Sequence record: PP496438.1
Reading direction: 5' to 3' (one strand)
DNA length: 64,000 nt
Shown: positions 1-64,000 of the stretch, piece by piece
Position numbering within the stretch: position 1 is the stretch's first letter
Layout of the letters: each line of letters begins with the position of its first letter
The notes under the pieces: generated by a model
The model's database searches: none
Told to the model about the DNA's origin: nothing
What the model saw: only the letters and a program-made list of their open reading frames with translations
Made by a program: the position numbers and the translations under genes

Positions 1-11
1 CCGGAGGCTAC

Positions 12-755
12 ATGTCATCCCCGTATGGAAAGACAAGTGGCGGGTCAGACCAACCCGCCACCGCAGGATTCACCGACGAACAGGTGATGGACAGTTTGTT
101 CAACTCGTTCCGGCCTGTTCCGGTCAAATACACAGTGGAAGTAATCTCGCCGATATGGCTGCGCACCGAACCGGCTCACCCCTGTCTAGTTCCATGCGTG
201 CCCGTGATCCCGGCGCAGCCACTGGTGGGGGAGTACGAGGAAGCCCCCACAAGCTCGCAGGCGGACGATGATGAGGATGACCCCGATGATGACCGGTTCA
301 AGCGGCTAGCGCTTGCCTATCCGGGGCTGACGCGCTCGGAGCTGGAAGCCATTGAAGGTGAAATCGTTGACGTTCTGGATATCGATGAGGACTTCCGAGA
401 CGAGTTCCTTCGCGATACCCAAGACATGGCGACCAGTATCCGGGAATTCCTCTTCAAGCAAATCGCGCCGATGGCTGTAGGTTCCAGTATTGCGTTCGAC
501 GAATTCAATCAGGAACTGTCTGCCGTCCTCGGGGACAAGAACGCCACTTCCAATTTCTCCACCGTCAAGCAGATGCTGGAGGACGCCATGACCATGAAGA
601 CTTTCGAGTTCCTGACCGAGCAGCTCAGCCTGTCGCCGGAAAGCTCGCGCCACGTTCTGTCGGTCTTCATGGCGAAGCGCATCTCCCCCGGAGGTAAGGG
701 CCGAAACACGGAGTCCTTGCTCAAGGATCTGCTTAACGCTACCAAAGGCGCATAA
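12..755 (+). CDS. Hypothetical protein directly upstream of terminase large subunit (possible small terminase subunit)
   Basis: GGAGG SD at 3-7; stop abuts terminase start; small-subunit role inferred from position only. Confidence 0.55.
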   Translation: MSSPYGKTSGGSDQPATAGFTDEQVMDSLFNSFRPVPVKYTVEVISPIWLRTEPAHPCLVPCVPVIPAQPLVGEYEEAPTSSQADDDEDDPDDDRFKRLALAYPGLTRSELEAIEGEIVDVLDIDEDFRDEFLRDTQDMATSIREFLFKQIAPMAVGSSIAFDEFNQELSAVLGDKNATSNFSTVKQMLEDAMTMKTFEFLTEQLSLSPESSRHVLSVFMAKRISPGGKGRNTESLLKDLLNATKGA

Positions 756-756
756 C

Positions 757-3138
757 ATGGCAGCCAAACCACCTGACAAGATCTCACGACGTAAGCTACA
801 GGAACTTCTGGATCGGAAAGAGGATCAACTCAAGTCTGATCGCCGATCCAAGAAGATCATCACCAAGCTCACGTCGTTCGAGAAGGCGAAAGCCGAAGCC
901 AGAGACATCACTAAGCCCTATCACAAGGAAGTGACTCTGGACGACATCATGGACCTTCGCGGAATGCTGGGCGGCAATCGCGCCATGGCCCCGTTGGAAG
1001 GTCAGTTCCTGATGACACCGGAGGAAGAACAGATCTCGGAACTGGGACTGTCGGAAACGCTGGATGAGATTTTCTCCAGTGGTATCGGCTTGCCTCCCGA
1101 CCTGAAGATCGATGACCGGGATCTGAAAGCGCTGCCCAACGTATTCGAGTGGACTACTTCGAAGATGGGCGCTAAGATGAAGCCGTACGCCCGGCAATAT
1201 GAGGTGATGATCAAGTCCTGCTCTGAGTGGTGCCCACCGTGCACTAAGAAGCGCTGGCCGAAACACAAGATGGGTTTCGCGAAATCGTTTCACTACTCGC
1301 CCGCTCTCCCCGTGGATTTTGACGTAGCCAACATTGACGACTACGTTCAGCACTTGGAGAACGGGCGTTGTCCGTGTTGCAAGAAAAGAAAATCGGAGTT
1401 GGTGCGCAGCGGGCAGTTGCCTCTGGTCACCGAACTGGACATGTGTCTGGGTCAACGGGCGGGTAAGTCTGCAACGATTTATTCCCTGATCCCCTACCTC
1501 ATTCACCGCTGGCTTAAGGTTCCTTCCCCAGTGCAGGCGCTGGGACTGCTGGACAACACCCTGCTGTCCGGGGTAGTGGTAGCATTGACCTACGCCAAGG
1601 CCACGTCCCTGCTGTGGCAGCCGATCCACAACGCTATCTCGAACACCGGCTGGTTCAAAGATTACAATGCGCTGTTGAACCATTACCAAGAGTTCTACGG
1701 CGAGGAATTCTTCAAGCTGAAAGACTCGTTCGTGCAGTACGGCCATCGGAACATGATCTTCAGTCCCTCCGGCCCGAACAAGCGTACACTCCGGGGTGAG
1801 ACCCGTATCTGGACCGGCACTGACGAAATCGGTTTCTTCTACCATGGCGATGACGGCGATGACAAGGAACGTGCATCGGCCAACGAGGTATATGTATCGC
1901 TGGGTAACTCCCTGTTCACGGTTAAGAAGGCAGCGGAAACTGCCTTACTGTCCGGCATGGATGGTATCCCTATGACTCTGATGGCGAACATCTCCTCGCC
2001 ATCGAGCTACAAAGATAAGATCATGTCGCTGATCCGTGAGTTCGAGAACGAGCCTACCGTCGTGACCATGCACTTGCCTACCTGGGAGTTCAACCCCAAG
2101 ACCAGCAAGGGTGACTTCAAGAAGGAATACGCGGCGGATCCCGTCAAGGCAGACCGTGACTTCGGGGCTAACCCGCCGATGTCCGAGAACCCCTACCTTC
2201 CTGACCTCGAACCCATGAAGCGTCAGGTGCTCAAGTCCCAGCGCAACATGGTAGAGTACGAGTACAAGCTGATCAAGGCTACTAACGGTGCACCGCAGCG
2301 CTATGCCAAGATCAAGCGACTCCGTGAGTTCATGGACAAGGTGCCGAAGCACGTGATGACCATCGACGCCGGGCACAGCAACAACTCCTTCGCCTTGACC
2401 GTTGGTTATCCTGAGATGTTCCGAGGGAAGCTTCGTCTGGTGTGCACGGGTGTGGTGGAAGTGGCACCGACACATGGCCAGAACACGATCAACTTCACCA
2501 AGATCGCCAAGGAAATGATCTACCCGCTGATCGAGCACTTCAACGTTGGTCTTGTGGTGACTGACCGCTGGAACTCTTTGAAGCTGCTGCATGACATCGA
2601 AGACGAGTACGGTATCTTCACGTTGCAGTACAGTCTGCGACCAGACGACTTCAACTTTATCTACGACTACTACATGGATGAAGACTTCGCGTACGCCCGT
2701 ATTCCCGTGCCTGAGATTCCCATTGATCAGATCATGGACGTCGATATCGATGAGTATCCGAAGTGCTTCGGTCCCGGCAACAAGACCACGGGCAGGCCAA
2801 TGCCTGTAGCGCACATGATCCATCAGTCGCAAACAGTTCAGGTAAATAGCCGGGGCAGTGTGGACAAAGGATTGGGTCTGACCGATGACATCTTTCGTGC
2901 GTTCAACTTGCTCACCTATGTCTGCGTGGATGAGGAGTACGTGGAAGAGTACATGCTGCTAACGGGTTCGGTCGCGGGTGAGAAGCGTGCCATTGGCGCA
3001 ATGGCAAGAGGTGGCATAACTCCGGGTAGTCGGGGCAGTGGTGGCAAGGCCATGAGTACCTCCGTCGGTGCGGTCGCGGGGGCGAGCACAGCCTCCGGCA
3101 GCGGCGGGAACGGTGTATTCAGCCGTACGTCCCGCTAA
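757..3138 (+). CDS. terL: Terminase large subunit
   Basis: Q motif PYARQ, Walker A GQRAGKS, Walker B WTGTDEIG, RNase H-like nuclease TIDAGHSNNSFAL and DDIFRA; sits upstream of portal-sized gene. Confidence 0.88.
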   Translation: MAAKPPDKISRRKLQELLDRKEDQLKSDRRSKKIITKLTSFEKAKAEARDITKPYHKEVTLDDIMDLRGMLGGNRAMAPLEGQFLMTPEEEQISELGLSETLDEIFSSGIGLPPDLKIDDRDLKALPNVFEWTTSKMGAKMKPYARQYEVMIKSCSEWCPPCTKKRWPKHKMGFAKSFHYSPALPVDFDVANIDDYVQHLENGRCPCCKKRKSELVRSGQLPLVTELDMCLGQRAGKSATIYSLIPYLIHRWLKVPSPVQALGLLDNTLLSGVVVALTYAKATSLLWQPIHNAISNTGWFKDYNALLNHYQEFYGEEFFKLKDSFVQYGHRNMIFSPSGPNKRTLRGETRIWTGTDEIGFFYHGDDGDDKERASANEVYVSLGNSLFTVKKAAETALLSGMDGIPMTLMANISSPSSYKDKIMSLIREFENEPTVVTMHLPTWEFNPKTSKGDFKKEYAADPVKADRDFGANPPMSENPYLPDLEPMKRQVLKSQRNMVEYEYKLIKATNGAPQRYAKIKRLREFMDKVPKHVMTIDAGHSNNSFALTVGYPEMFRGKLRLVCTGVVEVAPTHGQNTINFTKIAKEMIYPLIEHFNVGLVVTDRWNSLKLLHDIEDEYGIFTLQYSLRPDDFNFIYDYYMDEDFAYARIPVPEIPIDQIMDVDIDEYPKCFGPGNKTTGRPMPVAHMIHQSQTVQVNSRGSVDKGLGLTDDIFRAFNLLTYVCVDEEYVEEYMLLTGSVAGEKRAIGAMARGGITPGSRGSGGKAMSTSVGAVAGASTASGSGGNGVFSRTSR

Positions 3139-3191
3139 TTCAGACCCTAATTAAAGCCATTAAACGGATAACCCGAGTCGGGAGACCTGAA

Positions 3192-3419
3192 ATGCTGAAC
3201 GTATTCGATTTGATCAAGAGTAAGATGCCTAACGTCCACATCGAAGAAGCCCGTGTGGCCGAGGAACGTGAGATGGCCACGGCAGGACTGAGCAACGACG
3301 ATCCTCTGGTGTGCCCCGTGTGCAAAGAGCGAACCCAACCGATCATGGGAGGCAACAACGTACCCATGCTCATCTGCGAGAAAGACCGTGTAGCCATGCC
3401 TGTCCCTGAAGGGGTCTAA
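3192..3419 (+). CDS. Small Zn-ribbon-like protein
   Basis: CPVC...CEKD; GGAG SD. Confidence 0.65.
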   Translation: MLNVFDLIKSKMPNVHIEEARVAEEREMATAGLSNDDPLVCPVCKERTQPIMGGNNVPMLICEKDRVAMPVPEGV

Positions 3420-3420
3420 C

Positions 3421-5235
3421 ATGATCCGAATGAACAACCGCATGCGGTTATCAGACAAGAATGGTCGCATGACGACCATCGCGTCACCGCAGAGCATGAG
3501 TGGCAGCATGGGTGCAGGGGGTCACCCCATGACTCGCGCCATGGGTGGCAACGCGTCCACCCGAGACAGCCTGCTCGACGGCATCCTGAAGCTCGACCCG
3601 GATGTCATGCGTCAGATCTATATGGATATGTACCTGTTCGATCCGACCATCGGCGGCGCCACTGACTTGCTGGCCCAGAGCCCGTGGTCGGACTACGATC
3701 TAGTAGACGCTGAGCCGGATCAACTGGACATCTTCTACCGGTCGATGGAACTGCTGAACTACCGAGAGCTGATGCCGGAGTTCACCATCGACTACCTGAC
3801 GCTGGGCGCCGCTGTAGGTACGCCGCTGTACAGCGTGTCGGAAAAGGCATTCACCGACATCATCCCGCACTCCATCGCCAGTATTCAGGTTCAGGAAGTT
3901 CCCCTGTATTCCCAAGACCCTGTGCTGACGCTGCTGGTGCCGGAAGAAATGCGCACGTTCGCGACCAGTCAAGACCCGTACGTGGTCAAGATGCGGCAGC
4001 GCATGACACCGAAGATGGTGGAAGCGTTCCGAGCGCAGGAGGTTGCACTTGATCCGGTGACCACGCTGTACGTACCCCGCACTTCGTTCTCGACAGTGCA
4101 GCAAGGCGTATCGCTGTACACCCGCTTGATCCCGATCTACTTGCTGGAACGTCTTCTGTACCGTGGCACGTTGACCGAGGCTACTCGCCGCCAGCGCTCT
4201 ACGTTGCACATTCAAGCTGGTGACGATCTGTGGAACCCGGACGACAATGAGCTGAACAGTCTGGTGCAGCTGTTCCTGCAAGCCGAGCAAGATCCAGTGT
4301 CGGCCATCGTCGCTACCCAGATGAACGTGCAGACTCAGGAGATTCGAGCTGCCGGTGACTTCTGGAAGTGGACGGATAACCTGGAGCAGTTCAACGACAT
4401 CAAGCTGCGAGGCATGGGGATCAACGAATCCTACATGTCAGGTGATGTGACCTACGACAACCTGAGTACCAGTGTGACCATGTTCCAAGAGCAGCAGGAC
4501 TCGCTCCGGGAAATGATGGTACGCAAGACGCTGTACACCAAGGTGTTCCCGGTCCTGTCGATCACCCACGACTTCCGCCGCAAGGAAGAGTCGCGGCATG
4601 CTCGCCGCGAGATGGCTACGGCCAAGGCTGCGCAGAAGCGTACCCTGAACGATTCGTTCGCGTTCCAGGTGAATGACAAAGCATCGCTGGTCATCCCCAA
4701 GGTGGTATGGCACAAGAAGCTGCGTTCCATGTACACCGAAGGTTCGTTCGATATCCTTGACAAGCTAGCGGAAGCAGGTCTACCGGTTACCCTCCGGGCG
4801 TGGGCTGCTGCTGGGGGTTACGACCTGGACAGCGCTATGCAGGCCATGGCCGACGATGCCAAACTTCGGAAACAGGTGTCAGACTTCAAAGCCGAGAACG
4901 GTATCGATGCCGGTACGGAAAACGACTTCAACCTCGACGGGGATACCGAGCTGTCGATGGTCAGGTCCGCATCCGCATTGCTGGATAAGGCAATGGGTGG
5001 CCGGGGTATGAAGCCACTGGGTCTGCTGGGCCGTGAGTTCAGCGAGGCGGATTCCGAAGTGGTACGCCATGATCACTCTGGCAAACGCAAGTGGGTTCCT
5101 GACCAGCACCGTGCCAAGCGGGAGGAGAACGATAAGGCGATGAAGGCGTTGAAGCAGGCCTCTGATCCGGACTTCCGTGCCAAGACGATTGCCGCCGTTA
5201 ACCGTAGACAAGGCGCGAGAAAGACTCGCGGCTGA
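3421..5235 (+). CDS. Portal protein (putative)
   Basis: 604 aa, follows terminase; YLFDPTIGGATDLLA segment resembles portal N-terminal helix; basic tail. Confidence 0.7.
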   Translation: MIRMNNRMRLSDKNGRMTTIASPQSMSGSMGAGGHPMTRAMGGNASTRDSLLDGILKLDPDVMRQIYMDMYLFDPTIGGATDLLAQSPWSDYDLVDAEPDQLDIFYRSMELLNYRELMPEFTIDYLTLGAAVGTPLYSVSEKAFTDIIPHSIASIQVQEVPLYSQDPVLTLLVPEEMRTFATSQDPYVVKMRQRMTPKMVEAFRAQEVALDPVTTLYVPRTSFSTVQQGVSLYTRLIPIYLLERLLYRGTLTEATRRQRSTLHIQAGDDLWNPDDNELNSLVQLFLQAEQDPVSAIVATQMNVQTQEIRAAGDFWKWTDNLEQFNDIKLRGMGINESYMSGDVTYDNLSTSVTMFQEQQDSLREMMVRKTLYTKVFPVLSITHDFRRKEESRHARREMATAKAAQKRTLNDSFAFQVNDKASLVIPKVVWHKKLRSMYTEGSFDILDKLAEAGLPVTLRAWAAAGGYDLDSAMQAMADDAKLRKQVSDFKAENGIDAGTENDFNLDGDTELSMVRSASALLDKAMGGRGMKPLGLLGREFSEADSEVVRHDHSGKRKWVPDQHRAKREENDKAMKALKQASDPDFRAKTIAAVNRRQGARKTRG

Positions 5236-5260
5236 CATTTATTTTCCATGGAGAGCAAGA

Positions 5261-6688
5261 ATGAAAAACAATCCACAAGTCACGCGCCTTTCCGCCTTGG
5301 CTGCTGCTGGTATCAACGTCAAGTCAGGTTCTCCGGTTGATGTCGTGCACCAGCACACTCGCACTCTGGGCAACACCATCGAGAAGCTGAGCCAGCCGCG
5401 TCAGTGGGCCATTGCTCACCTGATGAACGAAGCGGCCGACCTGCTGGTTGTAGAAACTGGCAGCCTTCAAGACGACTACATCGACTACTTCAAAGGTGCA
5501 CTGGAGAAGTTCGGTGTGTCCTCCCCAGCGGAACTGACCCAAGAGAAGGCTTCCGAGTTCTTCAACTGGATCAGCGCCAACTGGAAGAAGGGAGAAGGCC
5601 CTAAAGCCGAAGCCAGCGTCGAAACTGCCAGCCAGTTCTCCTTCGTCAAAGTCAGCCAGAACGGTAACACCTACCGACTGGAAGCCTCGGACACCGGCAA
5701 CTTCAAATCCGTCATGATCTGGAAGGGTGGCATGTGGACGAAGCCAGGTCCGGACGAAGCGTTCAAGGAGAAAGAGCCGCACCGCATGCTGGGTGCCCTG
5801 CGCACGCCCAACGGTGCAGAACTGGCTACCCTCAACCTGCCGGAAACCCCAGTGGCGAGCATGGAAGAGATGGCCGAGCTGTTCGGCGCCATGGGTATCG
5901 AAGAGAGCGAGATCCGTCGCTTCTACGGCGGTGGTCCAGAGTGGAATGATCGCAGCGTCTACGATGGCAACATCCCGAGCGTATCCCCGGCCAATCTGGG
6001 TGTGAACCCAACTTACGCCTACACCGACATGCACCCGCTGCGTGCCTACGAGGCGGAAGACACCATCCGTATCAATGGTCTGGACGCCACGTTGCAATCC
6101 ATTGACAACGGACAGGCTGTGTTCACGGTTGACGGCGTAGATACAACCACGGTGCCGCTGGACAACATCGTGGTCGCTGAAGGTGAAGCCTCGGTAGTAG
6201 CCACCGCCATGGTATCTCATCGCGTACTGGTTACCGCTGGTCACGAAGACCTGACTCAGTACAAGTCGCTGCGTCACGACTTCGAGACTGTTACCGCGAA
6301 CCACCAAGAGCTGTCGCAAGTCAAGGTCGGCCCAGCGCTGCAAACCCTCGCCAAGGCGGGTAACCGTCGCGCTCTGGTACTGGCCCACGCCGGTGTGCAG
6401 CGTATCAACGAAGGTCATGCGCTGCTCAAAGCCTCCATCGGCTACGGCAAGGAAGCGGCGACCGCCAGTGTCATCACAGAGCTGGCCGATCTGAACAACC
6501 TGTGTGGCAAGGATCAAGTGTCGGCACAAGACGTGATCGACTCCGCGCCAGTGGTCACTCATCTGAAGCAGGGTGAGTTCAAGGCCGACATGCCGGACGT
6601 GGTTGACTCTTCAGACTTCGAGCTGAACGATCCGCAAGCCGAACAGGCGTCCACGCGCAAGAGCCGCTTCCCAAGCCGCAAGCGCTAA
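5261..6688 (+). CDS. Head-associated (scaffold/internal) protein, putative
   Basis: Start moved to ATG 5261 (GGAG SD; avoids portal overlap); lies between portal and protease; several ETA/ATA motifs. Confidence 0.55.
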   Translation: MKNNPQVTRLSALAAAGINVKSGSPVDVVHQHTRTLGNTIEKLSQPRQWAIAHLMNEAADLLVVETGSLQDDYIDYFKGALEKFGVSSPAELTQEKASEFFNWISANWKKGEGPKAEASVETASQFSFVKVSQNGNTYRLEASDTGNFKSVMIWKGGMWTKPGPDEAFKEKEPHRMLGALRTPNGAELATLNLPETPVASMEEMAELFGAMGIEESEIRRFYGGGPEWNDRSVYDGNIPSVSPANLGVNPTYAYTDMHPLRAYEAEDTIRINGLDATLQSIDNGQAVFTVDGVDTTTVPLDNIVVAEGEASVVATAMVSHRVLVTAGHEDLTQYKSLRHDFETVTANHQELSQVKVGPALQTLAKAGNRRALVLAHAGVQRINEGHALLKASIGYGKEAATASVITELADLNNLCGKDQVSAQDVIDSAPVVTHLKQGEFKADMPDVVDSSDFELNDPQAEQASTRKSRFPSRKR

Positions 6689-6698
6689 TCATCTGGAC

Positions 6699-6718
6699 AG
6701 GGGATCGCAAGGTCCCCT
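6699..6718 (+). repeat. GCAA-tetraloop hairpin, copy 1 of GGGAYC-GCAA-GGTCCC
   Basis: AGGGGATC GCAA GGTCCCCT; near-identical copies at 13950 and 49770. Confidence 0.7.
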
Positions 6719-6734
6719 CATCAGGAACTTGACT

Positions 6735-8771
6735 ATGACAATCAAGAGTGCTACATTTGCGGTGGCTGAATCGCAAGCTCAAGGCCTAGCCAACTCCATG
6801 GGATGGCCGGGTGAGGTAATGGACAACGGTGACGGCACTGTCACTCTGTCGCCACCCGACGCATGGGACGATGAAGAGAATCCCGGCAAGGTGGCCGCGT
6901 CCAAGCTGACCGGCAACAAGGACTGTCACGTCTTCGCCAGTATGGCGGTGCCCAGTGAAGGTGAGTGGATGGCTGTAGTCATTCAAGGTACACCGGCGCT
7001 GGTACTCATCGACCAAGGGTCTGGTGAAGGCTGGTTGACCCTTCAGGCCCCTGCGGACTTCGATGTTCCGGAGAGCGTGCTGATTCCTTTCCAACAACGC
7101 TTGACCCAAACGGAAACTGCTTCAATGGACCTTGAACAAGACGTAGAACTGGCAGCAGGGAAGAAAAAATCGGAAGTGGACCAACTTATCGAACTGCGAC
7201 AGGAATACGATAAGCTTCAATTCTCAAAGTCGAAATTGAGCGTACACGGTAAGAACCCTACCAGCTCTCGTATCATCTCAGCGAAGAAAGGGTTGATAGA
7301 ACGGGAGAAGGAATTCAAGGACAAGTTGAAGAAATTGGTCCCGTCGGGTCGTATTCCTACCATGGAGAGTTTGCAGAATCGTAAGATGCGGGAATCGGGA
7401 ATTAAACCTCCGACCAAAGCTGAGAAGGATTCGGCCAGTGAGCGTCGGATGTTGAAGAGTGAAAAAGACAGGCAGACGAGAGTAGCTACTACAGTAAAGA
7501 AACACGGAGTAACTGAATCGGAAGCCAATACCTTGCACCGGGGCAAATACCCTAAGTCCTATTATAAGGATGAACGGGACCTGGATGAGATCAGTCATAA
7601 GTTGAAAAATCCTAGGCTTACGGATGAGCAAGAAGCTAAGTTGGAGAAAGAGTTGAAAGACTTGCGCACGAAGTTCAAGGAAAAGAAGAAGAAATACGAT
7701 GCCGTCCTCAAGGAAGGGCGGGAGGAATCTTCGGTTCAGCCGGATACCCGTACGCAGGTTCTGGCTAACGTCTCCAGCGACCCGGCCACTCCTGCGTATC
7801 AGGAAGCATCTATCACGGGAGTTACACCAGAAGGCCACATCTCAGTAGCATTCGCTGACGGCGATATCGGTGTGTACCAAGGTAAGTTCGACCCTGCTGG
7901 TCTGATGCCAATCGCGGAAGCGGCAGGCGTTGAAGTTGCCAGCTTCAGACACCACACCATGGTTCTGGCCAACGTTGGCACTGCGGCAGCACCTGAATAC
8001 GCCGAAGCAGAGGTGATTGGTTCCACCGAGGAAGGCCATCTGGAAGTCGCGTTCGCCGATGGTGACGTGGGCATCTACCGTTCCTTGTTCCACCCTACCG
8101 GTATCTTGCCGCTGGGTGTGACTGCCGAGACGGCCAGTGTGCTCATCGAGGTGGCCGCACGTACGGCAATGACCCCGGAGCAGAAGCTCAAGCGTGCACA
8201 GGACCTGCTCAAGCTGCGTACGCTGCACGACAAGTACGAGACCAACACCGACGCCCTGAAAGGCAAGAAAGGTCCGGAGAACAAAGCCAAGCGGGACAAG
8301 AACAACGAGGACAAGGCCAAGCTCCGTGCCAAGCTGGACAAGATGGGTGTCACATCCCTGCCGAGCAAAGCTCACCTGCAGCGTACCATCAAGCAGCACA
8401 GCGATCTGCCGACCCGTATGCGTGCATCGGACAAGAAGCCTGCTGCTAAGGTACCAACGAATAAGGCAGCACGGGACGCGGCCAAGAAGAAGTATGCGCC
8501 TGCTAAAGAGGACAAAGGATTAGACATGCGGATTAAGGCTCCGGGGTATGCTGAAAGGAATTTCGGCCCTGCTGCCATGAAACGAAAAGAGGAAAGAAAG
8601 TCTTTGCCCAAAGCTACTCAGGACAAGATCAAGAAGTTGGAAGCAAAGATAGAAGAGACGCTTACGGACATCCATAAGGGTTCCATCAGTAAAAGGGACG
8701 TTCAGACTGCCCGCGACCAAGTTAAGGCTTGGAAAGAGCAAGTCAAAGAACTTTCTACCCCGGCTAAGTAA
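6735..8771 (+). CDS. Lys-rich mosaic internal head protein with two Tudor/SH3-like repeats
   Basis: Repeats VLANV..PxY...GH.xVAFADGD.GxY at about 7755-7913 and 7959-8118; Lys-rich, AT-richer blocks; ATG 6735 with AGGA SD. Confidence 0.6.
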   Translation: MTIKSATFAVAESQAQGLANSMGWPGEVMDNGDGTVTLSPPDAWDDEENPGKVAASKLTGNKDCHVFASMAVPSEGEWMAVVIQGTPALVLIDQGSGEGWLTLQAPADFDVPESVLIPFQQRLTQTETASMDLEQDVELAAGKKKSEVDQLIELRQEYDKLQFSKSKLSVHGKNPTSSRIISAKKGLIEREKEFKDKLKKLVPSGRIPTMESLQNRKMRESGIKPPTKAEKDSASERRMLKSEKDRQTRVATTVKKHGVTESEANTLHRGKYPKSYYKDERDLDEISHKLKNPRLTDEQEAKLEKELKDLRTKFKEKKKKYDAVLKEGREESSVQPDTRTQVLANVSSDPATPAYQEASITGVTPEGHISVAFADGDIGVYQGKFDPAGLMPIAEAAGVEVASFRHHTMVLANVGTAAAPEYAEAEVIGSTEEGHLEVAFADGDVGIYRSLFHPTGILPLGVTAETASVLIEVAARTAMTPEQKLKRAQDLLKLRTLHDKYETNTDALKGKKGPENKAKRDKNNEDKAKLRAKLDKMGVTSLPSKAHLQRTIKQHSDLPTRMRASDKKPAAKVPTNKAARDAAKKKYAPAKEDKGLDMRIKAPGYAERNFGPAAMKRKEERKSLPKATQDKIKKLEAKIEETLTDIHKGSISKRDVQTARDQVKAWKEQVKELSTPAK

Positions 8772-8793
8772 CCACACCTGACTGGAGCATGAC

Positions 8794-9552
8794 ATGAACG
8801 TGTTTGAAATGATTGCCCAGCAGAACGCCGCGATGAAACCCATCGACGTGCACAAGCTGGTTAAAGGCAAGGATGTAGATCCAAAGCTCAAGGAGATGAC
8901 CACGGCCAAAGTCGGTATGCCCGGCTTGGCCCAGGCCATTACGTTCGCGGAGTGGTTGCCGTTCGCGGCCAAGACGTATCACTGCTCGCCGGATCCGAAG
9001 GATTACATTCTGGTCCCGAACATCGTGATGCCGTCGGAGATCCCCAACCGGAATGGCGTGGGCTTCCCCTTGCAGCAACTGGTACGCTTCAATCCTGAGA
9101 CTGGTTGCCAAGGCTTCCGTACGGCAGTCGGCAAGGGTACGTACGCGGACCACCAGAACAACACCGTCGCCCCGCTGGCGAAAGGCGTGATCGTGGATTC
9201 GTTCATGCGCCCGCTGGAAGGCTTCAAGGGCGGCGTGTGGAAGTTGCTGTTCCTCTTGGCGTACGACCGGTCCAAAGACCAAGCGCTCACCAACGCCATC
9301 TTGGCAGGCACTCGTACCAACTACAGCATGGGCGCGTACCTGACCAAGTACACGTGCTCGATCTGTGGCCGGGACCGGGGCCAGTGTGTGCACTTGAGCG
9401 CGCAGAAAGGTTCGGTGAACTTCCGCAAGGTAGGGAACCAGCTGGCGTACTCGCAGGCATACGAACCAATTTTCTTCGAGACGTCCTCGGTAGAAGATCC
9501 GGCTTTCGTATCGTCGATCACCGGCGCTGATCACCTGCTTATCACTCGGTAA
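8794..9552 (+). CDS. Prohead maturation protease (HK97/assemblin-like serine protease)
   Basis: NRNG, YADHQNN (His), YSMG (Ser) and ETSSVEDPAF motifs; CSIC..C..H; head module position. Confidence 0.75.
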   Translation: MNVFEMIAQQNAAMKPIDVHKLVKGKDVDPKLKEMTTAKVGMPGLAQAITFAEWLPFAAKTYHCSPDPKDYILVPNIVMPSEIPNRNGVGFPLQQLVRFNPETGCQGFRTAVGKGTYADHQNNTVAPLAKGVIVDSFMRPLEGFKGGVWKLLFLLAYDRSKDQALTNAILAGTRTNYSMGAYLTKYTCSICGRDRGQCVHLSAQKGSVNFRKVGNQLAYSQAYEPIFFETSSVEDPAFVSSITGADHLLITR

Positions 9553-9584
9553 GCAGGAACTCCGTAACAAGTAGAGGTAACATC

Positions 9585-9743
9585 ATGGGTATCACTACCA
9601 TTCTCCTGATCGTGTTGATAGTTCTGCTCGTCTGCGGCTTGCCCGTGTTCCCGTACTCCACAGGTTGGGGTTACGGTCCATCTGGGCTGATCACGGTGAT
9701 CGTCGTGATCCTGCTGATCCTCGTCTTGACCGGACGAATGTGA
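9585..9743 (+). CDS. DUF3309-family small membrane protein (absent from ORF track)
   Basis: Hand translation MGITTILLIVLIVLLVCGLPVFPYSTGWGYGPSGLITVIVVILLILVLTGRM; GAGG SD; WGYGPSG between two TM segments is the family signature. Confidence 0.8.
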   Translation: MGITTILLIVLIVLLVCGLPVFPYSTGWGYGPSGLITVIVVILLILVLTGRM

Positions 9744-9748
9744 CAACC

Positions 9749-9782
9749 GCCCGCTCTGGCAAACGCTGGGGCGGGCTTTTTC
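9749..9782 (+). terminator. Rho-independent terminator
   Basis: GCCCGCTCTGGC-AAAC-GCTGGGGCGGGC followed by T run. Confidence 0.8.
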
Positions 9783-9829
9783 GTATCTGCTAATTACAAA
9801 ACATGGATAAATAAATTGGAAGATGGGAC

Positions 9830-11041
9830 ATGATCAAATTCGTGGAGATATCCGCACCTAGTTCGGACTTCGCCAAGACCCTCAAGAAAGGCATACGGGT
9901 CGTGGTCAACATGGGATCTACTAAGGAACCGTCCTATTGGATGGCGACTGTAGCAAAGAACAATGCAGCGAAGGGCACCGTCAACCTGAACTTCGATGAT
10001 GGAGACGTGGCCGAGTACAAAGCTATCAAGTCCAAGGTGGGTATTGTCGGGATCGGAGTTGCCAAAGTCCGCAAGACTGAAATCCCATTGTCTCAGGTTG
10101 GCAAGTGGCTTACTAGTGAGGAAACTACATCACCGTCCTCCTACCTGTCTGACCCTGTCCAGAAGTTTTTAGCTAAGTGGGTAGACTCCTTTGATAAGGA
10201 CGGGGCCAATCCTTCAAATAAGAAATATTTGTTAAAGACAATGAAGGACTTATTACCTAGCATACCCGAAGAGTATAGAAAACATACGGGTATCCTTTTC
10301 CGAGGGGTTAGGCTACCAGTAGAAGTTGTAACTTCTATCCTCGCGGGTTCTCGACTAAAATTTAAAGATGAATTCATTTCGTATTCCTCCGATAGAGATG
10401 CTGCTGTAAAATTTGCGGCCTATGTAGACTATGATAAAGGAAAAGAACAAATAGGGATAGTAATAAAAGAGGATAGTAACTCTGTTGCGGTTAATATCTT
10501 TGAGGTATGGGATAACATCTCGTCAAAGTACAAAGATATACATTCTCAATCATTTGTAGATGAGGAAAAAGAAGTAGTACTTCAAAACTCCAACCTGGGA
10601 CTAGCTACTTCACAGATTGATATGCTACTTATATCTAAAGGTAAAATAAAATCATTAGGGAAGCAGGAGCCTCCCGGCTGGAATAAGTTTCTTAAATCAA
10701 GTGGAATACTTAAAGACATATATTGCATTCCCAACACTAAAGATAATATTAAGGGTGTACAAGAAGTCCTTAGTTTGAACACGACAACTCTTATGAATCC
10801 GCAGAAGATGTCGGCTATACTAACCAAACTAGGATTTCCTAAATCTAACGGGGAAACATTTAGGACGTTGTACCTTCCTGACCTAGAGCTTTCTATAAAA
10901 GCGTCTATGGTTCCTCAAGGAATACTGTTCGAGACTGGTAAGGGCTGGCGATTTGCCAAGTTTGAGTATAAACAGGTAGGGATAGCAGAGGATGAAGCAT
11001 CCGCTATCAATTTATTTAATATGATAGCCAAACAAAGATAA
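9830..11041 (+). CDS. N-terminal Tudor/SH3-like module fused to an R-S-ExE ADP-ribosyltransferase domain
   Basis: ILFRG (Arg), FISYSSD (SxS), DEEKEVVL (ExE); residues 13-94 are 56/82 identical to a segment of the 11128 protein; AT-rich after about 10140. Confidence 0.7.
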   Translation: MIKFVEISAPSSDFAKTLKKGIRVVVNMGSTKEPSYWMATVAKNNAAKGTVNLNFDDGDVAEYKAIKSKVGIVGIGVAKVRKTEIPLSQVGKWLTSEETTSPSSYLSDPVQKFLAKWVDSFDKDGANPSNKKYLLKTMKDLLPSIPEEYRKHTGILFRGVRLPVEVVTSILAGSRLKFKDEFISYSSDRDAAVKFAAYVDYDKGKEQIGIVIKEDSNSVAVNIFEVWDNISSKYKDIHSQSFVDEEKEVVLQNSNLGLATSQIDMLLISKGKIKSLGKQEPPGWNKFLKSSGILKDIYCIPNTKDNIKGVQEVLSLNTTTLMNPQKMSAILTKLGFPKSNGETFRTLYLPDLELSIKASMVPQGILFETGKGWRFAKFEYKQVGIAEDEASAINLFNMIAKQR

Positions 11042-11044
11042 TAG

Positions 11045-11074
11045 TTGCACGGGCTGTTTTGGGTGTGCTATAAT
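11045..11074 (+). promoter_or_regulatory. Sigma70-type promoter
   Basis: TTGCAC-N18-TATAAT with extended -10 TG. Confidence 0.75.
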
Positions 11075-11127
11075 AGCACCATGGCACTATTCAAGCGCCG
11101 CCCACTGTCCCAATGAGGAAAGCAACC

Positions 11128-12837
11128 ATGACCAGATTGACCCTAGCAACCGTCAACGCCGAGATCGCAAAGTCCGGTGGCAAAGAAACTCTGGTCAAGG
11201 GTAAGGGCTACTTCTACTGGATAGGTGGCCGTGCCGACGCCGATCCTCAAATCTGGACTTCCATTTACGTTGCTGCGCTAAACCAGATGACGCTGGCCCA
11301 GTGGCTGGAAGACTGGAAGCGCAATGACGACCAATACAACAAACCTACTCCCGACAAGGAAACCCGCAAAATGGCTATCAGACACGTTCAGACCCTCGCA
11401 GCTCCTGCTCGTCCAAAACCACCTACCGGTGCAAAAGCAGGTGGGGGTAAGTCAATCGAAGAGAGAATCGAATGGAATGAAGGTAGGATCAAGGAGGCTA
11501 CTGCGGAACTGAAAGCCACCAAAGATCCGAAAGCTATTGACAAGATCAAAAAGCAGATTGATATCTACAAGGGTAACATCGCCGGTTTCAAGAAAAGGCT
11601 GAACCCGGAAAAGAAACCAGCACCGGCCAAAGGTCCTAGCGGTGCTGCTTCCAAGAAGCGTACCACTGCTGCCCATGCACAGGAGACTGCGTCCCCGGCT
11701 ACCGACTTCGCCAAGTCGTTGAAGAAGGGCGTTCGTGTACTGGTCAATCTCGGCAACACCAAAGAGCCGTCCTACTTCCTCGGCGCCATTACCAAGAACA
11801 ACGCCAGCAAGGGTTCGGTCAACGTGCTGTTCGATGACGGCGACGTTGCAGAGGTCCGTGCGATCAAATCCAAGGTCGGCATCGTGGGCATCGCCATCGA
11901 CAAGGTACGCAAGTCGGAAGTGCCAGCTGATCAGATCAGCAAGTGGCTGGCTGGTGCGGCACCAGCGACCAAGACCCCCGCCAAGCCTAACGAGCTGAAG
12001 AAGTCGCTGGATATCCTCGGTCCGAAGAAGGACTCCAAGGTGCCCTCCAAGCCCGTGAGTAAGGACACCGAAGTACAAGATATGTATGGTCAGCTGGTGG
12101 ACAAGATGACAGCTATCTTGAAAGCCAAGAAGAAGTACAGCCCAGCGTTGGATAAGGCAATTGATGACTACGCCAAGCTGCCTACGTCAACCAGCAAGGC
12201 CAAGAAGATCGAAGCTTTGCAGGCAGCTATCGGACTCGCTGATTCTCAGCTGGGTTCATCTAAACCATTCAGCCCGGCGGAAGCCCGGAAGGTCATCGGT
12301 GCTATCCCCGGCTGGAAGGCGTCCAGCGTGAAGAACAAAGCGTCGGCCACGTTCACCAAAGATTACCCGAACGGTGTCACTGCCACTGCTTATGTCTTCC
12401 CGCAGTACGTGTCGTTTGAATACCCACAAGGCGAGAACGATCACGTCAGCGACTTGTCCAAGATCGCAGCTTACATCAAGCAGATCGACGATGATCAAGC
12501 AGTAACACCCGACCAAGGAAAAGCACTGGATGCTCTGGCCAAAGCGTTGAAGGGTTGGCCGAACAAGGTCCTCCCACGGGATGCTGACGAAGACAACTTC
12601 CTGCTGCGCGGATTTGAAGATGATGATCTTCCGGCTGATGTGGGGCCAACTGCTGACGCCATCGAAGCACATGCAATCTCGATCTTCAAGAAGATGAAAA
12701 GTGTTGACAACTTCAAGAAGAGCAAGATGTACCACGGCGACAACACATACTCCTTCTCGGCTGGCGGCACCGTGGGCTACGTGTACTTCGATGAAGATGG
12801 CGTCGGCATGGTCCGGGCAACACCGTTCGAAGAGTAA
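11128..12837 (+). CDS. Lys/Ala-rich multidomain protein carrying the shared Tudor/SH3-like module
   Basis: ATG 11128 follows ACTGTCCCAATGAGG leader; module at 11704-11949. Confidence 0.65.
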   Translation: MTRLTLATVNAEIAKSGGKETLVKGKGYFYWIGGRADADPQIWTSIYVAALNQMTLAQWLEDWKRNDDQYNKPTPDKETRKMAIRHVQTLAAPARPKPPTGAKAGGGKSIEERIEWNEGRIKEATAELKATKDPKAIDKIKKQIDIYKGNIAGFKKRLNPEKKPAPAKGPSGAASKKRTTAAHAQETASPATDFAKSLKKGVRVLVNLGNTKEPSYFLGAITKNNASKGSVNVLFDDGDVAEVRAIKSKVGIVGIAIDKVRKSEVPADQISKWLAGAAPATKTPAKPNELKKSLDILGPKKDSKVPSKPVSKDTEVQDMYGQLVDKMTAILKAKKKYSPALDKAIDDYAKLPTSTSKAKKIEALQAAIGLADSQLGSSKPFSPAEARKVIGAIPGWKASSVKNKASATFTKDYPNGVTATAYVFPQYVSFEYPQGENDHVSDLSKIAAYIKQIDDDQAVTPDQGKALDALAKALKGWPNKVLPRDADEDNFLLRGFEDDDLPADVGPTADAIEAHAISIFKKMKSVDNFKKSKMYHGDNTYSFSAGGTVGYVYFDEDGVGMVRATPFEE

Positions 12838-12840
12838 GCT

Positions 12841-12978
12841 GTAAATGATCCATGTATCGGAGGTACCGGGGCTAGAGTCATAGCTGGTTCCGGGAGTCAC
12901 CCTAAGAGGTGTTGTGCTGAGGATTTCACCCTCTTAGGTTTCGTCCGCGCTTTCCTTACCGATTGCGCGGACTTTTTT
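12841..12978 (+). ncRNA. Candidate small structured RNA
   Basis: GTAAATGA motif, two hairpins (12866-12893, 12901-12938), then terminator; only 7- and 12-codon + strand ATG ORFs. Confidence 0.35.
12943..12978 (+). terminator. Rho-independent terminator
   Basis: GTCCGCGC / GCGCGGAC followed by TTTTTT. Confidence 0.8.
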
Positions 12979-13004
12979 ATCTGCAAAATATATTCGAAAA
13001 TAAA

Positions 13005-13034
13005 TTGTACACAATGATGCCCACGTGCTATACT
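13005..13034 (+). promoter_or_regulatory. Sigma70-type promoter
   Basis: TTGTAC-N18-TATACT with TG extension; AT-rich UP-like sequence upstream. Confidence 0.65.
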
Positions 13035-13105
13035 GGAATCACGGGGGCGTGATGCCCCACCAATACCGGCCCGAACGGCCACCACTGTCCCGAGAGGAAT
13101 GCACC

Positions 13106-13423
13106 ATGCCAGCCATGAAGCCAAAGACCACCCCAAGCGAACGCGACGTCCAGATTGCAATAAGCCAACTGGAAAATTTGAAGCTGGTAGCGATGGGTGA
13201 GATGGATCCGGTATATCGCGATGATCTGCAGTCGTGGTTGGCCGACTGGTATCCAGACTTTTCGTGGAACCCTAACCAGTCAAGCGTTCAGATTCAAGCG
13301 ATGGTTAACCTTCCAGAGTTCGCTGACGTCGAATTAAATCTTAACCGTCGGTATGATGTAGACTTCTACAAAGAGTTGGCTGACGGCGTAGCAGAGTCCT
13401 GTGACTACCAACTCTCGCGTTGA
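13106..13423 (+). CDS. Hypothetical early protein
   Basis: ATG after ACTGTCCCGAGAGG leader. Confidence 0.65.
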   Translation: MPAMKPKTTPSERDVQIAISQLENLKLVAMGEMDPVYRDDLQSWLADWYPDFSWNPNQSSVQIQAMVNLPEFADVELNLNRRYDVDFYKELADGVAESCDYQLSR

Positions 13424-13466
13424 CTCCCCGTTGTCCAATCAACCCTATCCCAAAGAGGAATGCACC

Positions 13467-13940
13467 ATGACTTTCAAGTTCGCTCCAGAGTTCGACGTTG
13501 CCAGCCGCACTTACCGTATCGAGTCTGACTTCGCTACCAAGGTGTTGACGTTCATTGAAACACTGTGGGGCCTGCCGGGCGCTGGTGGTACGCCGATCAT
13601 GGAACGCACCATCCAGATGTCCATGCAGAAGACCGAAAGCCACGAGATTCGTGTTACTAACTACTTCCAAGACAGCACGCTGCTGAAGACTGTCGTGGCC
13701 GTCCGTGCTTTCATGGACATGCGAGATGCGCCTAGCGCCGTGACCAATCACGTGTTCGTAGACGGGTTTGTCCCGAGCGAATCGTGGGGCTCAGACATCA
13801 TGATGACCTTCAACTCGATCATCATGGACGCCAACAAGTGGATGCGGGTAGCCGCTGAGATTGGTGTGGATCAGAGCATCCACTTGAATGAACTCCAGAT
13901 GGACATGCAGGACAAGATGAACAAGGCCACTGGGCTCTGA
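13467..13940 (+). CDS. Hypothetical early protein
   Basis: ATG after CCTATCCCAAAGAGG leader. Confidence 0.65.
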   Translation: MTFKFAPEFDVASRTYRIESDFATKVLTFIETLWGLPGAGGTPIMERTIQMSMQKTESHEIRVTNYFQDSTLLKTVVAVRAFMDMRDAPSAVTNHVFVDGFVPSESWGSDIMMTFNSIIMDANKWMRVAAEIGVDQSIHLNELQMDMQDKMNKATGL

Positions 13941-13949
13941 TCCACAACC

Positions 13950-13965
13950 GGGACCGCAAGGTCCC
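13950..13965 (+). repeat. GCAA-tetraloop hairpin, copy 2
   Basis: GGGACC GCAA GGTCCC. Confidence 0.7.
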
Positions 13966-13999
13966 ACCCCAACCTAATATCCCAAAGAGGAACGCAACA

Positions 14000-14488
14000 A
14001 TGAACAAGCACAATCTCGCAACTGGCTCCCTGATCCTTCTCGTCACCGGCTTTCTGATGGCAGGTGTTGTAACTCAAGCAAGCGCCGCAATGATCGCTCC
14101 CCCGGTCCTCCAGACGAATGGTAATGGTCCGGCACCGTCCGCCAACTTCCTCCGCAACGAAGAGATGTTCTGCAAGAAGCTGGGCCGAGTGTCGTATACC
14201 GCCGCTCAGATGCGTGAAGCTGAAGCCACACAGGAAGAGACCACGGCTGCGGTAAGCATGATGACCGCCACGCTGCGTCCAGACACCCGTGAGATGATGA
14301 TGTACTCCGTTGTCAACGCGGTGTACGAAGATGCTGCAAAGCTCACGCCAGAAGAGATATCGTTGAATTTGTTCTCTAATTGTATGGGACGCGTTGATCC
14401 CGCAACCACGTACACTCAGAACGGACGCCCACCGGCACAGCAAGCGCCGACAGAGGTTTCCACTACGCCCAGACCCATCACCCATTAA
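14000..14488 (+). CDS. Exported hypothetical protein
   Basis: Signal-peptide-like N terminus (..QASA); GAGG SD; two Cys. Confidence 0.65.
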   Translation: MNKHNLATGSLILLVTGFLMAGVVTQASAAMIAPPVLQTNGNGPAPSANFLRNEEMFCKKLGRVSYTAAQMREAEATQEETTAAVSMMTATLRPDTREMMMYSVVNAVYEDAAKLTPEEISLNLFSNCMGRVDPATTYTQNGRPPAQQAPTEVSTTPRPITH

Positions 14489-14517
14489 CTCACGCTGACC
14501 GCGTAAGGTAGACTACC

Positions 14518-14826
14518 GTGAAAGACAAAATCGCCCTCGTAATTTTTGCTGTGTATCTGATGTTCGTGCCCATCGCGCAGGCAGCAGACACCAACGTTAT
14601 CGGCACCGAATACGAAACGTGGGAGAAAGGCGTAGCCGCTTGCCTACGTACCCAGGTGGTTGGTGGGTACGGATGTGACAACGGCGATGGCGTCAAGCTG
14701 TTCTCCCAGTACGTGCAAGCGATCTTGGATAGTAACGGTAGGGAATCCTACAAGAGTCGAGTGGTCGCACTCGACTACCGAGGTGATGGCGCGATCATCA
14801 TTCATTACGTGTTCACCCGCAAGTAA
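14518..14826 (+). CDS. Exported hypothetical protein
   Basis: GTG start; signal peptide ending AQA. Confidence 0.6.
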   Translation: MKDKIALVIFAVYLMFVPIAQAADTNVIGTEYETWEKGVAACLRTQVVGGYGCDNGDGVKLFSQYVQAILDSNGRESYKSRVVALDYRGDGAIIIHYVFTRK

Positions 14827-14830
14827 CGTC

Positions 14831-14864
14831 AAGCCCGCCCGGATAGCCCCGAGGTGGGCTTTTT
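14831..14864 (+). terminator. Rho-independent terminator (near-duplicate of 29695)
   Basis: AAGCCCGCC..GGTGGGCTTTTT. Confidence 0.8.
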
Positions 14865-14905
14865 CGTTTCCGGCGCACCATCGATGCTGGGATATCGGCA
14901 TCGCA

Positions 14906-14927
14906 CCGCCTGCGTGATCCTACGCGG
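14906..14927. repeat. 22-bp element, copy 1
   Basis: CCGCCTGCGTGATCCTACGCGG, identical to 55916-55937. Confidence 0.8.
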
Positions 14928-15094
14928 TCGGGTACACTGCCAGTCGGGCACTGATCAACGTGGCTAAGGGCTAATTTAATCGGTAAATGATTGACAGTCC
15001 CACCAAGAACCATCCTACCTAAATGCATCTTGCAGGTAAGCACCGCCATTAATTCAAGGGGTCTGCGGCCCCACCGTTTCGGAGCACAAACAGA

Positions 15095-16273
15095 ATGACG
15101 AAGAAGATTGGTACAGCACTGGCCGCACTGGTGTGCATGTTGACACTACAAGGTCAGGCCCATGCCGACTACGACACCAAGGCTTGCAACGTGTCGTTCA
15201 CGGAAGAGCAGGAACGAATACTGGGGACTGCCCATCAGGTAGGTTCCCCGGTCAACTTCGGAGTGACTCTCCAAGCCATTGCATGGAAAGAGTCCTTTGT
15301 CGGGGACAAGGTAGTTCGCGCTAACCCAACCGACGGGCGTTACGGTTCTTACGGCATCACCCACGTGCAGCTCTCGACGGGCGCATGGATGCTGGACCAG
15401 AAGCCTACCAAACCATTCCGAACAGGTCTCCGCAACGATCTAGTAACAGACGACAGCTATGCGCTACAGTTCGCCGCTGCCTACCTGGTGCACACGGAAA
15501 CCATCGCCAAGAAGATCACCCGTGACGGTAACCGCCAATGGCGAGCCACGGTGGCGTCTTACAACGGATCAGGTGCCCAAGCGCGCCGCTACGTGGAAGA
15601 CGTTGCCGACAAAGTATCCTACCTTAAATCATGTGGGTTGACCAAGACCATGAAACGAATCAGTACGCCGCTGGTTGCTGCAGACAGCACCGCCAAGAAG
15701 TCCGCCAAGGAAAAGCTGCGTGATCGACTTGCCGAGAGGCGTGTGGCTACGGCAGTGGCCGAGACCAAATCCAAGCGCCCCAACACCAAGTCTCGCAAAG
15801 TGGCGGATGAACCCGTCAAGGTGAAGCGTGCCCGTGACGTACTGGCCGCCGCCGGTGCACTCCCGCGCAAGTCTCCGAAGTCAGTATTGCGTAACGCTGA
15901 CCCTCTGACCAAAGAGTACATCCAGAAGAAGACGATGGACATCTACACTCGTGCACTCAAGCGCGCCAAAGGTGATCCTACCGTAATCGCATGGGCCAAG
16001 GGGTTGGCGGTCAAGCACATCAAAGACCCACTGGATCAACAGTTCATGTTCTCAGTGCACACACTGGCAGCATGCTGTGTTGCCGGTGGGCAGACGAAGT
16101 TTCAAGCCGATCTGGACTTCCTCAACTTGATGCTGGCAACCTATCTGAACCCGAGCGTGGCACTGGTGTTCAAGAACGGCAAGTTCGACGCCGCACTGGT
16201 CAGTAAGGAAGAAGCCGCCGAGCGTATGCACAACGAAGACGGAATCAGCGTCATCTACAGCGTTATCGTATAA
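15095..16273 (+). CDS. Lytic transglycosylase (SLT-like) with signal peptide and long C-terminal extension
   Basis: AIAWKES (catalytic Glu), YGITHVQ, ASYNG; N-terminal AHA cleavage site. Confidence 0.7.
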   Translation: MTKKIGTALAALVCMLTLQGQAHADYDTKACNVSFTEEQERILGTAHQVGSPVNFGVTLQAIAWKESFVGDKVVRANPTDGRYGSYGITHVQLSTGAWMLDQKPTKPFRTGLRNDLVTDDSYALQFAAAYLVHTETIAKKITRDGNRQWRATVASYNGSGAQARRYVEDVADKVSYLKSCGLTKTMKRISTPLVAADSTAKKSAKEKLRDRLAERRVATAVAETKSKRPNTKSRKVADEPVKVKRARDVLAAAGALPRKSPKSVLRNADPLTKEYIQKKTMDIYTRALKRAKGDPTVIAWAKGLAVKHIKDPLDQQFMFSVHTLAACCVAGGQTKFQADLDFLNLMLATYLNPSVALVFKNGKFDAALVSKEEAAERMHNEDGISVIYSVIV

Positions 16274-16283
16274 GGAGAGCATC

Positions 16284-16454
16284 ATGGCAAGTTCCAATAA
16301 GAAAGACAAGTACCAAGACATTGACGTGGAACTTGCCATTCTCACCACGGTAAAGACGGTAACGACGGGGAAGCAGCTGACGGACAAAGTGCGAGAGGCG
16401 TTCCCTGACCTCTCTGCCGAACAACTCAAACGTTGCCTGAACAAGTTCTGCTGA
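16284..16454 (+). CDS. 56-aa hypothetical protein (absent from ORF track)
   Basis: AAGGAG SD; MASSNKKDK...LNKFC; fills the gap. Confidence 0.65.
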   Translation: MASSNKKDKYQDIDVELAILTTVKTVTTGKQLTDKVREAFPDLSAEQLKRCLNKFC

Positions 16455-16466
16455 GAATAGCCTATT

Positions 16467-16739
16467 ATGACTCCTATCCCTGCTAATCAGGTAACTGCAC
16501 ATTGCACGTGCAACCGTGACTGGATCTTCAGGCATACCAGCCACGCCCCAGATGGTGATCCGTTGGGCGGCAAGCTTACCTGCTACACGTGTGGGTTGAC
16601 CACAAGGTTTGACTACTCCTTCCGGGAGTCAAGGCGTATAATATGGAAGCATGAGAGCCTTGGCAACGGTGTATGGCCGATACCTGATGATGTGTGGGTG
16701 GAATTGCAAAAGATGAATGCCCAGCGCGGGAAGAAGTAA
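16467..16739 (+). CDS. Small Cys-containing protein
   Basis: CTC..CYTC; fits operon. Confidence 0.55.
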   Translation: MTPIPANQVTAHCTCNRDWIFRHTSHAPDGDPLGGKLTCYTCGLTTRFDYSFRESRRIIWKHESLGNGVWPIPDDVWVELQKMNAQRGKK

Positions 16740-16764
16740 CTACCCTAATCCGAGATACCCTACC

Positions 16765-17745
16765 ATGAAATACATCATCTTCGACGTGACGGTGAGCAAA
16801 GGGGTAAAGAAGAAGGTTCCTGTGATCTTCGATGAGTTCCTTGTGCACGCGGATGTCGCCCGTAAGCTTCAAGACGTATCCAAGCCGCTGAAGCTGCGCC
16901 CGGCCACGGCAGGCTTTATCGACTTCGATGTCAAGCAGACGTACGGGAAGTCTACGTCATTGGGTATCGGTATCGGCATTGATGATTGCGAGATCATCGA
17001 GCGTATGTATCTCACCAAGGGATATCAGAGCCCGGAAATGGATGATTTGATATCCAGTCTGGTCAGCAAAGCGGAAGCGGTCGCCAGTAAGATGGTAGGT
17101 AAGGTAGCCAACGACAACGGCCCGTTGATTTGCCCGGTATGCACGCGCCCAGACAATCGTCCGCATGAAGGTTGGCACACTATCTACAACTGCCACTTCG
17201 ACTGCATCGAAGGTTATGAAGCACTGGCGGAAGGCCAACCGCTCGCGCCACCAGCCAGCGTACCCAATCTCATGGCTGCCGCACGGCAAGCTCTTGACCA
17301 GTCCCGTGCGGCGAAGCAAGAGCCTACGCTGGCCCATGCGTTCACCCATACCTGCCAACTACCCAGCGTGGTGCCGAACGTCCAGATGGACACACGCACC
17401 GCCAAGCCGCTGCTATTCACATGCCAGCGAGCCGTCCAGGCGCTCATTGCAGCGCGTCCGGCCAGCCCCCTATTCAAACGGGCGCACTGGCACTCCAAAC
17501 AAGCCCTGATGGCTTCACAGCGCTTCACACAAGCATACCTGTTCCATGCGTACCAGCTCGCGGCGATGTCGGCGTGGGAGGATAACGCGGAGAAGATCGA
17601 GTGCATGACCTTGATCAACTTGGTGCAGACCATGGACCCGCACAATGAATTACGTGACAAGGTTTTCACGGTAAATACTCAACATGGAACAGTGACTACT
17701 CACTCTCTATCCCAAGCTAAATCCTTTGCTAGCAGGCAGGTTTAA
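16765..17745 (+). CDS. Hypothetical multidomain protein
   Basis: ATG 16765; internal CPVC..H..CHFDC motif. Confidence 0.6.
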   Translation: MKYIIFDVTVSKGVKKKVPVIFDEFLVHADVARKLQDVSKPLKLRPATAGFIDFDVKQTYGKSTSLGIGIGIDDCEIIERMYLTKGYQSPEMDDLISSLVSKAEAVASKMVGKVANDNGPLICPVCTRPDNRPHEGWHTIYNCHFDCIEGYEALAEGQPLAPPASVPNLMAAARQALDQSRAAKQEPTLAHAFTHTCQLPSVVPNVQMDTRTAKPLLFTCQRAVQALIAARPASPLFKRAHWHSKQALMASQRFTQAYLFHAYQLAAMSAWEDNAEKIECMTLINLVQTMDPHNELRDKVFTVNTQHGTVTTHSLSQAKSFASRQV

Positions 17746-17746
17746 A

Positions 17747-18949
17747 ATGACCACCAAGACAATGCTGTTGAACAACGTCACCGCCATCGATGTAGGCTTC
17801 CTGACCGCCCAAGGCGTGTTCGGGGCCAGCGTACGCCCTTCGTTCCTTATCACCGGCGAGATGTCCGAGGACGAACAGGTGGTTGTGGATTTCTCCACGA
17901 TCAAGAAGTCCATCAAGGAACTGATCGACCACAAAGAGCTGGGCATCGATCACAAGACCATCGTCATCGGTCCAGCGTTTCCAAAACCTGAAGATGACGA
18001 TAACTTCACCGTCACTATGGGCGGTCCTGTGGGTGGTTCCGTTCGCATGACTGCCCCGGAAGACGCTTTCGTGTTCTTGTCCGAACGTTGCCCCAACGCA
18101 CTCAGCGAAGACTGGAACACCAAGGGTAAGCTGCTGTCCGATTGCGTTGTAGTAGATCGTCACGGCGGGCTGGTATCCCCAGAGCGCTTCGTCATTCCGT
18201 TGGTGCAAGAACTGCTGAGCCGCGAACTGCCAAAGCTCTTCCCCACGTTGACCGACATCAAGGTGTTCTACAGCAAAGACGTCACAGCGCCGTTGCAGCC
18301 TAGCCACATCCGTGTGGGATCCCTGTTCAAAGGCGAAGATCACAATCCGATGATGGACACGCTGGTGGAAGACAACATCCGCCTCACCTACTCCCACGGT
18401 CTGCCCCGCTCCACTAGCTGGGGCTGCCAGAACATCCTGCACGGCCACGTCAGCGTCGTGACACTGGCTATGCCTCATTCCCGCTCCGACCATACACAGG
18501 CTATCCTGCTGGACATTCGCCATGATCTGGCGGGTAAGTATCTGGTGGCCGAGCGTGACGTAATCCCAGCGGATGATGAACCGTCTGTACTGGACGACGA
18601 AGATGCCGTATTGGAAGGCACCGACGAAGATCAGGACGCTAACTCCGACGATCTGATGGACGCACATACCATGTCTGAAGACGATGCGCCGGACGAAGTT
18701 GACGACGTAGCTATCCAAGGTACGAACATCGGGTTCGAGTCCATGTCTCGCGGCTCGTTCAGCCTGTTCCTGCCACACGGCAGCACCCAGATCAAAGTGA
18801 TGCCGACGGACACCACCGTTGAAAACATCGCCCAGTACATCTGGGACACTCACGTCCAGCCCGCCATCGAAGCCTACGAACTGACCGACGTATCCATGTA
18901 CGTCTCGGAAGGCTTGGACAAAGGCGCATTCATCCGTCAGCAGGTATGA
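17747..18949 (+). CDS. Two-domain QueD/PTPS-like (6-carboxytetrahydropterin synthase-like) protein
   Basis: VVDFSTIKK..IDHK; YSHGL..CQNILHGH; TTVENIA; acidic insertion. Confidence 0.75.
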   Translation: MTTKTMLLNNVTAIDVGFLTAQGVFGASVRPSFLITGEMSEDEQVVVDFSTIKKSIKELIDHKELGIDHKTIVIGPAFPKPEDDDNFTVTMGGPVGGSVRMTAPEDAFVFLSERCPNALSEDWNTKGKLLSDCVVVDRHGGLVSPERFVIPLVQELLSRELPKLFPTLTDIKVFYSKDVTAPLQPSHIRVGSLFKGEDHNPMMDTLVEDNIRLTYSHGLPRSTSWGCQNILHGHVSVVTLAMPHSRSDHTQAILLDIRHDLAGKYLVAERDVIPADDEPSVLDDEDAVLEGTDEDQDANSDDLMDAHTMSEDDAPDEVDDVAIQGTNIGFESMSRGSFSLFLPHGSTQIKVMPTDTTVENIAQYIWDTHVQPAIEAYELTDVSMYVSEGLDKGAFIRQQV

Positions 18950-18978
18950 GCATGCTTGCACAACTCCGAGGTAACACC

Positions 18979-19335
18979 ATGATCAAGTTGGCGCTGGCCC
19001 TGCTGATGACAATGGGGGCCATGTACGGCCTTCCGATGGCACAAGCTTCCGAACCGTTACAAGGTAAGTACGAAGGTTATCAGTTCGGTGTTACTCGGTG
19101 CGACGCCCGCAACATGTCTGATCTCGGTCAGGGTTGCATCATGCGTGAGAGCATGTTTGAAGCGCGTGCCTTCAACTGGTCCGACTGGATCGTTCGGCTG
19201 ACCCAGAACCGAACGGCTATCGTCACCGACATCCGGTATCAAGACGGTAAGTCTGGTGCTGATCCTTTCATCAACGTCTATTACATCTACGACCCGCACG
19301 CTCGGTACGATGAGTTGGCACCCAAGAAGGAGTAG
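18979..19335 (+). CDS. Exported hypothetical protein
   Basis: GAGG SD; signal peptide ending AQA. Confidence 0.6.
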   Translation: MIKLALALLMTMGAMYGLPMAQASEPLQGKYEGYQFGVTRCDARNMSDLGQGCIMRESMFEARAFNWSDWIVRLTQNRTAIVTDIRYQDGKSGADPFINVYYIYDPHARYDELAPKKE

Positions 19336-19339
19336 TACC

Positions 19340-19912
19340 ATGATCATCTTTCCGCCGGGACTGGACGTAACCCAACGAGACAGCGCCGAGTGCGCCTATA
19401 ATCGTCTGATGTTGCAGCTGGACTTAATGGAAGACGACAACGATCATACGCTCGAAATGGAGCAGATGCTGGCCGAACACCGTCAGCAATTGGAACTGTG
19501 GATCTGCATGTTCATGGAGAAGATTGCACTGGGGTTGCACTCCAGCCCGGTGTGGCAAGAGGCCGCAGTGCTGAACATGCAACAGATCCAATCCATCCTC
19601 GACATTATGGTCGTCTTGGTTGGTAGCCTTGATCCCAAGGAGAAGATGGAGGGTGAGTTCCCGGAACGGCGGGCAAGATCATTAGCGTTGGCGCAAGCCT
19701 TTGAGAAACAACGCCGGTACAAGAACTACTTCGTTAGCACGGTAGAAAGTTTCTTTTGCTCATTGTTCCTAGCCGTATACCGATACAACTGGCCTTACGT
19801 GGGCAAGCTATCTCCCGAAGACGTTCGACTGGAACATCTGCTGGAAGAAGGGAAACGCTACGTACGTGCGTTGGAGATCAATCAAAGTCAGATGAATAAT
19901 GCTCGGGTCTGA
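19340..19912 (+). CDS. Hypothetical protein
   Basis: AGGAG SD; helical. Confidence 0.6.
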   Translation: MIIFPPGLDVTQRDSAECAYNRLMLQLDLMEDDNDHTLEMEQMLAEHRQQLELWICMFMEKIALGLHSSPVWQEAAVLNMQQIQSILDIMVVLVGSLDPKEKMEGEFPERRARSLALAQAFEKQRRYKNYFVSTVESFFCSLFLAVYRYNWPYVGKLSPEDVRLEHLLEEGKRYVRALEINQSQMNNARV

Positions 19913-20013
19913 CTGTACTTTTCTACCTTTTCCTCCCGACTTACTACCCCTTGGGCAAGCTAATTCCAAGCATGTCCAACGAAATATATAACCTGCTTTA
20001 GGAGTGCTACCAG

Positions 20014-22887
20014 ATGTATGTAATCCGCCGAGACGGAAGTCGTTCCTTGTTCCAGAGCGAAAAAATCCGGGCTGCTATTGAACGAGCCTTCTTCGCGGTA
20101 CACGGTCGCGACGCTGATATTCCCACACAGACTGGCCGTGTCACTCAGGCAGTTGAGGCTGGCTTGTCCAGTCAAGAATCTGTCCACATCGAAGTCATTC
20201 AGGAAGGTGTACTTGCTGCACTTATCGCTGAAGGCCACCCCCGCGTCGAGCATGCATACCGCGTGTACCGAGACGCCCGCACTGCACAGCGTGAGCTGCC
20301 CCAGGCTTACACTGATGAGAACGGTACTGCTATCAGCATCCCGGCTCTCACCGACATCCTCGCCCGCGTATCCTTCCGCCTGCCCTACGACGTGACGGTC
20401 CACTTGGACCTGGTGGCCGTAGCGCGCTCGGCGTTCCTGCAGATGTTCAACGGGATCAAGGCCGCTGACGTGCACAACGCACTGATCTTGGCGACCCGTG
20501 CGTTCATCGAGCGAGCGCCAGAGTACAGCAATCTGGCAGCGCAACTGCTGCTGGCTCAGACCGCCCGCGAAGTGTGGGATCTTGACGCCACCACGTACCC
20601 CACTGCCGAGACCTACGCCAAGTGCTACAAGCAGGAGACGGTAAGGTTGCTGCTCATCGGCGTGAAGGACGGCATCTACGACCCTACGCTGACCACCAGT
20701 GGCAAACGCGGCTTTGACCTTGAGCTGCTCCGAGCGGCAATCAAGCCGGAACGCGACCTGCAGTTCGACTACTTGGGTTTGCAGACCCTGTACGACCGCT
20801 ACTTCATTCGCCGCGCCGGTGAAGGCGTTCGTATCGAAATGCCGCAGACGTTCTTCATGCGCGTGGCAATGGGCCTGGCGATCCTCGAAAGCGATCCGAC
20901 ATCCTCGGCGCTTGAGTTCTACGACGTGTTGTCCACGTTCGACTACATGGCCTCGACCCCGACCCTGTTCAACGCAGGCACCACCCACAGCCAGATGTCG
21001 AGTTGCTACTTGACCACTGTGCCGGACGACCTGCTGGGCATCTACGGTGCCATCCAAGACAACGCCATGCTGTCCAAGTACGCTGGCGGTCTGGGCAACG
21101 ACTGGACGCCGGTGCGTGCACTGGGAAGCCTGATCAAAGGCACCAACGGCAGATCGCAGGGCGTGGTTCCGTTCCTCAAGGTGGTCAACGATACCGCCGT
21201 CGCTGTGAACCAAGGCGGAAAGCGCAAGGGTGCCGTGTGTGCATACCTTGAAACGTGGCACATGGACATCGAAGAGTTCACCGAGCTGCGCAAGAACACA
21301 GGTGATGATCGTCGTCGTACCCACGACATGAACACCGCCAACTGGGTTCCTGACCTGTTCATGGATCGACAGATGAAGGACATGGATTGGACCTTGTTCA
21401 CTCCGTCGGAATGCCCTGACCTCCACGAGCTGTACGGCGAGTCTTTCAAAGCCCGTTACGAGTTCTACGAGGCGGAAGCTGCCGCTGGCCGTATCCAGAC
21501 CTTCAAGACCGTGCGCGCCAAGGACTTGTACCGCAAGATCCTGTCCATGATCTTCGAAACCGGCCATCCATGGATCACGTTCAAAGATCCGTGCAACATC
21601 CGCAGCCCGCAGCAACACGTCGGCGTCGTGCACAGCTCCAACCTGTGTACTGAGATCACCCTGAACACGAAGTCCTCCACGCCTGAACTCAAGGACGGCG
21701 AGACGGCAGTGTGCAACTTGGGTTCGATCAACCTGCCACGCCACTTGAAATACGTGGGCGAAGGTGGACAGTCTCTGGATATCGACCACGAGAAGCTGAA
21801 GCGCACCGTGACTCTGGCCGTGCGTATGTTGGACAACGTGATCGACATCAACTTCTACCCGACCAAGGAAGCGAAGAACAGCAACATGCGCCACCGTCCG
21901 ATCGGTCTGGGTGTCATGGGCTTCCAAGACGTGTTGTACGCCAACAACGTCGGCTATGACAGCGAGCTGGCTACGTTCTGGGCGGGCTACTTCCAGCGGT
22001 CCATCGCCTTGTACGCCATCAACGCATCATGTGATCTGGCCCAACTACGCGGTGCGTACGAATCATTCCAAGGTTCGGATTGGTCGCTGGGTGTTCTTCC
22101 AGTTCACACGTTCCAAACCCAGATCGATATCCGTCGTCGTCAGGGCTTCAAGGTGGAAGCAGCGCAGAAAGCCCAAGATCATGCGTACTTTATCGGCAAA
22201 ACCAAGATCAATGGCAAGACGCTGGCCGAACTGGAAAGCTACTTGGCGAACAAGGTAACTCACGGCATGCGTAACAGCAACGTGATGGCGATTGCGCCGA
22301 CGGCTACCATCTCGAACATCGTGGGTGTGACTCAGAGCATCGAGCCTACGTACGAGCAGGTGTTCGTCAAGGACAACCTGAGCGGCAAGTTCACCGTGAT
22401 CAACCGCTTCTTGGTTGAGCAGCTGCGTAATTGCGGTCTGTGGGACTCGGACATGCTCGACCAGCTCAAGATGAACAACGGGTCCATTCAGGTAATCCCT
22501 GAAATCCCGGAAGGCATCAAGGACGTGTATCGCACCGCGTTCGAGTACGAGCCTGAAGTGCTGATCAACTGTGCCATCCAGCGTCAGATCCCAATCGATC
22601 AGGCACAGTCGCTCAATCTGTACATGGCGAACCCGTCGGGTAAGAAGCTGGCGAACACGTACGACTACGGCTTCGAGATTGGGTTGAAGACCACGTATTA
22701 CCTCCGCGCCAAGGCTGCGTCGTCCATCGAGAAGTCCACCAGTCGTACCGGCGGCGAGCTGAACAGCGTCAAGAACGCTGCTAAGGTAGAAGCCCCCGTT
22801 GCTACTCCAATGCCGGAAGCTGAAGGTGCTGCTTGCTTCCTGCGTCCAGGTGATCCGGGCTTCGCAGAGTGCGAAGCGTGCCAGTAG
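20014..22887 (+). CDS. nrdA: Class Ia ribonucleotide reductase alpha subunit with two ATP cones
   Basis: VIRRDG ATP cone, PTLFNAGT, SSCY, SNLCTEI, CNLGS, TYY, C-terminal CEACQ. Confidence 0.97.
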   Translation: MYVIRRDGSRSLFQSEKIRAAIERAFFAVHGRDADIPTQTGRVTQAVEAGLSSQESVHIEVIQEGVLAALIAEGHPRVEHAYRVYRDARTAQRELPQAYTDENGTAISIPALTDILARVSFRLPYDVTVHLDLVAVARSAFLQMFNGIKAADVHNALILATRAFIERAPEYSNLAAQLLLAQTAREVWDLDATTYPTAETYAKCYKQETVRLLLIGVKDGIYDPTLTTSGKRGFDLELLRAAIKPERDLQFDYLGLQTLYDRYFIRRAGEGVRIEMPQTFFMRVAMGLAILESDPTSSALEFYDVLSTFDYMASTPTLFNAGTTHSQMSSCYLTTVPDDLLGIYGAIQDNAMLSKYAGGLGNDWTPVRALGSLIKGTNGRSQGVVPFLKVVNDTAVAVNQGGKRKGAVCAYLETWHMDIEEFTELRKNTGDDRRRTHDMNTANWVPDLFMDRQMKDMDWTLFTPSECPDLHELYGESFKARYEFYEAEAAAGRIQTFKTVRAKDLYRKILSMIFETGHPWITFKDPCNIRSPQQHVGVVHSSNLCTEITLNTKSSTPELKDGETAVCNLGSINLPRHLKYVGEGGQSLDIDHEKLKRTVTLAVRMLDNVIDINFYPTKEAKNSNMRHRPIGLGVMGFQDVLYANNVGYDSELATFWAGYFQRSIALYAINASCDLAQLRGAYESFQGSDWSLGVLPVHTFQTQIDIRRRQGFKVEAAQKAQDHAYFIGKTKINGKTLAELESYLANKVTHGMRNSNVMAIAPTATISNIVGVTQSIEPTYEQVFVKDNLSGKFTVINRFLVEQLRNCGLWDSDMLDQLKMNNGSIQVIPEIPEGIKDVYRTAFEYEPEVLINCAIQRQIPIDQAQSLNLYMANPSGKKLANTYDYGFEIGLKTTYYLRAKAASSIEKSTSRTGGELNSVKNAAKVEAPVATPMPEAEGAACFLRPGDPGFAECEACQ

Positions 22888-22912
22888 TCTGATCCAGCTG
22901 TAATGTAAATGA

Positions 22913-22946
22913 TAGGGCGGGCAGGCAACTGTTTCCGCCCTATTTC
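22913..22946 (+). terminator. Terminator-like hairpin directly after a GTAAATGA motif
   Basis: ATAGGGCGG..CAG GCAA CTG..CCGCCCTAT TT. Confidence 0.55.
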
Positions 22947-22971
22947 ATCTGTTGCACATGGGGCTTACCTT

Positions 22972-23757
22972 ATGAGTGCTGTACCTAATCGTGTGTCCCT
23001 AGTGGACAAGCGCATCTTCAACGGAAAGGCTGATGTCAACGCCTTGCTACCGCTTCGGTATCCGTGGGCCTATGACGCCTACGTGAACGCGAACAAGAAC
23101 CACTGGCTTCCCGGCGACATCCACCTCGATCTGGATCGAGTCAACCATGAACATCAGTCGTACTGGCCTGCTGTCAGCCGGTTCCTGATCAGCGTAGCCC
23201 AGCGCGCCGAGATCGATCGACAGCACATGCTCTTCGTGTATCGGGCCACCACGGCGCCCGAGGTTCGTCAGCGCTTCCTCCGTATGGGTCAGGAAGACAC
23301 CATTGCCATCATGCTGGCGCAAGACATGGGGCTGGCACTGGAAGACTTCATCCCGTCTCCAGAGGTGGTGTTGTACAAGACGGAGAAAGCCTACCTGGCC
23401 GGGCTCATGGAACTGATCGAGCGTAAGCTCTTGTCCGTGGCCGAAGGCAAGTACATCCTCGAAGAAGTACCGGGGGTGCACCAGAATATCCGCAAAGCAG
23501 TTGAGAACATCCACCGGGACGTGGACTCTCAGTTGGACTTCCTGTTCACCCTGCTACGCACCTTACTTGGCGAATGCGAGGTCAGCTCCTACCGGGGTTG
23601 CAACACGCAAGCGTTCTGGCAGAGCAGCAACCAGTACCACGCCCACCTGAACTCGATTGTTCTGAACGTTCTGACGGGGGCGCCGGTTACCCCTACGCCG
23701 TATCAGACACAGGTGGTCGCAGACAACCAAACCAAAGACACACTGACCTGGGACTGA
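22972..23757 (+). CDS. Degenerate RNR beta paralog (metal ligands and radical Tyr lost)
   Basis: KRIFNGKADVN..YPWAY..NHWLP, TAPEVRQ..LR; EExxH becomes EDxxA; RDExxH becomes RDVxxQ; ends LTWD. Confidence 0.75.
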   Translation: MSAVPNRVSLVDKRIFNGKADVNALLPLRYPWAYDAYVNANKNHWLPGDIHLDLDRVNHEHQSYWPAVSRFLISVAQRAEIDRQHMLFVYRATTAPEVRQRFLRMGQEDTIAIMLAQDMGLALEDFIPSPEVVLYKTEKAYLAGLMELIERKLLSVAEGKYILEEVPGVHQNIRKAVENIHRDVDSQLDFLFTLLRTLLGECEVSSYRGCNTQAFWQSSNQYHAHLNSIVLNVLTGAPVTPTPYQTQVVADNQTKDTLTWD

Positions 23758-23759
23758 CT

Positions 23760-24734
23760 ATGACCGTTCTTACTCACGTAAACCCGCACGAACATGAGTG
23801 GGCGTTGGAAAAGACCTTGGCGTCAAACTCGAACCATTGGTTGCCCCAAGAGATTGGACTGTCCACCGACATCCTGCAATGGAAGACCGGACAGTTGAGC
23901 GACGACGAGATGCGCATGGTCAAGCGTAATCTAGGGTTCTTCTCCACCGCTGATTCGCTGGCCGCGAACAACATCATTCTCGGCACCATACGCCACATCA
24001 AGAACAGGAACTGTCGCCACTACCTGTTCCGACAAGCGTATGAAGAGGCATTCCACACGGAGTCCTACGCGTACGTGATCGAGAGCCTTGGCTTGGATCA
24101 GGGTGAGATCTTCAATGCGTACAACGAGATCGAGTCGATCCGGGCCAAAGACGAATTCCTTCTTCCGTACATCGAGGTGCTGACTGATCCGGCGTTCCAA
24201 GCGGACACCATCGAGAACGTCCAGATCCTGCTCAAGTCGCTGTTCGCATTCGCGTGCATCATGGAAGGTCTGTTCTTCTACGTCGGCTTCGTCCAGATGC
24301 TGTCGCTGGGCCGTCGCAACAAGTTGCCCGGTTCCTCGCAAGAGTTCCAGTACATCCTGCGCGACGAGAGCGGCCACTGCAACTTCGGTATCGACCTTAT
24401 CAACACGATCAAGCGCGAGTACCCCGGCGTGTGGACTGCGGAACTCCAGAAGGAGTGCACCGACATGTTGCGCACCGGCGTTGACCTGGAGCAAGCCTAC
24501 GCGGTAGACACTCTGCCCAACGGTGTGCTGGGTCTGAACGCGGACAACACACGCCAGTACCTGGAGTTCATCGCGGACCGCCGCTGCATTCAGGTGGAGC
24601 TGCCGGTACAGTACAACCAGAACGACAACCCGTTCCCGTGGATGTCGGAGATGGTTGACTTGAACAACGAGGAGAACTTCTTCGAGAAGAAGGTGCTTGC
24701 GTACCAGCAAGCCGCCGGACTGGAGTGGGACTAA
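23760..24734 (+). CDS. nrdB: Class Ia ribonucleotide reductase beta subunit
   Basis: FFSTAD, EEAFH..Y, MEGLFFY, RDESGH; ends LEWD. Confidence 0.95.
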   Translation: MTVLTHVNPHEHEWALEKTLASNSNHWLPQEIGLSTDILQWKTGQLSDDEMRMVKRNLGFFSTADSLAANNIILGTIRHIKNRNCRHYLFRQAYEEAFHTESYAYVIESLGLDQGEIFNAYNEIESIRAKDEFLLPYIEVLTDPAFQADTIENVQILLKSLFAFACIMEGLFFYVGFVQMLSLGRRNKLPGSSQEFQYILRDESGHCNFGIDLINTIKREYPGVWTAELQKECTDMLRTGVDLEQAYAVDTLPNGVLGLNADNTRQYLEFIADRRCIQVELPVQYNQNDNPFPWMSEMVDLNNEENFFEKKVLAYQQAAGLEWD

Positions 24735-24735
24735 C

Positions 24736-24837
24736 ATGATCTATACGTGTCCGAAGTGTAACCGGTTGCATTCAGATGGGACAAGCAACTTCGAGCTAGT
24801 CGTTCTGTGCCGGTATTGCAACCCACTGAAGGGGTAA
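24736..24837 (+). CDS. 33-aa Cys4 (Zn-ribbon/rubredoxin-like) peptide (absent from ORF track)
   Basis: MIYTCPKCNRLHSDGTSNFELVVLCRYCNPLKG; starts 1 nt after nrdB stop. Confidence 0.6.
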   Translation: MIYTCPKCNRLHSDGTSNFELVVLCRYCNPLKG

Positions 24838-24851
24838 TACGGTCCGGTAAA

Positions 24852-24882
24852 TAGGGGAGTGAGCAATCGCTTCCCTATTTTT
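24852..24882 (+). terminator. Terminator-like hairpin overlapping a GGTAAATAG motif
   Basis: ATAGGGGAGTGA GCAA TCGCTTCCCTAT TTTT. Confidence 0.6.
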
Positions 24883-24898
24883 ATGTCTGGAGTCTTCT

Positions 24899-25333
24899 AT
24901 GAAGCGGCCAGTGTGGGTCACTTTGACCGGTAAGACCAAGAAGCACAACGTCCCCTACCTGATTGATCAGCGCTACGTGCGTGAGTGGCTGCACTGGGGA
25001 CTGAAGATGCAGCCAACGCAGTTTCCACCTCCATCGGACACGCTGGTAGGTTCCCACTCCGCTTCGTGGAAGTTCTGGGACATTCGCAAGTTCTACCTGT
25101 GGAGCGTTACGTGCACCTGCATCTACACCGGTGAAGTGCACCACCTTGGCGGCGGTTCATGGCTGACCAAATCTCAAGCGAAAGTCCTGCAAGATGATGG
25201 TATCGAGCTGGGTATCTTGTTGAACACCATTCCACAGTGGGCGGTGGATATGGGCCTGCTCAAGCCTTGGTGCTTCGTACAGGACCTATTCGCATTCCGC
25301 AATCCCTTCCCTCAACGGGAGAAGAACAAATGA
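24899..25333 (+). CDS. Hypothetical Trp-rich protein
   Basis: GGAG SD. Confidence 0.6.
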   Translation: MKRPVWVTLTGKTKKHNVPYLIDQRYVREWLHWGLKMQPTQFPPPSDTLVGSHSASWKFWDIRKFYLWSVTCTCIYTGEVHHLGGGSWLTKSQAKVLQDDGIELGILLNTIPQWAVDMGLLKPWCFVQDLFAFRNPFPQREKNK

Positions 25334-25659
25334 ATGCCAAACCCACCCCAAAGATTCGGCGCAAGGTATACGCCGAGCTGGCGGTCCCCAAGGAAGAGCC
25401 GGGGCAGAATAAAGCCAAGATCCGTTTCGCTGTCGGGGATAGCGTGACTCAAGGTTACGTGGAGCGGCATACGGATAAGATGTATGCCAACTTTGAAGCT
25501 CTAGTTCAAGCGGTCAAGCTCGATATCAAGACCACTCCCGAAGTTTCTGATCTGCGGAGTGAAATCGACGACATCATGGAAGAAGCTCACGCCAAGGTTA
25601 TTGACGTGCTGGTCCGTGAAGGCATCATCGAGCGTCCGACCCTACCCCACTACGATTAG
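25330..25659 (+). CDS. Hypothetical protein
   Basis: ATGA overlap with upstream stop. Confidence 0.6.
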   Translation: MNAKPTPKIRRKVYAELAVPKEEPGQNKAKIRFAVGDSVTQGYVERHTDKMYANFEALVQAVKLDIKTTPEVSDLRSEIDDIMEEAHAKVIDVLVREGIIERPTLPHYD

Positions 25660-25666
25660 GTGATTT

Positions 25667-25966
25667 ATGCCGGACTGCTTTGTAGTACATGCCGAAGCGA
25701 TGTACGAAGCCCCTGTACCCATCAAGGTGTTCCGGCGCAAGTACAAAGCCAAACTCTTCATCAAAGAACTACGCGCGTATCATGCGCAGCGTCCCGTCTT
25801 ACCCTCCACGTTCAACGAGTTAGGTGTGGGGTATCCCGAAAGCATCTACGCCGCGCACATGGATGCGTACCACATGGATCACATGGACTGGTCTAGTTCC
25901 CATCCGGCGGGTATGGCCGGAGAAGGCGCTGACGACTTCACATTCACCCAATTACCTTTGGAATAG
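25667..25966 (+). CDS. Hypothetical protein
   Basis: AGGT SD; tight packing. Confidence 0.6.
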   Translation: MPDCFVVHAEAMYEAPVPIKVFRRKYKAKLFIKELRAYHAQRPVLPSTFNELGVGYPESIYAAHMDAYHMDHMDWSSSHPAGMAGEGADDFTFTQLPLE

Positions 25967-25969
25967 AAA

Positions 25970-27124
25970 ATGAACGATGATCTGAAAATCACAGAGGTTA
26001 ACTCTGTGAAGGAATACGATGAACACGTGGAAGAGCTGCTGCTGACCTTGTTGGGGCTGGGTTCTTCCACTACTCGCAACGACCAAGGTACTCGCAAGCT
26101 CGGCGCCACATCCATCAGCTTCAACCTGCTGTCGATGTATCCCTCGATCCCGATGACCACGCTGCGCCCGATCTCGTGGACCAGTATCCTCGGCGAGATG
26201 CTGGGTTTCATCCGTGGCGAGACCAACGTGCAAGCGTTCAAGGGCCTTGGCACCAACGTCTGGAACGCCAATGCCAAGGAGCCCGCGTGGAAGAACGACT
26301 TGCTGGCGCCGAACGAAGGTGACCTCGGGCCGATCTACGGCAAGCAGTGGCGCAAGTGGGAAGATATCAAGCTGGCGGATTATGGACGTGATCTGTCCAA
26401 GCTAGGCTACACACAGGTGGGCTGGCTGCATGACGGATCGAGTTGGGAGACTGTAGGCTCGCCGAATCCCGGTGTATGGCGTCGGGAGGTTGACCAGCTG
26501 ATGGACGCCTTGAACCGTATTAAGTCCAATCCTAACGATCGTCGCGCTGTCATCTCGGCGTGGAATCCCGGTGACATGGATTTCATGGCTCTGCCGCCGT
26601 GCCACGTGATGATGCAGCTGACCACGGTGCCTTACGCCCAGCACAAGTACGGCACCTACACAGATGGTGCCAGCGACTTCGAGATCGACTTCAACGAGAA
26701 GTACCCGGAGCAGGTAGTATCGGATACTGTCGAGCCGAATAGCAGCGGAGAGACTGTTCCCCGGTACGCGCTCAATCTGGTCGTGACTCAGCGCAGCCAA
26801 GACACCCTGCTCGGTCGGGCGTATAACATTCCGGCGTATGCCACTCTGCTTCGCCTGTTCGCTCACCTGCTGGAAATGGCGCCGGGTAATCTGGAGTTCA
26901 ACGTCGGCGACCAGCATTTGTACAGCAACCATGAAAAGGCGGCTGACGAGATTACTGACCGCGAAAGTCTGGACAAGGATGAAGAAGGCGAAAAGCTATT
27001 CCAACTCTCTATCGTCGGCGTGGACAAGTTCAAAGATCTGGACACCCTCACCGCCGACAACTTCATTCTGACCCATCAGGTTACACATGACAAGCTGGAG
27101 TCCGACACCAAGATGACGGTGTAG
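25970..27124 (+). CDS. thyA: Thymidylate synthase with insertions
   Basis: RNDQGT, GDLGPIYGKQWR, RRAVISAWNP, ALPPCH, QRSQD, YNI, GDQHLYSNH. Confidence 0.92.
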   Translation: MNDDLKITEVNSVKEYDEHVEELLLTLLGLGSSTTRNDQGTRKLGATSISFNLLSMYPSIPMTTLRPISWTSILGEMLGFIRGETNVQAFKGLGTNVWNANAKEPAWKNDLLAPNEGDLGPIYGKQWRKWEDIKLADYGRDLSKLGYTQVGWLHDGSSWETVGSPNPGVWRREVDQLMDALNRIKSNPNDRRAVISAWNPGDMDFMALPPCHVMMQLTTVPYAQHKYGTYTDGASDFEIDFNEKYPEQVVSDTVEPNSSGETVPRYALNLVVTQRSQDTLLGRAYNIPAYATLLRLFAHLLEMAPGNLEFNVGDQHLYSNHEKAADEITDRESLDKDEEGEKLFQLSIVGVDKFKDLDTLTADNFILTHQVTHDKLESDTKMTV

Positions 27125-27138
27125 ACCTAGGAGGTTAC

Positions 27139-27363
27139 GTGGAAGAATACATAACGGTTGACGGGGTACGAATTACCTTACCCACTTCGAGCCCAACCCG
27201 ATCACTTCTTGATGACTACGAAGAAGAGTACAAACTGCTTGAGTACAAGCTCCACGAATCGATAAATACAGACACAACTATGTGGCAGGAAGACTTTGCT
27301 CGTATGAAATACTTGCGGTCAGAATTGGAAGCCATGTCTATCACGCCTGAGAAGAAGGAATAA
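27139..27363 (+). CDS. Hypothetical protein
   Basis: AGGAGG SD, GTG start. Confidence 0.6.
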   Translation: MEEYITVDGVRITLPTSSPTRSLLDDYEEEYKLLEYKLHESINTDTTMWQEDFARMKYLRSELEAMSITPEKKE

Positions 27364-27365
27364 CC

Positions 27366-28133
27366 ATGAGCACCAACGCACCAATCAATTCCCGCACACT
27401 CAACCTGAAACCTCGCTCCGTTCAAGTCTATGACCTGATCTTAGACGAGTCAGTGGATAACCGCTCGCTGCCCGAACAGATGCACAGTGTGATCGAAGAA
27501 ATATTCAGCTGGACGCTCCACGAAGAGGGTACGGTGGGTGATAGCTCCAACGAAGAACGTAAGGGTGGCACGGTCATCGACACCGAATACCTTACCAAGG
27601 CAACCATCGTCGCTGTCATCTACGACCCGAGCATTCGCGTCGCCTACCTGGTTGGGCAGGAACGTCGGGATGAAATGATCTCCGGCTCTTTCCCCGGCAA
27701 GCCGATGAACCCTGACTTCTACCTGAGTACCGACGCTCAGGAATGGACGTCGGCCTTTTTCAACATCAACGGCAACTGTCTGAAAGACCTGACCGAAGAT
27801 ACGTTGTTCGGCTGGTTCGCCAACGCCATCGAGCGCGGCAAGTCTGACGGCACCAGTGATACCTATAACAAGCTGGGTATCGTGCAACCCGGCCTGCAAG
27901 GCATCAAGAAGGGCATTCCGTTGATGTCCCTGATCGAGGCGGGTATCCTTCCGCACACTGCGTACTGGTCCGATCCTCAGGCTCCTGAATACGTCAAGTG
28001 GCTTGAGCGCCAAGGCCGGGTCGCTAAGCTCTGCGCACACGCCGACGCCATTGCGGCAGACGGCGCGGCTGCTCTGCTCGACGAGAAGCGCGAGTATGAA
28101 ACTATCAACCAGAAAGAAGAGAAGGAGTCCTGA
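27366..28133 (+). CDS. Hypothetical protein
   Basis: AAGGA SD; operonic. Confidence 0.6.
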   Translation: MSTNAPINSRTLNLKPRSVQVYDLILDESVDNRSLPEQMHSVIEEIFSWTLHEEGTVGDSSNEERKGGTVIDTEYLTKATIVAVIYDPSIRVAYLVGQERRDEMISGSFPGKPMNPDFYLSTDAQEWTSAFFNINGNCLKDLTEDTLFGWFANAIERGKSDGTSDTYNKLGIVQPGLQGIKKGIPLMSLIEAGILPHTAYWSDPQAPEYVKWLERQGRVAKLCAHADAIAADGAAALLDEKREYETINQKEEKES

Positions 28134-28135
28134 TC

Positions 28136-29212
28136 ATGCAACAGTCATCTGGTCGTCAAGAGTTGTTCCTGACCCGCCCGGAAGAAGTGCGGGTCCATTA
28201 CATCGCCAACGGTGAGTCAGTAGACGACGCCATGGTCGAAGTCCGGAAGATGTACCCCGGCATTCGGTACCCGGACTACTGGGTCAACCCCGGCGAAGAC
28301 GCCACAGTCATTCTGATCTACATGCGTAGTGGTCAGGTAATTGTGGTGGACAACGAACACCTGCCGCGCTTCGTCATTCAGGTTCCGCTGCGCGCAGACG
28401 GGTGCTTCGCCGTATCCCCGGATCATATCAACGGTATCGTCGAAGACCACGGAATCATGTTCGGTGCCTTCGAGAACAACACCGTCGCCAGCCTCAAGGT
28501 GAAGGGTACGGCGTTCCGAGTCCAAGGTGAATCCGGGTGCATTGACCCGGCTGCATTCCGACATGACCTAGGTGAAACTTATGCCATCGAGAATGCCAAG
28601 GACAAGATGTATGCGCTGGAAGGTTATGCACTGGCGCGTATGCTTGGTCTGGCTGGGTTGACCACGGTTGATACCACTACCGAGTATCAGACGGGCTTCA
28701 CGTTCGACGGCAAGCAACAGATCATGTTCCCGGACTATGCTCACCGCGAGCCAGACGGCGGCGTGGACACGGATGAAGTGGAAGAAGGTGTAGAGGCTAG
28801 CACCACCCGTGTAGACGAACTACTCGAAGGTTTGGTCAGTGGCGAACCCTACAAGGAGCATGACTACTACATTCTGGCACTTGATCTTCTCACTCGCGCT
28901 GCCGAGAAGTGCTGGAATGAAACCGTGGAGAACGGTGGTGACCGCATGACCAGCGCCATTGTGTTTCCCGGCGTGCACGATACGCTGCGGATGCGCGACA
29001 TGGGGACTTACCTGCTGGACATCAATGCCAAGGTGCAAGGGGTAACGGAAAACAAGGCCATGTTCTTCCAGTGCACGATGCCCGGCGTCCATGGAGTTAA
29101 CCTTGTCCTGATGAACAAGGAGATCGGTGCGACGATGTACCCAGGCGATGACGGTTACTTCCAGTTGCCTCGGAACTTCCCGGTGAACAACTACTTCGTC
29201 GATCTGACGTAA
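28136..29212 (+). CDS. Multidomain protein with central Phage_gp49_66-like domain
   Basis: VSPDHI..TVASL..GESGCIDPAAF..G..A..NA..K.YALEGY. Confidence 0.7.
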   Translation: MQQSSGRQELFLTRPEEVRVHYIANGESVDDAMVEVRKMYPGIRYPDYWVNPGEDATVILIYMRSGQVIVVDNEHLPRFVIQVPLRADGCFAVSPDHINGIVEDHGIMFGAFENNTVASLKVKGTAFRVQGESGCIDPAAFRHDLGETYAIENAKDKMYALEGYALARMLGLAGLTTVDTTTEYQTGFTFDGKQQIMFPDYAHREPDGGVDTDEVEEGVEASTTRVDELLEGLVSGEPYKEHDYYILALDLLTRAAEKCWNETVENGGDRMTSAIVFPGVHDTLRMRDMGTYLLDINAKVQGVTENKAMFFQCTMPGVHGVNLVLMNKEIGATMYPGDDGYFQLPRNFPVNNYFVDLT

Positions 29213-29271
29213 TAGGCCTGTTTTAGCTACTTCCAAGTATCGAACGAATAGTTTTGCACTTGGAGGTAGTT

Positions 29272-29682
29272 ATGAAAAGCCGGGTAGGGATTCCGGTCGG
29301 GGAAACCTTGGTTTTCGAAGATAGGACCAATGCCAACAACCTTGGTCAGCTCTATAAGATCACTGTTAAGAACGTGGTGTTCCATCACATTCAAGGTGAA
29401 CTCGCCCGGACCGTCGAATTGTGTATGGAGATCGTGGATGGGAAAGGTGTTGTCGCTCGGCAACAGACTTTCTTCACCCAGCAGAACAGCCCCTTACCTT
29501 GCGGTAAGCTTTCACTCACCGTCGGGATGGTCAGCAAGTCAAGAGTCAGCAAGTCTATGGTAATCCTGGCCTGCATTCACCCGCACTGGATGAAAGTGTA
29601 CCCGGAGAACCAAAGCTTCCCGCTCACCACGCGGGACGTGATCAACCATGAGCCTGAGTTGAAAGCCCAAGCATGTGTATAA
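29272..29682 (+). CDS. Hypothetical protein
   Basis: GGAGGT SD. Confidence 0.65.
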   Translation: MKSRVGIPVGETLVFEDRTNANNLGQLYKITVKNVVFHHIQGELARTVELCMEIVDGKGVVARQQTFFTQQNSPLPCGKLSLTVGMVSKSRVSKSMVILACIHPHWMKVYPENQSFPLTTRDVINHEPELKAQACV

Positions 29683-29694
29683 GCAGCGCCCCAC

Positions 29695-29724
29695 GCCCGC
29701 CCCGGTAGCCCCGAGGTGGGCTTT
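29695..29724 (+). terminator. Terminator (28/30 identical to 14833-14862)
   Basis: GCCCGCCCCGGTAGCCCCGAGGTGGGCTTT. Confidence 0.7.
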
Positions 29725-29763
29725 CCCGTTTTAGGGTCTTGGAAAATATTTTATACTGCCCAC

Positions 29764-29792
29764 TTGACACTATTAAATATATCTGACATAAT
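29764..29792 (+). promoter_or_regulatory. Sigma70-type promoter
   Basis: TTGACA-N17-CATAAT with TG extension; AT-rich upstream. Confidence 0.8.
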
Positions 29793-29882
29793 GGTGCCAT
29801 GTTGGGGATTTATGGGCTGGTAAACAATGATGCCAGCAACCCCCACCATCACTACTACCGATGTCCTTTAGGAGATGCACCG

Positions 29883-31772
29883 ATGTCCAATACTTCCAAG
29901 GTTACCGCGCTGTCCACCTTCAAGATTTCCAAACTGACCCAATCGATTTTGGATATCCTGAAGAAAGATGGCTCGATGTCGCTCAGCGAATACGGCGAGC
30001 TGCCGTTGCAGGTGGGTTTGGCAACCGAGGTATTGCTTCACGCTGATTGCCCCGCCAATACAGTGTTCAGCATCAAGGGCCGTTCCGTCGGTCGCTACGT
30101 TGAACTGACTCATCTCGATGTGGCCGACAAGATCAAGCCGGACCCACTCGCCAGCATCGGTGCCACCAGCGCCGCCCAGGTACCCGCAGCATTCGACGGC
30201 GAAATCAAACTGATGTATCTCGCCATCCCGACCACCACCGAAATGGACGCAGACGGCCTGCTCGAATATGTCGAAGAGATGATCGACACCATTCGCGAAT
30301 CGCTCGTTTCCGAAGGCTATTCCCCCGAGGAGCGTGAGACGCTGATCGGCGTGCACAAAGAATTCGTCGAGCATACCAGTGAAGTGCACGTGTTCATCGA
30401 TCTGGACATCCTCGAAGACACGAAGTACAGCGTCACTCTCGATGAGTACTTCGAAGCTGATGCCTACGAGAAGTTCGACAGCGACGAGTACGACGAGAAG
30501 TATCGCTTGCCGGAACTGCTGCGCGGCCTGCCAGATGACGTCATGCTGCAACTGGCGGCGAAGCTCGACATCAAGAAGGGCACCACCAAGAAGTCGAAGC
30601 TGACCACGGCCAGCATCACCGAGGCCATCCTCAAGCTCGACACCGAAGTCGTCAAAGCGGCCATCTCCGAGCTGATCGATCCGGCTGCTGTCGAAGCCAG
30701 TGAAGGTACCGACGCCGACTTGACCGAGACCCTCAGCGGTTTGACGGCCAAGCAACTGCGTGAGGTGGCAGATCACATGGAGCTGGAAGTCGGCAAGAAG
30801 GACAAGTCCGAAGCCATCACCGCGCTGATCCTCGCCGAAGAAGAAGGCGACGTGATCGACGCACTGGACGCACTGGGCTTGCTGGAAGATGAAACCCCGG
30901 AAGGCGGCGGTGTTTCCGAGGAAGAATCGTTGGAGGACATCCTGAAAGGTCTGGACGACGCCGACGTTCGTGCCACGGCCAAAGCGTTGAAGCTGACCGT
31001 GCCGAAGAAGACAACGCTGGAAGGTGTTATCGCCCTGTTGCTGGAAGAGGATGCGAACGACGTAGCGGAAGCGCTGGTTGATCTGGGCTTCGTCGAAGCG
31101 GAGGAAGAAGAGGAAGTCGAAACCCCACCGGCTGACGACGAGGAAGAGGAGCAGGAAGAAGAGGAAGAAGAACTAGACACCGTCGATCTGGAGAACGCAC
31201 TGGCCGAGCTAGACATTGACCAGATGACCGTCGTTATCGAAACGCTGGAGCTGGAGCTGCCGAAGAAGCCGACACTGGCAACCCTGACCAAGGTGATCAT
31301 GGACTCCGTGACCGACGCCGAAACGCTGGAAGCGGCAACCGACGCCGTGGCAGAGGAAGCTGGCGAGGGTGAGGAAGGTGAGTCGCTGGAAACGCTGTAC
31401 AGCGTGCTGGTCGATCTGAAGGCAACCCGTGGCAATGCGGCAACCCGCAAGGAAGCGCTGGCCGAGATGTCGGAAACCGACTTGACCGAAGCCAAGCGCA
31501 AAGACGTGGTCGCCCTGTTCGCCATCGCCGAGATGACCGAGCTGGATGAAGACGCTCAGGAGCTGATCGCTCGACTGGCCGGTGAAGACACCGAGCTGAA
31601 CGAGACCGTGCTGGGCTACTTCACCAAGGTGTTCGCCAAGCTGATCGCTGACGACGCCCCGGAAGAAGAGGAAACTCCGGAGCCAACCAAAGCACCAGCG
31701 AAGGGCAAAGCCAACGCAGCCAAACCGGCGGGCAAAGGTCCAACCACCCGCAAGCCAGCCAGCAAGAAGTAA
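29883..31772 (+). CDS. Very acidic protein with four Rho_N/HeH-like repeats and basic tail
   Basis: L.GL....L...A..L.L...KK......I..IL repeated four times; poly-Glu linkers; AGGAG SD. Confidence 0.7.
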   Translation: MSNTSKVTALSTFKISKLTQSILDILKKDGSMSLSEYGELPLQVGLATEVLLHADCPANTVFSIKGRSVGRYVELTHLDVADKIKPDPLASIGATSAAQVPAAFDGEIKLMYLAIPTTTEMDADGLLEYVEEMIDTIRESLVSEGYSPEERETLIGVHKEFVEHTSEVHVFIDLDILEDTKYSVTLDEYFEADAYEKFDSDEYDEKYRLPELLRGLPDDVMLQLAAKLDIKKGTTKKSKLTTASITEAILKLDTEVVKAAISELIDPAAVEASEGTDADLTETLSGLTAKQLREVADHMELEVGKKDKSEAITALILAEEEGDVIDALDALGLLEDETPEGGGVSEEESLEDILKGLDDADVRATAKALKLTVPKKTTLEGVIALLLEEDANDVAEALVDLGFVEAEEEEEVETPPADDEEEEQEEEEEELDTVDLENALAELDIDQMTVVIETLELELPKKPTLATLTKVIMDSVTDAETLEAATDAVAEEAGEGEEGESLETLYSVLVDLKATRGNAATRKEALAEMSETDLTEAKRKDVVALFAIAEMTELDEDAQELIARLAGEDTELNETVLGYFTKVFAKLIADDAPEEEETPEPTKAPAKGKANAAKPAGKGPTTRKPASKK

Positions 31773-31792
31773 CTGACTGACCCGCTGCAACG

Positions 31793-31819
31793 TGCCCCGG
31801 TTTCGACTGGGGCATTTTT
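31793..31819 (+). terminator. Rho-independent terminator
   Basis: TGCCCCGGT TTCG ACTGGGGCA TTTTT. Confidence 0.85.
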
Positions 31820-31852
31820 CTCTCAAGCCCAACTGTCCCATTGAGGTGATCC

Positions 31853-32266
31853 ATGTTCAAGCATTATGTGTCTGGCCCGAGCAGTAACGAAACCGCCGAT
31901 CTTCCCCCGCACTTGGCGCACTGGCATAAGCACTCGACCAAGGTGCTGCGCATGCTGTGGACGATCAAGTCAACCCCCGAGCAGATGAAGGAGCGTCGGG
32001 TAGCTCATGGATCTATCGAGCTGACGGAACTGAAATCTCAGGAGGGTGAAGAGGTAGGCATCCACGGGTACACGTACCCGATGCCGGACCGCTACCTGAT
32101 CCACATCTCCAACTGGGCGGTCTACTGCGGCAAGCTCCCGAGCAACGAGGTTAAGGATTGGCTGACCCCGGACCATGCCTATGAGGTCTACGAGTTCACC
32201 ACGATCAATGAAGCATTCGCCTTCCTCGCCCTTTTCACCGCTGACAAGATCTGCGTCCAACGCTGA
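31853..32266 (+). CDS. Hypothetical protein
   Basis: ACTGTCCCATTGAGG leader. Confidence 0.65.
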   Translation: MFKHYVSGPSSNETADLPPHLAHWHKHSTKVLRMLWTIKSTPEQMKERRVAHGSIELTELKSQEGEEVGIHGYTYPMPDRYLIHISNWAVYCGKLPSNEVKDWLTPDHAYEVYEFTTINEAFAFLALFTADKICVQR

Positions 32267-32295
32267 TCCACTCCCTGTCCCAATGAGGTGTCACC

Positions 32296-32532
32296 ATGCC
32301 AATGTCATTCCCAGATATGCAGTCCCTGATCAACCGTGCCGAACAACGAGGCTTCCGTCGCCCGCTCAAAGCGGAAACCGAAGAGGAGTTCCGCAACGCG
32401 CTGGCAGACCACATGCTTCACATCGACCGTGTGGAATCCGCTGAGATCCGTTCGGGCAAGGGCTGGGATAAGCAAGACCCCCGCGCCATGCTGTCGGCCA
32501 TGGGACTCGATCTCAAGGGACTGGGGCTGTGA
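32296..32532 (+). CDS. Hypothetical protein
   Basis: CCTGTCCCAATGAGG leader. Confidence 0.65.
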   Translation: MPMSFPDMQSLINRAEQRGFRRPLKAETEEEFRNALADHMLHIDRVESAEIRSGKGWDKQDPRAMLSAMGLDLKGLGL

Positions 32533-32822
32533 TCCGGGCGCTGCTGGTGCTGGCATTGGCTGGCGTACTGGCGGGCTGTGCGGGCAACCAATACGAGCCG
32601 TCGCAGGCGGACGTATACGGGGATTGCCGGACCCAAACCATACCAACGGTGGGTCACGGGCGTTATGAAGCGCCTGCGACGGCTCAGGAGCCCGTGGGCG
32701 GCGTGTACTATGACCCGGAACTGGTAGCCATACGCCCCGGCTTCGGCACGTCCGAGACCATGCGGCGTGTCCTGCCACTGATCCGCATCTTGATCGGCCC
32801 GACTTCCGACATCTATTTTTGA
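32529..32822 (+). CDS. Lipoprotein
   Basis: Hydrophobic stretch plus lipobox LAGC. Confidence 0.7.
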   Translation: MIRALLVLALAGVLAGCAGNQYEPSQADVYGDCRTQTIPTVGHGRYEAPATAQEPVGGVYYDPELVAIRPGFGTSETMRRVLPLIRILIGPTSDIYF

Positions 32823-32830
32823 GGTGACAC

Positions 32831-33847
32831 ATGAACACTTTTGAATCTTTCGCTTTCGCGGAAGGCGGTGAAAACGAACTGGCTCGACTGATCAACCAAG
32901 AGATCACGGAATGCCAGTCCATGGGCGCTGATGAAGGTTCGTTCGCCATTCATACGGCGGGACGCTATCAGGTACAGATTCGTGTCACCCGCGAATACGA
33001 CAACAAGCTCGACACTCTGATGCCGGGTGTGGCAGTACTCGCGCCGGACGAAGCTGAAGACGGTGAGGATGACGACGATCTAGAAGATGACGATGCGGAC
33101 AACGAGGAAGAGCTGGCCGCATTCATCAAGGACGACGAGGATCGGGAGGACCGTGAAGAGGAGGAAGCGTTCGACCGGGAAGTGCATGATGAGATCATGG
33201 CCGGTCAGGATAGCAGCCCCGATGAAGAGCCGCGCAAGATTCTGATGGGAATGTCCATGCTCGGTCTGGTTACCCTACGCGGTCATCTGGAAGAGGCTGT
33301 AGGAAAACAACCCACTGCCGACTTCTTCACACTCATGGGTAAGGAAGATCTAGTTGACAACCTGCTTGACAACTACACGTTGGCTCAGATCACGGCGGCT
33401 CTCGAAGCCAACTGGATAAATAAACTCCACCCTGATCGTGATGTGGAAGAAGTGTTCGGGGAGACGGACGATCTGGCAGCGGGTATCCAGAGCGAGGAAG
33501 AACTGGAGCGTCTGGAGGAAGCCCAGTATAAAGAGTTCCCTTCGGGTGAAGTGGAAGCCGATGATCAGACCGACTTCGAACGTCACGACCCGGACCACGC
33601 TCTGGTCACCAGCGTCACCCGCACCAAAGAGCGGTGTGTCCAGTTGGCTAAGCTATCCCGTGAAGATCTGCTTCGACTGATCGAGCAAGGTGAGGGTCAG
33701 GCAGGTATCGTAACGACGGTGGGCACGCATATCTCCACACTCATCGATCACCTGGTGGACTACTACACCCACGCTCAGGTGCAGTCTGCGGCTAAGGAAC
33801 TGGGCATCAAACTGGCGTCGGCCAAAGTACAGGATCCCGAGCTGTGA
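32831..33847 (+). CDS. Acidic hypothetical protein
   Basis: GAGGTG SD; D/E-rich tracts. Confidence 0.65.
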   Translation: MNTFESFAFAEGGENELARLINQEITECQSMGADEGSFAIHTAGRYQVQIRVTREYDNKLDTLMPGVAVLAPDEAEDGEDDDDLEDDDADNEEELAAFIKDDEDREDREEEEAFDREVHDEIMAGQDSSPDEEPRKILMGMSMLGLVTLRGHLEEAVGKQPTADFFTLMGKEDLVDNLLDNYTLAQITAALEANWINKLHPDRDVEEVFGETDDLAAGIQSEEELERLEEAQYKEFPSGEVEADDQTDFERHDPDHALVTSVTRTKERCVQLAKLSREDLLRLIEQGEGQAGIVTTVGTHISTLIDHLVDYYTHAQVQSAAKELGIKLASAKVQDPEL

Positions 33848-34392
33848 ACAGTGCAGGGAAGCAACTCATACGGACGATCACTCTGATCGAGATACGTAGA
33901 AGCCGAGAGTACCAGCTGATCAAGAAAGCTTATGGTGCTCAAGTGGCCCAACGCAGTCAGGTACCGTTGACCAATCATATTGACGAGGGTTTGCAGGTGT
34001 TATACGATCTGCATGCGGACCCGCACACCATGAAAGCTTTCTGCTTGCATCCGTTGCTGCAAGATTACGACATGCTGGAGCTGCACTGGCGCAAGCTGGC
34101 AGGTGACCGACTGGTTAGCCGAGAAGCTCTAGTTTTGGCAATGGAGTACCGGCGAGCTGCCAACACGTATCTGTGCAGACCAGAAACCGATGGGTATTCG
34201 TTGGAGGACGCTCAGCAGGCTATCGGGATGTTGCTCCCCGAGGTGAAACAGATGCTGATTGCGGACAAGCGACAGAATCAAAAGGACTTCCTCATTCATC
34301 ACGCTGAGACCCATCCGCGTCGGGAACAACTCACCGTCTACTTCAAACGCTGGCTGCTCATCTTGGAGGGACCACCCAATGGAAAGCCCTGA
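33844..34392 (+). CDS. HD-fold-like protein (divergent RelA/SpoT-hydrolase-like)
   Basis: NHI, AFCLHPLLQD, LIADKRQN resemble PYxxHP / ALLHDxxED / KLADKxxN. Confidence 0.4.
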   Translation: MNSAGKQLIRTITLIEIRRSREYQLIKKAYGAQVAQRSQVPLTNHIDEGLQVLYDLHADPHTMKAFCLHPLLQDYDMLELHWRKLAGDRLVSREALVLAMEYRRAANTYLCRPETDGYSLEDAQQAIGMLLPEVKQMLIADKRQNQKDFLIHHAETHPRREQLTVYFKRWLLILEGPPNGKP

Positions 34393-34582
34393 CCCTATCT
34401 TCCCGGACGGCATGCCCACCACGCCGGAAGGTTGGGACTGCTACATCCTGATGCTTCGGATGTTGATGACCCGACAGGAGGTGGCAATGGAAAAGGAGAT
34501 GAAGGCACTGCGCCGCCATCGGGCATTAACATATGCCGAAGAACCGATGTTCCCCGTATACGACCCTGCCGATCACTATTGA
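34379..34582 (+). CDS. Hypothetical protein
   Basis: GGAGG SD; followed by terminator. Confidence 0.55.
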   Translation: MESPDPIFPDGMPTTPEGWDCYILMLRMLMTRQEVAMEKEMKALRRHRALTYAEEPMFPVYDPADHY

Positions 34583-34591
34583 TCTAACCTG

Positions 34592-34623
34592 AACCCGCCG
34601 GTCCCAAGCCGTGCGGGTTTTTT
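34592..34623 (+). terminator. Rho-independent terminator
   Basis: AACCCGC..GCGGGTT TTT. Confidence 0.7.
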
Positions 34624-34675
34624 CATCTCCAGCGTCCGGTAAATGAGATGTATAAATCCACACTGGAGTCAACAC

Positions 34676-34870
34676 ATGAGAAGCCCTTGGCGTTTCTTTG
34701 GTGCTTTATTTTTCACCTTCTGTTTTTTCATCTTTGCTATGGGCATGGGATCTGCTATTACCACCGTAGACGCAAGCTACCCCAAACTGGTGGGCATTAT
34801 CTTGGGTGCCTTCCTGACAATCCTGACTGCCATCTTGTGGCAGTACTTCCGCGATGGGGAGGACCTCTGA
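34676..34870 (+). CDS. Small two-TM membrane protein
   Basis: GGAG SD at 34665; hydrophobic. Confidence 0.6.
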   Translation: MRSPWRFFGALFFTFCFFIFAMGMGSAITTVDASYPKLVGIILGAFLTILTAILWQYFRDGEDL

Positions 34871-35061
34871 TGAATCGTCTTCTATTCATCATCGCCGTCA
34901 CGTGCGGCTATCCACTGTTCCTCAAGGCACTGGTGGAGTCAGATGGGACTGTCGTTCACGTACCTTTCCTTGTGATGCTGGCGATGCAGGTTGTTGTGTG
35001 CTGGCATGCGGGTACTTCTTATGACATGCTGTTCCCCGGAGGTAAAGTACGTGGCCGTTAA
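34870..35061 (+). CDS. Small two-TM membrane protein
   Basis: TGATG overlap; GGAGG SD. Confidence 0.55.
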   Translation: MNRLLFIIAVTCGYPLFLKALVESDGTVVHVPFLVMLAMQVVVCWHAGTSYDMLFPGGKVRGR

Positions 35062-36121
35062 AGAGACCAGTGTTGTGCACATCGGTGACTTGCATCTGAA
35101 CAAGCTGGACCGTGTGTTCGGTGACAAGGCATTGGACTACCAGTTCGCCGAGATAAGAAAACCGCTCGACTACGCCGTGGAGAAAGGCATCAAGCATGTT
35201 ATCTTCCTCGGTGACATCGCCGACAAGCCCCGCATGACAGAGGAAGCCTTGATCCGGCTGGTGCTCCTGCTTCGAGAGTACACCGACAAGGGCCGCGTCC
35301 TCCATCTTATCAAGGGCAACCACGATGTTGAGAACAAGGAACGTCACTCGCTGCGCGGGCTGGAAGACCTGTGCAAAGCGGGCATGCTCCCCAACGTTCA
35401 CATCTACACCGACCCAGCGCTGGTATGGATCGATGGCTGCCCGATCAACTTCGCCCCGTTCCCGTCCACAAGCGCGCAGGCGGACGCTTTGAACATCGGC
35501 CACTTCGATACCCCCGGCACCATCCGGGATAACGGCCACGTGGCGCCTGGGGACTTGCCGCCCGCACGGGATCAATGGGTGATTGGACACCTGCACACAC
35601 CGCAGGAAGGGAACCGCAGGCACTATGCCGGTACCTTGTACCAACTCAGCCGGGCCGAGCAGCGGATCAAGAGCTTCACGGTCAGCCGTCTGAAGTACGA
35701 CACCAAAGCCAAGGTGGGTAGCCGACTGACCGTACGCCACCAGCGCGTACCTGTTACTCCCGAATTCCAGTTCGTCAACGTTGAGGTTGTTCGTCTGCGT
35801 GACCTCGAACAAGTGACGGACAACCCATTGCATCTGCACACGGTGTGGATCAAGTCCAAGGTGGAACTCCCGGCCACGTGGTTGCAGCAACACCCCAACG
35901 TGATCGACCTGATCCCGTATAGCAACAAGAAGCAGCTCAAGGAACTCCAGAGTACGGGCATCGAGAAAGTTGACCTTGAGCTGGACAAGATGTTCGATCA
36001 ATACGTTACCGATAAATTCACCCTGACTCCCCAAGAGTTGAAATTCGCTCAGTATACGGTGAACAGGTACCATGGTCAGATTACAAAGAGTACCCTATCT
36101 GATATTTCATCAGAGGGTTAA
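35051..36121 (+). CDS. SbcD/Mre11/gp47-like metallophosphoesterase nuclease
   Basis: HIGDLH, FLGDIAD, KGNHD, GHLH, YAG. Confidence 0.88.
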   Translation: MAVKETSVVHIGDLHLNKLDRVFGDKALDYQFAEIRKPLDYAVEKGIKHVIFLGDIADKPRMTEEALIRLVLLLREYTDKGRVLHLIKGNHDVENKERHSLRGLEDLCKAGMLPNVHIYTDPALVWIDGCPINFAPFPSTSAQADALNIGHFDTPGTIRDNGHVAPGDLPPARDQWVIGHLHTPQEGNRRHYAGTLYQLSRAEQRIKSFTVSRLKYDTKAKVGSRLTVRHQRVPVTPEFQFVNVEVVRLRDLEQVTDNPLHLHTVWIKSKVELPATWLQQHPNVIDLIPYSNKKQLKELQSTGIEKVDLELDKMFDQYVTDKFTLTPQELKFAQYTVNRYHGQITKSTLSDISSEG

Positions 36122-36249
36122 GGCTTGCAAGATACAGCGTCCGGTTCCAATGGGCCGGGAGTACGTCAATAAGAAAGGTGACGTTGTTGGACTGGCTGAA
36201 TACCATCGCCATGACAGGCCCATCTACTACATACCAATAGAGGTTAGTG

Positions 36250-36831
36250 ATGAACAGAACAGTAGTCAAGCTCGGGATTCGGGCGCTCAAGCTGCGAGAG
36301 ATGTATACGTCGAATGACTGGCACGTCTCGTTCGACTTGAAACTCGCTAAAGATTTCCTTGATAAGCAGGCTACGGAAACCTACATCAAGCTGGCGCAGT
36401 CCGTAGAAGGTTGCTACTTCCTCGACGTAGCGGAAGACGGGAACCCTATCAAGCAGGTTGATCCGGTGTACGTCGAGCTTAGTCTGGCGATTAAGTCTAC
36501 AGCAATCATTCCGTTCGCCAAGGCACTGATGGCTACGGAAGGTAATCTGTTCAGTGGGATACTGGCCGAGCTTCAGAACATGGGGTTGATTGCGTTCGGG
36601 ATGGTACAGATCCCTGATCCGCAGTTCCTCATCACCCGGCCCACTCTGGATGAAGCTGACGTACCGGAAGGTAAGTTGTACTTGCTTCAAGGTCACGGAA
36701 CTAAGCTGTACAAGAAGCTCAGTATCGCTACCACGATCCTTGTAGACGAACAGGGGAATCCAATAGGCTTCGCGGAACCCGTTCATGTAAAATGGCCTGC
36801 TCAACTACTTGAGGTGCACTTCGATGACTGA
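36250..36831 (+). CDS. Hypothetical protein
   Basis: GAGG SD. Confidence 0.6.
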   Translation: MNRTVVKLGIRALKLREMYTSNDWHVSFDLKLAKDFLDKQATETYIKLAQSVEGCYFLDVAEDGNPIKQVDPVYVELSLAIKSTAIIPFAKALMATEGNLFSGILAELQNMGLIAFGMVQIPDPQFLITRPTLDEADVPEGKLYLLQGHGTKLYKKLSIATTILVDEQGNPIGFAEPVHVKWPAQLLEVHFDD

Positions 36832-37804
36832 GACATGGGACCAACGCCGCCGACGAATCATGGCGGAGATCAATGCGGAAGAATCTGCCAAAGAGCAGGA
36901 CCGCCAGAAGGTAACCGTCAAGCATACGAAGTGGTTACCGCCAGCAGGTATGGTTCGGGGTAATCTGGCCAATCATACATTGGCGCCACAACCGCTCAAC
37001 CCGCAGGCCAACGTGCACAAGCTGATCCATGTCTTGACCCATGCCAAGGAAGATATCAAGCGTTCGGATCGACTGGTCACTCTGTTCCTCCCCGGCGACA
37101 ACAAGACCAGGATGCTGGATCGTGATGCAGCACTTAACTGCCTTCGTAGTAACGAAGAAGGTTTCCCTTTTGTGCGCGGGCTGGTAAGCAGTTCCCCCGA
37201 GTTCGAGATTGACTTCGCGGCCCTTCGCCTTGATGAGGCTAGTCATCAAGCTGCGTATGATAAAGGCGTGATCACTCCCGTGTACCATCTCAGCCTACGG
37301 GAAAAGGCTAGTGTGTCGGCATATTCTATCTACTCCGATGAGGATGTGATCACACCGTCGGTCGAGATTATCTACTGCATGGCTCGCTGCGTGTCGGCGA
37401 TGTTCCGCAAGATCGTGGAACCGATCCTGACCGTGGATATGAAAACCCTGATGCTGGCTATCAATGCTTTCACGGATGAGTTCAACAGGCTGATAACCCA
37501 TCGGTACATGCAAGGCTGGTCAGCACGCTATGAACTAAGAGGGTATGAGATTGTCATTCGACTAGTGCACGAAAAGGCATTCAAGTCGTACACGCTTAAT
37601 CTGGCATTCGAACGGTCCGGTGTGCTGCTCCATCTGGTCACGCCCAACGATATCCTAACGGTCAACACCTACCGGCTGTTGCTGGCGCTGCTCTATCCAG
37701 AGGTAAAGATGCCAGCAATCCTGCGCCGAGATCAAACCACGGCGGGCGTCATGCCCTACTACTTCAACATCTTGCCCAGCGCCGGTTTCGAGCTGGATCT
37801 GTAA
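36824..37804 (+). CDS. Hypothetical protein
   Basis: GAGGTG SD; short overlap with upstream gene. Confidence 0.6.
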   Translation: MTETWDQRRRRIMAEINAEESAKEQDRQKVTVKHTKWLPPAGMVRGNLANHTLAPQPLNPQANVHKLIHVLTHAKEDIKRSDRLVTLFLPGDNKTRMLDRDAALNCLRSNEEGFPFVRGLVSSSPEFEIDFAALRLDEASHQAAYDKGVITPVYHLSLREKASVSAYSIYSDEDVITPSVEIIYCMARCVSAMFRKIVEPILTVDMKTLMLAINAFTDEFNRLITHRYMQGWSARYELRGYEIVIRLVHEKAFKSYTLNLAFERSGVLLHLVTPNDILTVNTYRLLLALLYPEVKMPAILRRDQTTAGVMPYYFNILPSAGFELDL

Positions 37805-37850
37805 ATAACCAGCAGCAAGCTTACACACCTACCGAATAAGGATCAGACAG

Positions 37851-39053
37851 ATGGCTCGCAGTAGCGAAGTAACCGTACCCAAGAAAGCAACGATCAAGGA
37901 GCGCCAGCTCGATCTCAAGTACCGCCCGTGGCAGTGGTCTGACGTCGTTGGGCATGCACCCGTTCTCAACGAACTTAAGACCATCGTCAAGAATTCAGGC
38001 AAGCAGTTGCCAGCGGTACTGGGGTTCTTCGGCGAGTCCGGTCGCGGTAAGACCACACTGGCCCGCATGATGGCGACCTACCTGAACTGTGCGACAGATG
38101 ACGCGTGTGGTGAGTGTGAGTCGTGCACCTTGATGATCGACAACCGGCATCCTGACTACAAAGAAATAAACATGGCCGAGATCGGCACTGACGAAGTGGG
38201 CGCCATCGTCAACAATGCCAACTTCAAGCCTCGGTTCAAAACCCGCATCATCTTCCTTGACGAAATCCACAAGATCAAGTCTCAGGCCGCGATGGATAAG
38301 CTTCTCAAGCCGATGGAAGAACCGCCGGTTGGCACCATGTGGATCATCGCGACCAACCTGCCGGAAAAGATCCCGAATAACAAAGCGGTGATCGGTCGTG
38401 CACTGTCCCTCTGGCTGAATGCCCCGACGCCGGAAGAAATCTCCAAGCGCTTGCTGGCGATTGCCAAGCTGGAGAAGGTGGAGTGGATCACCAGCGAGAT
38501 GACCAACACGCTGGCGCAGAACTGCAACGCTCAGGTACGTAACTCGGTCAAGTCGCTGGAACGTCTGATCAACGCTGGTACGGAGTTCTTCTCCAATGAC
38601 CGCAAAGCCAAGCGCACCGGGAAGATCGATAAGAAGTCGCTGGATGTCATGCTCAGCAGCATCACGTCTGCGGGTATCGGTGAGGACGCCGAGGTCAACC
38701 AGCTGGCATCCGATCTGTTGCTGGCGTTGTACACCAGTGATCCGGGCAAGGCCATGGTCGCCATCATGTCCTGCAAGGATCAGGTAAAGCTGGTCAACTC
38801 CATGATGTACCTGAACCAGTACGTGATGGCCGTGCAGTTCACGCAGCGCTGCCCCGGCATCTGGCATTCGGACACCAACAAGGCGTTCGCGTCGCTGGTC
38901 AAGAAAGCCTGCAAGGGCAACATCCCGGCAAACGAGCTGGGCATGCTGCATAAGGCAATCATCGATCTGCGTATGGCAGTGGTCAGCGGCAACGTAGACG
39001 CCACCCAGCACATGATCGCCGGTTGCATGAACCTTATGCTTCCACCGGAGTAA
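37851..39053 (+). CDS. Clamp loader AAA+ subunit (DnaX gamma/tau-like)
   Basis: KYRP..DVVGH, GESGRGKTT, CGECESC, FLDEIH, LLKPMEEPP. Confidence 0.9.
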   Translation: MARSSEVTVPKKATIKERQLDLKYRPWQWSDVVGHAPVLNELKTIVKNSGKQLPAVLGFFGESGRGKTTLARMMATYLNCATDDACGECESCTLMIDNRHPDYKEINMAEIGTDEVGAIVNNANFKPRFKTRIIFLDEIHKIKSQAAMDKLLKPMEEPPVGTMWIIATNLPEKIPNNKAVIGRALSLWLNAPTPEEISKRLLAIAKLEKVEWITSEMTNTLAQNCNAQVRNSVKSLERLINAGTEFFSNDRKAKRTGKIDKKSLDVMLSSITSAGIGEDAEVNQLASDLLLALYTSDPGKAMVAIMSCKDQVKLVNSMMYLNQYVMAVQFTQRCPGIWHSDTNKAFASLVKKACKGNIPANELGMLHKAIIDLRMAVVSGNVDATQHMIAGCMNLMLPPE

Positions 39054-39057
39054 GGCC

Positions 39058-39561
39058 ATGATCGCCGCGCTGCATGTAAGTAAAGACGGGACTACTGAGA
39101 TCCCAAAGGATGACGATGACTTAGGTTTGCTAAATCTTCGGCATATTCATCCGAAGAAAACAGGCCGAAGCGTTGCATTCAATATCTCACGGGCCGCGAA
39201 TTATTTCTGGGTTAACCTCCTACCGGCAAGGCATAACGATCCGGGATTGATCCCCCGGTTGACCGAATGCCTGCGTTGCCGCTTGCACGACATGCAGACG
39301 TACCGCTGGCTGTCGGGGTTCAAGGTTCACGTCTTCGATAGCTATCGCGTCAAGCGGCATGGACCTCTGCGTGCTGACATCGAGTTCACCTGTTCGACAA
39401 CGGGGTTGACGGTCACTAAGTCTTTCTTCGCCAGCACCGGGCGGCTGTTGAACTCTGTGGCGGCTCACGCAATCGCCCGAGGCTACACCGTGATCGAATT
39501 CAGCCGGGACTACGAACTAGACCGGCATTACGTCCACCTCAACTTGATCGGGGAACTGTAA
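39058..39561 (+). CDS. Hypothetical protein
   Basis: Operonic ORF. Confidence 0.5.
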   Translation: MIAALHVSKDGTTEIPKDDDDLGLLNLRHIHPKKTGRSVAFNISRAANYFWVNLLPARHNDPGLIPRLTECLRCRLHDMQTYRWLSGFKVHVFDSYRVKRHGPLRADIEFTCSTTGLTVTKSFFASTGRLLNSVAAHAIARGYTVIEFSRDYELDRHYVHLNLIGEL

Positions 39562-40013
39562 TGGCAGATGAATTGAAACGGGAGATGGTGCCAGCGTATA
39601 AGTTCGACACGCTGGTGGCTCACTCCCAAGCGCAGGAAGAGATGATCGCCAAGCTGACGGCGCGAAACAACCACCTGGAGCTGTACGCTCGTAACGACGT
39701 GTGGCACTGGCAGAAGGACGGTGGCAACTTCCTCGAAAGCTTGACGTGCCCCGTCGTGATCGACCCCGCTGACCTGCGGGCATTCCTGCTTGAGAACAAT
39801 AACGCTGCCCGCTTGAAGAATGTCGCTGACCAGTTCGAAGCGTTTCTGGCAGATGAGAAGCTCAAAAAGGACGACCTTCAGGAACAGCTGACTCGTATGG
39901 CAACTCTGGCCAACACTTTGGTGGAGTCAGGTGCTGGATGCGACCACCCGCACTTCTTGGAGTTGATGGACGCCATCGAATTCACCCTCACTGGAAAGGT
40001 AACGCCAGTATGA
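39561..40013 (+). CDS. Hypothetical coiled-coil protein
   Basis: TAATG overlap. Confidence 0.6.
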   Translation: MADELKREMVPAYKFDTLVAHSQAQEEMIAKLTARNNHLELYARNDVWHWQKDGGNFLESLTCPVVIDPADLRAFLLENNNAARLKNVADQFEAFLADEKLKKDDLQEQLTRMATLANTLVESGAGCDHPHFLELMDAIEFTLTGKVTPV

Positions 40014-40213
40014 GCAACCAGACGATCTTTGAAGCTGCACAGAACTCAGCGGCCCAGCATCAACGTAACCGCCCGGCGCCAGACTCCAAGCTGGATCGTG
40101 TTCGGCAGGCTATGAGTTGGTGGAACGGTCAGACGCCGGATGTGCGTCAGGTTATGCGAGCGCACTCCAATCTTATCACATCTACCGATGTGACCAACTT
40201 CTACTGGGGCTAG
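40010..40213 (+). CDS. Hypothetical protein
   Basis: ATGA overlap; AAGG SD. Confidence 0.55.
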   Translation: MSNQTIFEAAQNSAAQHQRNRPAPDSKLDRVRQAMSWWNGQTPDVRQVMRAHSNLITSTDVTNFYWG

Positions 40214-40215
40214 CC

Positions 40216-40563
40216 ATGGACAGGTCAGCACGAGACGCGTACCTAACTTACGCGGAGAAAGGGGAAACGCTTAAGGTTCACATTATCCACAAACCGATAC
40301 CGGGTGAACCTGATTTCTACAAGCAGAGCCGTTCCATTGAGGCCTTCGCTTCACGTAACGGGCCGACGGATAAACGGTATGATACCTTCTGGTACTATCG
40401 GCAGTGGAAAGCAGACTTCGAAGGCGGTGAGAAGTTCAGAAGAGGTTGCTACGAGATTGACCCCGGCCCCCTTCCCGAAGTGCATCATTCCTCCGTGTGG
40501 GAGTTCTACACTTCCATCGGCTGGGACCACAGGGCTAAGAAATTCGTTGAGGCCGCAGCATGA
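40216..40563 (+). CDS. Hypothetical protein (paralog of next gene)
   Basis: W..RQ...DF..LP...H....EF...I.WD shared with next gene. Confidence 0.6.
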   Translation: MDRSARDAYLTYAEKGETLKVHIIHKPIPGEPDFYKQSRSIEAFASRNGPTDKRYDTFWYYRQWKADFEGGEKFRRGCYEIDPGPLPEVHHSSVWEFYTSIGWDHRAKKFVEAAA

Positions 40564-40952
40564 ACCGGCCTTACTACGTAACCAAGTTCGAAGACGGGGA
40601 GCCCAAAGAGGTTCACGTGGTGCCCGTTCCGTTGGCTCCCGGCGACCTGGGATTCCGTAAGCAGATCCACTTCTTCGATGAGTTCAAGCTAGCCAATGCA
40701 CCGGGGCGTCGTCCAGGTAGTACGCAATGGTGGCGTCGGCAGATGGAGGATGACTTTCTCTCTTCGGACCGGGACCGTCGGCGTAGTCAGGAGATCTCCA
40801 AGCAGGAAGTTACTGACCTTCCCACGATCACCCACGCTGGTCTGTATGAGTTCTTCCTGCACATCCAGTGGGACTACGGCTCGCGAGAATTCAAAGGCGA
40901 CCGACCTCAATCAACAGTGATCCTATCGGACTCTTGGGGTCGTAACTACTAA
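40560..40952 (+). CDS. Hypothetical protein (paralog of previous gene)
   Basis: ATGA overlap; shared motif. Confidence 0.6.
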   Translation: MNRPYYVTKFEDGEPKEVHVVPVPLAPGDLGFRKQIHFFDEFKLANAPGRRPGSTQWWRRQMEDDFLSSDRDRRRSQEISKQEVTDLPTITHAGLYEFFLHIQWDYGSREFKGDRPQSTVILSDSWGRNY

Positions 40953-40962
40953 AGGAAGATGT

Positions 40963-41424
40963 ATGACCATAAAGATTGGGGAATTCGAGATACGATCCAA
41001 CCAATGGGTGTGCCATCCGGAGACGTGTAACCACGACAGCCACCCCGCCTACATGATCACCTACCGAGGTAAGTCGTATCGAAACGCTGACTCGGAGGAA
41101 GAGGCTCGGAAGCTCATAGATTCCGACATCGCGAACGGGGCTGACAAGGTGTTGGACAGCCTATTCCATAAAGGTGAGTCTGTCTACCCGCAGGAGGACC
41201 TCAAAGGGTTCGTATGGGAGTCAGTAGCCCCACCGGATTCCACGCATCTGAAACCGACTCCACTATCCTTCTACGAGCAGGAGTTGGTTAGTCTGCTAGC
41301 TGACGCGTGGAACAAGTTCATCTTGCTCCCGGAGGAACACCCCAACGACCGGGAGACTTTCTGCAACCGGATTAATGAACTCCAGAACATGGTCATGTGC
41401 CGTCCTGTGCGGCGAACCAGATGA
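40963..41424 (+). CDS. Hypothetical protein
   Basis: AAGGA SD. Confidence 0.6.
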   Translation: MTIKIGEFEIRSNQWVCHPETCNHDSHPAYMITYRGKSYRNADSEEEARKLIDSDIANGADKVLDSLFHKGESVYPQEDLKGFVWESVAPPDSTHLKPTPLSFYEQELVSLLADAWNKFILLPEEHPNDRETFCNRINELQNMVMCRPVRRTR

Positions 41425-41437
41425 GTAAGGAAGACGT

Positions 41438-41998
41438 ATGAAGATCAGCATCATTGCAGCAATGGGTAAGAACCGCGTCATCGGCAAGGACAACACGCTA
41501 CCGTGGCACGTACCCGCCGACCTGAAACGCTTCAAGGATCTGACCATGGGCAAGCCAGTGGTCATGGGGCGTAACACCTGGGATTCCCTGCCGGACAAGG
41601 TACGTCCACTTCCCGGCCGTCTCAACATCATCCTGTCCAACACCCTCCCGGCGGGCACAGACGTTCATGGCACGGTAGTGTGTCCCAACTTTTCAGGTGT
41701 ACTTCGATACCTGCAGTTAATACAGGAAAAGTATCACTCAATGCAAGTTGACCCTGAGATCCTATATGCGTGGAACCTGTCCGAAGTGTTCATCATCGGG
41801 GGTGCTCAGGTATACAGCCATCTACTGGAATACGATCTGGTGGACAAGATGTACCTGACGTTCGTGGAACAGGACGTGCCTGACGGTGACGCTTTCTTCC
41901 CTGAGTTCAACCGGATGGACTGGTGCGTCACGGAGTCCGATGTGGACTACTCTGACCGCACCCTGTTCAAGGTGTTCGAACGCCGGGGCGAGCGATGA
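41438..41998 (+). CDS. folA: Dihydrofolate reductase
   Basis: IIAAMGKNRVIG..LPWHVPADLKRFK..MGRNTW..PLPGR.NI..IGGAQVY..GDAFFP. Confidence 0.96.
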   Translation: MKISIIAAMGKNRVIGKDNTLPWHVPADLKRFKDLTMGKPVVMGRNTWDSLPDKVRPLPGRLNIILSNTLPAGTDVHGTVVCPNFSGVLRYLQLIQEKYHSMQVDPEILYAWNLSEVFIIGGAQVYSHLLEYDLVDKMYLTFVEQDVPDGDAFFPEFNRMDWCVTESDVDYSDRTLFKVFERRGER

Positions 41999-42309
41999 AC
42001 AAGGAGATCCTTGACCGTATTCTGGCACAGACTTCCATGTTCCAGCATTCCCAAGAGATGGATAGGTTGAACGCCACCATCGAGCACAACGATCTGAAGT
42101 TCCTGTTCAACTTCAAGACCAAGGAACTCAAGGTTGTCAACGAGGACGAACTGGGCTACATCTTCGCCAGCCGTAAGCATTCATGGCTCGTCTTGCACAG
42201 TTTCCCAGAATACCTGAGGCTGCTACGGGACCACGGCAAGTTCGAAACCATCTGGATGGTGATAAAGCCTATCCTTGACCGTTATCCACCACCGCCACCT
42301 AAGAGTTAA
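41995..42309 (+). CDS. Hypothetical protein
   Basis: ATGA overlap. Confidence 0.55.
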   Translation: MNKEILDRILAQTSMFQHSQEMDRLNATIEHNDLKFLFNFKTKELKVVNEDELGYIFASRKHSWLVLHSFPEYLRLLRDHGKFETIWMVIKPILDRYPPPPPKS

Positions 42310-42313
42310 CCTC

Positions 42314-42877
42314 ATGATCAACGACTGGATCATCACCCACTCTGGCAAGCGCTTCGAACTGGCCGACCCCAAGCCGGAGATGGTGTGCATAGAAGACATT
42401 GCCATCGCGCTGTCCCGGCAGACGCGCTTCAACGGTCACTGCACTATGTTCTACTCCGTGGCCTATCATTCCTACCTGATTGCCAAGCAGTTGCCCGACC
42501 GTCTGAAGCTGGAAGGTTTGTTGCATGATGCGGCGGAAGCCTATATCGGCGATATCAGCAGTCCGCTCAAGAAGATCATCAAAGCGCACTGGCCGGGATT
42601 CAAGGCATTCGAAACCCGTATCGAGGAAGTTATCTTCGAAGCACTGGGCGTACAGTTGACCAACGATCCTCTCATCAAGGAAGCCGACCTTCGCATACTG
42701 GCGAACGAGCATGATCTCTTGATGCCGCAGACGGAACACGAATGGTCGATGTTGAAGGGGGTCGTACCCTTCGAGGGGATCCACTTCGACGACCCGTGTG
42801 ACACACCTGGTCATATGGAAGAGATGACCCGGAAGTTTATGAGCGCCTTTCACGTGTACAAAGGGAACCGGGGATAA
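42314..42877 (+). CDS. HD-domain 5'-deoxynucleotidase-like (YfbR-like) phosphohydrolase
   Basis: IEDIAIALS...RFNGH..YSVAYHS..LLHDAAEAYIGD..SPLK..AD. Confidence 0.85.
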   Translation: MINDWIITHSGKRFELADPKPEMVCIEDIAIALSRQTRFNGHCTMFYSVAYHSYLIAKQLPDRLKLEGLLHDAAEAYIGDISSPLKKIIKAHWPGFKAFETRIEEVIFEALGVQLTNDPLIKEADLRILANEHDLLMPQTEHEWSMLKGVVPFEGIHFDDPCDTPGHMEEMTRKFMSAFHVYKGNRG

Positions 42878-43086
42878 TGTGGCGCAAGATCCTAGTCGTG
42901 ATAGGCCTGCTGCTGGTTATGAGCGGGCTTGTCTACGCCAACACCGTCTTCGGTGGAGCGTCCAGTATCAGAACCGTGATAGTCTCCCTACTGTTCACCC
43001 TCGGTGCAGTTCTCGCTATCCTTACCACGGAAAAGGTATGGATGGCCATTGACAAGAGTAAGGATACGCGTAATGGGAAAAGCTAA
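42877..43086 (+). CDS. Small two-TM membrane protein
   Basis: TAATG overlap; hydrophobic. Confidence 0.6.
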   Translation: MWRKILVVIGLLLVMSGLVYANTVFGGASSIRTVIVSLLFTLGAVLAILTTEKVWMAIDKSKDTRNGKS

Positions 43087-43267
43087 GTGGGTTATCTGTT
43101 CGATTGGGGTTCTGGTAGTTTGTCTCATCCTGTACCTTGTTCACGTGAAGGTTGACCTTGACACGAATAGAGGTCAAGTGGCTAGCTTGTTCTTCCTGAT
43201 AGCTATAGCCCTGACCCTTATCTCCACGTTGAAGGCACTGGAACTGGTTGACGAAATGCGCCGGTAA
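43073..43267 (+). CDS. Small two-TM membrane protein
   Basis: AAGGA SD; hydrophobic. Confidence 0.6.
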   Translation: MGKAKWVICSIGVLVVCLILYLVHVKVDLDTNRGQVASLFFLIAIALTLISTLKALELVDEMRR

Positions 43268-43301
43268 ATAAGCCGTATATGATTCATCTTAGGATAGTGC
43301 C

Positions 43302-45767
43302 GTGAACACTCTTCATTCGCTCGAACTCAACAACGTCATCTACATCGAGGAAGCCACGCTCGATCTGGATTACGAAGGCATCACTTGGATCACCGGTAAG
43401 AACCTGAACGCCAAGCTCAAAGGCCGGAACAACGGTGCGGGCAAATCTCTGCTCGTATCTCCACTGGCCCAGCTGATGGCTAACAGCCTGCCGACGCAGG
43501 AAAAGGGTCAGCGGTCATCCAAGAACGCCTTCTACCAAAACGGCACTTCGACCGTCCTGACTCAGACCGTCAAAGGAATCACCTATCGTTCCACGAAGTC
43601 CATGGCCAAGAACAAGGTGTCGTGGACCGTGGCGCAGAAGAACGGTGCCGGTAAGTTCGTAGATATGGAATTCGCAACCCCAAGCAAGGCGGAAGCTTTC
43701 GCGTTGGGGCTTTGTGCGTTGTCCAATGAAGAAGTGTTCAGCACGGTATACCTGGATAGTCGTAAGCCCTTCGTGATGGTCACCGGCACGCCGACCGAAC
43801 GCTTCAACTACATCTCCAACTTGTTCCGGTTGGAAGATTACGACCGCATTCGTCAGATGGCACTGGACGACTTGGCCGCAGTCAACAAGCAAGAGGTGGA
43901 ACTGACCACCCTGCGGGAGACGTACGAGGGCACCGTAGTCAACCCTACTGATCTGCGCAAGTGGAAGAAGCTGCATACCCGCAAGCTGGCGGAAGCAACG
44001 GCAGCACGTGCAGAAGCCGACGTCCTACGCTCCCACGTGGACGCTATTAAGGTGTACCTCAAGTACAAGGACGACATCGAACTGCTCGACGTTGACCTGA
44101 AAGCGTTGAAGCGCCAGTGGGCCAGTCACACGAAGCAGAAGCGTGCGTACGAAGACTATCAGTCTATCATGGCTGAGGGCAAGACCGCCAAACGCTCGCT
44201 AGAAAAGCTGGAGCGCAAGGAAGGTGAGTTCCTCATTCGTCTGAAGGAACTGTGCAACCGGGTGTCCGTTCCCTTCTCGTTGAAGGATGATCCGCAGGAG
44301 GTCATGAACGCACTGGTCAAGGTGTTGGACACTGCCCACAACCTGATGTGCGATCAGGAAGGACTGGTAGAGACGCTGGACACCGAGCGACTGACCCTTG
44401 AAGATGGATATATCAAAGTGCAGGACGCCGACAAGGCTCTGCGCATTGCCAAGCGCAAGCTGAAAGGTAAGCCTACGCAGAAAGAGGTGTATGGCGAGCA
44501 ACGGGTGACAGAGCATCGTATCGTGGAGCTGCGCAAGCATCTCGATGCCCACAACGATGGCAAGTGCACCACCTGCGGCCACTCGTACCCGGCCCGTAAA
44601 GCCAAGAAGGACCTGCGGGTGCTGGAGGATCGACTGGCCGAACTGGATCTGTTGGCACGTCAGCACGACAAGTACGAGAAGGCAAGTAAGGAACGCGACA
44701 AACTGTATGAAGGTACCGCCAAGAAGCTAGACTCTGAACTAGACAAGCTGGTTGAGAGTCTGGTAGTGGCTCAGAGTGTACTGAACAAGATGAAGGATGA
44801 GCTGGCCGCTTCCGGCTGGGAATCCTTTGCAGTCGCCGCAGATACAGTCAACGCCGACTGGCAGGACGACTGGGAAGACATTGCCAAGGACAAGTCCGCA
44901 CTGACCAAGCAGGCACGTGCTGCGCGTAAGGCGGTCAAGGTGGAGAAGCCTTCCACGGACCGCAAGCTGAAAGATACATTGATCCGTGCCGACAAGGTGC
45001 AGGACCACGCTGAACTCATTCGCTCCGGTGCGTCAATCGCCCAAGAGTACGAGGTGTCCGGCAAACCAATCTCCAGTATCCTGCGTAGTCTTGAGCGCGG
45101 CGTCAAACTGGCTGAGAACAGAGTCGCCAGTGCCAGCGTCAACGCGGGTAAATACGAAACGAAAGTGATGGAAGGTCAGCGCACCATCCGTCAGCTCGCC
45201 AAGGTCAAGCACCGCATCCGTGAACTCCGTGAGAACGTAAAGTTCAAGCGCAGTTATGAAGCGGTGGCAGACGCCTATGGCAAGAACGGGGTGAAGATGT
45301 CCCACGTGGATATCCTCTGCCAACGTATCAGCTCCAACCTGAACAAGTACTCCCATCTGTTGTTCCCGGAGAAATTCGAGTTCCAGATCGTGGTTGCCCC
45401 AAACACCTTCGACGTACTGGTCAAGCGCCCTACAGGTGAAGGACCAGCCAAGGTGTCGGACGCGTTGCACTTGTCCGGATCGGAAGGTCGTTCGTTCCAG
45501 CTGCTATGGCTGATCTCCGTGTTGCCGTTCCTGCCCGCCGAGCGTAGGTACAACGTAGCCATCCTCGACGAGATGGAAGCGACCATGGATGAACCGAGCC
45601 GAGAGCTGATGATCCGTGACTTCCTGCCGGTGTTGAACAAGATAATTCCGCACATCGTCTTCATTAGCCCCAACTCTGACAACACACCGGGTCACAACTA
45701 TCGTCATCTGGAAGTGGTCAAGAAGGGTAAAACTTCCACCGTACACCTTATCAACGAGGTAGCCTAA
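43302..45767 (+). CDS. SbcC/Rad50/gp46-like SMC ATPase
   Basis: NGAGKS, coiled coil with CTTC zinc hook, LSGSE signature, ILDE, ISPN. Confidence 0.9.
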   Translation: MNTLHSLELNNVIYIEEATLDLDYEGITWITGKNLNAKLKGRNNGAGKSLLVSPLAQLMANSLPTQEKGQRSSKNAFYQNGTSTVLTQTVKGITYRSTKSMAKNKVSWTVAQKNGAGKFVDMEFATPSKAEAFALGLCALSNEEVFSTVYLDSRKPFVMVTGTPTERFNYISNLFRLEDYDRIRQMALDDLAAVNKQEVELTTLRETYEGTVVNPTDLRKWKKLHTRKLAEATAARAEADVLRSHVDAIKVYLKYKDDIELLDVDLKALKRQWASHTKQKRAYEDYQSIMAEGKTAKRSLEKLERKEGEFLIRLKELCNRVSVPFSLKDDPQEVMNALVKVLDTAHNLMCDQEGLVETLDTERLTLEDGYIKVQDADKALRIAKRKLKGKPTQKEVYGEQRVTEHRIVELRKHLDAHNDGKCTTCGHSYPARKAKKDLRVLEDRLAELDLLARQHDKYEKASKERDKLYEGTAKKLDSELDKLVESLVVAQSVLNKMKDELAASGWESFAVAADTVNADWQDDWEDIAKDKSALTKQARAARKAVKVEKPSTDRKLKDTLIRADKVQDHAELIRSGASIAQEYEVSGKPISSILRSLERGVKLAENRVASASVNAGKYETKVMEGQRTIRQLAKVKHRIRELRENVKFKRSYEAVADAYGKNGVKMSHVDILCQRISSNLNKYSHLLFPEKFEFQIVVAPNTFDVLVKRPTGEGPAKVSDALHLSGSEGRSFQLLWLISVLPFLPAERRYNVAILDEMEATMDEPSRELMIRDFLPVLNKIIPHIVFISPNSDNTPGHNYRHLEVVKKGKTSTVHLINEVA

Positions 45768-45768
45768 T

Positions 45769-46065
45769 ATGGCCCACCCCAAAGCAACAAAACCTGATCC
45801 ACGGTTAGTGGATGATCTGGCGGCACACATGATTGCGTTCTCACGGGAGCAAAAGAACCCGGTGCGATTGGTCGGCAACCTTCACGGACGTAACTTCGTG
45901 TGGACACCGGGTGGCACCCTGTTCTGGCTACAGACCCCCGGAGCTACTATGCCGCGAGGGGAGTCCAAGCTGATCGTGGATGGGGATACACTAGACGGCG
46001 GTATGCGTATGAAGGTCTGTAAGGACGGGCACGCCACCGTGAATCAGGAGCCTCCTCATGGCTAG
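45769..46065 (+). CDS. Hypothetical protein
   Basis: GAGGT SD. Confidence 0.6.
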   Translation: MAHPKATKPDPRLVDDLAAHMIAFSREQKNPVRLVGNLHGRNFVWTPGGTLFWLQTPGATMPRGESKLIVDGDTLDGGMRMKVCKDGHATVNQEPPHG

Positions 46066-46234
46066 ACATCGCGGTCGTGCACAACCTGAACCCCGGCGTC
46101 CGGCGTCCTCCAAGATGAGTGAACTGCTCACCCTGAGCTATGCACGTCCGGGCAGCATCACCCTCATCTGCCGCTTCCGTGAGATCTTCGGCATGAACTA
46201 CAAGGAGGTCAAAGATGACCAACGCAAACGTTGA
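46058..46234 (+). CDS. 58-aa hypothetical protein (absent from ORF track)
   Basis: AGGAG SD; MARHRGRAQ...DDQRKR fills the gap. Confidence 0.5.
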   Translation: MARHRGRAQPEPRRPASSKMSELLTLSYARPGSITLICRFREIFGMNYKEVKDDQRKR

Positions 46235-46658
46235 AGCTCCAGACGGGTGCGGTGTCCTCCTTTTGGATGTCACCAGTCCAGACTTCGTCAAGTTTATGAG
46301 CTGCGGCCTGCGCTTCCTGCGTGAAGCCCGCCAGATCACATTCCCCACCCAAAAGCTGTGGGACCAGTTCTGCTTAGGGGAAGGCCGTCCCTTCACTCCG
46401 TGGGTGTCGTGGTTGCCGGAACCAATGGCCGAGATTCAGAAACTGGTCACGGGTAAGGTGGTAGCCACTGGCATCTTCGATACCCGGTCCTTCATCGAGG
46501 TACGTAAAGTCCCCGGCCTGAAGGATACCTGGATGCGCGTCATGTACGCTGAGAGCAAAGCCCGGACGTTCAACAGCCGGATCGAGGCACTGCGTGAATG
46601 CGGCACCAAACGGGACGACTGGTGGGATGAGGTTGTTGTCGGCTGGAAGGAGGCGTAA
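46215..46658 (+). CDS. Hypothetical protein
   Basis: AAGGAGGT SD. Confidence 0.65.
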   Translation: MTNANVEAPDGCGVLLLDVTSPDFVKFMSCGLRFLREARQITFPTQKLWDQFCLGEGRPFTPWVSWLPEPMAEIQKLVTGKVVATGIFDTRSFIEVRKVPGLKDTWMRVMYAESKARTFNSRIEALRECGTKRDDWWDEVVVGWKEA

Positions 46659-46660
46659 CC

Positions 46661-47191
46661 ATGGCTAAGGGAAAGACTGTCAAGTTCTACTTGGCCACCT
46701 CGTACGAGCTGCATGCTTCCGCCGAGTTGTACGTGAATTGGATCGAGAACAACTCGGATACCCAGCTCAAGAACACAGCGCGCTGGATCTGGGATGAAAA
46801 CGACACCGACCACGTGGCGCAGAAAGCCAAGATGGACTTCGAGGACATCGACAAGGCAGATGCCCTGATCGCCTTCTGGCCGTTCGGCAAAGGAACCAGC
46901 GCCGAGATTGCCTACGCGTACGCCAAGGGTTTGCAGATCATCATGTACATCCCGGAGGACTTCTACGACGAAGGGAAGATTGCGTGCATGCCGGTCGGCC
47001 TTGGTATCCCGCTGGAATACGCCGAATGGCATACAGGTGACGGTGGGCCGGATGAAAGCTCAGAGCCATGGGCGTCCGCTCGGTACCACCCCTGCCACTA
47101 CAGCAAGAAACTTCTACCCACCGAGCCAGTGATCGTCCACAACCTTAAAGGGCTGTCGTTCGCTCTAACGCTCCTTACCAAGAGACAGTAG
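46661..47191 (+). CDS. Nucleoside 2-deoxyribosyltransferase / dNMP N-glycosidase-like protein
   Basis: DFEDIDKADALI...GTSAEIAYAYAKG..I. Confidence 0.8.
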   Translation: MAKGKTVKFYLATSYELHASAELYVNWIENNSDTQLKNTARWIWDENDTDHVAQKAKMDFEDIDKADALIAFWPFGKGTSAEIAYAYAKGLQIIMYIPEDFYDEGKIACMPVGLGIPLEYAEWHTGDGGPDESSEPWASARYHPCHYSKKLLPTEPVIVHNLKGLSFALTLLTKRQ

Positions 47192-47193
47192 CC

Positions 47194-47664
47194 ATGACCA
47201 CCCGAGTCCGGCCACAAGGTACAGACATTCCGTTGTCCATTCGCTTCGGCGTGCGGGCAACCCTCTTGATGAACAACGTTGCGGCCGCTCTGGTTAAGTA
47301 CCGCAACAATGTCGTAGCTCTAGCCTTCGCCGGACTACTCGCGACGTGTACTTACCTTTATCTTGATAACAGCTGCATGCGCCGCTGGGAAGGTGTACCG
47401 GTACAGACCCGCTGGGCATGGGGTGAGTGCCAAGTAAAGGTAGATGAGCTGTGGCGTGAAGAAGGGTTCGCCGTCAACTACCTGAAAAGCAAGTTTGCAC
47501 GGGACGGATTCTTCATCCTGTCCAGTAGTGCCATCTACTCCGAGGAATTTCAAGAGCTGGATGTGCACAGCCGGGGAAAACACCTGGCACCCGATGTAAC
47601 CCCGGAACACTCACCTACCGATAAACCCGCAAAGGAACAACCCCATGCTTCTTCAAAACATTGA
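47194..47664 (+). CDS. Membrane-anchored hypothetical protein
   Basis: One TM segment; C..C pair. Confidence 0.5.
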   Translation: MTTRVRPQGTDIPLSIRFGVRATLLMNNVAAALVKYRNNVVALAFAGLLATCTYLYLDNSCMRRWEGVPVQTRWAWGECQVKVDELWREEGFAVNYLKSKFARDGFFILSSSAIYSEEFQELDVHSRGKHLAPDVTPEHSPTDKPAKEQPHASSKH

Positions 47665-48757
47665 TAGCATTCACGAACAGATGGGCGAGACTGCTGAATC
47701 TCGCGTTCAACACCTGATCACAATGCTGACCATGCAGAATGCCAACAACGACATCCAGCACAATCCGCTCTGGGCGCACTTCGATAACTCGGTTCGTGCT
47801 GACTATCGCATGGCTCTGATAGAACTGGGTGAAGTGTGGGATCACCTGCCGTCCGGTCAATGGTGGAAGAAAGGCGACCAGACCGAAGCATTCCTCGACA
47901 TGGAACAACGGGATCAAGCGGCGCTGGAGATCGTGGATGCGATGCACTTCGCTCTGAGCCACACCCTCCGCAACTACATCGACGATCCAGACCATACTGT
48001 GATGTCCGAGATCATTCCCGACGTCGCCTCGTTGATCGCGAGCGTCAGCATGCAGTCGTCGGTCGTATACGAAGACTTCCTGCGCGGTGACTTCACCGTT
48101 GAGCAGATCATGGGTGAGTTCAACTCTCTGATCGACACGGCCATCATCAACTCCAACTTCGAGGTGTTCCCGCTGGACTCGGCTACCGTGCCGTCCAACC
48201 TGCTGAGTACTGGCCCGCACCAGAGCTTCACCAACTTCTGGTCGAGCGTGTTCCTCGCACTGCATCTACTGGACTACAGCTTCGAGCAGGTCGTCGCGCT
48301 GTACGTCACCAAGAACCGTCTCAACACTTTCCGCGTGAAAAACGGTTACACCAAGAAAGCTGGTGAAGACCGTTACATCAAGCTGGCGTACGACGGCGGT
48401 TCTGAGACTGCCCCGGTCGAAGACAACCATCACGTCCCGGCCATGGCCCGGTCGGCGGCAGAGGCTACTGCACTGCGCGGCAGCGACTTGACGATGGAGA
48501 TCGACAATGCCATCATCGCGATGTACCGTAACCGTCTCGGTCAGGTGTGGGGTGTAATCGACGCTATCGCCAGTAGCAGCGAGGAAGAAGGGGAGTCCCG
48601 TATTACTCTGGAAAATCAAACTGCATTTCCTGCGCATTGGTTGCTGCCGGTCGGTGGCTGGAGCTTGGTTAGCACCAACGAAGGCTTGGCGTATCACAAC
48701 ACTGATACGGAAGAGACTGTGTTGTACCAAGGCGTGCATCCGCACTTCGCCAAGTAA
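47645..48757 (+). CDS. Dimeric all-alpha dUTPase-like pyrophosphatase
   Basis: ELGE...WWKK, EIVDAMHF, Y..KN.LN.FR..NGY. Confidence 0.82.
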   Translation: MLLQNIDSIHEQMGETAESRVQHLITMLTMQNANNDIQHNPLWAHFDNSVRADYRMALIELGEVWDHLPSGQWWKKGDQTEAFLDMEQRDQAALEIVDAMHFALSHTLRNYIDDPDHTVMSEIIPDVASLIASVSMQSSVVYEDFLRGDFTVEQIMGEFNSLIDTAIINSNFEVFPLDSATVPSNLLSTGPHQSFTNFWSSVFLALHLLDYSFEQVVALYVTKNRLNTFRVKNGYTKKAGEDRYIKLAYDGGSETAPVEDNHHVPAMARSAAEATALRGSDLTMEIDNAIIAMYRNRLGQVWGVIDAIASSSEEEGESRITLENQTAFPAHWLLPVGGWSLVSTNEGLAYHNTDTEETVLYQGVHPHFAK

Positions 48758-48815
48758 GCTCTGATCCACCGAAGCGGCAAAGTAACCCCGTGTAAAACTA
48801 TCTGTCAAATGGTAG

Positions 48816-48844
48816 TTGCACGGGGTTTTTTAGTGTGCTATACT
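48816..48844 (+). promoter_or_regulatory. Sigma70-type promoter
   Basis: TTGCAC-N17-TATACT with TG extension; closely related to the promoter at 11045. Confidence 0.78.
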
Positions 48845-48912
48845 GGCACCATGGCACCAGCCATACCCGGAAACATTGAACTTCCGGCCACTATCCTAAG
48901 GAGAACTGCACC

Positions 48913-49248
48913 ATGCCTAAAGTTTCGCTTACCACTTTCGCTGAGCAGGTATTTCAAGCGGAAGGCGTACGTTTGAGCATAACGACCAGAAGTAAAAAGG
49001 TTGAGCCTATGGTCAAGTCTTACGTGGGTAAGCGAAAACTAAAAGGCCACGAAGATTTACGAGTCTTACTCGTTAGGGTCTACAAAGATCTGGGTCATAC
49101 CATTGATCCGACCAAGGACATGAGTAAGGTTAACGTCAATGGTACGTATCCAGCTACCCTTAATATCTGGGATGGCGAAGGCCGTAAGCTTATAAAAAAT
49201 GATTTTGAGAGCCTAAACTGTCTGGTTCGATTACGTAAAGAAGATTGA
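48913..49248 (+). CDS. Early hypothetical protein (shares N-domain with 49815 protein)
   Basis: AAGGAG SD. Confidence 0.65.
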   Translation: MPKVSLTTFAEQVFQAEGVRLSITTRSKKVEPMVKSYVGKRKLKGHEDLRVLLVRVYKDLGHTIDPTKDMSKVNVNGTYPATLNIWDGEGRKLIKNDFESLNCLVRLRKED

Positions 49249-49288
49249 TCCTTAGTATTTCTACGCACTGTCCCAAGAGGAACGCACC

Positions 49289-49759
49289 ATGAAACAATCA
49301 GATATGGAAGTAACCGGCACCACTCCAGCCGTGGACGGCTATCAGGTTGAAGTGAACGATACCAAGCACGGTTTCCACTTTCGTCTGCGCCACATTCCCA
49401 CTGGCCGGGTAACGCACTGGGCAGGTTACCAGAGCATCGTCATGCTGGACGACATCGCCGCGACCACCGGCTACTATGGCGGCGCCGGTGAAGACCTAGT
49501 CCCCCGTTCCGCTGCAGACATCCTGCGTCAGTTCGCTGTGCAAGACGTCACCATCAAGTTCGGCGATGAGTTCACCGAAGAGGGTGACAAGCTGGCTAAC
49601 AGTGCACTGGACTCTGACGGTGTGGATCAGGAGTTCACGGAAAAGATGGCGAACGTACTGTCCGGGTCCGGCGCGTTGCTGGAGAACATGTCTGACGATG
49701 ACTTCGCCGCTGGCATGAAGGCTTTCGACGCGACTACTCCGCTGACGAAGAAGAACTGA
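49289..49759 (+). CDS. Early hypothetical protein
   Basis: ACTGTCCCAAGAGG leader. Confidence 0.65.
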   Translation: MKQSDMEVTGTTPAVDGYQVEVNDTKHGFHFRLRHIPTGRVTHWAGYQSIVMLDDIAATTGYYGGAGEDLVPRSAADILRQFAVQDVTIKFGDEFTEEGDKLANSALDSDGVDQEFTEKMANVLSGSGALLENMSDDDFAAGMKAFDATTPLTKKN

Positions 49760-49769
49760 TACCCACACT

Positions 49770-49787
49770 GGGGACCGCAAGGTCCCC
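49770..49787 (+). repeat. GCAA-tetraloop hairpin, copy 3
   Basis: GGGGACC GCAA GGTCCCC. Confidence 0.7.
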
Positions 49788-49814
49788 AACCCCTACCCCG
49801 AAGAGGAAAGTATC

Positions 49815-51011
49815 ATGGCCCGAGTCAACACTGCCCGCTACGCTTCCCAACTACAGAATCTGGAAGGCGTCACCATCCAGATCATTCCATTGGGTGAAGC
49901 AGGGGATAAAGCCCCCGTCAGTCCGATGATGGAAGCTTACTTCTGGACCCGCAAGCTTCCAGACAACGCCACGCTGCGCCAGTTGATCAACCGCATTCGT
50001 ACATCGTCTGGTCACGTCAAACAAGGAGACGAAGCACAGGGCGCACCAGGTCATGTGTTGTTGGTCGGTAAGCACAACTGCCAGCTTCAGGTGTTCACGG
50101 CCAAAGGGTCGCCGTTGACCAAGAAGGAAATGTCGGTCGCCACTATCACCATGGGGCAGCTTCGCAAGCAGACTGTTTCGGCCAAGCCTACCCAGTCCCA
50201 GAAGCTGGACAAGTATCAAGGCAAGGTCGTTCGTAAGGATCACGTTGCGTCGGCCAAAGGATCGATGGAACAGATAAAGAAAGACGATCCAGAGCTGTAT
50301 GCAGCAGCGACCGGCAAGACGTTCGATCCGGCCAAAGCCCAGACGGCAGCGAAAGCTTCGACGATGGACGCTATAACCGGCATGCTCGCCCAGTTCTCGA
50401 ACAAGCCCCGCAAGGGGGAGAAGAAAGCTGACACACTGCCGACCGACCCCAAAGAAGCCGTGCAGTTCCTTCTGCAGCACTGGCACAACACCGGTGGCCC
50501 GAAAGAGGTGGGCACCACGGTGTCGAAAGAAGGTGCCCAGTTCGTCGATGACATGTACAACAGCGCGTATCCCGAGATGATGCAGGACGTAGGCCACCCG
50601 CCTACTGAATACCTTCTCAAGTTCTGGGAAGTGAACCGCTACCGCTTCGGCATCGGCCACCCGGTTAAGATTCCACCCGCTGATCTGCCGGTCAAGTCCA
50701 CGATGACGGGTAAGGTGTTGTGGCTGGGTGGTAAGCAGAAGAGCGTGATCAAGAAAGTCGTATCGCGTCAACTGCCGGGTCGTCCAGAGGGTGAGCGTAC
50801 CGAGTTCGCCATAACGGTGTCGGGTGAAGAAGTGCAAACCCGTCATCTGATCAAGCACAAGGGCGACTCGTACCAGATCAATGACTTGGCAATCATCTCG
50901 GATGGCATCCTCCGTCCTGAGACGTCAACAGTCACCCCGAAGCCCGGCCCGACCAAACCGAAGAAGCCAGCACTGGAAGTCAAAGCCAAGAAGAAAGGTA
51001 AGACGAAATGA
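49815..51011 (+). CDS. Multidomain basic protein
   Basis: GAGGA SD; N-domain paralogous to 48913 protein. Confidence 0.65.
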   Translation: MARVNTARYASQLQNLEGVTIQIIPLGEAGDKAPVSPMMEAYFWTRKLPDNATLRQLINRIRTSSGHVKQGDEAQGAPGHVLLVGKHNCQLQVFTAKGSPLTKKEMSVATITMGQLRKQTVSAKPTQSQKLDKYQGKVVRKDHVASAKGSMEQIKKDDPELYAAATGKTFDPAKAQTAAKASTMDAITGMLAQFSNKPRKGEKKADTLPTDPKEAVQFLLQHWHNTGGPKEVGTTVSKEGAQFVDDMYNSAYPEMMQDVGHPPTEYLLKFWEVNRYRFGIGHPVKIPPADLPVKSTMTGKVLWLGGKQKSVIKKVVSRQLPGRPEGERTEFAITVSGEEVQTRHLIKHKGDSYQINDLAIISDGILRPETSTVTPKPGPTKPKKPALEVKAKKKGKTK

Positions 51012-51253
51012 GTCGGTTCAAGACGATGTATGGTAACGTCAAGGTGTGGGGCATGTTCATTCTGGCTATCCTCCTCGCCGTGATCGCCGCCGTCATATGG
51101 CTGATTGGTGCCGGTATGGTGCTAGTAGGACGCGCAGGCGGGGTTTTGCAGCGCATCGGTGCCGGAAGTTGGGGCGCGAGCGCTGATGCCAGTGAGCACA
51201 GCCTCAGCATATACAACCGCATCCGGCCTAAGAAGCCTAACGACCCGTCTTGA
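51008..51253 (+). CDS. Small membrane protein
   Basis: Long TM segment; ATGA overlap. Confidence 0.55.
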   Translation: MSRFKTMYGNVKVWGMFILAILLAVIAAVIWLIGAGMVLVGRAGGVLQRIGAGSWGASADASEHSLSIYNRIRPKKPNDPS

Positions 51254-51311
51254 CCCCATCCATGCAGGCACCGGTAAATGAGCCGGTGTCCTACCGCTTA
51301 TCGAGGTAACC

Positions 51312-51635
51312 ATGAGTACGCCAGACACTGACCAAACCACTGCGGATGTCGAGGCAGTTGTTGTTCGACTTGAACGTGGGAATGATAAAGACGGCAACCC
51401 CGTTCATTACTTCCTGACGTACCGAGGCAAAGATGTTCCGATGGGTGAACGTGAGGTTCGCACCACGGCCAACATCAAGCACGCCTTCCGCTTCAACACG
51501 GAAGAAGAGGCAATCGCTGCCACGCAGTCGGAAGGCTTCCAGCAGTTGGTCGCCAAGATCAACCGGTCCGGCCCCGGTGTCACCAACGTGACAACGCCGA
51601 AGATGAGCATTCGTTACGCTCTGCTTCCTGAATAA
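51312..51635 (+). CDS. Hypothetical protein
   Basis: GAGGT SD; upstream GGTAAATGA. Confidence 0.65.
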   Translation: MSTPDTDQTTADVEAVVVRLERGNDKDGNPVHYFLTYRGKDVPMGEREVRTTANIKHAFRFNTEEEAIAATQSEGFQQLVAKINRSGPGVTNVTTPKMSIRYALLPE

Positions 51636-51686
51636 CCAAACCCCAATCTCATTCGCAACATCTCAAGTCCCAATAGGAGTTACACC

Positions 51687-53339
51687 ATGACCGTTCCAGC
51701 ACGATTCGCAGCAGCAGAAGCAAAACTTTACGTCGGCAACAAGGCTGACAACATCCGCATCCAGCTGAAAGGCAACGTTGCCTTGATTCAAGGCTGGAAG
51801 GACGACAAGGAAGATACCGAAGTTGCCCGCGAGGAATTCAAGACCGCCAAGGATTTGACTGACCTGATCCAGTCGGCCCGCAACGAAGTCAATGCCCCCG
51901 ATGGCCAGATTCGTGTGGTAAGTGACGACGCCAGCATCATCGTCATCGATCTGGGTACTGAAGCGGAAGAGATCCGTAGCTTCGGCAAGTCTGGAGCCAA
52001 GCTGTTGGACGCTCTGATCACGCTGGCTAAAGCAGAAGAAATCGAAGGTGAAGCGGCTCGCGGTCAACTGGCAGATAAATTGGCCGAAGCGTTGGCTAAG
52101 CCTGAGTCGGACCAAGGTGAAACCGCTGTGGAAACCGTAGCAGGCAAGCTGACCACTGCACCGGCCACCGGCACTGACCTTGTCGGCACTCCGCTCAACT
52201 CCCCGGTACAAGGCGCGGGTATTGAGTTGAAACAGGAAGCTGATGCACAGGGCGACGAACTCGGTTTGGTCGAAACCATGGAAGAGCAATTCCAGCACCC
52301 CGGTCTGGTCCATCGCTTCGGCTTCCCGGCTGGCATCACTCTGGGTGGCGCCGTGGATGTGACCCTTCCAGATGGTAGCGTTACCGAGCACTACACTTTC
52401 TCTGACATGGACGGTGACCCCGCCGACGACAGCGCTGAAGGTACCGTGTTCGTCGAAGTGCGTACCTACGCCACGGATGCAGACGAGGAAGCGGAAGACG
52501 ATCGCATCTCGCTGGAACTGCCGACCCTCACCGCGATCAATCGTCTGCTCAACCTGATCGAGACGTACGGCGACGAACTGAAATTCAACATGGTGTCTTT
52601 GCTAACGCTGGACGTGCCCGCCCTGGAACTGGAGTATCGCTACGCCCCGGACAAAGGCAAGCTGACCAGCAAGATCCGTGTCGAGTTCGCCGAAGCCTTC
52701 ATCGCAGACCTTCGCGCCATAGCTGTACCAACGTACACCCCGTTCGATCTGCGCATGCACGGCGAGTTCAGCTACGAAGACTTCGCCCACGTCACCAGCA
52801 ACTACGCAGCCTCGTTGAGCGCCCGCTGCCGCAACTCTTCCCCGGCAGCTGTCCTGACCGGCAAGATCGAACTGATCGGCTGGGCAACGCTGGTGGTAGA
52901 TGGTGAGCCCGTCACTCTGATGTTCGACGGTGCATCCGCCAGCAACTCCCAAGGTGATGAAGTGACCATGCAGGTAGCAGTGGCCCAACTGCTCGCCGCC
53001 GACAAGATCACGTTCTTCCCCGACACCCGCTTGATGAAGATCGCCAAAGCGTCCAGCAATAAGGACAAGGCGTTCGGCCCGGAAGCGCTGACCGGTATCT
53101 GGATCAAGCTGAATGGTAAGGACGAGGGCATAGTCTACACCACCAAGGGCTTGGGCACCCTGCTCAACAACTTCCACCAGACTCAAGTGGCAGCGGTCAC
53201 CGAGGAAGTGAAGAAGGTGAACGAGTTGGTCGATACCGAACTCAGCATCGTCTTGAGCGAGCTGATGGTTGATCTGCCGCAGGACGCCCCTGAAAAGAAA
53301 ATCAAGACGGTGGCAACCAAGCCTCGCATCATTAAGTAA
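51687..53339 (+). CDS. Large acidic hypothetical protein
   Basis: AGGAG SD; same codon style as the core genes. Confidence 0.7.
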   Translation: MTVPARFAAAEAKLYVGNKADNIRIQLKGNVALIQGWKDDKEDTEVAREEFKTAKDLTDLIQSARNEVNAPDGQIRVVSDDASIIVIDLGTEAEEIRSFGKSGAKLLDALITLAKAEEIEGEAARGQLADKLAEALAKPESDQGETAVETVAGKLTTAPATGTDLVGTPLNSPVQGAGIELKQEADAQGDELGLVETMEEQFQHPGLVHRFGFPAGITLGGAVDVTLPDGSVTEHYTFSDMDGDPADDSAEGTVFVEVRTYATDADEEAEDDRISLELPTLTAINRLLNLIETYGDELKFNMVSLLTLDVPALELEYRYAPDKGKLTSKIRVEFAEAFIADLRAIAVPTYTPFDLRMHGEFSYEDFAHVTSNYAASLSARCRNSSPAAVLTGKIELIGWATLVVDGEPVTLMFDGASASNSQGDEVTMQVAVAQLLAADKITFFPDTRLMKIAKASSNKDKAFGPEALTGIWIKLNGKDEGIVYTTKGLGTLLNNFHQTQVAAVTEEVKKVNELVDTELSIVLSELMVDLPQDAPEKKIKTVATKPRIIK

Positions 53340-53397
53340 TTCAAGCAAGGACAATCAGGCCATGGATGGCACTCACGGACAACGCAGGGTTAGTAAA

Positions 53398-54150
53398 ATG
53401 AAGGTTTCTACGAAACGACGTATTCTCTACTGGGCACCCTCGGTACTGGTTCTGCTGGCGTCAATGTCACTGGTCGGTCTTGCTGCCCACGCTAACACCG
53501 TGCGAGCTGATGAGATGGCGCCACCTATGAACTCTGAAGTGCACCGGGCAGCAATGTCGGTACAAGCGGCGCAGGGGTTCAACGGTAATGCCAGCCCACT
53601 GACGCTGGATCGCCAGGCCTATCCGTCGGACGTCAAAGCCAAGATGGACGAGGTGATGCGGCAGTGCCCAGTGGACGGCTCGCTGAAACAGGTGCGACTG
53701 TTCCGCTATTCGGAAGGTGAAGTCCCCTCACCAAGTATGTTCGACGCTATCTGCAGCTTGCTGGTGCTTCCTCCCGACGTGCATCACAAGACGGATCCGA
53801 TGCAGTGGCGAAAGTTCACGCAGAAGGTTACCCCGGTTAGCGCCGAGATCCTGATCGAAGTAGATTCGAGCAAGCCTCAGGATGAGAAGGCGCGCTTCAT
53901 GTTTCAGCAGGTGCTGAACAATCCCGACTGGTTCCAACTGGTCGAAGTGAAAACCATGAAGGTGAAGGGCACTGCGCTGGAGCGTACAGTGATCTTCCAG
54001 ATCCAGCAATCGGTAGGTGTGTATTACGACATGCTGGCGGCGTACGTTAGCCAACAAGGTAAGCCTGTCGTCGAACCCATCCCGACTATCCAGAGCGGGA
54101 GCCGCAGCACGGACAACCGACCCATCACCATGTTGACCGAACAGAAGTAA
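53398..54150 (+). CDS. Exported or membrane-anchored hypothetical protein (start uncertain)
   Basis: Basic N terminus, hydrophobic stretch, AHA site. Confidence 0.55.
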   Translation: MKVSTKRRILYWAPSVLVLLASMSLVGLAAHANTVRADEMAPPMNSEVHRAAMSVQAAQGFNGNASPLTLDRQAYPSDVKAKMDEVMRQCPVDGSLKQVRLFRYSEGEVPSPSMFDAICSLLVLPPDVHHKTDPMQWRKFTQKVTPVSAEILIEVDSSKPQDEKARFMFQQVLNNPDWFQLVEVKTMKVKGTALERTVIFQIQQSVGVYYDMLAAYVSQQGKPVVEPIPTIQSGSRSTDNRPITMLTEQK

Positions 54151-54185
54151 CCTGAAACACCCACTGTCCCAATGAGGTATCTACC

Positions 54186-54548
54186 GTGAATAAGTTTACC
54201 GATTTCAAAAAGGAAGGCCAGATAGTACGTATGCTTCCCGACTGGCCTGCTAAGCCTGCGTTCGTTCGTCTAAAGGAAAGACCGGATACAGATGATCTAA
54301 TCCCTGTTGACTTCTCCTGTACACTGATGTCACTGCCTAAGTCTTTCACCCTCCCGATTGTGACTGAAGATGGTAGCCACCACGTACTACGAACGGGCAT
54401 CAAGGCCTACGCTCGCATCACCGCTTTCATTCAGATGAGTGGCCCCTTCAAGGGTAAGGATGTGGGCTTCCGTGCGCAGGCTGATCAAGCCCGTGCTTTC
54501 AAGCTGGCCGACCTGGTACAGCGCAACATGATCAAGTACGGGAAATAA
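54186..54548 (+). CDS. Hypothetical protein
   Basis: ACTGTCCCAATGAGG leader; GTG start. Confidence 0.6.
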   Translation: MNKFTDFKKEGQIVRMLPDWPAKPAFVRLKERPDTDDLIPVDFSCTLMSLPKSFTLPIVTEDGSHHVLRTGIKAYARITAFIQMSGPFKGKDVGFRAQADQARAFKLADLVQRNMIKYGK

Positions 54549-54551
54549 GAC

Positions 54552-55202
54552 ATGCGCAACCAAGACATGGACAAAGTGGAACTGCACGTAGCAGTGACCG
54601 ATGAGATTCAAGGTGCTTTCAATGACGGCACCAAGGATTACAAGGGAAGCACTCGCGAGCGTATCGAAGATACCCGTGCACTGATCAAGCGGTCTTACGT
54701 GTCGCTGCGTGAGGTTGGGTACTGGCTGGTCAAAGCGTTCGGGGACGAAACTGCCCACGACAAGAAGGAACGCGTCTACCGCTTCACCGAGGAAGCTCTG
54801 GAGCTGGGGCAAGCCACGGGGCTGACGAAGGAAGAAGCGCTGGCGTTGGTGGACTACGTGTACGAACGGCCTGTCGGGGAAATCAAACAGGAGGTGGGTG
54901 GCGTGATGACCACTCTCGCGGCGCTGTGCTTCGCCCATGAGATCGACCACCACGAATGCGGTCGCATCGAGCTAGACCGCGTGCAAGATCCTGCCGTGCT
55001 GGAAAAGATCAGGAGCAAGCAAGCTGCCAAGAAGATTCGCAGTCCATTGCCGGGCATCGTGAAAGACGAGTGCCAAGCGGAACCGGCACTCAAGGGTTTC
55101 GACCCCGTGTGCTACTGCTCTGAATGCAATTCATCTCGGGAACTACGCCAGCTCACTCAGGCGTTAGACGCCCGTGTGAAGGGACGGCAGTCCGACAAAT
55201 AA
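54552..55202 (+). CDS. MazG-like all-alpha NTP pyrophosphohydrolase-fold protein
   Basis: RF.EEALELGQA...GEIKQEVGGV..TL. Confidence 0.6.
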   Translation: MRNQDMDKVELHVAVTDEIQGAFNDGTKDYKGSTRERIEDTRALIKRSYVSLREVGYWLVKAFGDETAHDKKERVYRFTEEALELGQATGLTKEEALALVDYVYERPVGEIKQEVGGVMTTLAALCFAHEIDHHECGRIELDRVQDPAVLEKIRSKQAAKKIRSPLPGIVKDECQAEPALKGFDPVCYCSECNSSRELRQLTQALDARVKGRQSDK

Positions 55203-55270
55203 ACCCGGACCGTAGTTCTTAATTACAGCGGTCCACTACGGGCTTTATACAATCCGATGGAGATAAGATC

Positions 55271-55777
55271 ATGGCTTCGAAAAAGCGTGGCAACACCCCC
55301 GTTGCAGAATCCACTGGCGCCGGTACGCCGGTGACCGAAAACGAAAAGACTTCACCCAACCTAATTCAGACCCAGACTCCTTCAGCTGAGTCCGGCGTGG
55401 AGAAGATCGCCGAGTCCGATGTTGCGCCGACTGGTGAACCGGTTGCAGACCGCCGTGAAGGCAAGCACGAAGATTCGGTCAGCTCGGAGCAAGTCGGTGA
55501 TCTGGCTTCCATTATGGGCAACGGCGACACCGCCAAGCAAGATAAACCGGAGGGTGACGAGGAAGGCGACCAGCAGCAGGACGAGGTAACCGAGGCAGGT
55601 ACGGCACTGGCCGACAAGATCTCGGAACTGGAAACCAACGGCGACACCGCTGAAGAGCTGCGTCACAAAGTCAGCGGCGAAGGTGGCATCATGGATCAGT
55701 TGAACAAGCTGGCTGAAGGTAGCGAGCGTGAAGAGCTGACCAAGCGCGCACAAGCAATTCTGGTTAACCGCGTCTAA
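55271..55777 (+). CDS. Acidic low-complexity protein
   Basis: GGAG SD; followed by terminator. Confidence 0.65.
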   Translation: MASKKRGNTPVAESTGAGTPVTENEKTSPNLIQTQTPSAESGVEKIAESDVAPTGEPVADRREGKHEDSVSSEQVGDLASIMGNGDTAKQDKPEGDEEGDQQQDEVTEAGTALADKISELETNGDTAEELRHKVSGEGGIMDQLNKLAEGSEREELTKRAQAILVNRV

Positions 55778-55790
55778 ATCTCCGGCGCGT

Positions 55791-55831
55791 AAAAAACCCC
55801 ACTCGCGGACATCACGGGTGGGGTTTTGTTT
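55791..55831. terminator. Bidirectional terminator between convergent genes
   Basis: AAAAAA CCCCACTCG..CGGGTGGGG TTTTGTTT. Confidence 0.85.
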
Positions 55832-55915
55832 TATCTGCAGTATGGCTTCGCAGGCTAGCGTGTGGGCGCTTTGGCTATCCCAGCCCGGTCGATATGGCCC
55901 CCAACCGGGATAAAC

Positions 55916-55937
55916 CCGCCTGCGTGATCCTACGCGG
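55916..55937. repeat. 22-bp element, copy 2
   Basis: Identical to 14906-14927; overlaps the endolysin stop codon. Confidence 0.8.
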
Positions 55938-56604
55938 CCAGTGCGGCAGCAGCGATATCCCACAAACGCTTCCGGTCGTCCGCGCCGATCTGCCCACCGT
56001 TGATAGCCTGGGTCACATCGAAGAAGCGCCCGGCGTCGGCCAGCTTGTTGCAGTTGTTCTCATCCCAGTAGTCGGCAGCTGCCATGAAGCCTGCTTCGGG
56101 CAACGCCAGCAGATCAGGGTTGTTGATCAGCGGAATACCCAGCTTGTTCTGCAACTTGAGGTATTCCGCCTTACCGGTACGCATGATCGGACAGCGGCCT
56201 CGATACTTCCACCCATCACCACTCGCCTCGTCACCGTTACCCATGCGGTTCGCATAGCAGTTGTTGGCGATGGCCTGAGGTTTGCGCGCCAGCTTGATCG
56301 CCAGTGCGTTAGGTGCAACGCGTACTTGCCCTTTGTCGTTGGTGATCTTGACGCGCTTGCCCTTAGCGTCTACCAACCCATAGCGAGTCGGCCAGGTGTT
56401 TGCCAATCCGTCGGCGCTGTAGTTCAAGCCTTCCTCGAACTTGGCAAGGTCACCCGACTCATGGTCGATCTGGCCGAGGAACATCGCCATGCGTTGCTTG
56501 TTAAGGCTGATCAGGTACTTGTCCATGGCAGCTTGCAGTGGCTTAAGATAAGCCATGGGCGCCGACGGGAAAATTTTCTTGAATTGCAATTCAGTAAGCA
56601 GCAT
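55930..56604 (-). CDS. Glycoside hydrolase family 19 endolysin
   Basis: MFLGQIDHESG..EGLNYS, NCYANRMGNG..GDGWKYRGR, TQAINGG..G..DR; start at MLLTE using GGAG SD. Confidence 0.9.
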   Translation of the reverse strand: MLLTELQFKKIFPSAPMAYLKPLQAAMDKYLISLNKQRMAMFLGQIDHESGDLAKFEEGLNYSADGLANTWPTRYGLVDAKGKRVKITNDKGQVRVAPNALAIKLARKPQAIANNCYANRMGNGDEASGDGWKYRGRCPIMRTGKAEYLKLQNKLGIPLINNPDLLALPEAGFMAAADYWDENNCNKLADAGRFFDVTQAINGGQIGADDRKRLWDIAAAALAA

Positions 56605-56932
56605 GGGGTACATCTCCATTGTTCAGGGTAGACAACATTGCCTGCCAGTCTCCGGTATTGGGCATTCCATCTTCATGGAACCGAAGCGGCACGACGGGGT
56701 GAATGGATAAGGCGTGGTCACGCATCCGCAGCAGAATGGCGTCGATGGCGGTGTCAATGGACTCACCTCGATACTCCATTCGTTGAAGGATCTCTTCCCG
56801 GAACATGCGGAACTGCTCTGGCGGGAAGTTGTAGTTCAGGCATTGAGCGTGAATGTCAGCCTTGTTCTTCTGGTAGTACGTGACCATCGCGGTAACCCGA
56901 GGACATCTGGGTGTGTTGCGTGTTTTGCTCAT
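56591..56932 (-). CDS. Hypothetical protein upstream of endolysin
   Basis: GGAG SD on minus strand; short overlap with lysin; no TM segment. Confidence 0.6.
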   Translation of the reverse strand: MSKTRNTPRCPRVTAMVTYYQKNKADIHAQCLNYNFPPEQFRMFREEILQRMEYRGESIDTAIDAILLRMRDHALSIHPVVPLRFHEDGMPNTGDWQAMLSTLNNGDVPHAAY

Positions 56933-57066
56933 TGCTCCCTCTCCATGAGGTGTGCTAAGTGGATGTGACGGACAGATTAGTAATTATTTTAATGTCAGCT
57001 GGAATTACTCACATGGCAGGCTGTAAATAGCTGTAAAATCCAACCACCAATAGCAAGGACCTTAGC

Positions 57067-57687
57067 ATGGGCTCTATTCTGTATACCCACCGTCAGATCG
57101 TCAACACCCCCAATCTCCGTAAAGAGGCTCGCGAAAGCAAGAACTTCAAGGAGTACAGCAAGACCGTTGCGAAGAAGTCCAAGCGACTGCCGATCCCGGT
57201 CCTGTACGTAGACGGAACTCCGACCACCGAACAGATCAGCCGCTTGCTGAATGACCGCTTGATATTTCTGGTATGCCTGTTCCCGCCGAACGCCAGCATC
57301 GAGAAGCTTACCGAGCTGTCCAAGGTGTTCAGCAGCCAGCCGTGGTATCTGAACATCAACAAGATCAAGGTGTATCAGCTGGACGGCTGCATGGTGACCC
57401 GTACCAACCAGACCACCAAGGAAACCACCGAGGTGTTCGACTTCCGTACTGCGCAGATGTACGCCGTGCAAGAGATCGACAAACTGCTCAACACGCAGGA
57501 AGGTCAGATTATGGCGGCAGCTCAATGCCGTATCGTACCAGAAGGCCAGCCGGACACGTGGAAGACCGGGGCTAAGGGTTTTACTACCAGCCTTCAAGGT
57601 GTGCCTGCTGATCAGCAAACCAGCCTGGGCATCGGGGGGAAGTCGGCGGCTGAGATCATGGCCGGGCAGAAGGAGGAAGGGGAATGA
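57067..57687 (+). CDS. Hypothetical protein
   Basis: AAGGA SD; upstream GTAAATAG. Confidence 0.65.
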   Translation: MGSILYTHRQIVNTPNLRKEARESKNFKEYSKTVAKKSKRLPIPVLYVDGTPTTEQISRLLNDRLIFLVCLFPPNASIEKLTELSKVFSSQPWYLNINKIKVYQLDGCMVTRTNQTTKETTEVFDFRTAQMYAVQEIDKLLNTQEGQIMAAAQCRIVPEGQPDTWKTGAKGFTTSLQGVPADQQTSLGIGGKSAAEIMAGQKEEGE

Positions 57688-58079
57688 GCCTGAGTTACCG
57701 TCCCGGCATTACCCAAGCGCTCAACCTGCTGGATACGTACCCGGCGGACCGTGACCCACTGGAGGTACTGACCGAGTACCGCGAGATGTTGGTCAAGGAA
57801 CTGGACGACAACCTGCCGACCCTGAAAGAGGTACAGGAATGGATGACGTTAGCTTTGTATAAGAGCAAGGGTGTATTCCATCCAGAGCAATTTCGCATCC
57901 GTGCGCTCGAAGAGCTGAATATGGTTTTGGAATACGACCTTGAAAAGGTTACCACTGATTTCAAGATCGCCTTGGTAAATAAACGGCGTAGGGTATGGTT
58001 GACCTTGAGTCCTATGGCTGTTCCTCCGCCTGACATCAAGTTCCAGCTTTATATCTCAGCTATCAATGTAGAGGAATGA
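57684..58079 (+). CDS. Hypothetical protein
   Basis: ATGA overlap. Confidence 0.6.
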   Translation: MSLSYRPGITQALNLLDTYPADRDPLEVLTEYREMLVKELDDNLPTLKEVQEWMTLALYKSKGVFHPEQFRIRALEELNMVLEYDLEKVTTDFKIALVNKRRRVWLTLSPMAVPPPDIKFQLYISAINVEE

Positions 58080-59023
58080 CCATGGCCTTAGCAGCCAAGA
58101 AAAAGATCCGCCTGAAACGGCGGGATCGGGACAAGGCGGAGCAGCCACAGGTCGAGTCCACTAAGGCCTCGGTGCGCAACATAGTTGGCATCTGCAACCA
58201 CAACCCGTATCAGGTAGGCCAGTTGTTGCCCAGTGAGCCTGCGGTTATGGGAATGGACGGGAAGATCACGGGTGCACGTCGCGCCCAATACCTGTTCGTG
58301 CCCTATGTCGCCACTCTACTCCAGTTCCGGGATGTGGTGCTGGCGTTCAAAGGCACCGTGATCGTCTTCGATGATCCGGTCAAGCTGGACCACGTGCTTC
58401 AGATTGGTAACGTGCTGGACATCGTTACCAAGAATCACAGCTATCAGTACACCTTCGGGCCATTGACCTCTGCCAAGTTGGTAGCCGCAGATGAGCCCCG
58501 GCGCCCAATTATGATCGATCAGGAACGGGTCAACGTTCTACCGAACATGATCAACGCCGTGCAGGGCAGTATTGCGCAAGTGATCATGGAAGCCACGCAG
58601 AGCCTGATCCCGACCGTCAAGTCGGATGTGCTCAAGACCATCTTCTCGTGGATCAGCGAGTCCGACTTGACCCCGGATCTGCTGTTGCAGGAACTGGAAA
58701 GGTTGAACGTGGAGGATCCTGAGGTTATGATGGCGCCGTTGCTGGCGTTCCTTGGCACCGAGCAGGGTCAGAAGACATGCAAAGCTTTCGCGATGGTGGC
58801 GGAGTACAAGACCAAAGGGAAAAGCGTTCCGTATCCGAAGATCGAAAAGGCGACCGGTGTTCCGTCATTCGATCTGCAGTTCGCCATTCGCTACATCCGC
58901 CGGACAACCTCAGTGCGTCGGCCCGGTATGACGTTGAGTCAGATCCATGCGGCGCGTAAACTCAAATCCAACAATGATATTCTGGGCGGGATTGATGATC
59001 CCGAGGACGAAGAAGATGTTTGA
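58076..59023 (+). CDS. Hypothetical protein
   Basis: GAGGA SD; operonic. Confidence 0.65.
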   Translation: MTMALAAKKKIRLKRRDRDKAEQPQVESTKASVRNIVGICNHNPYQVGQLLPSEPAVMGMDGKITGARRAQYLFVPYVATLLQFRDVVLAFKGTVIVFDDPVKLDHVLQIGNVLDIVTKNHSYQYTFGPLTSAKLVAADEPRRPIMIDQERVNVLPNMINAVQGSIAQVIMEATQSLIPTVKSDVLKTIFSWISESDLTPDLLLQELERLNVEDPEVMMAPLLAFLGTEQGQKTCKAFAMVAEYKTKGKSVPYPKIEKATGVPSFDLQFAIRYIRRTTSVRRPGMTLSQIHAARKLKSNNDILGGIDDPEDEEDV

Positions 59024-59930
59024 GACAATTATGCGAGGGGGCTTAGCCTCCTTCATCTACATCGCGATTATCATCGTGGTTATCGTCTGGGTGGTCAATT
59101 CTATCTACCGACAGAAAAAGATTGCCCAGATCAGGCAGCACGAACGGCAAGTCAAACAGACGGAGCAGGACCGCAAGGACGTAATCTCCGACGCTGAAGA
59201 CGCACGTCCCATCGAATACGTGACAGAGGACACGGGCATGTCGGTGCCCAACTTCTTCCTGTCCAAGTTCATCGAAGAGCTGGCGCTAGTGACCAGTGCG
59301 TCGGTGCGTAGGCTCAGCCCAGTGGCCGGTGCAGAAAGTCTGGAGGACTTGCGAGTTGAGTTCTCCCGGCTGCAAGCGTTGCTCCACCTTCAGTTCGAGC
59401 AAGTCGTTGGTCCCGTTCTTGAAGAAGAGATGAGTGCTACGTACCGCCGGGTTGAAGCAGAATTGGCTGATGCCAAGGCTAAAGGCATGGTGCGGGGTGA
59501 ACGGGAGTTCGGTAGTCTGCCGCACACGCAACCGCCGCGTGAGTACCGCACCTACACCAATGAACGCCTGGGTATCCGCGTGCACAGCACCATGTCGGAC
59601 ATCGAGATTGCGGAAGCAGTAAAGTGGTCGGAAGGATTGGTAATCTCGCCTGCTTCGGAAGCTGACAAGGTGGATAAGTTCCGTGAACTCTTGCAGCAGG
59701 GTCAGGTCAACGAAGTAAAGGTTGAACTGATCAAGCCGGTGGACCCACAGATTTATCGGCATCGGTTCGAAGGCTTGAACGTGACCACCACGTTGTCCCG
59801 TGAAGATACGGCTGCTGTGGTGACCCCTTACCTGAGCATGCCGTTCACCGATCGGATTTTGTTCGAGATCGAGTTCATTCTCAAGCAGAAGACCACTGAC
59901 GCAGTAATCGTCGATACAGACGAGTCGTAA
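59016..59930 (+). CDS. Membrane-anchored protein with N-terminal TM segment
   Basis: FIYIAIIIVVIVWVV; GAGGA SD. Confidence 0.65.
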   Translation: MFETIMRGGLASFIYIAIIIVVIVWVVNSIYRQKKIAQIRQHERQVKQTEQDRKDVISDAEDARPIEYVTEDTGMSVPNFFLSKFIEELALVTSASVRRLSPVAGAESLEDLRVEFSRLQALLHLQFEQVVGPVLEEEMSATYRRVEAELADAKAKGMVRGEREFGSLPHTQPPREYRTYTNERLGIRVHSTMSDIEIAEAVKWSEGLVISPASEADKVDKFRELLQQGQVNEVKVELIKPVDPQIYRHRFEGLNVTTTLSREDTAAVVTPYLSMPFTDRILFEIEFILKQKTTDAVIVDTDES

Positions 59931-59935
59931 CAATC

Positions 59936-59964
59936 AGGGTGTTCCTTTCTGGGACACCCTTTTT
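59936..59964 (+). terminator. Rho-independent terminator
   Basis: AGGGTGTTCC TTTCT GGGACACCCT TTTT. Confidence 0.8.
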
Positions 59965-59979
59965 CATTTGGAGATCGTA

Positions 59980-60216
59980 ATGGCTAAAGCAACCTGCTAC
60001 GGAATCTGCCCACAATGCGGCAGCGACGTCACCAAGGTGAACTTCCGCGAGGATACCATGACCTGTTTGGGTGGGCACCAGTGCACCTTCGAACGTATGA
60101 TCAGTCTGACTGGCGTTGTAGAAGAACCACCTACGGAGGAGCTGATCAAGTTGGCCCGTGAGGCCTACATGTTGCAACCACTCTCTCACTATGAACGGGG
60201 TCATCGTCGGGATTGA
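59980..60216 (+). CDS. Small Zn-ribbon-like protein
   Basis: CPQC..CLGGH; GGAG SD. Confidence 0.6.
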   Translation: MAKATCYGICPQCGSDVTKVNFREDTMTCLGGHQCTFERMISLTGVVEEPPTEELIKLAREAYMLQPLSHYERGHRRD

Positions 60217-60241
60217 CAGCTCTGGTAAATGATGTCATACT
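60213..60241 (+). promoter_or_regulatory. Sigma70-type promoter with GGTAAATGA in its spacer
   Basis: TTGACA-N17-CATACT with TG extension. Confidence 0.65.
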
Positions 60242-60278
60242 AGTGGCAAAGCCACGTACTGCGCGGGAGCAGTGAGCC

Positions 60279-60677
60279 ATGAGTAAGCAACGCACCACCA
60301 AGAAGCAACGTGAAGAACAGCAGGCACGACAGCGGGAGGAAGCCCGCCTGAAGAAGGAACGGGATCACGCATTCCGTCCTCTCTTCGGGACCGGTGGCTC
60401 CGGGCGCAAGACGCCAAACCGGGTGCCGACGCTGGAGACTCCAGTGTATGCTAAAGACAGCAAGCACGTACCTTCGCTGATCACGGCCAAGCCGTTCAAC
60501 AATCAGGTGCCAGTCCAGTACGACGAAGAGATGTCGGTACGGGAAGCTGCTGCGCAAGTAGAGATTGCGCAGAAACGCAAGCGTGTCGCGGTCGTCTGCC
60601 ACAAGTCCGGCTATCAGTACGTCGGTGAAGCGGAAGATCCGAAAACGTTCGGCAAGAAATCTCAAGCACTGGAGTAA
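60279..60677 (+). CDS. Basic hypothetical protein
   Basis: GGAG SD. Confidence 0.65.
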   Translation: MSKQRTTKKQREEQQARQREEARLKKERDHAFRPLFGTGGSGRKTPNRVPTLETPVYAKDSKHVPSLITAKPFNNQVPVQYDEEMSVREAAAQVEIAQKRKRVAVVCHKSGYQYVGEAEDPKTFGKKSQALE

Positions 60678-60681
60678 GACA

Positions 60682-60840
60682 ATGGACAGTGAAGACAGGC
60701 CACCGTGCCCTAACGGCGAGTGCCAGCACAAGACTTACGAACCGCATACCTGTCCGTACAAGGACAGTGTGAATGACGATACAGAGTCCATGTGCCACTG
60801 CTGTGAGAACTGCAAACAACAATGTAGGGATGACGTCTGA
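60682..60840 (+). CDS. 52-aa Cys/His-rich protein
   Basis: GGAG SD; CPNGEC..HTCPY..CHCCENCKQQC. Confidence 0.65.
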   Translation: MDSEDRPPCPNGECQHKTYEPHTCPYKDSVNDDTESMCHCCENCKQQCRDDV

Positions 60841-61256
60841 TGATAGAAGTTCTTATGTGGGTCGTGGGGATAGTCGCAGCATTCTGCGCGTTCCCTTTCG
60901 TGTTCATCTGGACCCACGACCTACTTGTCAAGCCCACAACGAACAACAGAACCATCGACGGAGGGCATAGCTGTCCGTACGCGAACATGACGGATGAAGA
61001 GCTATACGACTTCGAAGCAGATTCCTTTCATGGTATCAAGCCAGAGAATCGTACATGGCCGACACTGGCAGCTTTTCTGATGTACCAAGACCGTAAGTCT
61101 GCATCGAAGGAACTAGCAGTAGCGACGGAACCGCTAGAAGGTGAATTGCTTTATCCCGAGATGGAAGTCAGTGAGAACACTGCGGTTATCGCTAATGATG
61201 CCTGGCTAGCTACCAAAGGAATATATCGGGACCGAGATCCCAAGTGGCCCCACTAA
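60840..61256 (+). CDS. Membrane-anchored hypothetical protein
   Basis: N-terminal TM segment; TGATG overlap. Confidence 0.6.
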   Translation: MIEVLMWVVGIVAAFCAFPFVFIWTHDLLVKPTTNNRTIDGGHSCPYANMTDEELYDFEADSFHGIKPENRTWPTLAAFLMYQDRKSASKELAVATEPLEGELLYPEMEVSENTAVIANDAWLATKGIYRDRDPKWPH

Positions 61257-61288
61257 TCCTCTACACGCTGTCCTGATAGGAGATCCAC

Positions 61289-61765
61289 GTGAACAATATT
61301 GATGCCGACATGCGGCTGGCCCACGAACTGGCCGAGGTAGTAGCGTCAGTCCACTCCAGCTGCGAAAGGGTAGTTGTCTTGATCCCTGACAACTACAGCT
61401 ATCTGGGTAAGTCCCACGTACTGCTGGAAACGATGGACAGGCTACGGAACGCGGGTATCGTGGTAGACGTTGTTAGCCCGCAGGATATCTGTAATCTGGA
61501 GGGAGTGGAAGCCCACCCATTGGATGGTGTTCACCTTCCGATGGACTTCTCAGCCCTAGAAGAACGGGTAGGGCGGTCTATATTCTTCGACTCCTTTCAG
61601 GACTTGTCGGGTACGGATACCGGTTCAGACAGGGCTAAGTACAGGCTCACGCCGACAGCCCGCATCACACCGCACCCGTTGAAAGCTCTGGACTACATCC
61701 AGAAGGGCAGCGGCAGACTCTCCAAGGGCATGAAACTCATGCTGAAAAAGCAAAGGGGTTGGTAA
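61289..61765 (+). CDS. Hypothetical protein
   Basis: AGGAG SD, GTG start. Confidence 0.6.
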   Translation: MNNIDADMRLAHELAEVVASVHSSCERVVVLIPDNYSYLGKSHVLLETMDRLRNAGIVVDVVSPQDICNLEGVEAHPLDGVHLPMDFSALEERVGRSIFFDSFQDLSGTDTGSDRAKYRLTPTARITPHPLKALDYIQKGSGRLSKGMKLMLKKQRGW

Positions 61766-61766
61766 C

Positions 61767-62399
61767 ATGATCATCAATACTGCGAAGAAGATACTGGAGC
61801 AAGTGGCTCCGCCTGCTGTGTGTAAACTCACGCTGTCAGACCGTACCGACATCGGCTGCTTCCTCCTGCATGATCTAGGTAAGGACAATTCCAACCACGA
61901 CATGATCATTGGCGGAATGTTCAACCAAGAACTGTGTCTGGCGTTCTACATGTTATTGAACTCAGACGTTGCTACTTCACTGGAGCAGGCTGTCAGTGAG
62001 GACGTGATCAAAGAACTCAATGCCATGAAGGCGTACATTTATCACAAGAAAGGGTTGATCGGTGGGCGACTCCCAGAACCCACATTGCTGTTGCGAGCGA
62101 TAACCGGTGACTTGATCTCGAATGCCGTGCGTGACCCATTCTTCAGTGGCAGTCGGTTTGATCAGACGTGCAGCGATACCCGACTACGGTTCAATGCCCA
62201 GCATGCCAAGGCACCGGAAGGTTCAGTGAAAGAGCTGGCTGCGAAGTACGGGGTGTCGATCAGTGAGGTGCGCCGGTTGAAAGCTGCGGGCCAACTGCAT
62301 ACCCTCGGCCAGTCAGCCGAACCACAACCAGACAATGTGGCTGCCGATGAACAAAAGGTAGCCCAAACTAAAGCCCTGCTTGAGAGCTTATTGCCATGA
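61767..62399 (+). CDS. Protein with C-terminal HTH-like motif
   Basis: SVKELAAKYGVSISEVRRL. Confidence 0.55.
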   Translation: MIINTAKKILEQVAPPAVCKLTLSDRTDIGCFLLHDLGKDNSNHDMIIGGMFNQELCLAFYMLLNSDVATSLEQAVSEDVIKELNAMKAYIYHKKGLIGGRLPEPTLLLRAITGDLISNAVRDPFFSGSRFDQTCSDTRLRFNAQHAKAPEGSVKELAAKYGVSISEVRRLKAAGQLHTLGQSAEPQPDNVAADEQKVAQTKALLESLLP

Positions 62400-63415
62400 C
62401 AGATGCAACGTTGGACACGTACGGTGACCTGCTGGTCGAAAACGCCACCAAGATCGTTGCTGATTTCTTGGAGAACGTGATCACTCCGGTTACACTGGCG
62501 TTGGAGAAAGACTACCCGGCCAAGTTCAAAATCCTCAAGACCCGGCTGGCTCAAATGGCGGGCAGCGCAATGAGCCTCCCCGTAGCCGTTGTGGCAATGC
62601 GTAACCTTCCGTTCTACGTGTTGCTGAGTTCACCGCGTCAGGTAAGTCACATCATCACTCTTGCCAAAGCCATGATGCCCGAAGGATTGCCGTTGAAGGC
62701 TCTCGGGGCCAAGTACCACGAAGACGTTATTACCGCTTTGACTAGGGTACTGGTTGAACGTGGTGTAGGTGATATGTTTCTCGGCAATCGAATAGCTGAT
62801 CTGCCCAAGTCGCCGGTAACGGAAACCGAGCGAAAGGAAGATCCATTCGCCAACGTAGATCACGACTCCGATCACGTGCACGAATTGAGCGAGATGCTGT
62901 CCCCGGCGGGCGCCCCGTGGTATATCTCTAACGACCGGATCAAAGCCGACCGTAAGGACGCAGGCGGTGCGATGGACGCCGCTATGGTGATGGTTAGCGA
63001 GCGCCACGCCAAACGCCACCTGGTCGAGCTGGTGAACGCTGCGCTGCTATTCAAGCCGCCGGTCAAACATCCGTACCCTATCTCGGAGTATTCAGCCGAG
63101 GATTGGTGGGTAAAAGAGATTGAGGGGATTGCGTCTTCACTGGTGCCGCTTACTTCAGATCAATACCGCGCCATCCACATTGCCCGTAACTTCGCCCGTC
63201 TGGTGTTCGACACAATCGAGGCACCGAGCGAAGACGATGTGGTGTATCAGTACCGTTCGCGATGGAAAGCGGAAGACTCTTGGAGCGAATGGCATACCAC
63301 GACGAAGGCTAGCTTCGACACTATTAAGGTCACGTGGGGTCACATGACTGACCGTTACGAGTTCCGTCTTTTGCGAGTTATCCCGGAGGTGTCAGATGTA
63401 CCGCAGCGCAGTTAA
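62396..63415 (+). CDS. Hypothetical multidomain protein
   Basis: ATGA overlap. Confidence 0.6.
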   Translation: MTDATLDTYGDLLVENATKIVADFLENVITPVTLALEKDYPAKFKILKTRLAQMAGSAMSLPVAVVAMRNLPFYVLLSSPRQVSHIITLAKAMMPEGLPLKALGAKYHEDVITALTRVLVERGVGDMFLGNRIADLPKSPVTETERKEDPFANVDHDSDHVHELSEMLSPAGAPWYISNDRIKADRKDAGGAMDAAMVMVSERHAKRHLVELVNAALLFKPPVKHPYPISEYSAEDWWVKEIEGIASSLVPLTSDQYRAIHIARNFARLVFDTIEAPSEDDVVYQYRSRWKAEDSWSEWHTTTKASFDTIKVTWGHMTDRYEFRLLRVIPEVSDVPQRS

Positions 63416-63566
63416 GTATAAAGACCACGGGTATCTTGCGCCGGGTAGCCGTGCGTTCGAACTCTACCACGACAAGTCCGACAAAGGTCACAAGTTGCTG
63501 GATCAGCACATGGCCGAGGTGGATGCCGCGTGGCGCAAACTGGAGGGGCGCAAGAATGGAAAGTAA
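63396..63566 (+). CDS. 56-aa hypothetical protein (absent from ORF track)
   Basis: GGAGGT SD; MYRSAVKY...KNGK. Confidence 0.6.
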   Translation: MYRSAVKYKDHGYLAPGSRAFELYHDKSDKGHKLLDQHMAEVDAAWRKLEGRKNGK

Positions 63567-64000
63567 ATGGGTACGGGTCAAGTCCAGCCTGCTCACTTCA
63601 TTGATGGTCATTCTGATTATATCAGGGTACTACATGTTCAAGGAAGGTCAGATCCGAAGCGAAAAGGTGATGCGATATGCTTCGATGGTGGACACTAGCG
63701 CAGACTCCACCCGGTCCAAGTCCAACTACTCGTACAACACGTCTGGTTACTTCCGCGACGAAGAGACCAACGCGTTCTTTCGCGATGACATCTCGGATAG
63801 GCTGTACCGGCAGTTCGAGGCTGGAGGCAACAAGCCTATTCGTATGAGCTGGCCCTACAGCATCGACAAGCGGGAAGAGACCAGCATCGGCTTCTTCTAT
63901 ATGATGGGTGGGGTGATGTTAGAGGCCATCGCGATACTCCTACTCATCCATCTGACCATGGTGGCGTGGGCCAAGCACGTACGGGAGCGCAAACCTGATG
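63556..64000 (+). CDS. Two-TM membrane protein, runs off window end
   Basis: GGAGG SD; open frame to 64000. Confidence 0.55.
   Translation, partial: MESKWVRVKSSLLTSLMVILIISGYYMFKEGQIRSEKVMRYASMVDTSADSTRSKSNYSYNTSGYFRDEETNAFFRDDISDRLYRQFEAGGNKPIRMSWPYSIDKREETSIGFFYMMGGVMLEAIAILLLIHLTMVAWAKHVRERKPD

Follow-up and report, generated by a model that had tools for sequence, protein, structure and literature searches.

Proteins that travel with the DNA inside the phage head are known from several systems. In T4, the prohead core takes up the internal proteins and Alt, the latter an R-S-E ADP-ribosyltransferase (ART); the prohead protease trims them after Glu, and they remain with the DNA and are injected. 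The loci of the internal proteins vary from one related phage to another (PMC9503650, PMC5512222, PMC10052503). MuF polymorphic toxins (Jamet et al. 2017, PMC5576092) join a constant head-associated N-terminal domain to a variable C-terminal toxin or enzyme, ARTs and peptidases among them; packaging and injection of these proteins are predicted. Polyvalent proteins (Iyer et al. 2017, PMC5512222), for which delivery in company with the DNA is predicted, unite 2-15 effector domains in one giant polypeptide, and the inner-body or ejection proteins of phiKZ and SPN3US form head-internal paralogue families processed at X-X-E by a T4-like prohead protease (PMC10052503). Polymorphic virion effectors are thus no new concept, with precedents in MuF toxins, polyvalent proteins and the T4 Alt and internal proteins.

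The window analysed here, bases 1-64000 of Pseudomonas phage vB_PpuM-SKa-4 (a jumbo myovirus with a 202-kb genome that infects Pseudomonas putida), encodes three proteins, gp6, gp9 and gp10, that we tentatively read, at a little under an even chance for the joint explanation, as a family of internal head proteins held by a Tudor-like barrel, trimmed by the prohead protease and equipped with exchangeable C-terminal cargo. The likeness to the T4 proteins lies in predicted trimming at Glu sites, a putative ART-type effector and polymorphic loci. The T4 tag, however, is a short cleaved leader, whereas the element shared in SKa-4 is a folded barrel of ~75 aa that would stay on the mature protein, and no similarity of the module proteins to T4 proteins was found (gp9 against Pfam and PHROG). 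As in MuF toxins, variable C-terminal enzyme domains follow a constant N-terminal domain, but this domain is Tudor-like rather than MuF (SPP1 gp7-like) and occurs in lytic jumbo myoviruses rather than temperate phages; MuF is absent from the Pfam families listed (25 of 28) for 59 module proteins, and from the matches of the window proteins. Polyvalent proteins have the same effector repertoire (ART, zincin-like MPTase/SprT, SNF2), but the module proteins have one cargo each, arrayed genes and one shared adaptor, and the word 'Tudor' is absent from the polyvalent-protein paper (PMC5512222). The phiKZ and SPN3US proteins, to which likeness is predicted, belong to another phage lineage; the element shared in SKa-4 is a Tudor-like barrel, and no similarity of the module proteins to phiKZ proteins was found.

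A sequence-only reading of this stretch had proposed that one Tudor/SH3-like module recurs, with swapped cargo, in three head-region proteins. The identity it had counted between the gp9 and gp10 copies, 56/82, is reproduced exactly on the translations of 9866-10111 and 11704-11949, and BLASTP over a wider stretch aligns 58/89 identical residues (E 1e-37). The two copies are 65.5% identical in DNA and their codons differ by 28 synonymous and 31 non-synonymous changes, so the duplication is old and not a recent repeat. The tandem repeats of gp6 (residues 338-400 and 401-465) are likewise true homologues: when every six-frame ORF of the window is searched with an HMM built from the gp9 and gp10 copies, gp6 is matched at E 5e-6 and nothing else in the 64 kb, and a foreign-only profile (80 metagenomic and Vibrio-phage copies, P. 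putida-phage sequences left out) matches gp6 at E 6.6e-14. In this profile and in the alignment the repeats, at 7740..7937 (i-E 1.3e-4) and 7938..8126 (i-E 3.3e-7), consist of the barrel core alone, without the C-terminal helix. The cargo flanking the module is mutually unrelated in gp6, gp9 and gp10. The module is, though, not confined to the head region, as three further paralogues (SKa4_00129, SKa4_00142 and SKa4_00149) lie in the rest of the SKa-4 genome. They are encoded away from the protease gene, as are all Vibrio-phage members; there is less evidence that these three belong to the same internal head protein family. Genes neighbouring the distant members in SKa-4 and the Vibrio phages encode NUDIX, ligase and giant-helicase proteins or a baseplate hub.

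The Tudor/SH3-like fold is borne out by structure prediction. In a confident AF2 model of gp9, built on a 17-row alignment, the module forms the five-strand antiparallel barrel of this superfamily (strands at 23-27, 36-45, 50-55, 60-64 and 71-75; pLDDT 77-93 over residues 12-78). Against the PDB, Foldseek returns the Tudor domains of SMN, PHF1, TDRD3, BAHCC1 and RDM15 at probability 0.98-1.0 and target TM 0.34-0.67 (SMN 0.59, PHF1 0.62, TDRD3 0.67, RDM15 0.61), with E 0.07-0.16 for SMN, PHF1, TDRD3 and RDM15 and every PDB fold E-value above 0.001. Pfam matches are weak: the window copies reach PF21744 at E 0.033 and 0.016, with scores of 14.6 and 15.6 below the cut-off of 28, and among the 59 module proteins Tudor_5 is found in 10 (best 8.5e-7), a BAHCC1-like Tudor in 5 and Tudor_3 in 2. 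The module profile also picks up giant tandem-Tudor proteins. Eukaryotic Tudor domains (SMN, PHF1, TDRD3, BAHCC1) share with the phage module the barrel and an 'F-D-D-G-D' strand-turn signature, but their methyl-lysine/arginine aromatic cage is, as read from alignments, not evidently conserved; P-x-Y and F-x-D-G-D are kept, with variation at the remaining aromatic positions, several of which are lost from the gp6 repeats. The phage family further differs in a basic C-terminal helix, 'RKSEIPxxxIxKWL', and in lying within a phage head gene block. Modules and linkers are basic in gp9 and gp10, and the gp6 copies are acidic (pI 4.2-4.7), which weakens one variant of the original proposal, that the module is a tag for the DNA core.

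All features given with coordinates here lie on the + strand. The head gene block starts with the portal protein (3421..5235; annotated portal, phrog_16240, E 6.7e-132), followed by gp5 (5261..6688; 475 aa, phrog_28651), which lacks the module and is 475 to 730 aa long among sister phages, then gp6 (6735..8771; 678 aa) and the prohead (head maturation) protease (8794..9552; 252 aa, phrog_18299, E 5.9e-62), whose homologues in Erwinia, Dickeya and RSL1-type jumbo phages are annotated prohead core protease. The protease gene sits between gp6 and gp9, and an intrinsic terminator at 9749..9776 (12-bp stem with 9 G-C pairs, then a T run) ends the portal-protease unit and sets gp9 and gp10 apart from it. 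Within gp6 an acidic segment (residues 1-127), an ETAS motif (nt 7113-7124) and a Lys-rich block (pI 9.6) precede the two module cores, and a second ETAS directly after repeat 2 (nt 8127-8138) is followed by another Lys-rich block (pI 10.1). gp10 (11128..12837; 569 aa), which has an extended -10-like box, consists of 186 N-terminal residues (a phrog_9154 domain and a Lys-rich block), ETAS (nt 11683-11694), the module, identified by BLASTP, HMM and the foreign-only profile (11683..11949 together with the site), a Lys-rich linker and an acidic C-terminal domain.

Among annotated SKa-4 proteins ETAS occurs only in gp5 (aa 121, nt 5621-5632), gp6 (twice), gp10 and the major head protein (residue 67), and in six-frame ORFs of at least 60 aa across the 202-kb genome only once more, in an unannotated antisense frame (six in total). 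In these four proteins 0.05-0.07 occurrences are expected and five were reached in 0/20000 shuffles, with the motif picked post hoc; only the match in the major head protein and the enrichment at foreign modules count as independent tests. The sites fall at domain junctions, immediately 5' or 3' of modules, and related candidates (a slash marking the putative cut) are VE/ISA in gp9, VE/VAS in gp6 (GVE/VAS at the end of repeat 1, nt 7926-7943) and FE/TSS in the protease (FFE/TSS at aa 229 of 252, a putative self-cleavage site). The prohead protease of SPN3US cleaves after A-X-E, favours Ser at P1' and removes propeptides of 20-254 aa (PMC10052503). The restriction of ETAS to this set, the major head protein included, points to candidate prohead-protease maturation sites in head-internal proteins; gp6 and gp10 are, on this evidence from their sequences, probably head-internal, and gp6 is a candidate core or scaffold-like protein. 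In foreign members, E[TAS][ASTG] lies within 22 aa upstream of 29% of 70 distinct modules, mostly 5-7 aa away, against 4.3% of control windows. The major head protein of SKa-4 is closest to those of Vibrio GR7B/GR11A phages, then to RSL1, Lu11, PaBG and Erwinia Y3-like phages; in the Vibrio phages major head proteins have E/A at the aligned position and EE/A precedes the modules. Residues 95-138 of gp5 resemble a propeptide-like segment 5' of the module in Vibrio-phage proteins (P0060, GR11A_00025, GR7B_00089).

The third protein, gp9, is encoded by a cassette directly after the terminator (alignment with phage Aura), which blastn breakpoints define as a clean 1250-bp insertion/deletion (9791..11039) relative to sister phages; it is present in 4/9 phages (SKa-4, Illi-2, Amme-1, Pori-4) and absent from Aura, Lauda, Peetri, KoPa-5 and Voja-6. 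A leader (MIKFVE/ISAP) and the module with its C-terminal helix (9830..10111; BLASTP, HMM, AF2, Foldseek) are followed by the cargo (10130..10639), with a GC content of 0.385 against 0.507 in the module and 0.55 in the genome. The cargo had been called an ART domain, and three lines of evidence speak for an ART-like domain. It has the R-S-E motifs of Alt/VIP2-like ARTs, namely R158 (LFRGV, nt 10301), S184-Y-S186 (nt 10379) and E246-K-E248 (nt 10565-10573), with R, S and E invariant in a 10-member cargo alignment. The model (pLDDT 63-87, dropping below 50 at residues 229-246) places R on strand 154-163, S on strand 182-186 and E at the start of strand 248-252, in a secondary-structure order that agrees with the ART fold. 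In the PDB, Foldseek matches the cargo to the Vis ART toxin (4y1w, 4xzj, 4xzk; probability 0.99-1.0, TM 0.39-0.42, E 0.013-0.03) and to KptA/Tpt1 (E 0.015-0.05). Sequence searches do not confirm the assignment: gp9 has no match in Pfam, PHROGs or the PDB, the last tried with both the single sequence and the family profile, and hhalign aligns the R and S motifs of the family only weakly (E 0.04) with the Pfam-verified ART of P0101. We propose that gp9 carries a recently acquired R-S-E-type ADP-ribosyltransferase-like cargo, a putative functional analogue of T4 Alt. A small C-terminal domain of gp9 (10820..11038) recurs in an insert in gp10 of Pori-4 (28/76 identical, E 5e-6), and no immunity-like gene lies beside gp9.

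Sister phages also differ within gp6, where Lys-rich blocks are replaced or deleted and the repeats kept, and within gp10, where both flanks of the module are replaced. Most of this variation falls in Lys-rich, low-complexity stretches, as it would if gp6 and gp10 were scaffold, core or DNA-condensing proteins with drifting Lys-rich parts, the barrel a structural oligomerisation unit and gp9 an unrelated moron with a chance copy of the module, with no effector delivered. In keeping with this, gp6 has the look of a core protein, charged and helical, that is cut into pieces, and the gp9 cassette sits like a moron between the terminator and the gene that follows. We nevertheless consider this account improbable, since elsewhere the module bears clear enzymes in many independent fusions (a Pfam ART, SprT-like peptidases and SNF2; the gp9-type R-S-E family in at least nine clusters), often in tandem paralogue arrays whose C-termini differ.

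Outside this phage, ~55 metagenomic and Vibrio-phage protein clusters, mostly with an N-terminal module, carry varied cargo, which together with the presence or absence of gp9 and the replaced flanks upholds the earlier view of one module on unrelated, swappable parts. Among the 59 module proteins searched against Pfam, the cargo includes R-S-E ART-like domains of the gp9 type, a Pfam-confirmed ART (E 1.3e-19), a SprT-like metallopeptidase, SNF2 and BRCT. The repertoire agrees with that of known head-packaged effectors, since MuF fusions and polyvalent proteins typically bear ART, MPTase and SNF2 domains (PMC5512222, PMC9503650). Most members have one cargo and 114-712 aa, and a length above 1300 aa is reached only by P0086 and P0092; this sets them apart from polyvalent proteins, which have several effectors in one very large polypeptide. 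The genes often stand in tandem arrays, of three and five on metagenomic phage contigs, with differing C-termini and adjoining tail sheath and connector genes, and Vibrio phages encode 3-4 module proteins apiece.

Members that are orthologous between SKa-4, the Vibrio phages and contig L012 belong to a conserved block that also encodes DNA ligase, NUDIX and RNA ligase proteins and a giant SNF2-like helicase. Such company, the extended -10-like box of gp10 and the basic modules and linkers of gp9 and gp10 would suit intracellular factors of host takeover or DNA metabolism, absent from the virion, in which the Tudor-like domain contacts DNA, RNA polymerase or some other complex of the host; that they are encoded among head genes in SKa-4 would be incidental. 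This is the least probable of the accounts we weighed: the same block holds the head-tail connector and the arrays adjoin tail sheath or connector genes, ETAS is common only to module proteins, the major head protein and gp5, the Glu-small-small site is enriched directly upstream of foreign modules, and the gp6 modules are acidic.

A stronger challenge concerns what the barrel does. The module is not needed for head entry, because the site also occurs in gp5 and the major head protein, neither of which has a module. Targeting could fall to short leaders at the N-terminus or to long propeptides, as it does in T4 and SPN3US; in T4, propeptides direct proteins into the prohead core (PMC10052503). 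The proteins may thus be head-internal and processed but addressed by leader or propeptide plus cleavage site, the barrel working only after ejection, when it would direct the cargo to a partner in the host, for instance RNA polymerase, the nucleoid or a modified protein. Cleavage would leave the module on the mature protein rather than on the piece removed, the leaders of foreign members are short (10-25 aa), hydrophobic and conserved, Tudor-like domains are typical partner-binding adaptors, and ART, SNF2, SprT and BRCT cargo targets nucleic-acid-associated molecules. Against such an address, the gp9 leader would be just 6 aa, the leaders of gp5, gp6 and gp10 are mutually unrelated, gp6 has two modules and no recognisable enzyme, and the module is the sole element common to all members. 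We regard this reading as possible, if on the unlikely side.

In the internal-head-protein reading that we prefer, the common unit of ~75-90 aa would comprise a Glu-small-small site (E/TAS in SKa-4), probably cut by the neighbouring prohead protease, the five-strand barrel and the basic helix. Precursors would go into the prohead core during assembly and be kept there by the barrel, acting as a protein-protein adaptor whose likeliest partner would be gp6, as an abundant Lys-rich core protein with modules of its own, or else scaffold or shell. The protease would then trim propeptides at a site of the major-head-protein type, leaving mature proteins that start with the module; Lys-rich linkers would rest on the packaged DNA, and at infection the proteins would exit with it, the part C-terminal to the module being exchangeable. 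Against this reading stand the many foreign members whose leaders contain no Glu, the location of three SKa-4 paralogues and all Vibrio-phage members away from the protease gene, and the terminator between the portal-protease unit and gp9 and gp10. The proposal of a polymorphic virion-effector system thus retains its fold, its swappable and in one case ART-like cargo and the probable head-internal position of gp6 and gp10, and loses ground as to the DNA-core tag.

As the module occurs on differing attached parts, usually just after a likely protease site, it probably marks swappable proteins packed in the capsid. It is a more doubtful, though conceivable, step to see in the barrel a self-sufficient, transferable tag for capsid loading and ejection that belongs to this jumbo-phage lineage, is unrelated to the T4 CTS and MuF and co-assembles with gp6. 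Were this true, any protein behind 'E/TAS + module' would be packed and delivered into the host, and uncultured phages with tandem arrays would possess arsenals of deliverable enzymes.

The window matches Pseudomonas phage vB_PpuM-SKa-4 (PP496438.1) with 100% identity over bases 1-64000. This lytic jumbo myovirus, with a genome of 202 kb, infects P. putida KT2440/PaW85 and is placed in genus cluster G3 of the Estonian CEPEST collection. Its local gene order begins with the terminase and continues through portal (3421-5235), gp5 (5261-6688), gp6 (6735-8771), prohead protease (8794-9552), a 52-aa ORF, gp9 (9830-11041) and gp10 (11128-12837), and all genes that carry the module described here are annotated as 'hypothetical protein' in the database. 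Elsewhere the genome encodes QueD-like, QueC-like and QueE-like proteins and GTP cyclohydrolase (17747-18949 in the window; 159393-161772 and 193833-197492 outside it), a gene content suggesting that SKa-4 DNA may bear a 7-deazaguanine modification.

The 82-aa segments of gp9 (9866-10111) and gp10 (11704-11949) had been counted by hand as 56/82 identical, a figure reproduced exactly on recount. BLASTP over 89 residues (E 1e-37, 65% identity) rules out chance likeness, and the module DNA is only 65.5% identical, 28 of the codon changes being synonymous and 31 non-synonymous; the two are therefore old paralogues under selection, this divergence at the DNA level ruling out a recent duplication. 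The tandem repeats of gp6, proposed to follow the same pattern, are genuine if weaker relatives. An HMM built from the gp9 and gp10 copies found gp6 (E 5e-6) and no other match among all six-frame ORFs of the window, and a profile of 80 foreign copies, from which all P. putida-phage sequences were excluded, matched whole gp6 at E 6.6e-14 and its single repeats at 1.3e-4 and 3.3e-7. The gp6 repeats retain the barrel core and lack the C-terminal helix. While the set of copies in the window stands, its supposed confinement to the head region does not, as three further module proteins lie elsewhere in the genome: SKa4_00142, adjoining a NUDIX gene, SKa4_00149, in which the module is joined to an acidic tail and a zinc ribbon, and SKa4_00129, adjoining the baseplate hub gene. 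This brings SKa-4 to seven modules in six proteins.

We accept the assignment of the module as a Tudor/SH3-like barrel on the strength of structure modelling and of Pfam matches in relatives. An AF2 model of gp9 residues 1-270 from a 17-row alignment shows five strands in the module (pLDDT 77-93; single-sequence AF2 of full gp9 reached a pLDDT of only 34), and Foldseek aligns this model with the Tudor domains of SMN, PHF1, TDRD3, RDM15 and BAHCC1 at probability 0.98-1.0, though E is only 0.07-0.16 and target TM spans 0.34-0.67 over the five (0.59-0.67 for the first four). Pfam matches of the window copies to BAHCC1-like Tudor are all sub-threshold, and a scan of 59 family members gave Tudor_5 in 10 (best 8.5e-7), BAHCC1-like Tudor in five and Tudor_3 in two. 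In the phage family the module is followed by a conserved basic helix, RKSEIPxxxIxKWL, and usually by a Lys-rich linker. The Pfam and PHROGs family lists hold no entry for this Tudor-like unit as a family of its own, and 'Tudor' is not mentioned in two surveys of head-packaged effectors (PMC5512222, PMC9503650).

Profile search of 1.84 billion representative proteins recovered full-length modules in about 55 clusters, for the most part at the N-terminus of proteins 114-712 aa long. The profile also matched giant proteins (P0010-P0014, P0018, P0107 and others; 1000-7600 aa), whose dismissal as DGD-repeat false positives was dropped when inspection revealed Tudor-like repeats of the form 'GDRVEARYK...DGD', as many as 19 in tandem; these proteins, probably of eukaryotic origin, were excluded from the phage-family statistics. 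Among the matches listed, word-indexed homologue searches returned sister phages only, and the same kind of search with a family alignment, its candidate list being full, added P0017 and P0032. An IMG/VR pattern scan with the module alignment gave 162 pattern matches and no confirmed relatives, and tblastn of 50,697 phage genomes with two different module seeds detected no phages beyond the nine P. putida phages of cluster G3 and two phages of Vibrio coralliilyticus, GR11A and GR7B. The latter have three to four module proteins each, along with a protease and a major head protein that share 53-54% identity with the SKa-4 counterparts. Module genes also occur in groups: one metagenomic contig has three in tandem (ART-like, unknown and HExxH peptidase) beside a tail sheath gene, another has five within 8 kb adjoining a head-tail connector gene. 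SKa-4 (PP496438.1 112898-129277, minus strand, outside the window), Vibrio phage GR11A and metagenomic contig L012 share a conserved block in which module proteins, accompanied by ligase and NUDIX genes, occur together with a head-tail connector and a giant SNF2-like helicase; the helicase measures 1917 aa in SKa-4, and that of L012 has 2529 aa and contains an intein.

What is joined to the module varies among gp6, gp9 and gp10, as the sequence-only reading held. In gp6 they are Lys-rich blocks (pI 9.6-10.1), in gp10 a phrog_9154 domain and an acidic C-terminal domain, and in gp9 a region of 300 aa with no match in Pfam or PHROGs. On the foreign members Pfam identifies ADP-ribosyltransferase (P0101, E 1.3e-19), two SprT-like metallopeptidases, SNF2 helicase and BRCT; by eye, leucine-rich repeats are also apparent, as are proteins in which two to four modules follow one another. 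The gp9 cargo (residues 101-270) clusters with nine foreign cargos, in an alignment whose sole invariant polar residues are R158, S184 and E248 (gp9 numbering), set in the motifs F-R-G, S-x-S and E-x-E that make up the R-S-E signature of ARTs. In the model R158 lies on strand 1, S184 on strand 2 with a helix next, and E248 opens a later strand, as in ARTs, and the best fold matches are the Vis ART toxin (probability 1.0, TM 0.42) and KptA/Tpt1. Standalone proteins of about 165 aa in the jumbo phages phiN3 and PTm1 match this cargo too. The ART domain claimed for gp9 has motifs, a small family alignment and a fold match on its side and lacks a sequence match: gp9 cargo has none in Pfam or PDB, PDB sequence searches with the cargo and with its family profile gave only noise, and hhalign against the Pfam-verified ART P0101 is weak (E 0.04). 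The label is for these reasons not a database fact, and we regard the gp9 cargo as likely, by a fair margin short of certainty, to be an ART.

The best pointer to a place of the module proteins in the head is a candidate prohead-protease site, the 4-mer ETAS. It occurs four times in the 79 annotated window proteins, all in gp5, gp6 (twice) and gp10, and six times in all six-frame ORFs of the complete genome, the two extra occurrences being in an unannotated antisense frame and at residue 67 of the major head protein (QVE|TAS, the bar marking the proposed cut; PP496438.1 139506-140594, minus strand, outside the window), which is where prohead proteases of the T4 type cleave off the capsid propeptide. 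For gp5, gp6, gp10 and the major head protein 0.05-0.07 occurrences are expected, and at least five were seen in none of 20000 shuffles; the motif was picked out post hoc, and the later match in the major head protein, with a chance of about 0.01, is an independent test. The sites fall at domain junctions, namely before the gp10 module, after gp6 repeat 2 and before the gp6 Lys-rich block, and in sister phages Pori-4 and KoPa-5 the gp6 site directly precedes repeat 1. Related candidates are VE|VAS between the gp6 repeats, VE|ISAP at gp9 residue 6, aligning with QE|TASP of gp10, and EIE|TSAL before the SKa4_00129 module. The protease itself has FFE|TSS (aa 229-233, 9476-9490), 23 residues from its C-terminus, where it might cleave itself in a manner comparable to the C-terminal propeptide of SPN3US gp245. 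The propeptides which the SPN3US prohead protease removes are 20-254 aa long, and it cleaves after A-X-E, favouring Ser at P1' (PMC10052503). Within 22 residues upstream, 29% of 70 distinct foreign modules have E[TAS][ASTG], mostly 5-7 residues ahead of the module, versus 4.3% (sd 2.4) of control windows, and many foreign module proteins have a leader without any Glu. The Vibrio phages show E|A at the aligned major-head-protein position and EE|A ahead of modules. Judged by these motifs, the protease whose gene lies among those of gp5, gp6 and gp10 probably cleaves all three, which on that account would be prohead-internal; given the predicted cleavage, mature module proteins would start with the module. 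The literature on the CEPEST collection, RexAB defence and PaBG holds no cleavage or virion data for these genes, and none were found for the Vibrio phages.

The locus is hypervariable among close relatives. Over the alignable parts of 6729-12837 the eight sister phages show 91-98% identity, but they cover only 56-100% of this region. The gp9 cassette (9791-11039) is a clean 1250-bp indel, present in SKa-4, Illi-2, Amme-1 and Pori-4 and absent from Aura, Lauda, Peetri, KoPa-5 and Voja-6, and sits between a strong intrinsic terminator (9749-9776), 3' of the 52-aa ORF, and the region upstream of gp10. In the latter an extended -10-like box, TGCTATAAT (11066-11074), was dropped as a recurrent promoter type, being unique in the genome, and is for the same reason uninformative on expression timing. 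GC and GC3 are 0.385 and 0.358 in the gp9 cargo versus 0.507 and 0.649 in its module, against a genome GC of 0.55, and the cassette therefore appears to pair a foreign, AT-rich predicted enzyme domain with a resident module. The modules of gp6 and gp10 stand as conserved islands between flanks that are deleted or replaced in sister phages; the gp6 deletion in Pori-4 and KoPa-5 runs from just past the first ETAS to repeat 1, and the last 75 residues of gp9 recur inside the Pori-4 gp10 insert (37% identity, E 5e-6). Separately, gp5 takes insertions of 280-780 bp in sister phages at 5606-5618 (protein 475 to 730 aa), a second hypervariable spot, in a probable protease substrate. Eight of the nine G3 phages have the same major head protein (100% identity) despite strongly varying head-internal genes.

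In the assembly we envisage, precursors would enter the prohead core and be cleaved by the prohead protease at E|TAS-type sites; the module-first mature proteins, with their Lys-rich linkers, would remain with the DNA and be ejected together with it, gp9 perhaps in a T4 Alt-like role. The cargo repertoire of ART, SprT and SNF2 type is that of known head-packaged effectors (PMC5512222, PMC9503650). The barrel had been proposed as a capsid-loading or DNA-core tag. By analogy with T4, targeting could instead reside in leaders or propeptides, in keeping with candidate sites in gp5 and the major head protein, which have no module; many foreign leaders have no Glu. A stretch of gp5 (aa 95-124, 5543-5632; 'SPAEL..FFNWISANWKKGEGP..VE|TAS', phrog_28651) is homologous to that before the module in the Vibrio-phage proteins P0060, GR11A_00025 and GR7B_00089; it may represent a common propeptide-like element, carried in SKa-4 by a module-free protein. 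As to the barrel itself, the acidic gp6 copies (pI 4.2-4.7) versus the basic gp9 and gp10 copies argue against a general DNA binder and for a protein-protein role, and it is an attractive idea that cargo proteins co-assemble with gp6 as a putative two-module core protein. A purely head-centred view is weakened because orthologous members sit in the conserved connector-ligase/NUDIX-helicase block of the Vibrio phages and L012, and because the terminator parts gp9 and gp10 from the portal-protease unit.

In function the SKa-4 module proteins would resemble the T4 CTS/internal proteins/Alt, the phiKZ/SPN3US ejection proteins, MuF polymorphic toxins (PMC5576092) and polyvalent proteins (PMC5512222). 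They belong to neither of the last two systems: no MuF domain is among the Pfam families listed for 59 module proteins (25 of 28 matched families), and polyvalent proteins unite many cargos in one giant protein, whereas here each small module protein has one. Polymorphic packaged effectors are established as a concept; the novelty lies in the proposed adaptor, in a motif that the protease probably recognises, and in natural variation in gene presence that makes the system tractable.

How the first minutes of an infection go, host takeover and defence evasion included, is decided by head-carried proteins that come in along with the DNA; outside T4, phiKZ/SPN3US, P1 and N4 such proteins are hard to recognise from sequence. 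Should our reading be wrong, there would still stand a domain family that had gone unannotated and a motif that is probably recognised by the protease of this phage group. With KT2440/PaW85 as host and nine natural variants with or without gp9, loading and ejection of folded domains become approachable. If a protease site followed by a Tudor-like barrel does mark packaged proteins, it would explain why P. putida phages that are otherwise almost identical have a hypervariable locus, and the Tudor fold would gain a role in prokaryotic viruses. Packaged effectors could then be listed by sequence across a jumbo-phage group about which little is known and across its many uncultured marine and freshwater relatives.

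Follow-up and report, generated by a model that had tools for sequence, protein, structure and literature searches.

A presence/absence gene in the head module of Pseudomonas phage vB_PpuM-SKa-4 encodes a predicted ADP-ribosyltransferase of a new sequence family, probably packaged in the head

Gene product gp9 of Pseudomonas phage vB_PpuM-SKa-4 (SKa-4) was interpreted, with moderate confidence, as an optional chimeric head-module protein in which a phage-own module is joined to a divergent mono-ADP-ribosyltransferase (ART) of the R-S-ExE type, probably packaged in the head like T4 Alt. The latter is a virion-packaged RNA polymerase ADP-ribosylase that is processed by gp21. SKa-4 is a jumbo phage of Pseudomonas putida, and the window analysed was a 64-kb stretch (64,000 nucleotides) of its sequence record. 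The gene (SKa4_00009, 9830..11041, + strand as for all features below) is annotated 'hypothetical protein'; according to the open reading frame list and its translation it encodes 403 residues without stops, and gp9 matched PP496438.1 at 100 % with the same coordinates. It is composed of three parts, namely an N-terminal module (residues 1-100), an ART domain (~103-303) and a C-terminal tail (~320-403).

The ART-fold domain (10136..10738; GC ~0.38, GC3 0.36) was delimited by HMMER homology, an AF2 model and structural matches. Two distant homologues, P0006 and P0007, were found among 1.8 billion representative proteins; HMMER aligned them with gp9 over residues 103-277, at 27-29 % identity. 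The R-S-ExE motifs that the initial annotation had read from the letters were all recovered, each occurring once in gp9: LFRG (residues 156-159, nt 10295-10306), SYSS (184-187, nt 10379-10390) and EKE (246-248, nt 10565-10573). Residues R158, G159, S184, E246 and E248 were invariant in the family alignment and unchanged in the four orthologues. A chance match of the motifs was dismissed because of this invariance at such low identity, together with the fold result given below.

Each motif also occupied a plausible place in the model. R158 (codon 10301..10303) falls within strand 1 of the domain (model strand 55-63), is preceded by the aromatic F157 (F157-R158-G159) as in the R-S-E clade, and aligned with the WRG of ModA. 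S184-Y-S-S is found where strand 82-86 leads into helix 89-100. Its STS motif takes the form S-x-S/T (SYSS, SFTT, SATS) instead of the contiguous S-T-S of the clade; ModA and ModB share the variant, and the gp9 motif aligned with their S-x-S and SFTT, respectively. E246-K-E248 follows a helix/loop at the ARTT position, where strand 148-152 starts, and aligned with the E-x-E of ModA. The three lineages displayed EKE, ERE and ESE, as expected from the Q/E-x-E of the R-S-E clade.

That the domain would adopt an ART fold was borne out by the Foldseek search that had been suggested as a check. The AF2 model of residues 101-320 (pLDDT 76.8, pTM 0.75) was derived from an alignment of three distinct sequences. 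ART-fold chains made up 40 of the 40 PDB rows listed (ranks to 49), with the Vis toxin as best match (E 4e-4, probability 1.0); the listed rows include Vis, TreX, pertussis S1, PltA, cholera A1, KptA, C3, HopU1 and VIP2. A VIA-align scan of 48,161 chains, which does not depend on Foldseek, gave ART or ART-like proteins in all of the top 28 rows, with Vis first (Z 7.7, 147 residues, 3.8 A), followed by Tre1 (Z 6.3) and by CPILE-a, Certhrax, C3bot2, C2-I and VIP2 (5.7-6.0); Z scores up to 7.7 are middling, and the tool warns that this range may reflect a common arrangement. The same ART families were matched by the low-confidence model of full-length gp9, and ESM Atlas structural matches of the domain led to PF03496/PF01129 clusters. 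An ART fold of the R-S-E clade is supported by this structure, predicted from a shallow alignment.

Sequence libraries were silent on the cargo. The domain was not recognised in Pfam, NCBIfam or PHROGs; with E values up to 1 allowed, hmmscan of gp9 against Pfam listed none of the ART families, and PF03496 and PF01129 had no match in the six-frame SKa-4 genome at E up to 10, so that the domain falls outside both and forms a new sequence family within the ART superfamily. The single lead, below threshold, was phrog_27460 (E 0.052 for gp9, 1e-4 for P0006). Among PDB sequences, phmmer found no match to the domain, while the family profile matched 2kxi_A weakly at the STS motif (E 0.43), the rest being at chance level. 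A word-indexed search of 5.8 billion proteins returned the sister-phage copy alone, no relative was confirmed in IMG/VR when it was scanned with the family alignment, and no public sequencing runs were listed for the cassette. The SKa-4 genome yielded no second copy of the cargo, no ADP-ribosylglycohydrolase and no Macro domain. As far as sequence comparison goes, this is a new ART family with three known lineages among the 1.8 billion representative proteins.

All three lineages are associated with head genes. In SKa-4, gp9 is encoded after terminase and portal, one small gene downstream of the head maturation protease gp7 (8794..9552; phrog_18299, E 6e-62), whose relatives in jumbo phages are 'prohead core proteases' of the T4 gp21 type. 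In the distant phage L009 the gp9 homologue comes immediately after a protease of this family, downstream of TerL and portal, and the order protease / module plus ART / large protein is that of SKa-4, with a different N-terminal shared segment. In L010 the homologue lies between TerL and portal. Three out of three family members were hence found inside terminase-portal-protease modules, the genes of which are 30-37 % identical between the phages.

Alignment of the SKa-4 flanks with phage Aura delimited a presence/absence cassette (9787..11043) composed of the whole gene and its leader, in place of which Aura displays 31 unrelated bases. The left edge is formed by a terminator-like hairpin with a T-run after gp8 (9749..9786) and the right edge by a promoter-like TTGCAC-N18-TATAAT before gp10 (11045..11074), both conserved in Aura; the latter pattern had one match in the window, with 0.02 expected by chance. 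The terminator lies between gp9 and the head genes upstream, an observation that counts against the preferred explanation. Four of the nine near-identical sister phages of P. putida carry gp9, SKa-4 and Illi-2 among them, and five lack it. Both states are encountered within one species cluster, Aura being a non-carrier there; the five phages without gp9 also count against the preferred explanation. Two papers on these phages hold no data separating gp9 carriers from non-carriers (PMC7616413, PMC12894663). The gene is intact in its four carriers, with 11 codons variable at synonymous positions only and 13 nonsynonymous, and would appear to be under selection.

The N-terminal module, putatively Tudor/SH3-like (residues 1-100, 9830..10129; GC 0.50, GC3 0.62, as in native genes), ends in a conserved KVRK.E.P...Q..KW stretch. 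Its resemblance to the Pfam Tudor family PF21744 is weak, with E values of 0.033 for gp9 and 0.016 for gp10 that both fall below the cut-off, and AF2 modelled five short strands at pLDDT < 40. Copies were found in five other SKa-4 proteins, namely gp10, gp129, gp142, gp149 and, twice, gp6. The downstream neighbour gp10 (11128..12837) carries its copy at nt 11683-11955, 64-65 % identical to that of gp9, and its linkers and inserts are hypervariable among sister phages. The K/E-rich gp6, encoded between the portal region and the protease, contains two tandem copies (7737..8234) which sequence comparison showed to be more diverged. The module was confined to this phage cluster and, weakly, two Vibrio phages. 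No homology was detected between the SKa-4 module and the N-terminus of P0006 or the 827-aa neighbour of P0006, and BLASTP of P0006 against gp142 and gp149 gave no match. Since gp129, gp142 and gp149 are encoded near tail/baseplate and replication genes, the module need not be a head signal. It is tentatively proposed as a portable, lineage-specific handle for virion incorporation or ejection, used by at least six SKa-4 proteins, among which gp6 would be scaffold-like with two copies and gp9 a foreign ART plugged in; the distant phage L009 would possibly do likewise with an unrelated shared segment.

The tail (residues ~320-403, 10787..11038) is AT-rich and related to an insert in gp10 of phage Pori-4 (BLASTP against P0014 residues 379-434, 36 % identity, E 2e-6), which has a native GC of 0.55-0.61, unlike the tail itself. 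No wider relatives of the tail were found. AF2 gave pLDDT < 50 across it, and ESM Atlas leads, purely structural, pointed to KTSC, DUF4304, YbjN and SycN-like small alpha/beta folds. A relation to the conserved C-terminal domain of gp10 is tentative, the match being not significant. An hhalign comparison with Peetri gp10 was discarded as circular, a gp10 segment being already part of the alignment used.

Among phage enzymes, T4 Alt is, like gp9 as predicted here, an ART of the R-S-E type for which host-protein targets are expected. The gp9 gene is also associated with a prohead protease of the T4 gp21 type, and packaging is the likeliest delivery. No sequence relation between the two was detectable, however (hhalign E 0.17, probability 0.4 %), and Alt differs in length (682 aa), in architecture and in location, alt being found beside ligase and baseplate genes and gp9 in a head module. 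T4 ModA and ModB are small R-S-ExE ARTs, as gp9 is predicted to be. With ModA, hhalign aligned the R, S-x-S/T and ExE of the gp9 family collinearly (E 0.0023, probability 12 %); with ModB, the R and SFTT were aligned, probabilities being 9-12 % across both enzymes. Unlike gp9, these are stand-alone early proteins of ~200 aa, unpackaged and without N-terminal module or tail.

On the head-packaged reading, gp9 would be produced together with the head proteins and carried by its N-terminal module into the prohead, where the neighbouring prohead protease may cleave the linker at ~residues 96-105. Cleavage-site guesses from the T4 (L/I-x-E) or phiKZ (S/A/G-x-E) rules were dropped, as gp9 contained too many candidates. 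The protein would then enter the cell alongside the DNA. There, its ART domain would bind NAD+ via R158 and S184, with E248 as putative catalytic glutamate and E246 steering the reaction to arginine, and one or more host proteins would be ADP-ribosylated, the candidates being host RNA polymerase and a defence or translation protein. Neither PF00562 (RNA polymerase beta) nor a T7-type polymerase had a match in the SKa-4 genome; given the lack of any match for the T7 polymerase control and the strong divergence of phiKZ-type polymerases, dependence of SKa-4 on host RNA polymerase is suggested at most.

A less probable account is that of an active but unpackaged ART, made in the infected cell in the manner of ModA/ModB, its module binding nucleic acid or protein. 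It would fit the terminator directly upstream of gp9, the presence of the module in gp129, gp142 and gp149, which are encoded next to baseplate and replication genes, and the fact that the sole collinear alignment of the domain with a T4 enzyme was to ModA and not to Alt. Against it stand the location of every family member within terminase-portal-protease modules of phages as little as 30-37 % identical there, and the presence of the module in gp6 and gp10 as well, on either side of the protease. An Alt-like ART, packaged in the head, was retained as the probable reading.

Packaging of this kind would not be isolated. ARTs are present in > 40 % of jumbo phages, and, among phage ARTs, ~44 % are joined to a head protein, adjacent to head genes or in a T4-alt-like context, from which they were inferred to be packaged (PMC9503650). 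Phage ARTs fused to MuF or portal, and the 'polyvalent proteins' (Iyer et al.; PMC9503650), combine an ART with a particle-associated part and are located with head genes, as is gp9, and in both cases the cargo is exchangeable. The handle of gp9 is the putative Tudor/SH3-like module, however, as opposed to MuF or portal, Pfam and PHROGs detecting no MuF or portal family in gp9, and gp9 has a single effector domain.

The initial annotation had proposed that an AT-rich domain was grafted onto a native N-terminus, from counts of 21 G+C out of 60 at 10201-10260 and 36 out of 60 at 6001-6060, both of which were reproduced. A sliding-window check gave GC 0.382 for 10140-11041 (z = -7.9), as compared with a mean of 0.552 (sd 0.021, minimum 0.487) for windows of the same length elsewhere in the 64 kb, and GC below 0.42 over 300 nt was encountered nowhere in the window outside the AT-rich part of gp9. 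GC3 fell as well, from 0.62 in residues 1-100 to 0.36 in 101-280 and 0.37 in 281-403, and the AT shift thus lies at the codon level, beyond amino-acid content alone. The switch occurs at ~residues 100-106, in the place where homology to the two distant relatives starts (residue 103). The graft itself was accordingly upheld, the composition switch coinciding with the domain boundary and the module being 64-65 % identical to that of gp10. That it was recent was not: the module is ~65 % identical to its paralogue, and L009 shares the layout protease / module plus ART / large protein. Two further points qualify the picture, namely that sister phages carry or lack gp9 in its entirety, N-terminus included, and not the domain alone, and that the AT-rich part includes the tail, which has a relative in this phage lineage.

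Alternatively, no graft took place in this lineage and the entire gene arrived from a related phage as a ready module-ART-tail cassette, its low GC being otherwise caused. This was judged rather unlikely. In its favour, the indel seen against Aura covers the entire gene, L009 shows this layout too but with another shared N-terminal segment, the gp9 tail is related to part of Pori-4 gp10, and gp9 is 98.5-99.3 % identical among carriers, vs 97.0-97.9 % for the upstream flank. Against a whole-cassette origin, AT-richness would be expected over the full length of a uniformly foreign gene, but GC3 drops sharply from 0.62 to 0.36 inside one open reading frame, exactly at the boundary of the domain. 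The question bears on history, not on function.

As to the chemistry, the best structural matches (Vis of Vibrio splendidus, the C2/C3/VIP2/iota enzymes, Tre1, HopU1 and ART2.2) cover ~130-147 residues. The likeness includes the helical N-terminal subdomain, and the R, STS-like and ExE motifs are common to gp9. Identities are 10-17 %, and gp9 is not hit by the Pfam models of these families; they are secreted or injected bacterial toxins, whereas gp9 is a phage gene product with an expected target in its bacterial host. Arginine is the residue modified by Vis, Tre1, the iota/C2/VIP2-type enzymes, HopU1 and ART2.2, all of the ExE type. From the ExE motif and these matches, gp9 is predicted to be, most likely, an arginine-directed ART. 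An ART fold devoted to something other than protein-arginine transfer (an NAD glycohydrolase, a pierisin/Scabin-like ART that modifies nucleic acid, a ModB-like RNAylating enzyme, or an inert structural remnant) might be imagined from Scabin, KptA and Arr among the VIA-align matches and from the S-x-S/T variant in place of contiguous S-T-S, but it is improbable, given that gp9 has ExE and not QxE, that its best matches are arginine-specific protein ARTs, and that all catalytic residues are invariant across ~27 % identity, which argues against a remnant.

Phage ARTs are known and widespread as means of reprogramming or disarming the host; the gp9 family and its handle are new. This family was unseen by profile libraries and, in three lineages out of three, sits in the head modules of large phages related to one another. 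In gp9 the chimera is visible in the DNA itself, the composition step at the domain junction showing the assembly of a phage-own handle with imported cargo. The four carriers among nine near-identical phages provide natural, isogenic-like controls for studying the role of the enzyme in the phage. If the module is indeed a handle, different cargo domains could be plugged into the particle, and it would constitute a second general solution to head loading beside MuF fusions and the capsid-targeting peptide of T4; as a packaging handle, it would allow chosen proteins to be loaded into SKa-4 particles.

In sequence and coordinates alike, the segment 8794-12837 was a 100% match to Pseudomonas phage vB_PpuM-SKa-4 (PP496438.1), a 202 kb myovirus of P. 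putida. Within the CEPEST collection, SKa-4 falls into the jumbo 'G3' cluster (PMC7616413). According to the record annotation, the genes of the terminase large subunit (757-3138) and the portal (3421-5235) are followed by two hypothetical proteins and by the head maturation protease (8794-9552; phrog_18299 in PHROGs, E 6e-62), whose relatives, encoded by many jumbo phages, are 'prohead core proteases' of the T4 gp21 type. Then come the 52-aa protein gp8 (9585-9743), SKa4_00009 (gp9; 9830-11041), annotated as 'hypothetical protein', and SKa4_00010 (gp10; 11128-12837). Nearly all residues of gp8 are hydrophobic and the protein is kept in all sister phages; a strong terminator-like hairpin (9749-9786) lies directly 3' of its gene. 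Right behind the gp9 stop codon, the string TTGCAC-N18-TATAAT (11045-11074) was found once in the window, for 0.02 expected by chance. It is also kept in phage Aura and represents a candidate promoter of gp10.

The initial annotation described an AT-rich ADP-ribosyltransferase (ART) domain recently grafted onto a native N-terminus, and its G+C counts (21/60 in 10201-10260 versus 36/60 in 6001-6060) were reproduced exactly. The stretch 10140-11041 displayed a GC content of 0.382, against 0.552 +/- 0.021 in all other equal-length windows of the 64 kb (z = -7.9; minimum of the others, 0.487), and a 300-nt sliding window fell below 0.42 nowhere else. This shift was seated in codon third positions: GC3 was 0.62 for residues 1-100 of gp9, 0.36 for residues 101-280 and 0.37 for residues 281-403, neighbouring genes ranging from 0.60 to 0.78, and the step was located at about residues 100-106. 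A second, milder dip (0.46-0.48) at 7050-7650, inside gp6, overlaps a lysine/glutamate-rich, coiled-coil-like stretch and looks like an effect of amino-acid composition, not foreign DNA.

The middle part of gp9 very probably adopts the ART fold, has an intact R-S-ExE site and forms a new sequence family. No family was recognised for it by Pfam, NCBIfam, PHROGs or PDB sequences, and the PF03496 and PF01129 profiles, searched on the SKa-4 genome, did not match it. Among 1.84 billion representative proteins, HMMER retrieved, besides the sister-phage copy, only two relatives of the AT-rich part, P0006 (341 aa, E 1e-18) and P0007 (246 aa, E 4e-7), which align to residues 103-277 with 27-29% identity. 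R158, G159, P163, S184, E246 and E248 were invariant across the aligned homologues. The proposed motifs LFRG (residues 156-159), SYSS (184-187) and EKE (246-248) were all found and, in the domain model, they occupy the positions expected for ARTs: R158 lies within the first strand, S184 on a strand that leads into a helix, and the pair E246/E248 where a strand sets in behind a helix/loop. Weak matches to phrog_27460 ('unknown function') were displayed by gp9 residues 143-198 (E 0.052) and P0006 residues 162-256 (E 1e-4); this group could represent a family of phage ARTs not yet annotated.

The full-length gp9 model was poor (pLDDT 51.5), its best PDB matches nonetheless being ARTs, while residues 101-320 modelled alone reached a pLDDT of 76.8 and a pTM of 0.75. 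Among the Foldseek matches listed for it (40, ranks to 49), every chain was of ART fold, led by the Vis toxin (E 4e-4, probability 1.0) and including TreX, pertussis S1, PltA, cholera A1, KptA, C3, HopU1 and VIP2. VIA-align, which is independent of Foldseek, scanned 48,161 representative chains and its best 28 rows were without exception ARTs or ART-like folds: Vis (Z 7.7; 147 residues, 3.8 A), Tre1 (6.3), CPILE-a, Certhrax, C3bot2, C2-I and VIP2 (5.7-6.0), HopU1, C3stau2 and ART2.2 (5.5-5.6) and SpvB (5.4). These Z values are middling, in a range the tool itself warns about, and the argument for the fold is based on the uniformity of the match list and on coverage of the whole domain, not on Z height. 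The independent ESM Atlas model likewise retrieved PF03496, PF01129 and scabin-type clusters, over residues 101-303. From what is established for the clade, and with arginine-specific enzymes as the best matches, the ExE motif predicts that gp9 would be an arginine-directed mono-ART.

The N-terminal module of gp9 (residues 1-100) is closed by a conserved KVRK.E.P...Q..KW stretch and has a copy inside gp10 (64-65% identity). Further copies (33-39% identity) stand at or near the N-termini of gp129 (103069-103890), adjoining baseplate hub genes, gp142 (120753-121901), adjoining a NUDIX gene, and gp149 (126540-127703), near the head-tail connector, all in PP496438.1 beyond the window (L012); gp6 holds two internal, more diverged copies, which brings the total to seven in six SKa-4 proteins. 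Outside the SKa-4 phage cluster, weak matches were limited to two Vibrio phages. The label 'Tudor/SH3-like' is tentative because Pfam Tudor matches were sub-threshold in two paralogues (E 0.033 and 0.016) and the five short strands of the AF2 model were of low confidence. The C-terminal parts of gp129, gp142 and gp149 are unrelated and unannotated, gp149 displaying a zinc ribbon match (PF13248, E 7.5e-6). In gp10 and its orthologues (P0008-P0014), the N-terminus (phrog_9154) and C-terminus are conserved and the Tudor-like module is 100% conserved, while both linkers are hypervariable across nine sister phages (550 to 702 aa). Peetri gp10 has an additional copy of the C-terminal 'FP..V.F.YPQGE' domain and Pori-4 gp10 a divergent one.

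P0006 is encoded on a 150-kb contig (L009) in the order TerL (phrog_17415), portal (phrog_16240), several small genes, protease (phrog_18299 family), P0006 and an 827-aa protein; it begins eight bases past the protease. Compared with their SKa-4 counterparts, TerL, portal and protease showed 35%, 32% and 37.5% identity. Residues 54-117 of P0006 resemble residues 477-540 of the 827-aa neighbour (36% identity, E 5e-11; L009:10001-13559), so that the pair parallels gp9 and gp10, with a shared segment and different cargo; this segment had no detectable relation to the SKa-4 module. P0007 lies between TerL and portal in both L010 and L011. All three lineages of the family thus reside inside the packaging/head module of distantly related large phages. 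An NAD-dependent DNA ligase is encoded within a few genes of P0006 (L009) and of P0007 (L010), and in T4 (L018) alt adjoins ligase gene 30, which may be coincidence.

Most likely, gp9 would be produced together with head proteins and taken into the particle via its N-terminal module, where the neighbouring protease might trim it, and would be delivered along with phage DNA; it would then use NAD+ to ADP-ribosylate arginine(s) on host protein(s). No RNA polymerase beta or T7-type polymerase was Pfam-detectable in the SKa-4 genome (a T7 control matched nowhere and phiKZ-type polymerases are very divergent), so that gp9 might plausibly act on the host RNA polymerase as Alt does. Neither ADP-ribosylglycohydrolase nor Macro domain was found there. 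In hhalign, the family profile and T4 ModA displayed collinear R, S-x-S and ExE (E 0.0023, probability 12%), R and SFTT were aligned with ModB, and no relation to T4 Alt was obtained. That gp9 is instead a non-packaged, ModA/ModB-like enzyme, its module serving as a binding domain, is possible but rather doubtful.

The tail (residues ~320-403) had no wider relatives. It matched a variable insert of Pori-4 gp10 (36% identity over 59 residues, pairwise E 2e-6), itself of native composition (GC 0.55-0.61), and ESM Atlas gave loose structural leads to small alpha/beta folds of the KTSC, DUF4304, YbjN and SycN kind. As the AT-rich part thereby includes a tail with a relative in the SKa-4 lineage, it was probably donated by a lower-GC phage from within the same broad group. 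P0006 (58.5% GC contig, native composition) and P0007 (contig of 45-49% GC) were ruled out as donors, and the SKa-4 genome held no second copy of the cargo.

A graft onto a native N-terminus is supported because the step in composition falls where the homologous domain begins and what precedes it is a paralogue of a native module. Its recency is not, the module being only about 65% identical to the gp10 copy. The unit differing between phages is the whole gp9 gene: the indel relative to Aura, where 31 unrelated bases are found instead, extends from just behind the gp8 terminator to the promoter-like string. Four phages (SKa-4, Illi-2, Amme-1 and Pori-4) carry gp9 at full length; five (Aura, Lauda, KoPa-5, Voja-6 and Peetri) lack it. 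Aura belongs with SKa-4 and Illi-2 to one species cluster (PMC7616413), and over short times the cassette is therefore either mobile or subject to loss. That the gene was imported ready-made, in place of grafting within the SKa-4 lineage, would alter only this history and seems unlikely. Among the four carriers, gp9 (98.5-99.3% identity) was slightly more conserved than its upstream flank (97.0-97.9%); 11 of the 24 variable codons were synonymous-only and 13 nonsynonymous, and the catalytic residues were unchanged. It is improbable that gp9 has a non-canonical activity or is an inert remnant.

By predicted fold and motifs gp9 belongs to the R-S-E ART clade; by the sequence tests made it stands outside the Alt, PF03496 and PF01129 families. 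Its predicted mode of action would resemble that of T4 Alt/Mod and of MuF-fused phage ARTs, although, unlike the latter, it has no MuF. ARTs occur in over 40% of jumbo phages, and ~44% of phage ARTs are fused to MuF/portal, beside head genes or in a T4-alt-like context, and were inferred to be packaged (Iyer et al., PMC9503650). The siting of the gp9 family in the head module agrees with that survey; phage ARTs of such a kind were already known, and what is new is the handle of gp9 and its sequence family.

Follow-up and report, generated by a model that had tools for sequence, protein, structure and literature searches.

The window analysed here, a stretch of 64,000 nucleotides, matches Pseudomonas phage vB_PpuM-SKa-4 (PP496438.1), a Pseudomonas putida jumbo phage, at 100% identity. 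It contains nrdA and nrdB, the genes for the alpha and beta subunits of ribonucleotide reductase (RNR), and between them an open reading frame that is annotated in PP496438.1 as "hypothetical protein" and that we refer to as beta-prime. The features of the locus are as follows.

20014 to 22887, + strand: nrdA, RNR alpha subunit, 957 aa (Pfam PF03477, PF00317 and PF02867), annotated as the large subunit
22905 to 22912, + strand: GTAAATGA, a putative promoter-like motif upstream of beta-prime (6 occurrences against 1.07 expected)
22911 to 22944, + strand: conserved intergenic hairpin between nrdA and beta-prime (RNA fold of 22888-22975: -33.1 kcal/mol, z = -3.4 against shuffles)
22972 to 23757, + strand: beta-prime (SKa4_00022), 261 aa, a beta paralog predicted to be dead, with the R2 fold and without metal site or radical residues
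23002 to 23115, + strand: N-terminal motif region of beta-prime, residues 11-48, conserved in the family and present in host NrdB
23692 to 23754, + strand: C-terminal tail of beta-prime, residues 241-261, with a P-T-P-Y motif, a variable linker and a terminal L-T-W-D
23760 to 24734, + strand: nrdB, active-type beta, 324 aa (Pfam 265 bits), annotated as "RNR small subunit"
24849 to 24880, + strand: terminator-like hairpin downstream of nrdB, from a consensus scan only, with a 14-pair stem

The nrdA product has ATP-cone, all-alpha and barrel domains and a Cys-x-x-Cys pair at its end. The nrdB gene starts 2 nt past the stop codon of beta-prime. The order nrdA, an optional HNH gene, beta-prime and nrdB was found in all eight loci examined, always with an intact beta directly downstream of beta-prime, and the spacing between the latter two genes ranged from a 10-nt overlap to a 4-nt gap. 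Because the SKa-4 nrdB frame stays open over 62 upstream codons, a frameshift fusion of beta-prime and nrdB was considered; it was rejected since 5/7 relatives checked have either no such extension or one of just 4 codons. A scan of the flanking open reading frames gave PHROG matches to thymidylate synthase and to families of unknown function and no others. RNR is not mentioned in the source paper for the phage.

All six copies of GTAAATGA in the window lie on the + strand, each upstream of the start of an open reading frame. The initial annotation had given beta-prime an upstream motif of its own; this motif is present, and it is kept in 9/9 closely related phages. Phage Peetri has an HNH gene inserted downstream of nrdA, and there too GTAAATGA is found beside beta-prime. 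The sequence of the hairpin between nrdA and beta-prime is identical or nearly so across the nine phages. The hairpin downstream of nrdB may possibly mark the end of a beta-prime/beta transcription unit, a weak indication because shuffled sequences give at least as many such sites as this region.

We compared beta-prime with known proteins by sequence, profile and structure. A phmmer search of the PDB matched residues 6-112 to an R2c-type beta (E = 5e-12). The single-chain AlphaFold2 model of beta-prime (pLDDT 78, pTM 0.77) retrieved only R2 proteins from the PDB with Foldseek, the top match being the R2c of Chlamydia trachomatis (probability 1.0, E ~5e-5, TM ~0.6). Profile-profile alignment of beta-prime with beta by hhalign gave probabilities of 94.6% (local) and 98.4% (global), the residue-level alignment being uncertain outside beta-prime residues 1-112 and 171-201. 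The score of beta-prime against Pfam PF00268 was 22.3 bits, below the gathering threshold of 33.6, and that against NCBIfam NF005550 was 61.5 bits for a cut-off of 309; it lies outside every PHROG and curated family. The SKa-4 nrdB product scored 501 bits against the same NCBIfam model and passes both family thresholds. The sequence, profile and fold matches show that beta-prime has the R2 fold and is genuinely paralogous to the intact nrdB product encoded next to it.

Residues of the metal site were analysed at the equivalents of E. coli Asp84, Glu115, His118, Glu204, Glu238 and His241 in 11 aligned members of the beta-prime family. In the SKa-4 nrdB product the Asp/Glu/His/Glu/Glu/His ligand set is complete, and both the radical and the tail Tyr are present. 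At the same six ligand positions SKa-4 beta-prime has Ala, Asp, Ala, Gly or Met, Val and Gln, the fourth depending on the alignment, as the Glu204-equivalent differs between two hhalign runs. The first Asp ligand, previously described as not evident, has no counterpart in the family: its column is occupied by A, S or H, with a carboxylate in 0/11 members. His is found at neither of the two ligand His positions in any of the 11, and the second of these is an almost invariant Gln (10/11). Small, hydrophobic or polar residues occupy the former metal site. The radical-site Tyr and the tail pathway Tyr are each present in 0/11 members, and the tail segment that contains the latter, about 20 residues in host NrdB, is deleted in beta-prime. 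The equivalents of Trp48 and Asp237 are retained in 11/11. The degenerate Glu/His/Tyr and RD-Glu-x-x-His stretches that had been set against their intact counterparts read as originally quoted, and hhalign aligns them likewise. With all metal and radical residues gone, beta-prime is, as judged from its sequence, catalytically dead.

We took as host reference the P. putida NrdB P0306 (416 aa), which was found by a search with the beta of L025 and to which the SKa-4 beta is 52% identical from host residue 95 onward. The N-terminal motif is present in this host NrdB and in 6/6 stand-alone betas. It is absent from the SKa-4 nrdB product and, overall, from all eight partnered betas, yet the six ligands and the Tyr are all intact in these proteins. 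The initial annotation had assigned this host-type segment to the dead copy and not to the active one, which agrees with our comparison with P0306. Among nine phages, 1 of the 48 residues of the beta-prime N-terminal region is variable, and across the family the mean share of the commonest residue in the motif is 0.71. This complementary loss, with the motif gone from the partnered beta and almost unchanged in the dead copy, is new in this analysis. Our literature search found no statement on what this motif does in NrdB.

At the other end of the protein, the reported difference between the termini of beta-prime (LTWD) and nrdB (LEWD) was confirmed in the sequence. Residues L258 and W260 are invariant in 11/11 family members, and the terminal L-x-W-(D/E/N) of the family is also found in the partnered beta and in host NrdB. 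We therefore regard the L-x-W-D terminus of beta-prime as a putative alpha-docking tail. In the AlphaFold2 model, residues 1-24 and 246-261 have a pLDDT below 50. Constraint on beta-prime is highest in three places: the N-terminal motif, the beginning of helix C and the C-terminal tail.

Analysis of the nine phages gave a median dN/dS of 0.092 for beta-prime, 0.091 for nrdA and 0.029 for nrdB. In beta-prime, 47 codon columns had synonymous changes only and 16 had amino-acid changes, an excess of synonymous change with a binomial P of 1.5e-13. These results demonstrate that beta-prime is under purifying selection. The gene is present with an intact frame in 9/9 close phages, and the frame is also intact in relatives at 30-60% identity. 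The family comprises about 13 sequence clusters reaching down to about 30% identity (11 in one search and two from another only), and in a search of 5.8 billion proteins its members scored 316-415 bits and true NrdBs at most 138 bits, which sets the two apart. The beta-prime family is rare but old. Neutral decay or absence in relatives, which had been named as grounds for refuting the original proposal, were not seen, and the gene occupies the same position in the nine close phages and in the approximately 13 clusters. Thus, the original description of a catalytically dead beta paralog with an intact frame beside an intact beta is borne out by homology, by the residue columns and by purifying selection.

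Scans of genomes and metagenomes returned almost only true NrdBs, which matched the N-terminal third, and scans of IMG/VR added no member to the family, their matches being true betas apart from one degenerate protein of a different kind. Other jumbo-phage-like contigs also yielded degenerate NrdB-like proteins, which share the N-terminal motif, have similar tails and are encoded at a distance from nrdA and nrdB. The existence of these orphans shows that dead R2 proteins can have roles without an adjacent beta, a point against the pairing proposed below. In a distance tree, which has no support values, the partnered betas form one monophyletic group and the beta-prime family another, with matching branching orders, and beta-prime evolves about twice as fast as beta. 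Its long branch makes the position of beta-prime with respect to the betas ambiguous in this tree, and duplication of a phage beta or separate capture both fit.

Several known systems resemble beta-prime in part. Yeast Rnr4, the partner of Rnr2 in the Rnr2/Rnr4 heterodimer (PDB 1jk0 chain B), is likewise an R2-fold paralog with incomplete metal ligands that occurs alongside an intact beta and evolves at a higher rate than this beta; by analogy, beta-prime would pair with beta and present its C-terminal tail. The roles of Rnr4 include Rnr2 folding and iron loading. However, the nearest relatives of beta-prime by sequence and fold are bacterial PRK07209/R2c-type NrdBs, and 1jk0_B is absent from the PDB matches of beta-prime, whereas the phage beta does match it. 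Beta-prime therefore appears to be an analogue and not an orthologue of fungal Rnr4, with no sign of common descent in these comparisons. The loss is also fuller in SKa-4 beta-prime than in Rnr4, as all six ligand positions differ and both the radical Tyr and the tail Tyr are gone. In addition, the active partner of beta-prime shows the reciprocal loss of the N-terminal motif, and beta-prime is encoded by a phage, in a gene that abuts nrdB, with the heterodimer being a proposal drawn from sequence.

The N-terminal motif of beta-prime recurs in the Pseudomonas host NrdB (NF005550/PRK07209), with 32% identity across residues 7-111 of beta-prime, and the two proteins also agree in how helix C begins, in the Arg-Asp of helix F, in the P-x-P landmark and in the L-x-W-D terminus. 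In contrast to the host protein, beta-prime has no 80-residue leader, metal ligands, radical Tyr or segment of about 20 residues with the pathway Tyr. The class Ic R2c proteins (C. trachomatis NrdB, PDB 1syy/4d8f; also 6y2n) are the nearest PDB neighbours of beta-prime in both structure and sequence, and they also have no radical Tyr, the site being occupied by Phe in class Ic. However, R2c has all six ligands and binds Mn/Fe, whereas beta-prime keeps none of them unchanged; membership of class Ic R2c or of R2lox was rejected because an intact Mn/Fe ligand set is absent and the ligand columns are degenerate. The class Ie metal-free NrdF (Mesoplasma florum type, PDB 6gp2/8bt4) is also an R2 protein that has lost its metal ligands, but it retains the Tyr that becomes a DOPA radical and works with NrdI. 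As no member of the beta-prime family has a Tyr at the radical position (0/11), class Ie membership was rejected as well. Betaherpesviruses, which have no working RNR, reuse catalytically dead homologues of the RNR large subunit against host signalling. Like beta-prime, these are virus-kept RNR subunit homologues unable to catalyse; there, however, the alpha subunit is concerned, and here a beta subunit beside a complete alpha/beta pair.

We propose, with a probability of about 0.5, that beta-prime is a non-catalytic subunit that pairs with beta and that its origin is independent of that of yeast Rnr4. A non-catalytic partner subunit is the most likely role because the metal and radical residues have been lost but both ends of the protein have been kept. 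Beta-prime would be made together with the adjacent active beta and would work in the same complex, in its simplest form a beta/beta-prime heterodimer docked on the phage alpha dimer. In such a complex, beta would carry the dimetal-tyrosyl cofactor and the radical pathway and beta-prime neither; beta-prime would supply the N-terminal motif that beta has lost, together with a second L-x-W-D tail for alpha. The tight coupling to nrdB, the co-divergence with nrdB and the complementary loss of the N-terminal motif favour the heterodimer. We infer from these features that the two proteins would pair physically, that the tail would dock on alpha and that the N-terminal motif would have a binding partner.

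Beta-prime could equally address the host alpha, because host NrdB has the same L-x-W-D tail. It is conceivable, although unlikely, that beta-prime acts outside the active enzyme as a competitor or regulator. As a monomer or homodimer, it would fill the beta-docking site of the host alpha, the phage alpha or both with its tail, and perhaps with the N-terminal motif too, so that ribonucleotide reduction is damped or redirected or host beta is kept off the phage alpha. Cross-binding is plausible since the L-x-W-D terminus is common to beta-prime, phage beta and the P. putida host NrdB, an alpha occupied by beta-prime would be silent since the pathway Tyr is missing, and the orphan proteins described above have the motif and a similar tail with no nrdA or nrdB nearby. 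However, the tail does not discriminate phage from host alpha, and such an inhibitor would therefore strike the phage's own enzyme too. Moreover, a free-standing inhibitor predicts neither the strict adjacency and near-overlap with nrdB in 8/8 loci nor the co-divergence with beta, and it does not predict that the N-terminal motif of beta decays only where beta-prime is present.

The same genomic evidence that suggests a heterodimer would fit a transient assembly factor, which binds beta only during folding or cofactor loading and has no place in the working holoenzyme, and the role of yeast Rnr4 in Rnr2 folding and iron loading offers a precedent. Nevertheless, a pure chaperone would have no need for a conserved alpha-docking tail, and the invariance of L258 and W260 makes this explanation improbable. 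Slightly more improbable is a new function unrelated to RNR, in which the R2 scaffold has been reused, for instance for ligand binding or anti-defence, and lies near nrdB only through shared regulation. The replacement of the metal site by small, hydrophobic or polar residues with one near-invariant Gln, the position of the protein outside all PHROG and curated families and the new roles of the dead betaherpesvirus homologues are all consistent with such a change. However, constraint is strongest in exactly those parts that beta-prime has in common with true NrdBs (the tail, the N-terminal motif, the Arg-Asp in helix F and the stretch where helix C begins), which points to retained RNR contacts. 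Finally, a decaying pseudogene from a tandem duplication of nrdB, which the loss of all catalytic residues and the subthreshold Pfam score might suggest, is ruled out by the dN/dS of 0.09 and by conservation of the frame in the nine phages and in relatives at 30-60% identity, and the confidently predicted fold and the conserved upstream element argue against it as well.

To our knowledge, class I RNR works asymmetrically, and its beta component has been treated as a homodimer outside budding yeast. The phage lineage studied here appears to have divided beta into two halves, one that bears the radical and one that has no cofactor and retains the N-terminal motif and the tail. Literature searches of open-access text for a phage beta-prime or an inactive NrdB found nothing relevant, in line with the earlier statement that no phage example had been described. 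If confirmed, the pairing of beta-prime with beta would be an independent natural experiment on the number of active protomers that RNR needs, and it would hint at a role for the NrdB N-terminal motif common to Pseudomonas and Chlamydia-type enzymes. It would also indicate that phages remodel enzymes of nucleotide metabolism beyond merely carrying them, and would provide both a name and a testable role for a family of genes now labelled "hypothetical" or, wrongly, as an ordinary beta subunit.

More speculatively, there might be a wider, undescribed class of phage "pseudo-subunits" acting on class I RNR, made up of degenerate R2 proteins in which only the N-terminal motif and the tail survive. 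The SKa-4 version would then be an obligatory partner and the orphans would act on the host enzyme, because host beta uses the same tail, with the N-terminal motif as a second contact; the working SKa-4 enzyme would have a single radical-generating protomer and hence a built-in asymmetry. We consider this combination of claims doubtful when taken as a whole. Among R2-like matches of about 650 aa that were considered as natural fusions, five were rejected as intein-containing NrdBs and not tandems. One bacterial metagenomic protein of 755 aa is a true tandem, whose single chain joins an intact R2 domain to one that is degenerate in a similar way, and may serve as an analogy for the proposed pairing of beta with beta-prime.

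The 202-kb genome of vB_PpuM-SKa-4, a phage of P. putida, carries the 261-aa paralog between the annotated genes for the two ribonucleotide reductase (RNR) subunits. Window coordinates are those of record PP496438.1, to which bases 20000-25000 are 100% identical.

Annotated genes of the region
20014-22887 (+): nrdA
22972-23757 (+): "hypothetical protein" (the paralog)
23760-24734 (+): RNR small subunit (nrdB)
between nrdB and the thymidylate synthase gene: three small ORFs
25970-27124: thymidylate synthase

Eight sister phages are 92-99% identical to SKa-4 when compared over bases 20000-25000. RNR goes unmentioned in the publication on these phages (the CEPEST collection, jumbo cluster G3), which reports unusually poor DNA yields from the jumbo phages with one kit. 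The gene order nrdA, paralog, nrdB was found in all eight loci with readable contigs, with an HNH endonuclease sometimes following nrdA, and each of these paralogs lies among replication genes of phage type, encoding a clamp-loader ATPase, a family A polymerase and topoisomerase I. In these loci the paralog overlaps nrdB by up to 10 nt or stops up to 4 nt short of it, and the spacing between nrdA and the paralog is mostly 48-128 nt.

The initial annotation had described the paralog as a catalytically dead RNR beta beside an intact one; the motif pairs it quoted are present in the sequence and align as it proposed. Against Pfam Ribonuc_red_sm, the paralog scored 22.3 bits (gathering threshold, 33.6) over residues 24-107 only, whereas the downstream nrdB product scored 265 bits. 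A phmmer search of PDB chains matched paralog residues 6-112 to the R2c-type beta 6y2n (E = 5e-12) and to Chlamydia trachomatis R2c (E = 1e-9), and hhalign, run with a profile of the paralog family against one of the adjoining betas, gave probabilities of 94.6% (local) and 98.4% (global) along almost the whole protein. An AlphaFold2 model of the paralog (11 family members; pLDDT 78, pTM 0.77) is a bundle of long helices, for which Foldseek returned R2 proteins only, Chlamydia R2c being the best. As judged from these comparisons, homology to RNR beta is secure despite the low Pfam score.

Among 5.8 billion proteins, a word-indexed search recovered paralog relatives at 95, 59, 30 and 30% identity. 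When 1.84 billion cluster representatives were searched exhaustively with a profile, eight paralog clusters reached E <= 1e-30 and a sharp drop followed; in a profile search of the larger collection 11 clusters scored 316-415 bits, the next matches being true NrdBs at no more than 138 bits. With two clusters found only among the 1.84 billion representatives, the family comprises about 13. The paralog is not represented in any PHROG family.

Paralog residues were mapped by hhalign onto the canonical beta positions, in the established E. coli numbering, across 11 aligned family members.

Residues of the paralog family at canonical beta positions
Asp84 (first ligand): Ala, Ser or His in the 11 members
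Glu115: Asp or Glu in 9/11, otherwise Ala or Leu
His118: His in 0/11
Tyr122 (radical): Tyr in 0/11
Glu238: acidic in 0/11
His241: Gln in 10/11, His in 0/11
Tyr356 (tail pathway): Tyr in 0/11
Trp48: kept in 11/11
Asp237: kept in 11/11

With 11-13 sequences the family alignment is shallow. Residue mapping is uncertain in the middle of the protein, and the Glu204 equivalent is ambiguous: in the local alignment paralogs of the SKa-4 group have Gly or Ala there and six paralogs at greater distance have Glu, and the global alignment places hydrophobic or small residues at this position. When the paralog was aligned with host NrdB, the pathway-Tyr segment, about 20 residues from the P-x-P landmark to the tail, was deleted. 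All eight partnered betas retain the Asp/Glu/His/Glu/Glu/His ligand set and the radical Tyr, and the seven whose C terminus lies on the contig also retain the tail Tyr. By family thresholds, metal ligands and Tyr positions the paralog does not belong to NrdB proper; assignment to class Ic, class Ie or R2lox was also tried and failed for each.

The paralog retains, with little change, an N-terminal segment (SKa-4 residues 11-48, beginning V-D-K-R-I-F). This segment is also present in R2c-type NrdBs of the PDB, in six stand-alone betas on IMG/VR contigs (L015, L021-L026) and, behind an 80-residue leader, at residues 80-107 of P. putida NrdB (P0306, a cluster representative that is not necessarily the NrdB of the isolation strain). 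From its residue 95 to its C terminus, this host protein is 52% identical to the phage beta. The segment is missing from all eight betas encoded behind a paralog; a decayed remnant survives in the more distant betas, and almost nothing of it in that of SKa-4. This complementary loss, in which either copy lacks what the other keeps, is a new finding, and it is the pattern expected if both copies act in one complex. In a BLOSUM-distance neighbour-joining tree, built without support values, paralogs and partnered betas formed two monophyletic groups with matching internal branching orders, and the paralog had evolved about twice as fast (mean distance, 0.67 versus 0.35). The NrdB on L025 (IMGVR_UViG_3300042010_000106, 312 kb), a contig classed as viral, is >90% identical to chromosomal Pseudomonas NrdB; this stretch could be of host origin, or the contig could be misclassified.

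Other degenerate NrdB-like proteins have lost part of the ligand set but share the N-terminal motif of the paralog and have a tail resembling its own.

Other degenerate R2 proteins
L016:5689-7062, L165:3993-6005, L187:4357-5298 and L188:6001-7005: stand-alone degenerate NrdB-like proteins on jumbo-phage-like contigs
L060:4920-5996 and L060:6016-7332: tandem R2 genes on a contig binned to a Candidatus Saccharibacteria MAG
L189:8001-10268: fusion of an intact and a degenerate R2 (P0138, 755 aa), bacterial metagenomic, chromosomal context

The stand-alone proteins are 313-670 aa long, some with long N-terminal extensions; they carry the N-terminal motif, and their C terminus contains Trp or Phe. 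Their neighbours include TubZ-like, SNF2 helicase and AAA genes, and neither nrdA nor nrdB was found in the sequence flanking each locus. In the tandem, the first R2 keeps the N-terminal motif, radical Tyr and tail, but two of its Glu ligand positions are occupied by Arg; the second is an intact beta with a decayed N-terminal motif. Read from these residues, the tandem is an intermediate form of the paralog/beta arrangement. The degenerate domain of P0138 has four changed ligand positions and a free acidic C terminus, and like the phage paralog it lacks the pathway-Tyr segment. By analogy, this fusion speaks for joint action of an intact and a dead R2 unit; the stand-alone examples warn that a dead R2 protein may also function without a partner.

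The C-terminal ends are L-T-W-D in the paralog, L-E-W-D in the phage beta and L-S-W-D in host NrdB, and the tail Leu and Trp are invariant across the paralog family. Because the C terminus of RNR beta docks on alpha and the L-x-W-D tail is kept, the paralog probably binds an alpha, which may be the phage's, the host's or both. We favour, with a probability of roughly 0.5, a model in which the paralog is a beta-prime paired with beta on the phage alpha dimer; beta would contribute the cofactor and radical path, and beta-prime the N-terminal motif and a second tail. By analogy, this would be the logic of yeast Rnr2/Rnr4, independently reached, the paralog being like Rnr4 in kind and not by descent. 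No phage or bacterial beta-prime was found in searches of open-access literature.

The second idea of the initial annotation, a competitor of host RNR, belongs to a broader and unlikely alternative in which the paralog is a free competitor or regulator. Host NrdB shares the L-x-W-D tail, the sequence does not tell whose alpha is bound, and the stand-alone degenerate proteins warn of roles without a partner; however, a competitor of host RNR would also hit the phage's own alpha, and the idea leaves the complementary loss unexplained. We regard a role as a transient assembly factor as improbable, and give slightly less credence to an unrelated new function. Decay of the gene can be practically dismissed, given a 786-nt frame intact in all nine phages, a Nei-Gojobori median dN/dS of 0.092 (nrdA, 0.091; nrdB, 0.029) and mostly synonymous variation: 47 codon columns vary only synonymously and 16 with an amino-acid change among the nine phages, and 41 of the 60 differences between the SKa-4 and Peetri paralogs are synonymous, against 23% expected (P = 1.5e-13). 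Amino-acid variation spares the two ends and the start of helix C (residues 1-48, 1/48; residues 90-112, 0/23; tail, 1/21).

In the SKa-4 group, the spacer between nrdA and the paralog holds the motif GTAAATGA and a stable hairpin, conserved in all nine phages. An HNH homing-endonuclease gene lies between nrdA and the paralog in Peetri (L002:3998-4699) and in one distant relative (L019:1265-1996); in Peetri it is inserted after nrdA, leaving GTAAATGA and the hairpin next to the paralog. The motif occurs six times in the window (1.07 expected by chance), every time on the + strand and 30-90 nt 5' of an ORF start, and may be part of a phage promoter.

Sites of GTAAATGA in the window
12841, 14983, 22905, 34639, 51274 and 60225: + strand

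The nrdB frame is open for 62 codons 5' of its start (23574-23759), overlapping the paralog 3' end in another frame. A frameshift fusion of the paralog to nrdB through this extension was rejected, the extension being missing or very short in most relatives; its open frame probably just reflects the high G+C content. The spacer 3' of nrdB (24735-24898) contains a 14-pair terminator-like hairpin (24849-24880) and varies, four sister phages having an extra 243-nt ORF there (L011:5401-5643). The thymidylate synthase homologue (25970-27124) is 384 aa long, and its Pfam match at residues 33-377 spans only 245 profile positions, which implies roughly 100 residues of insertion.
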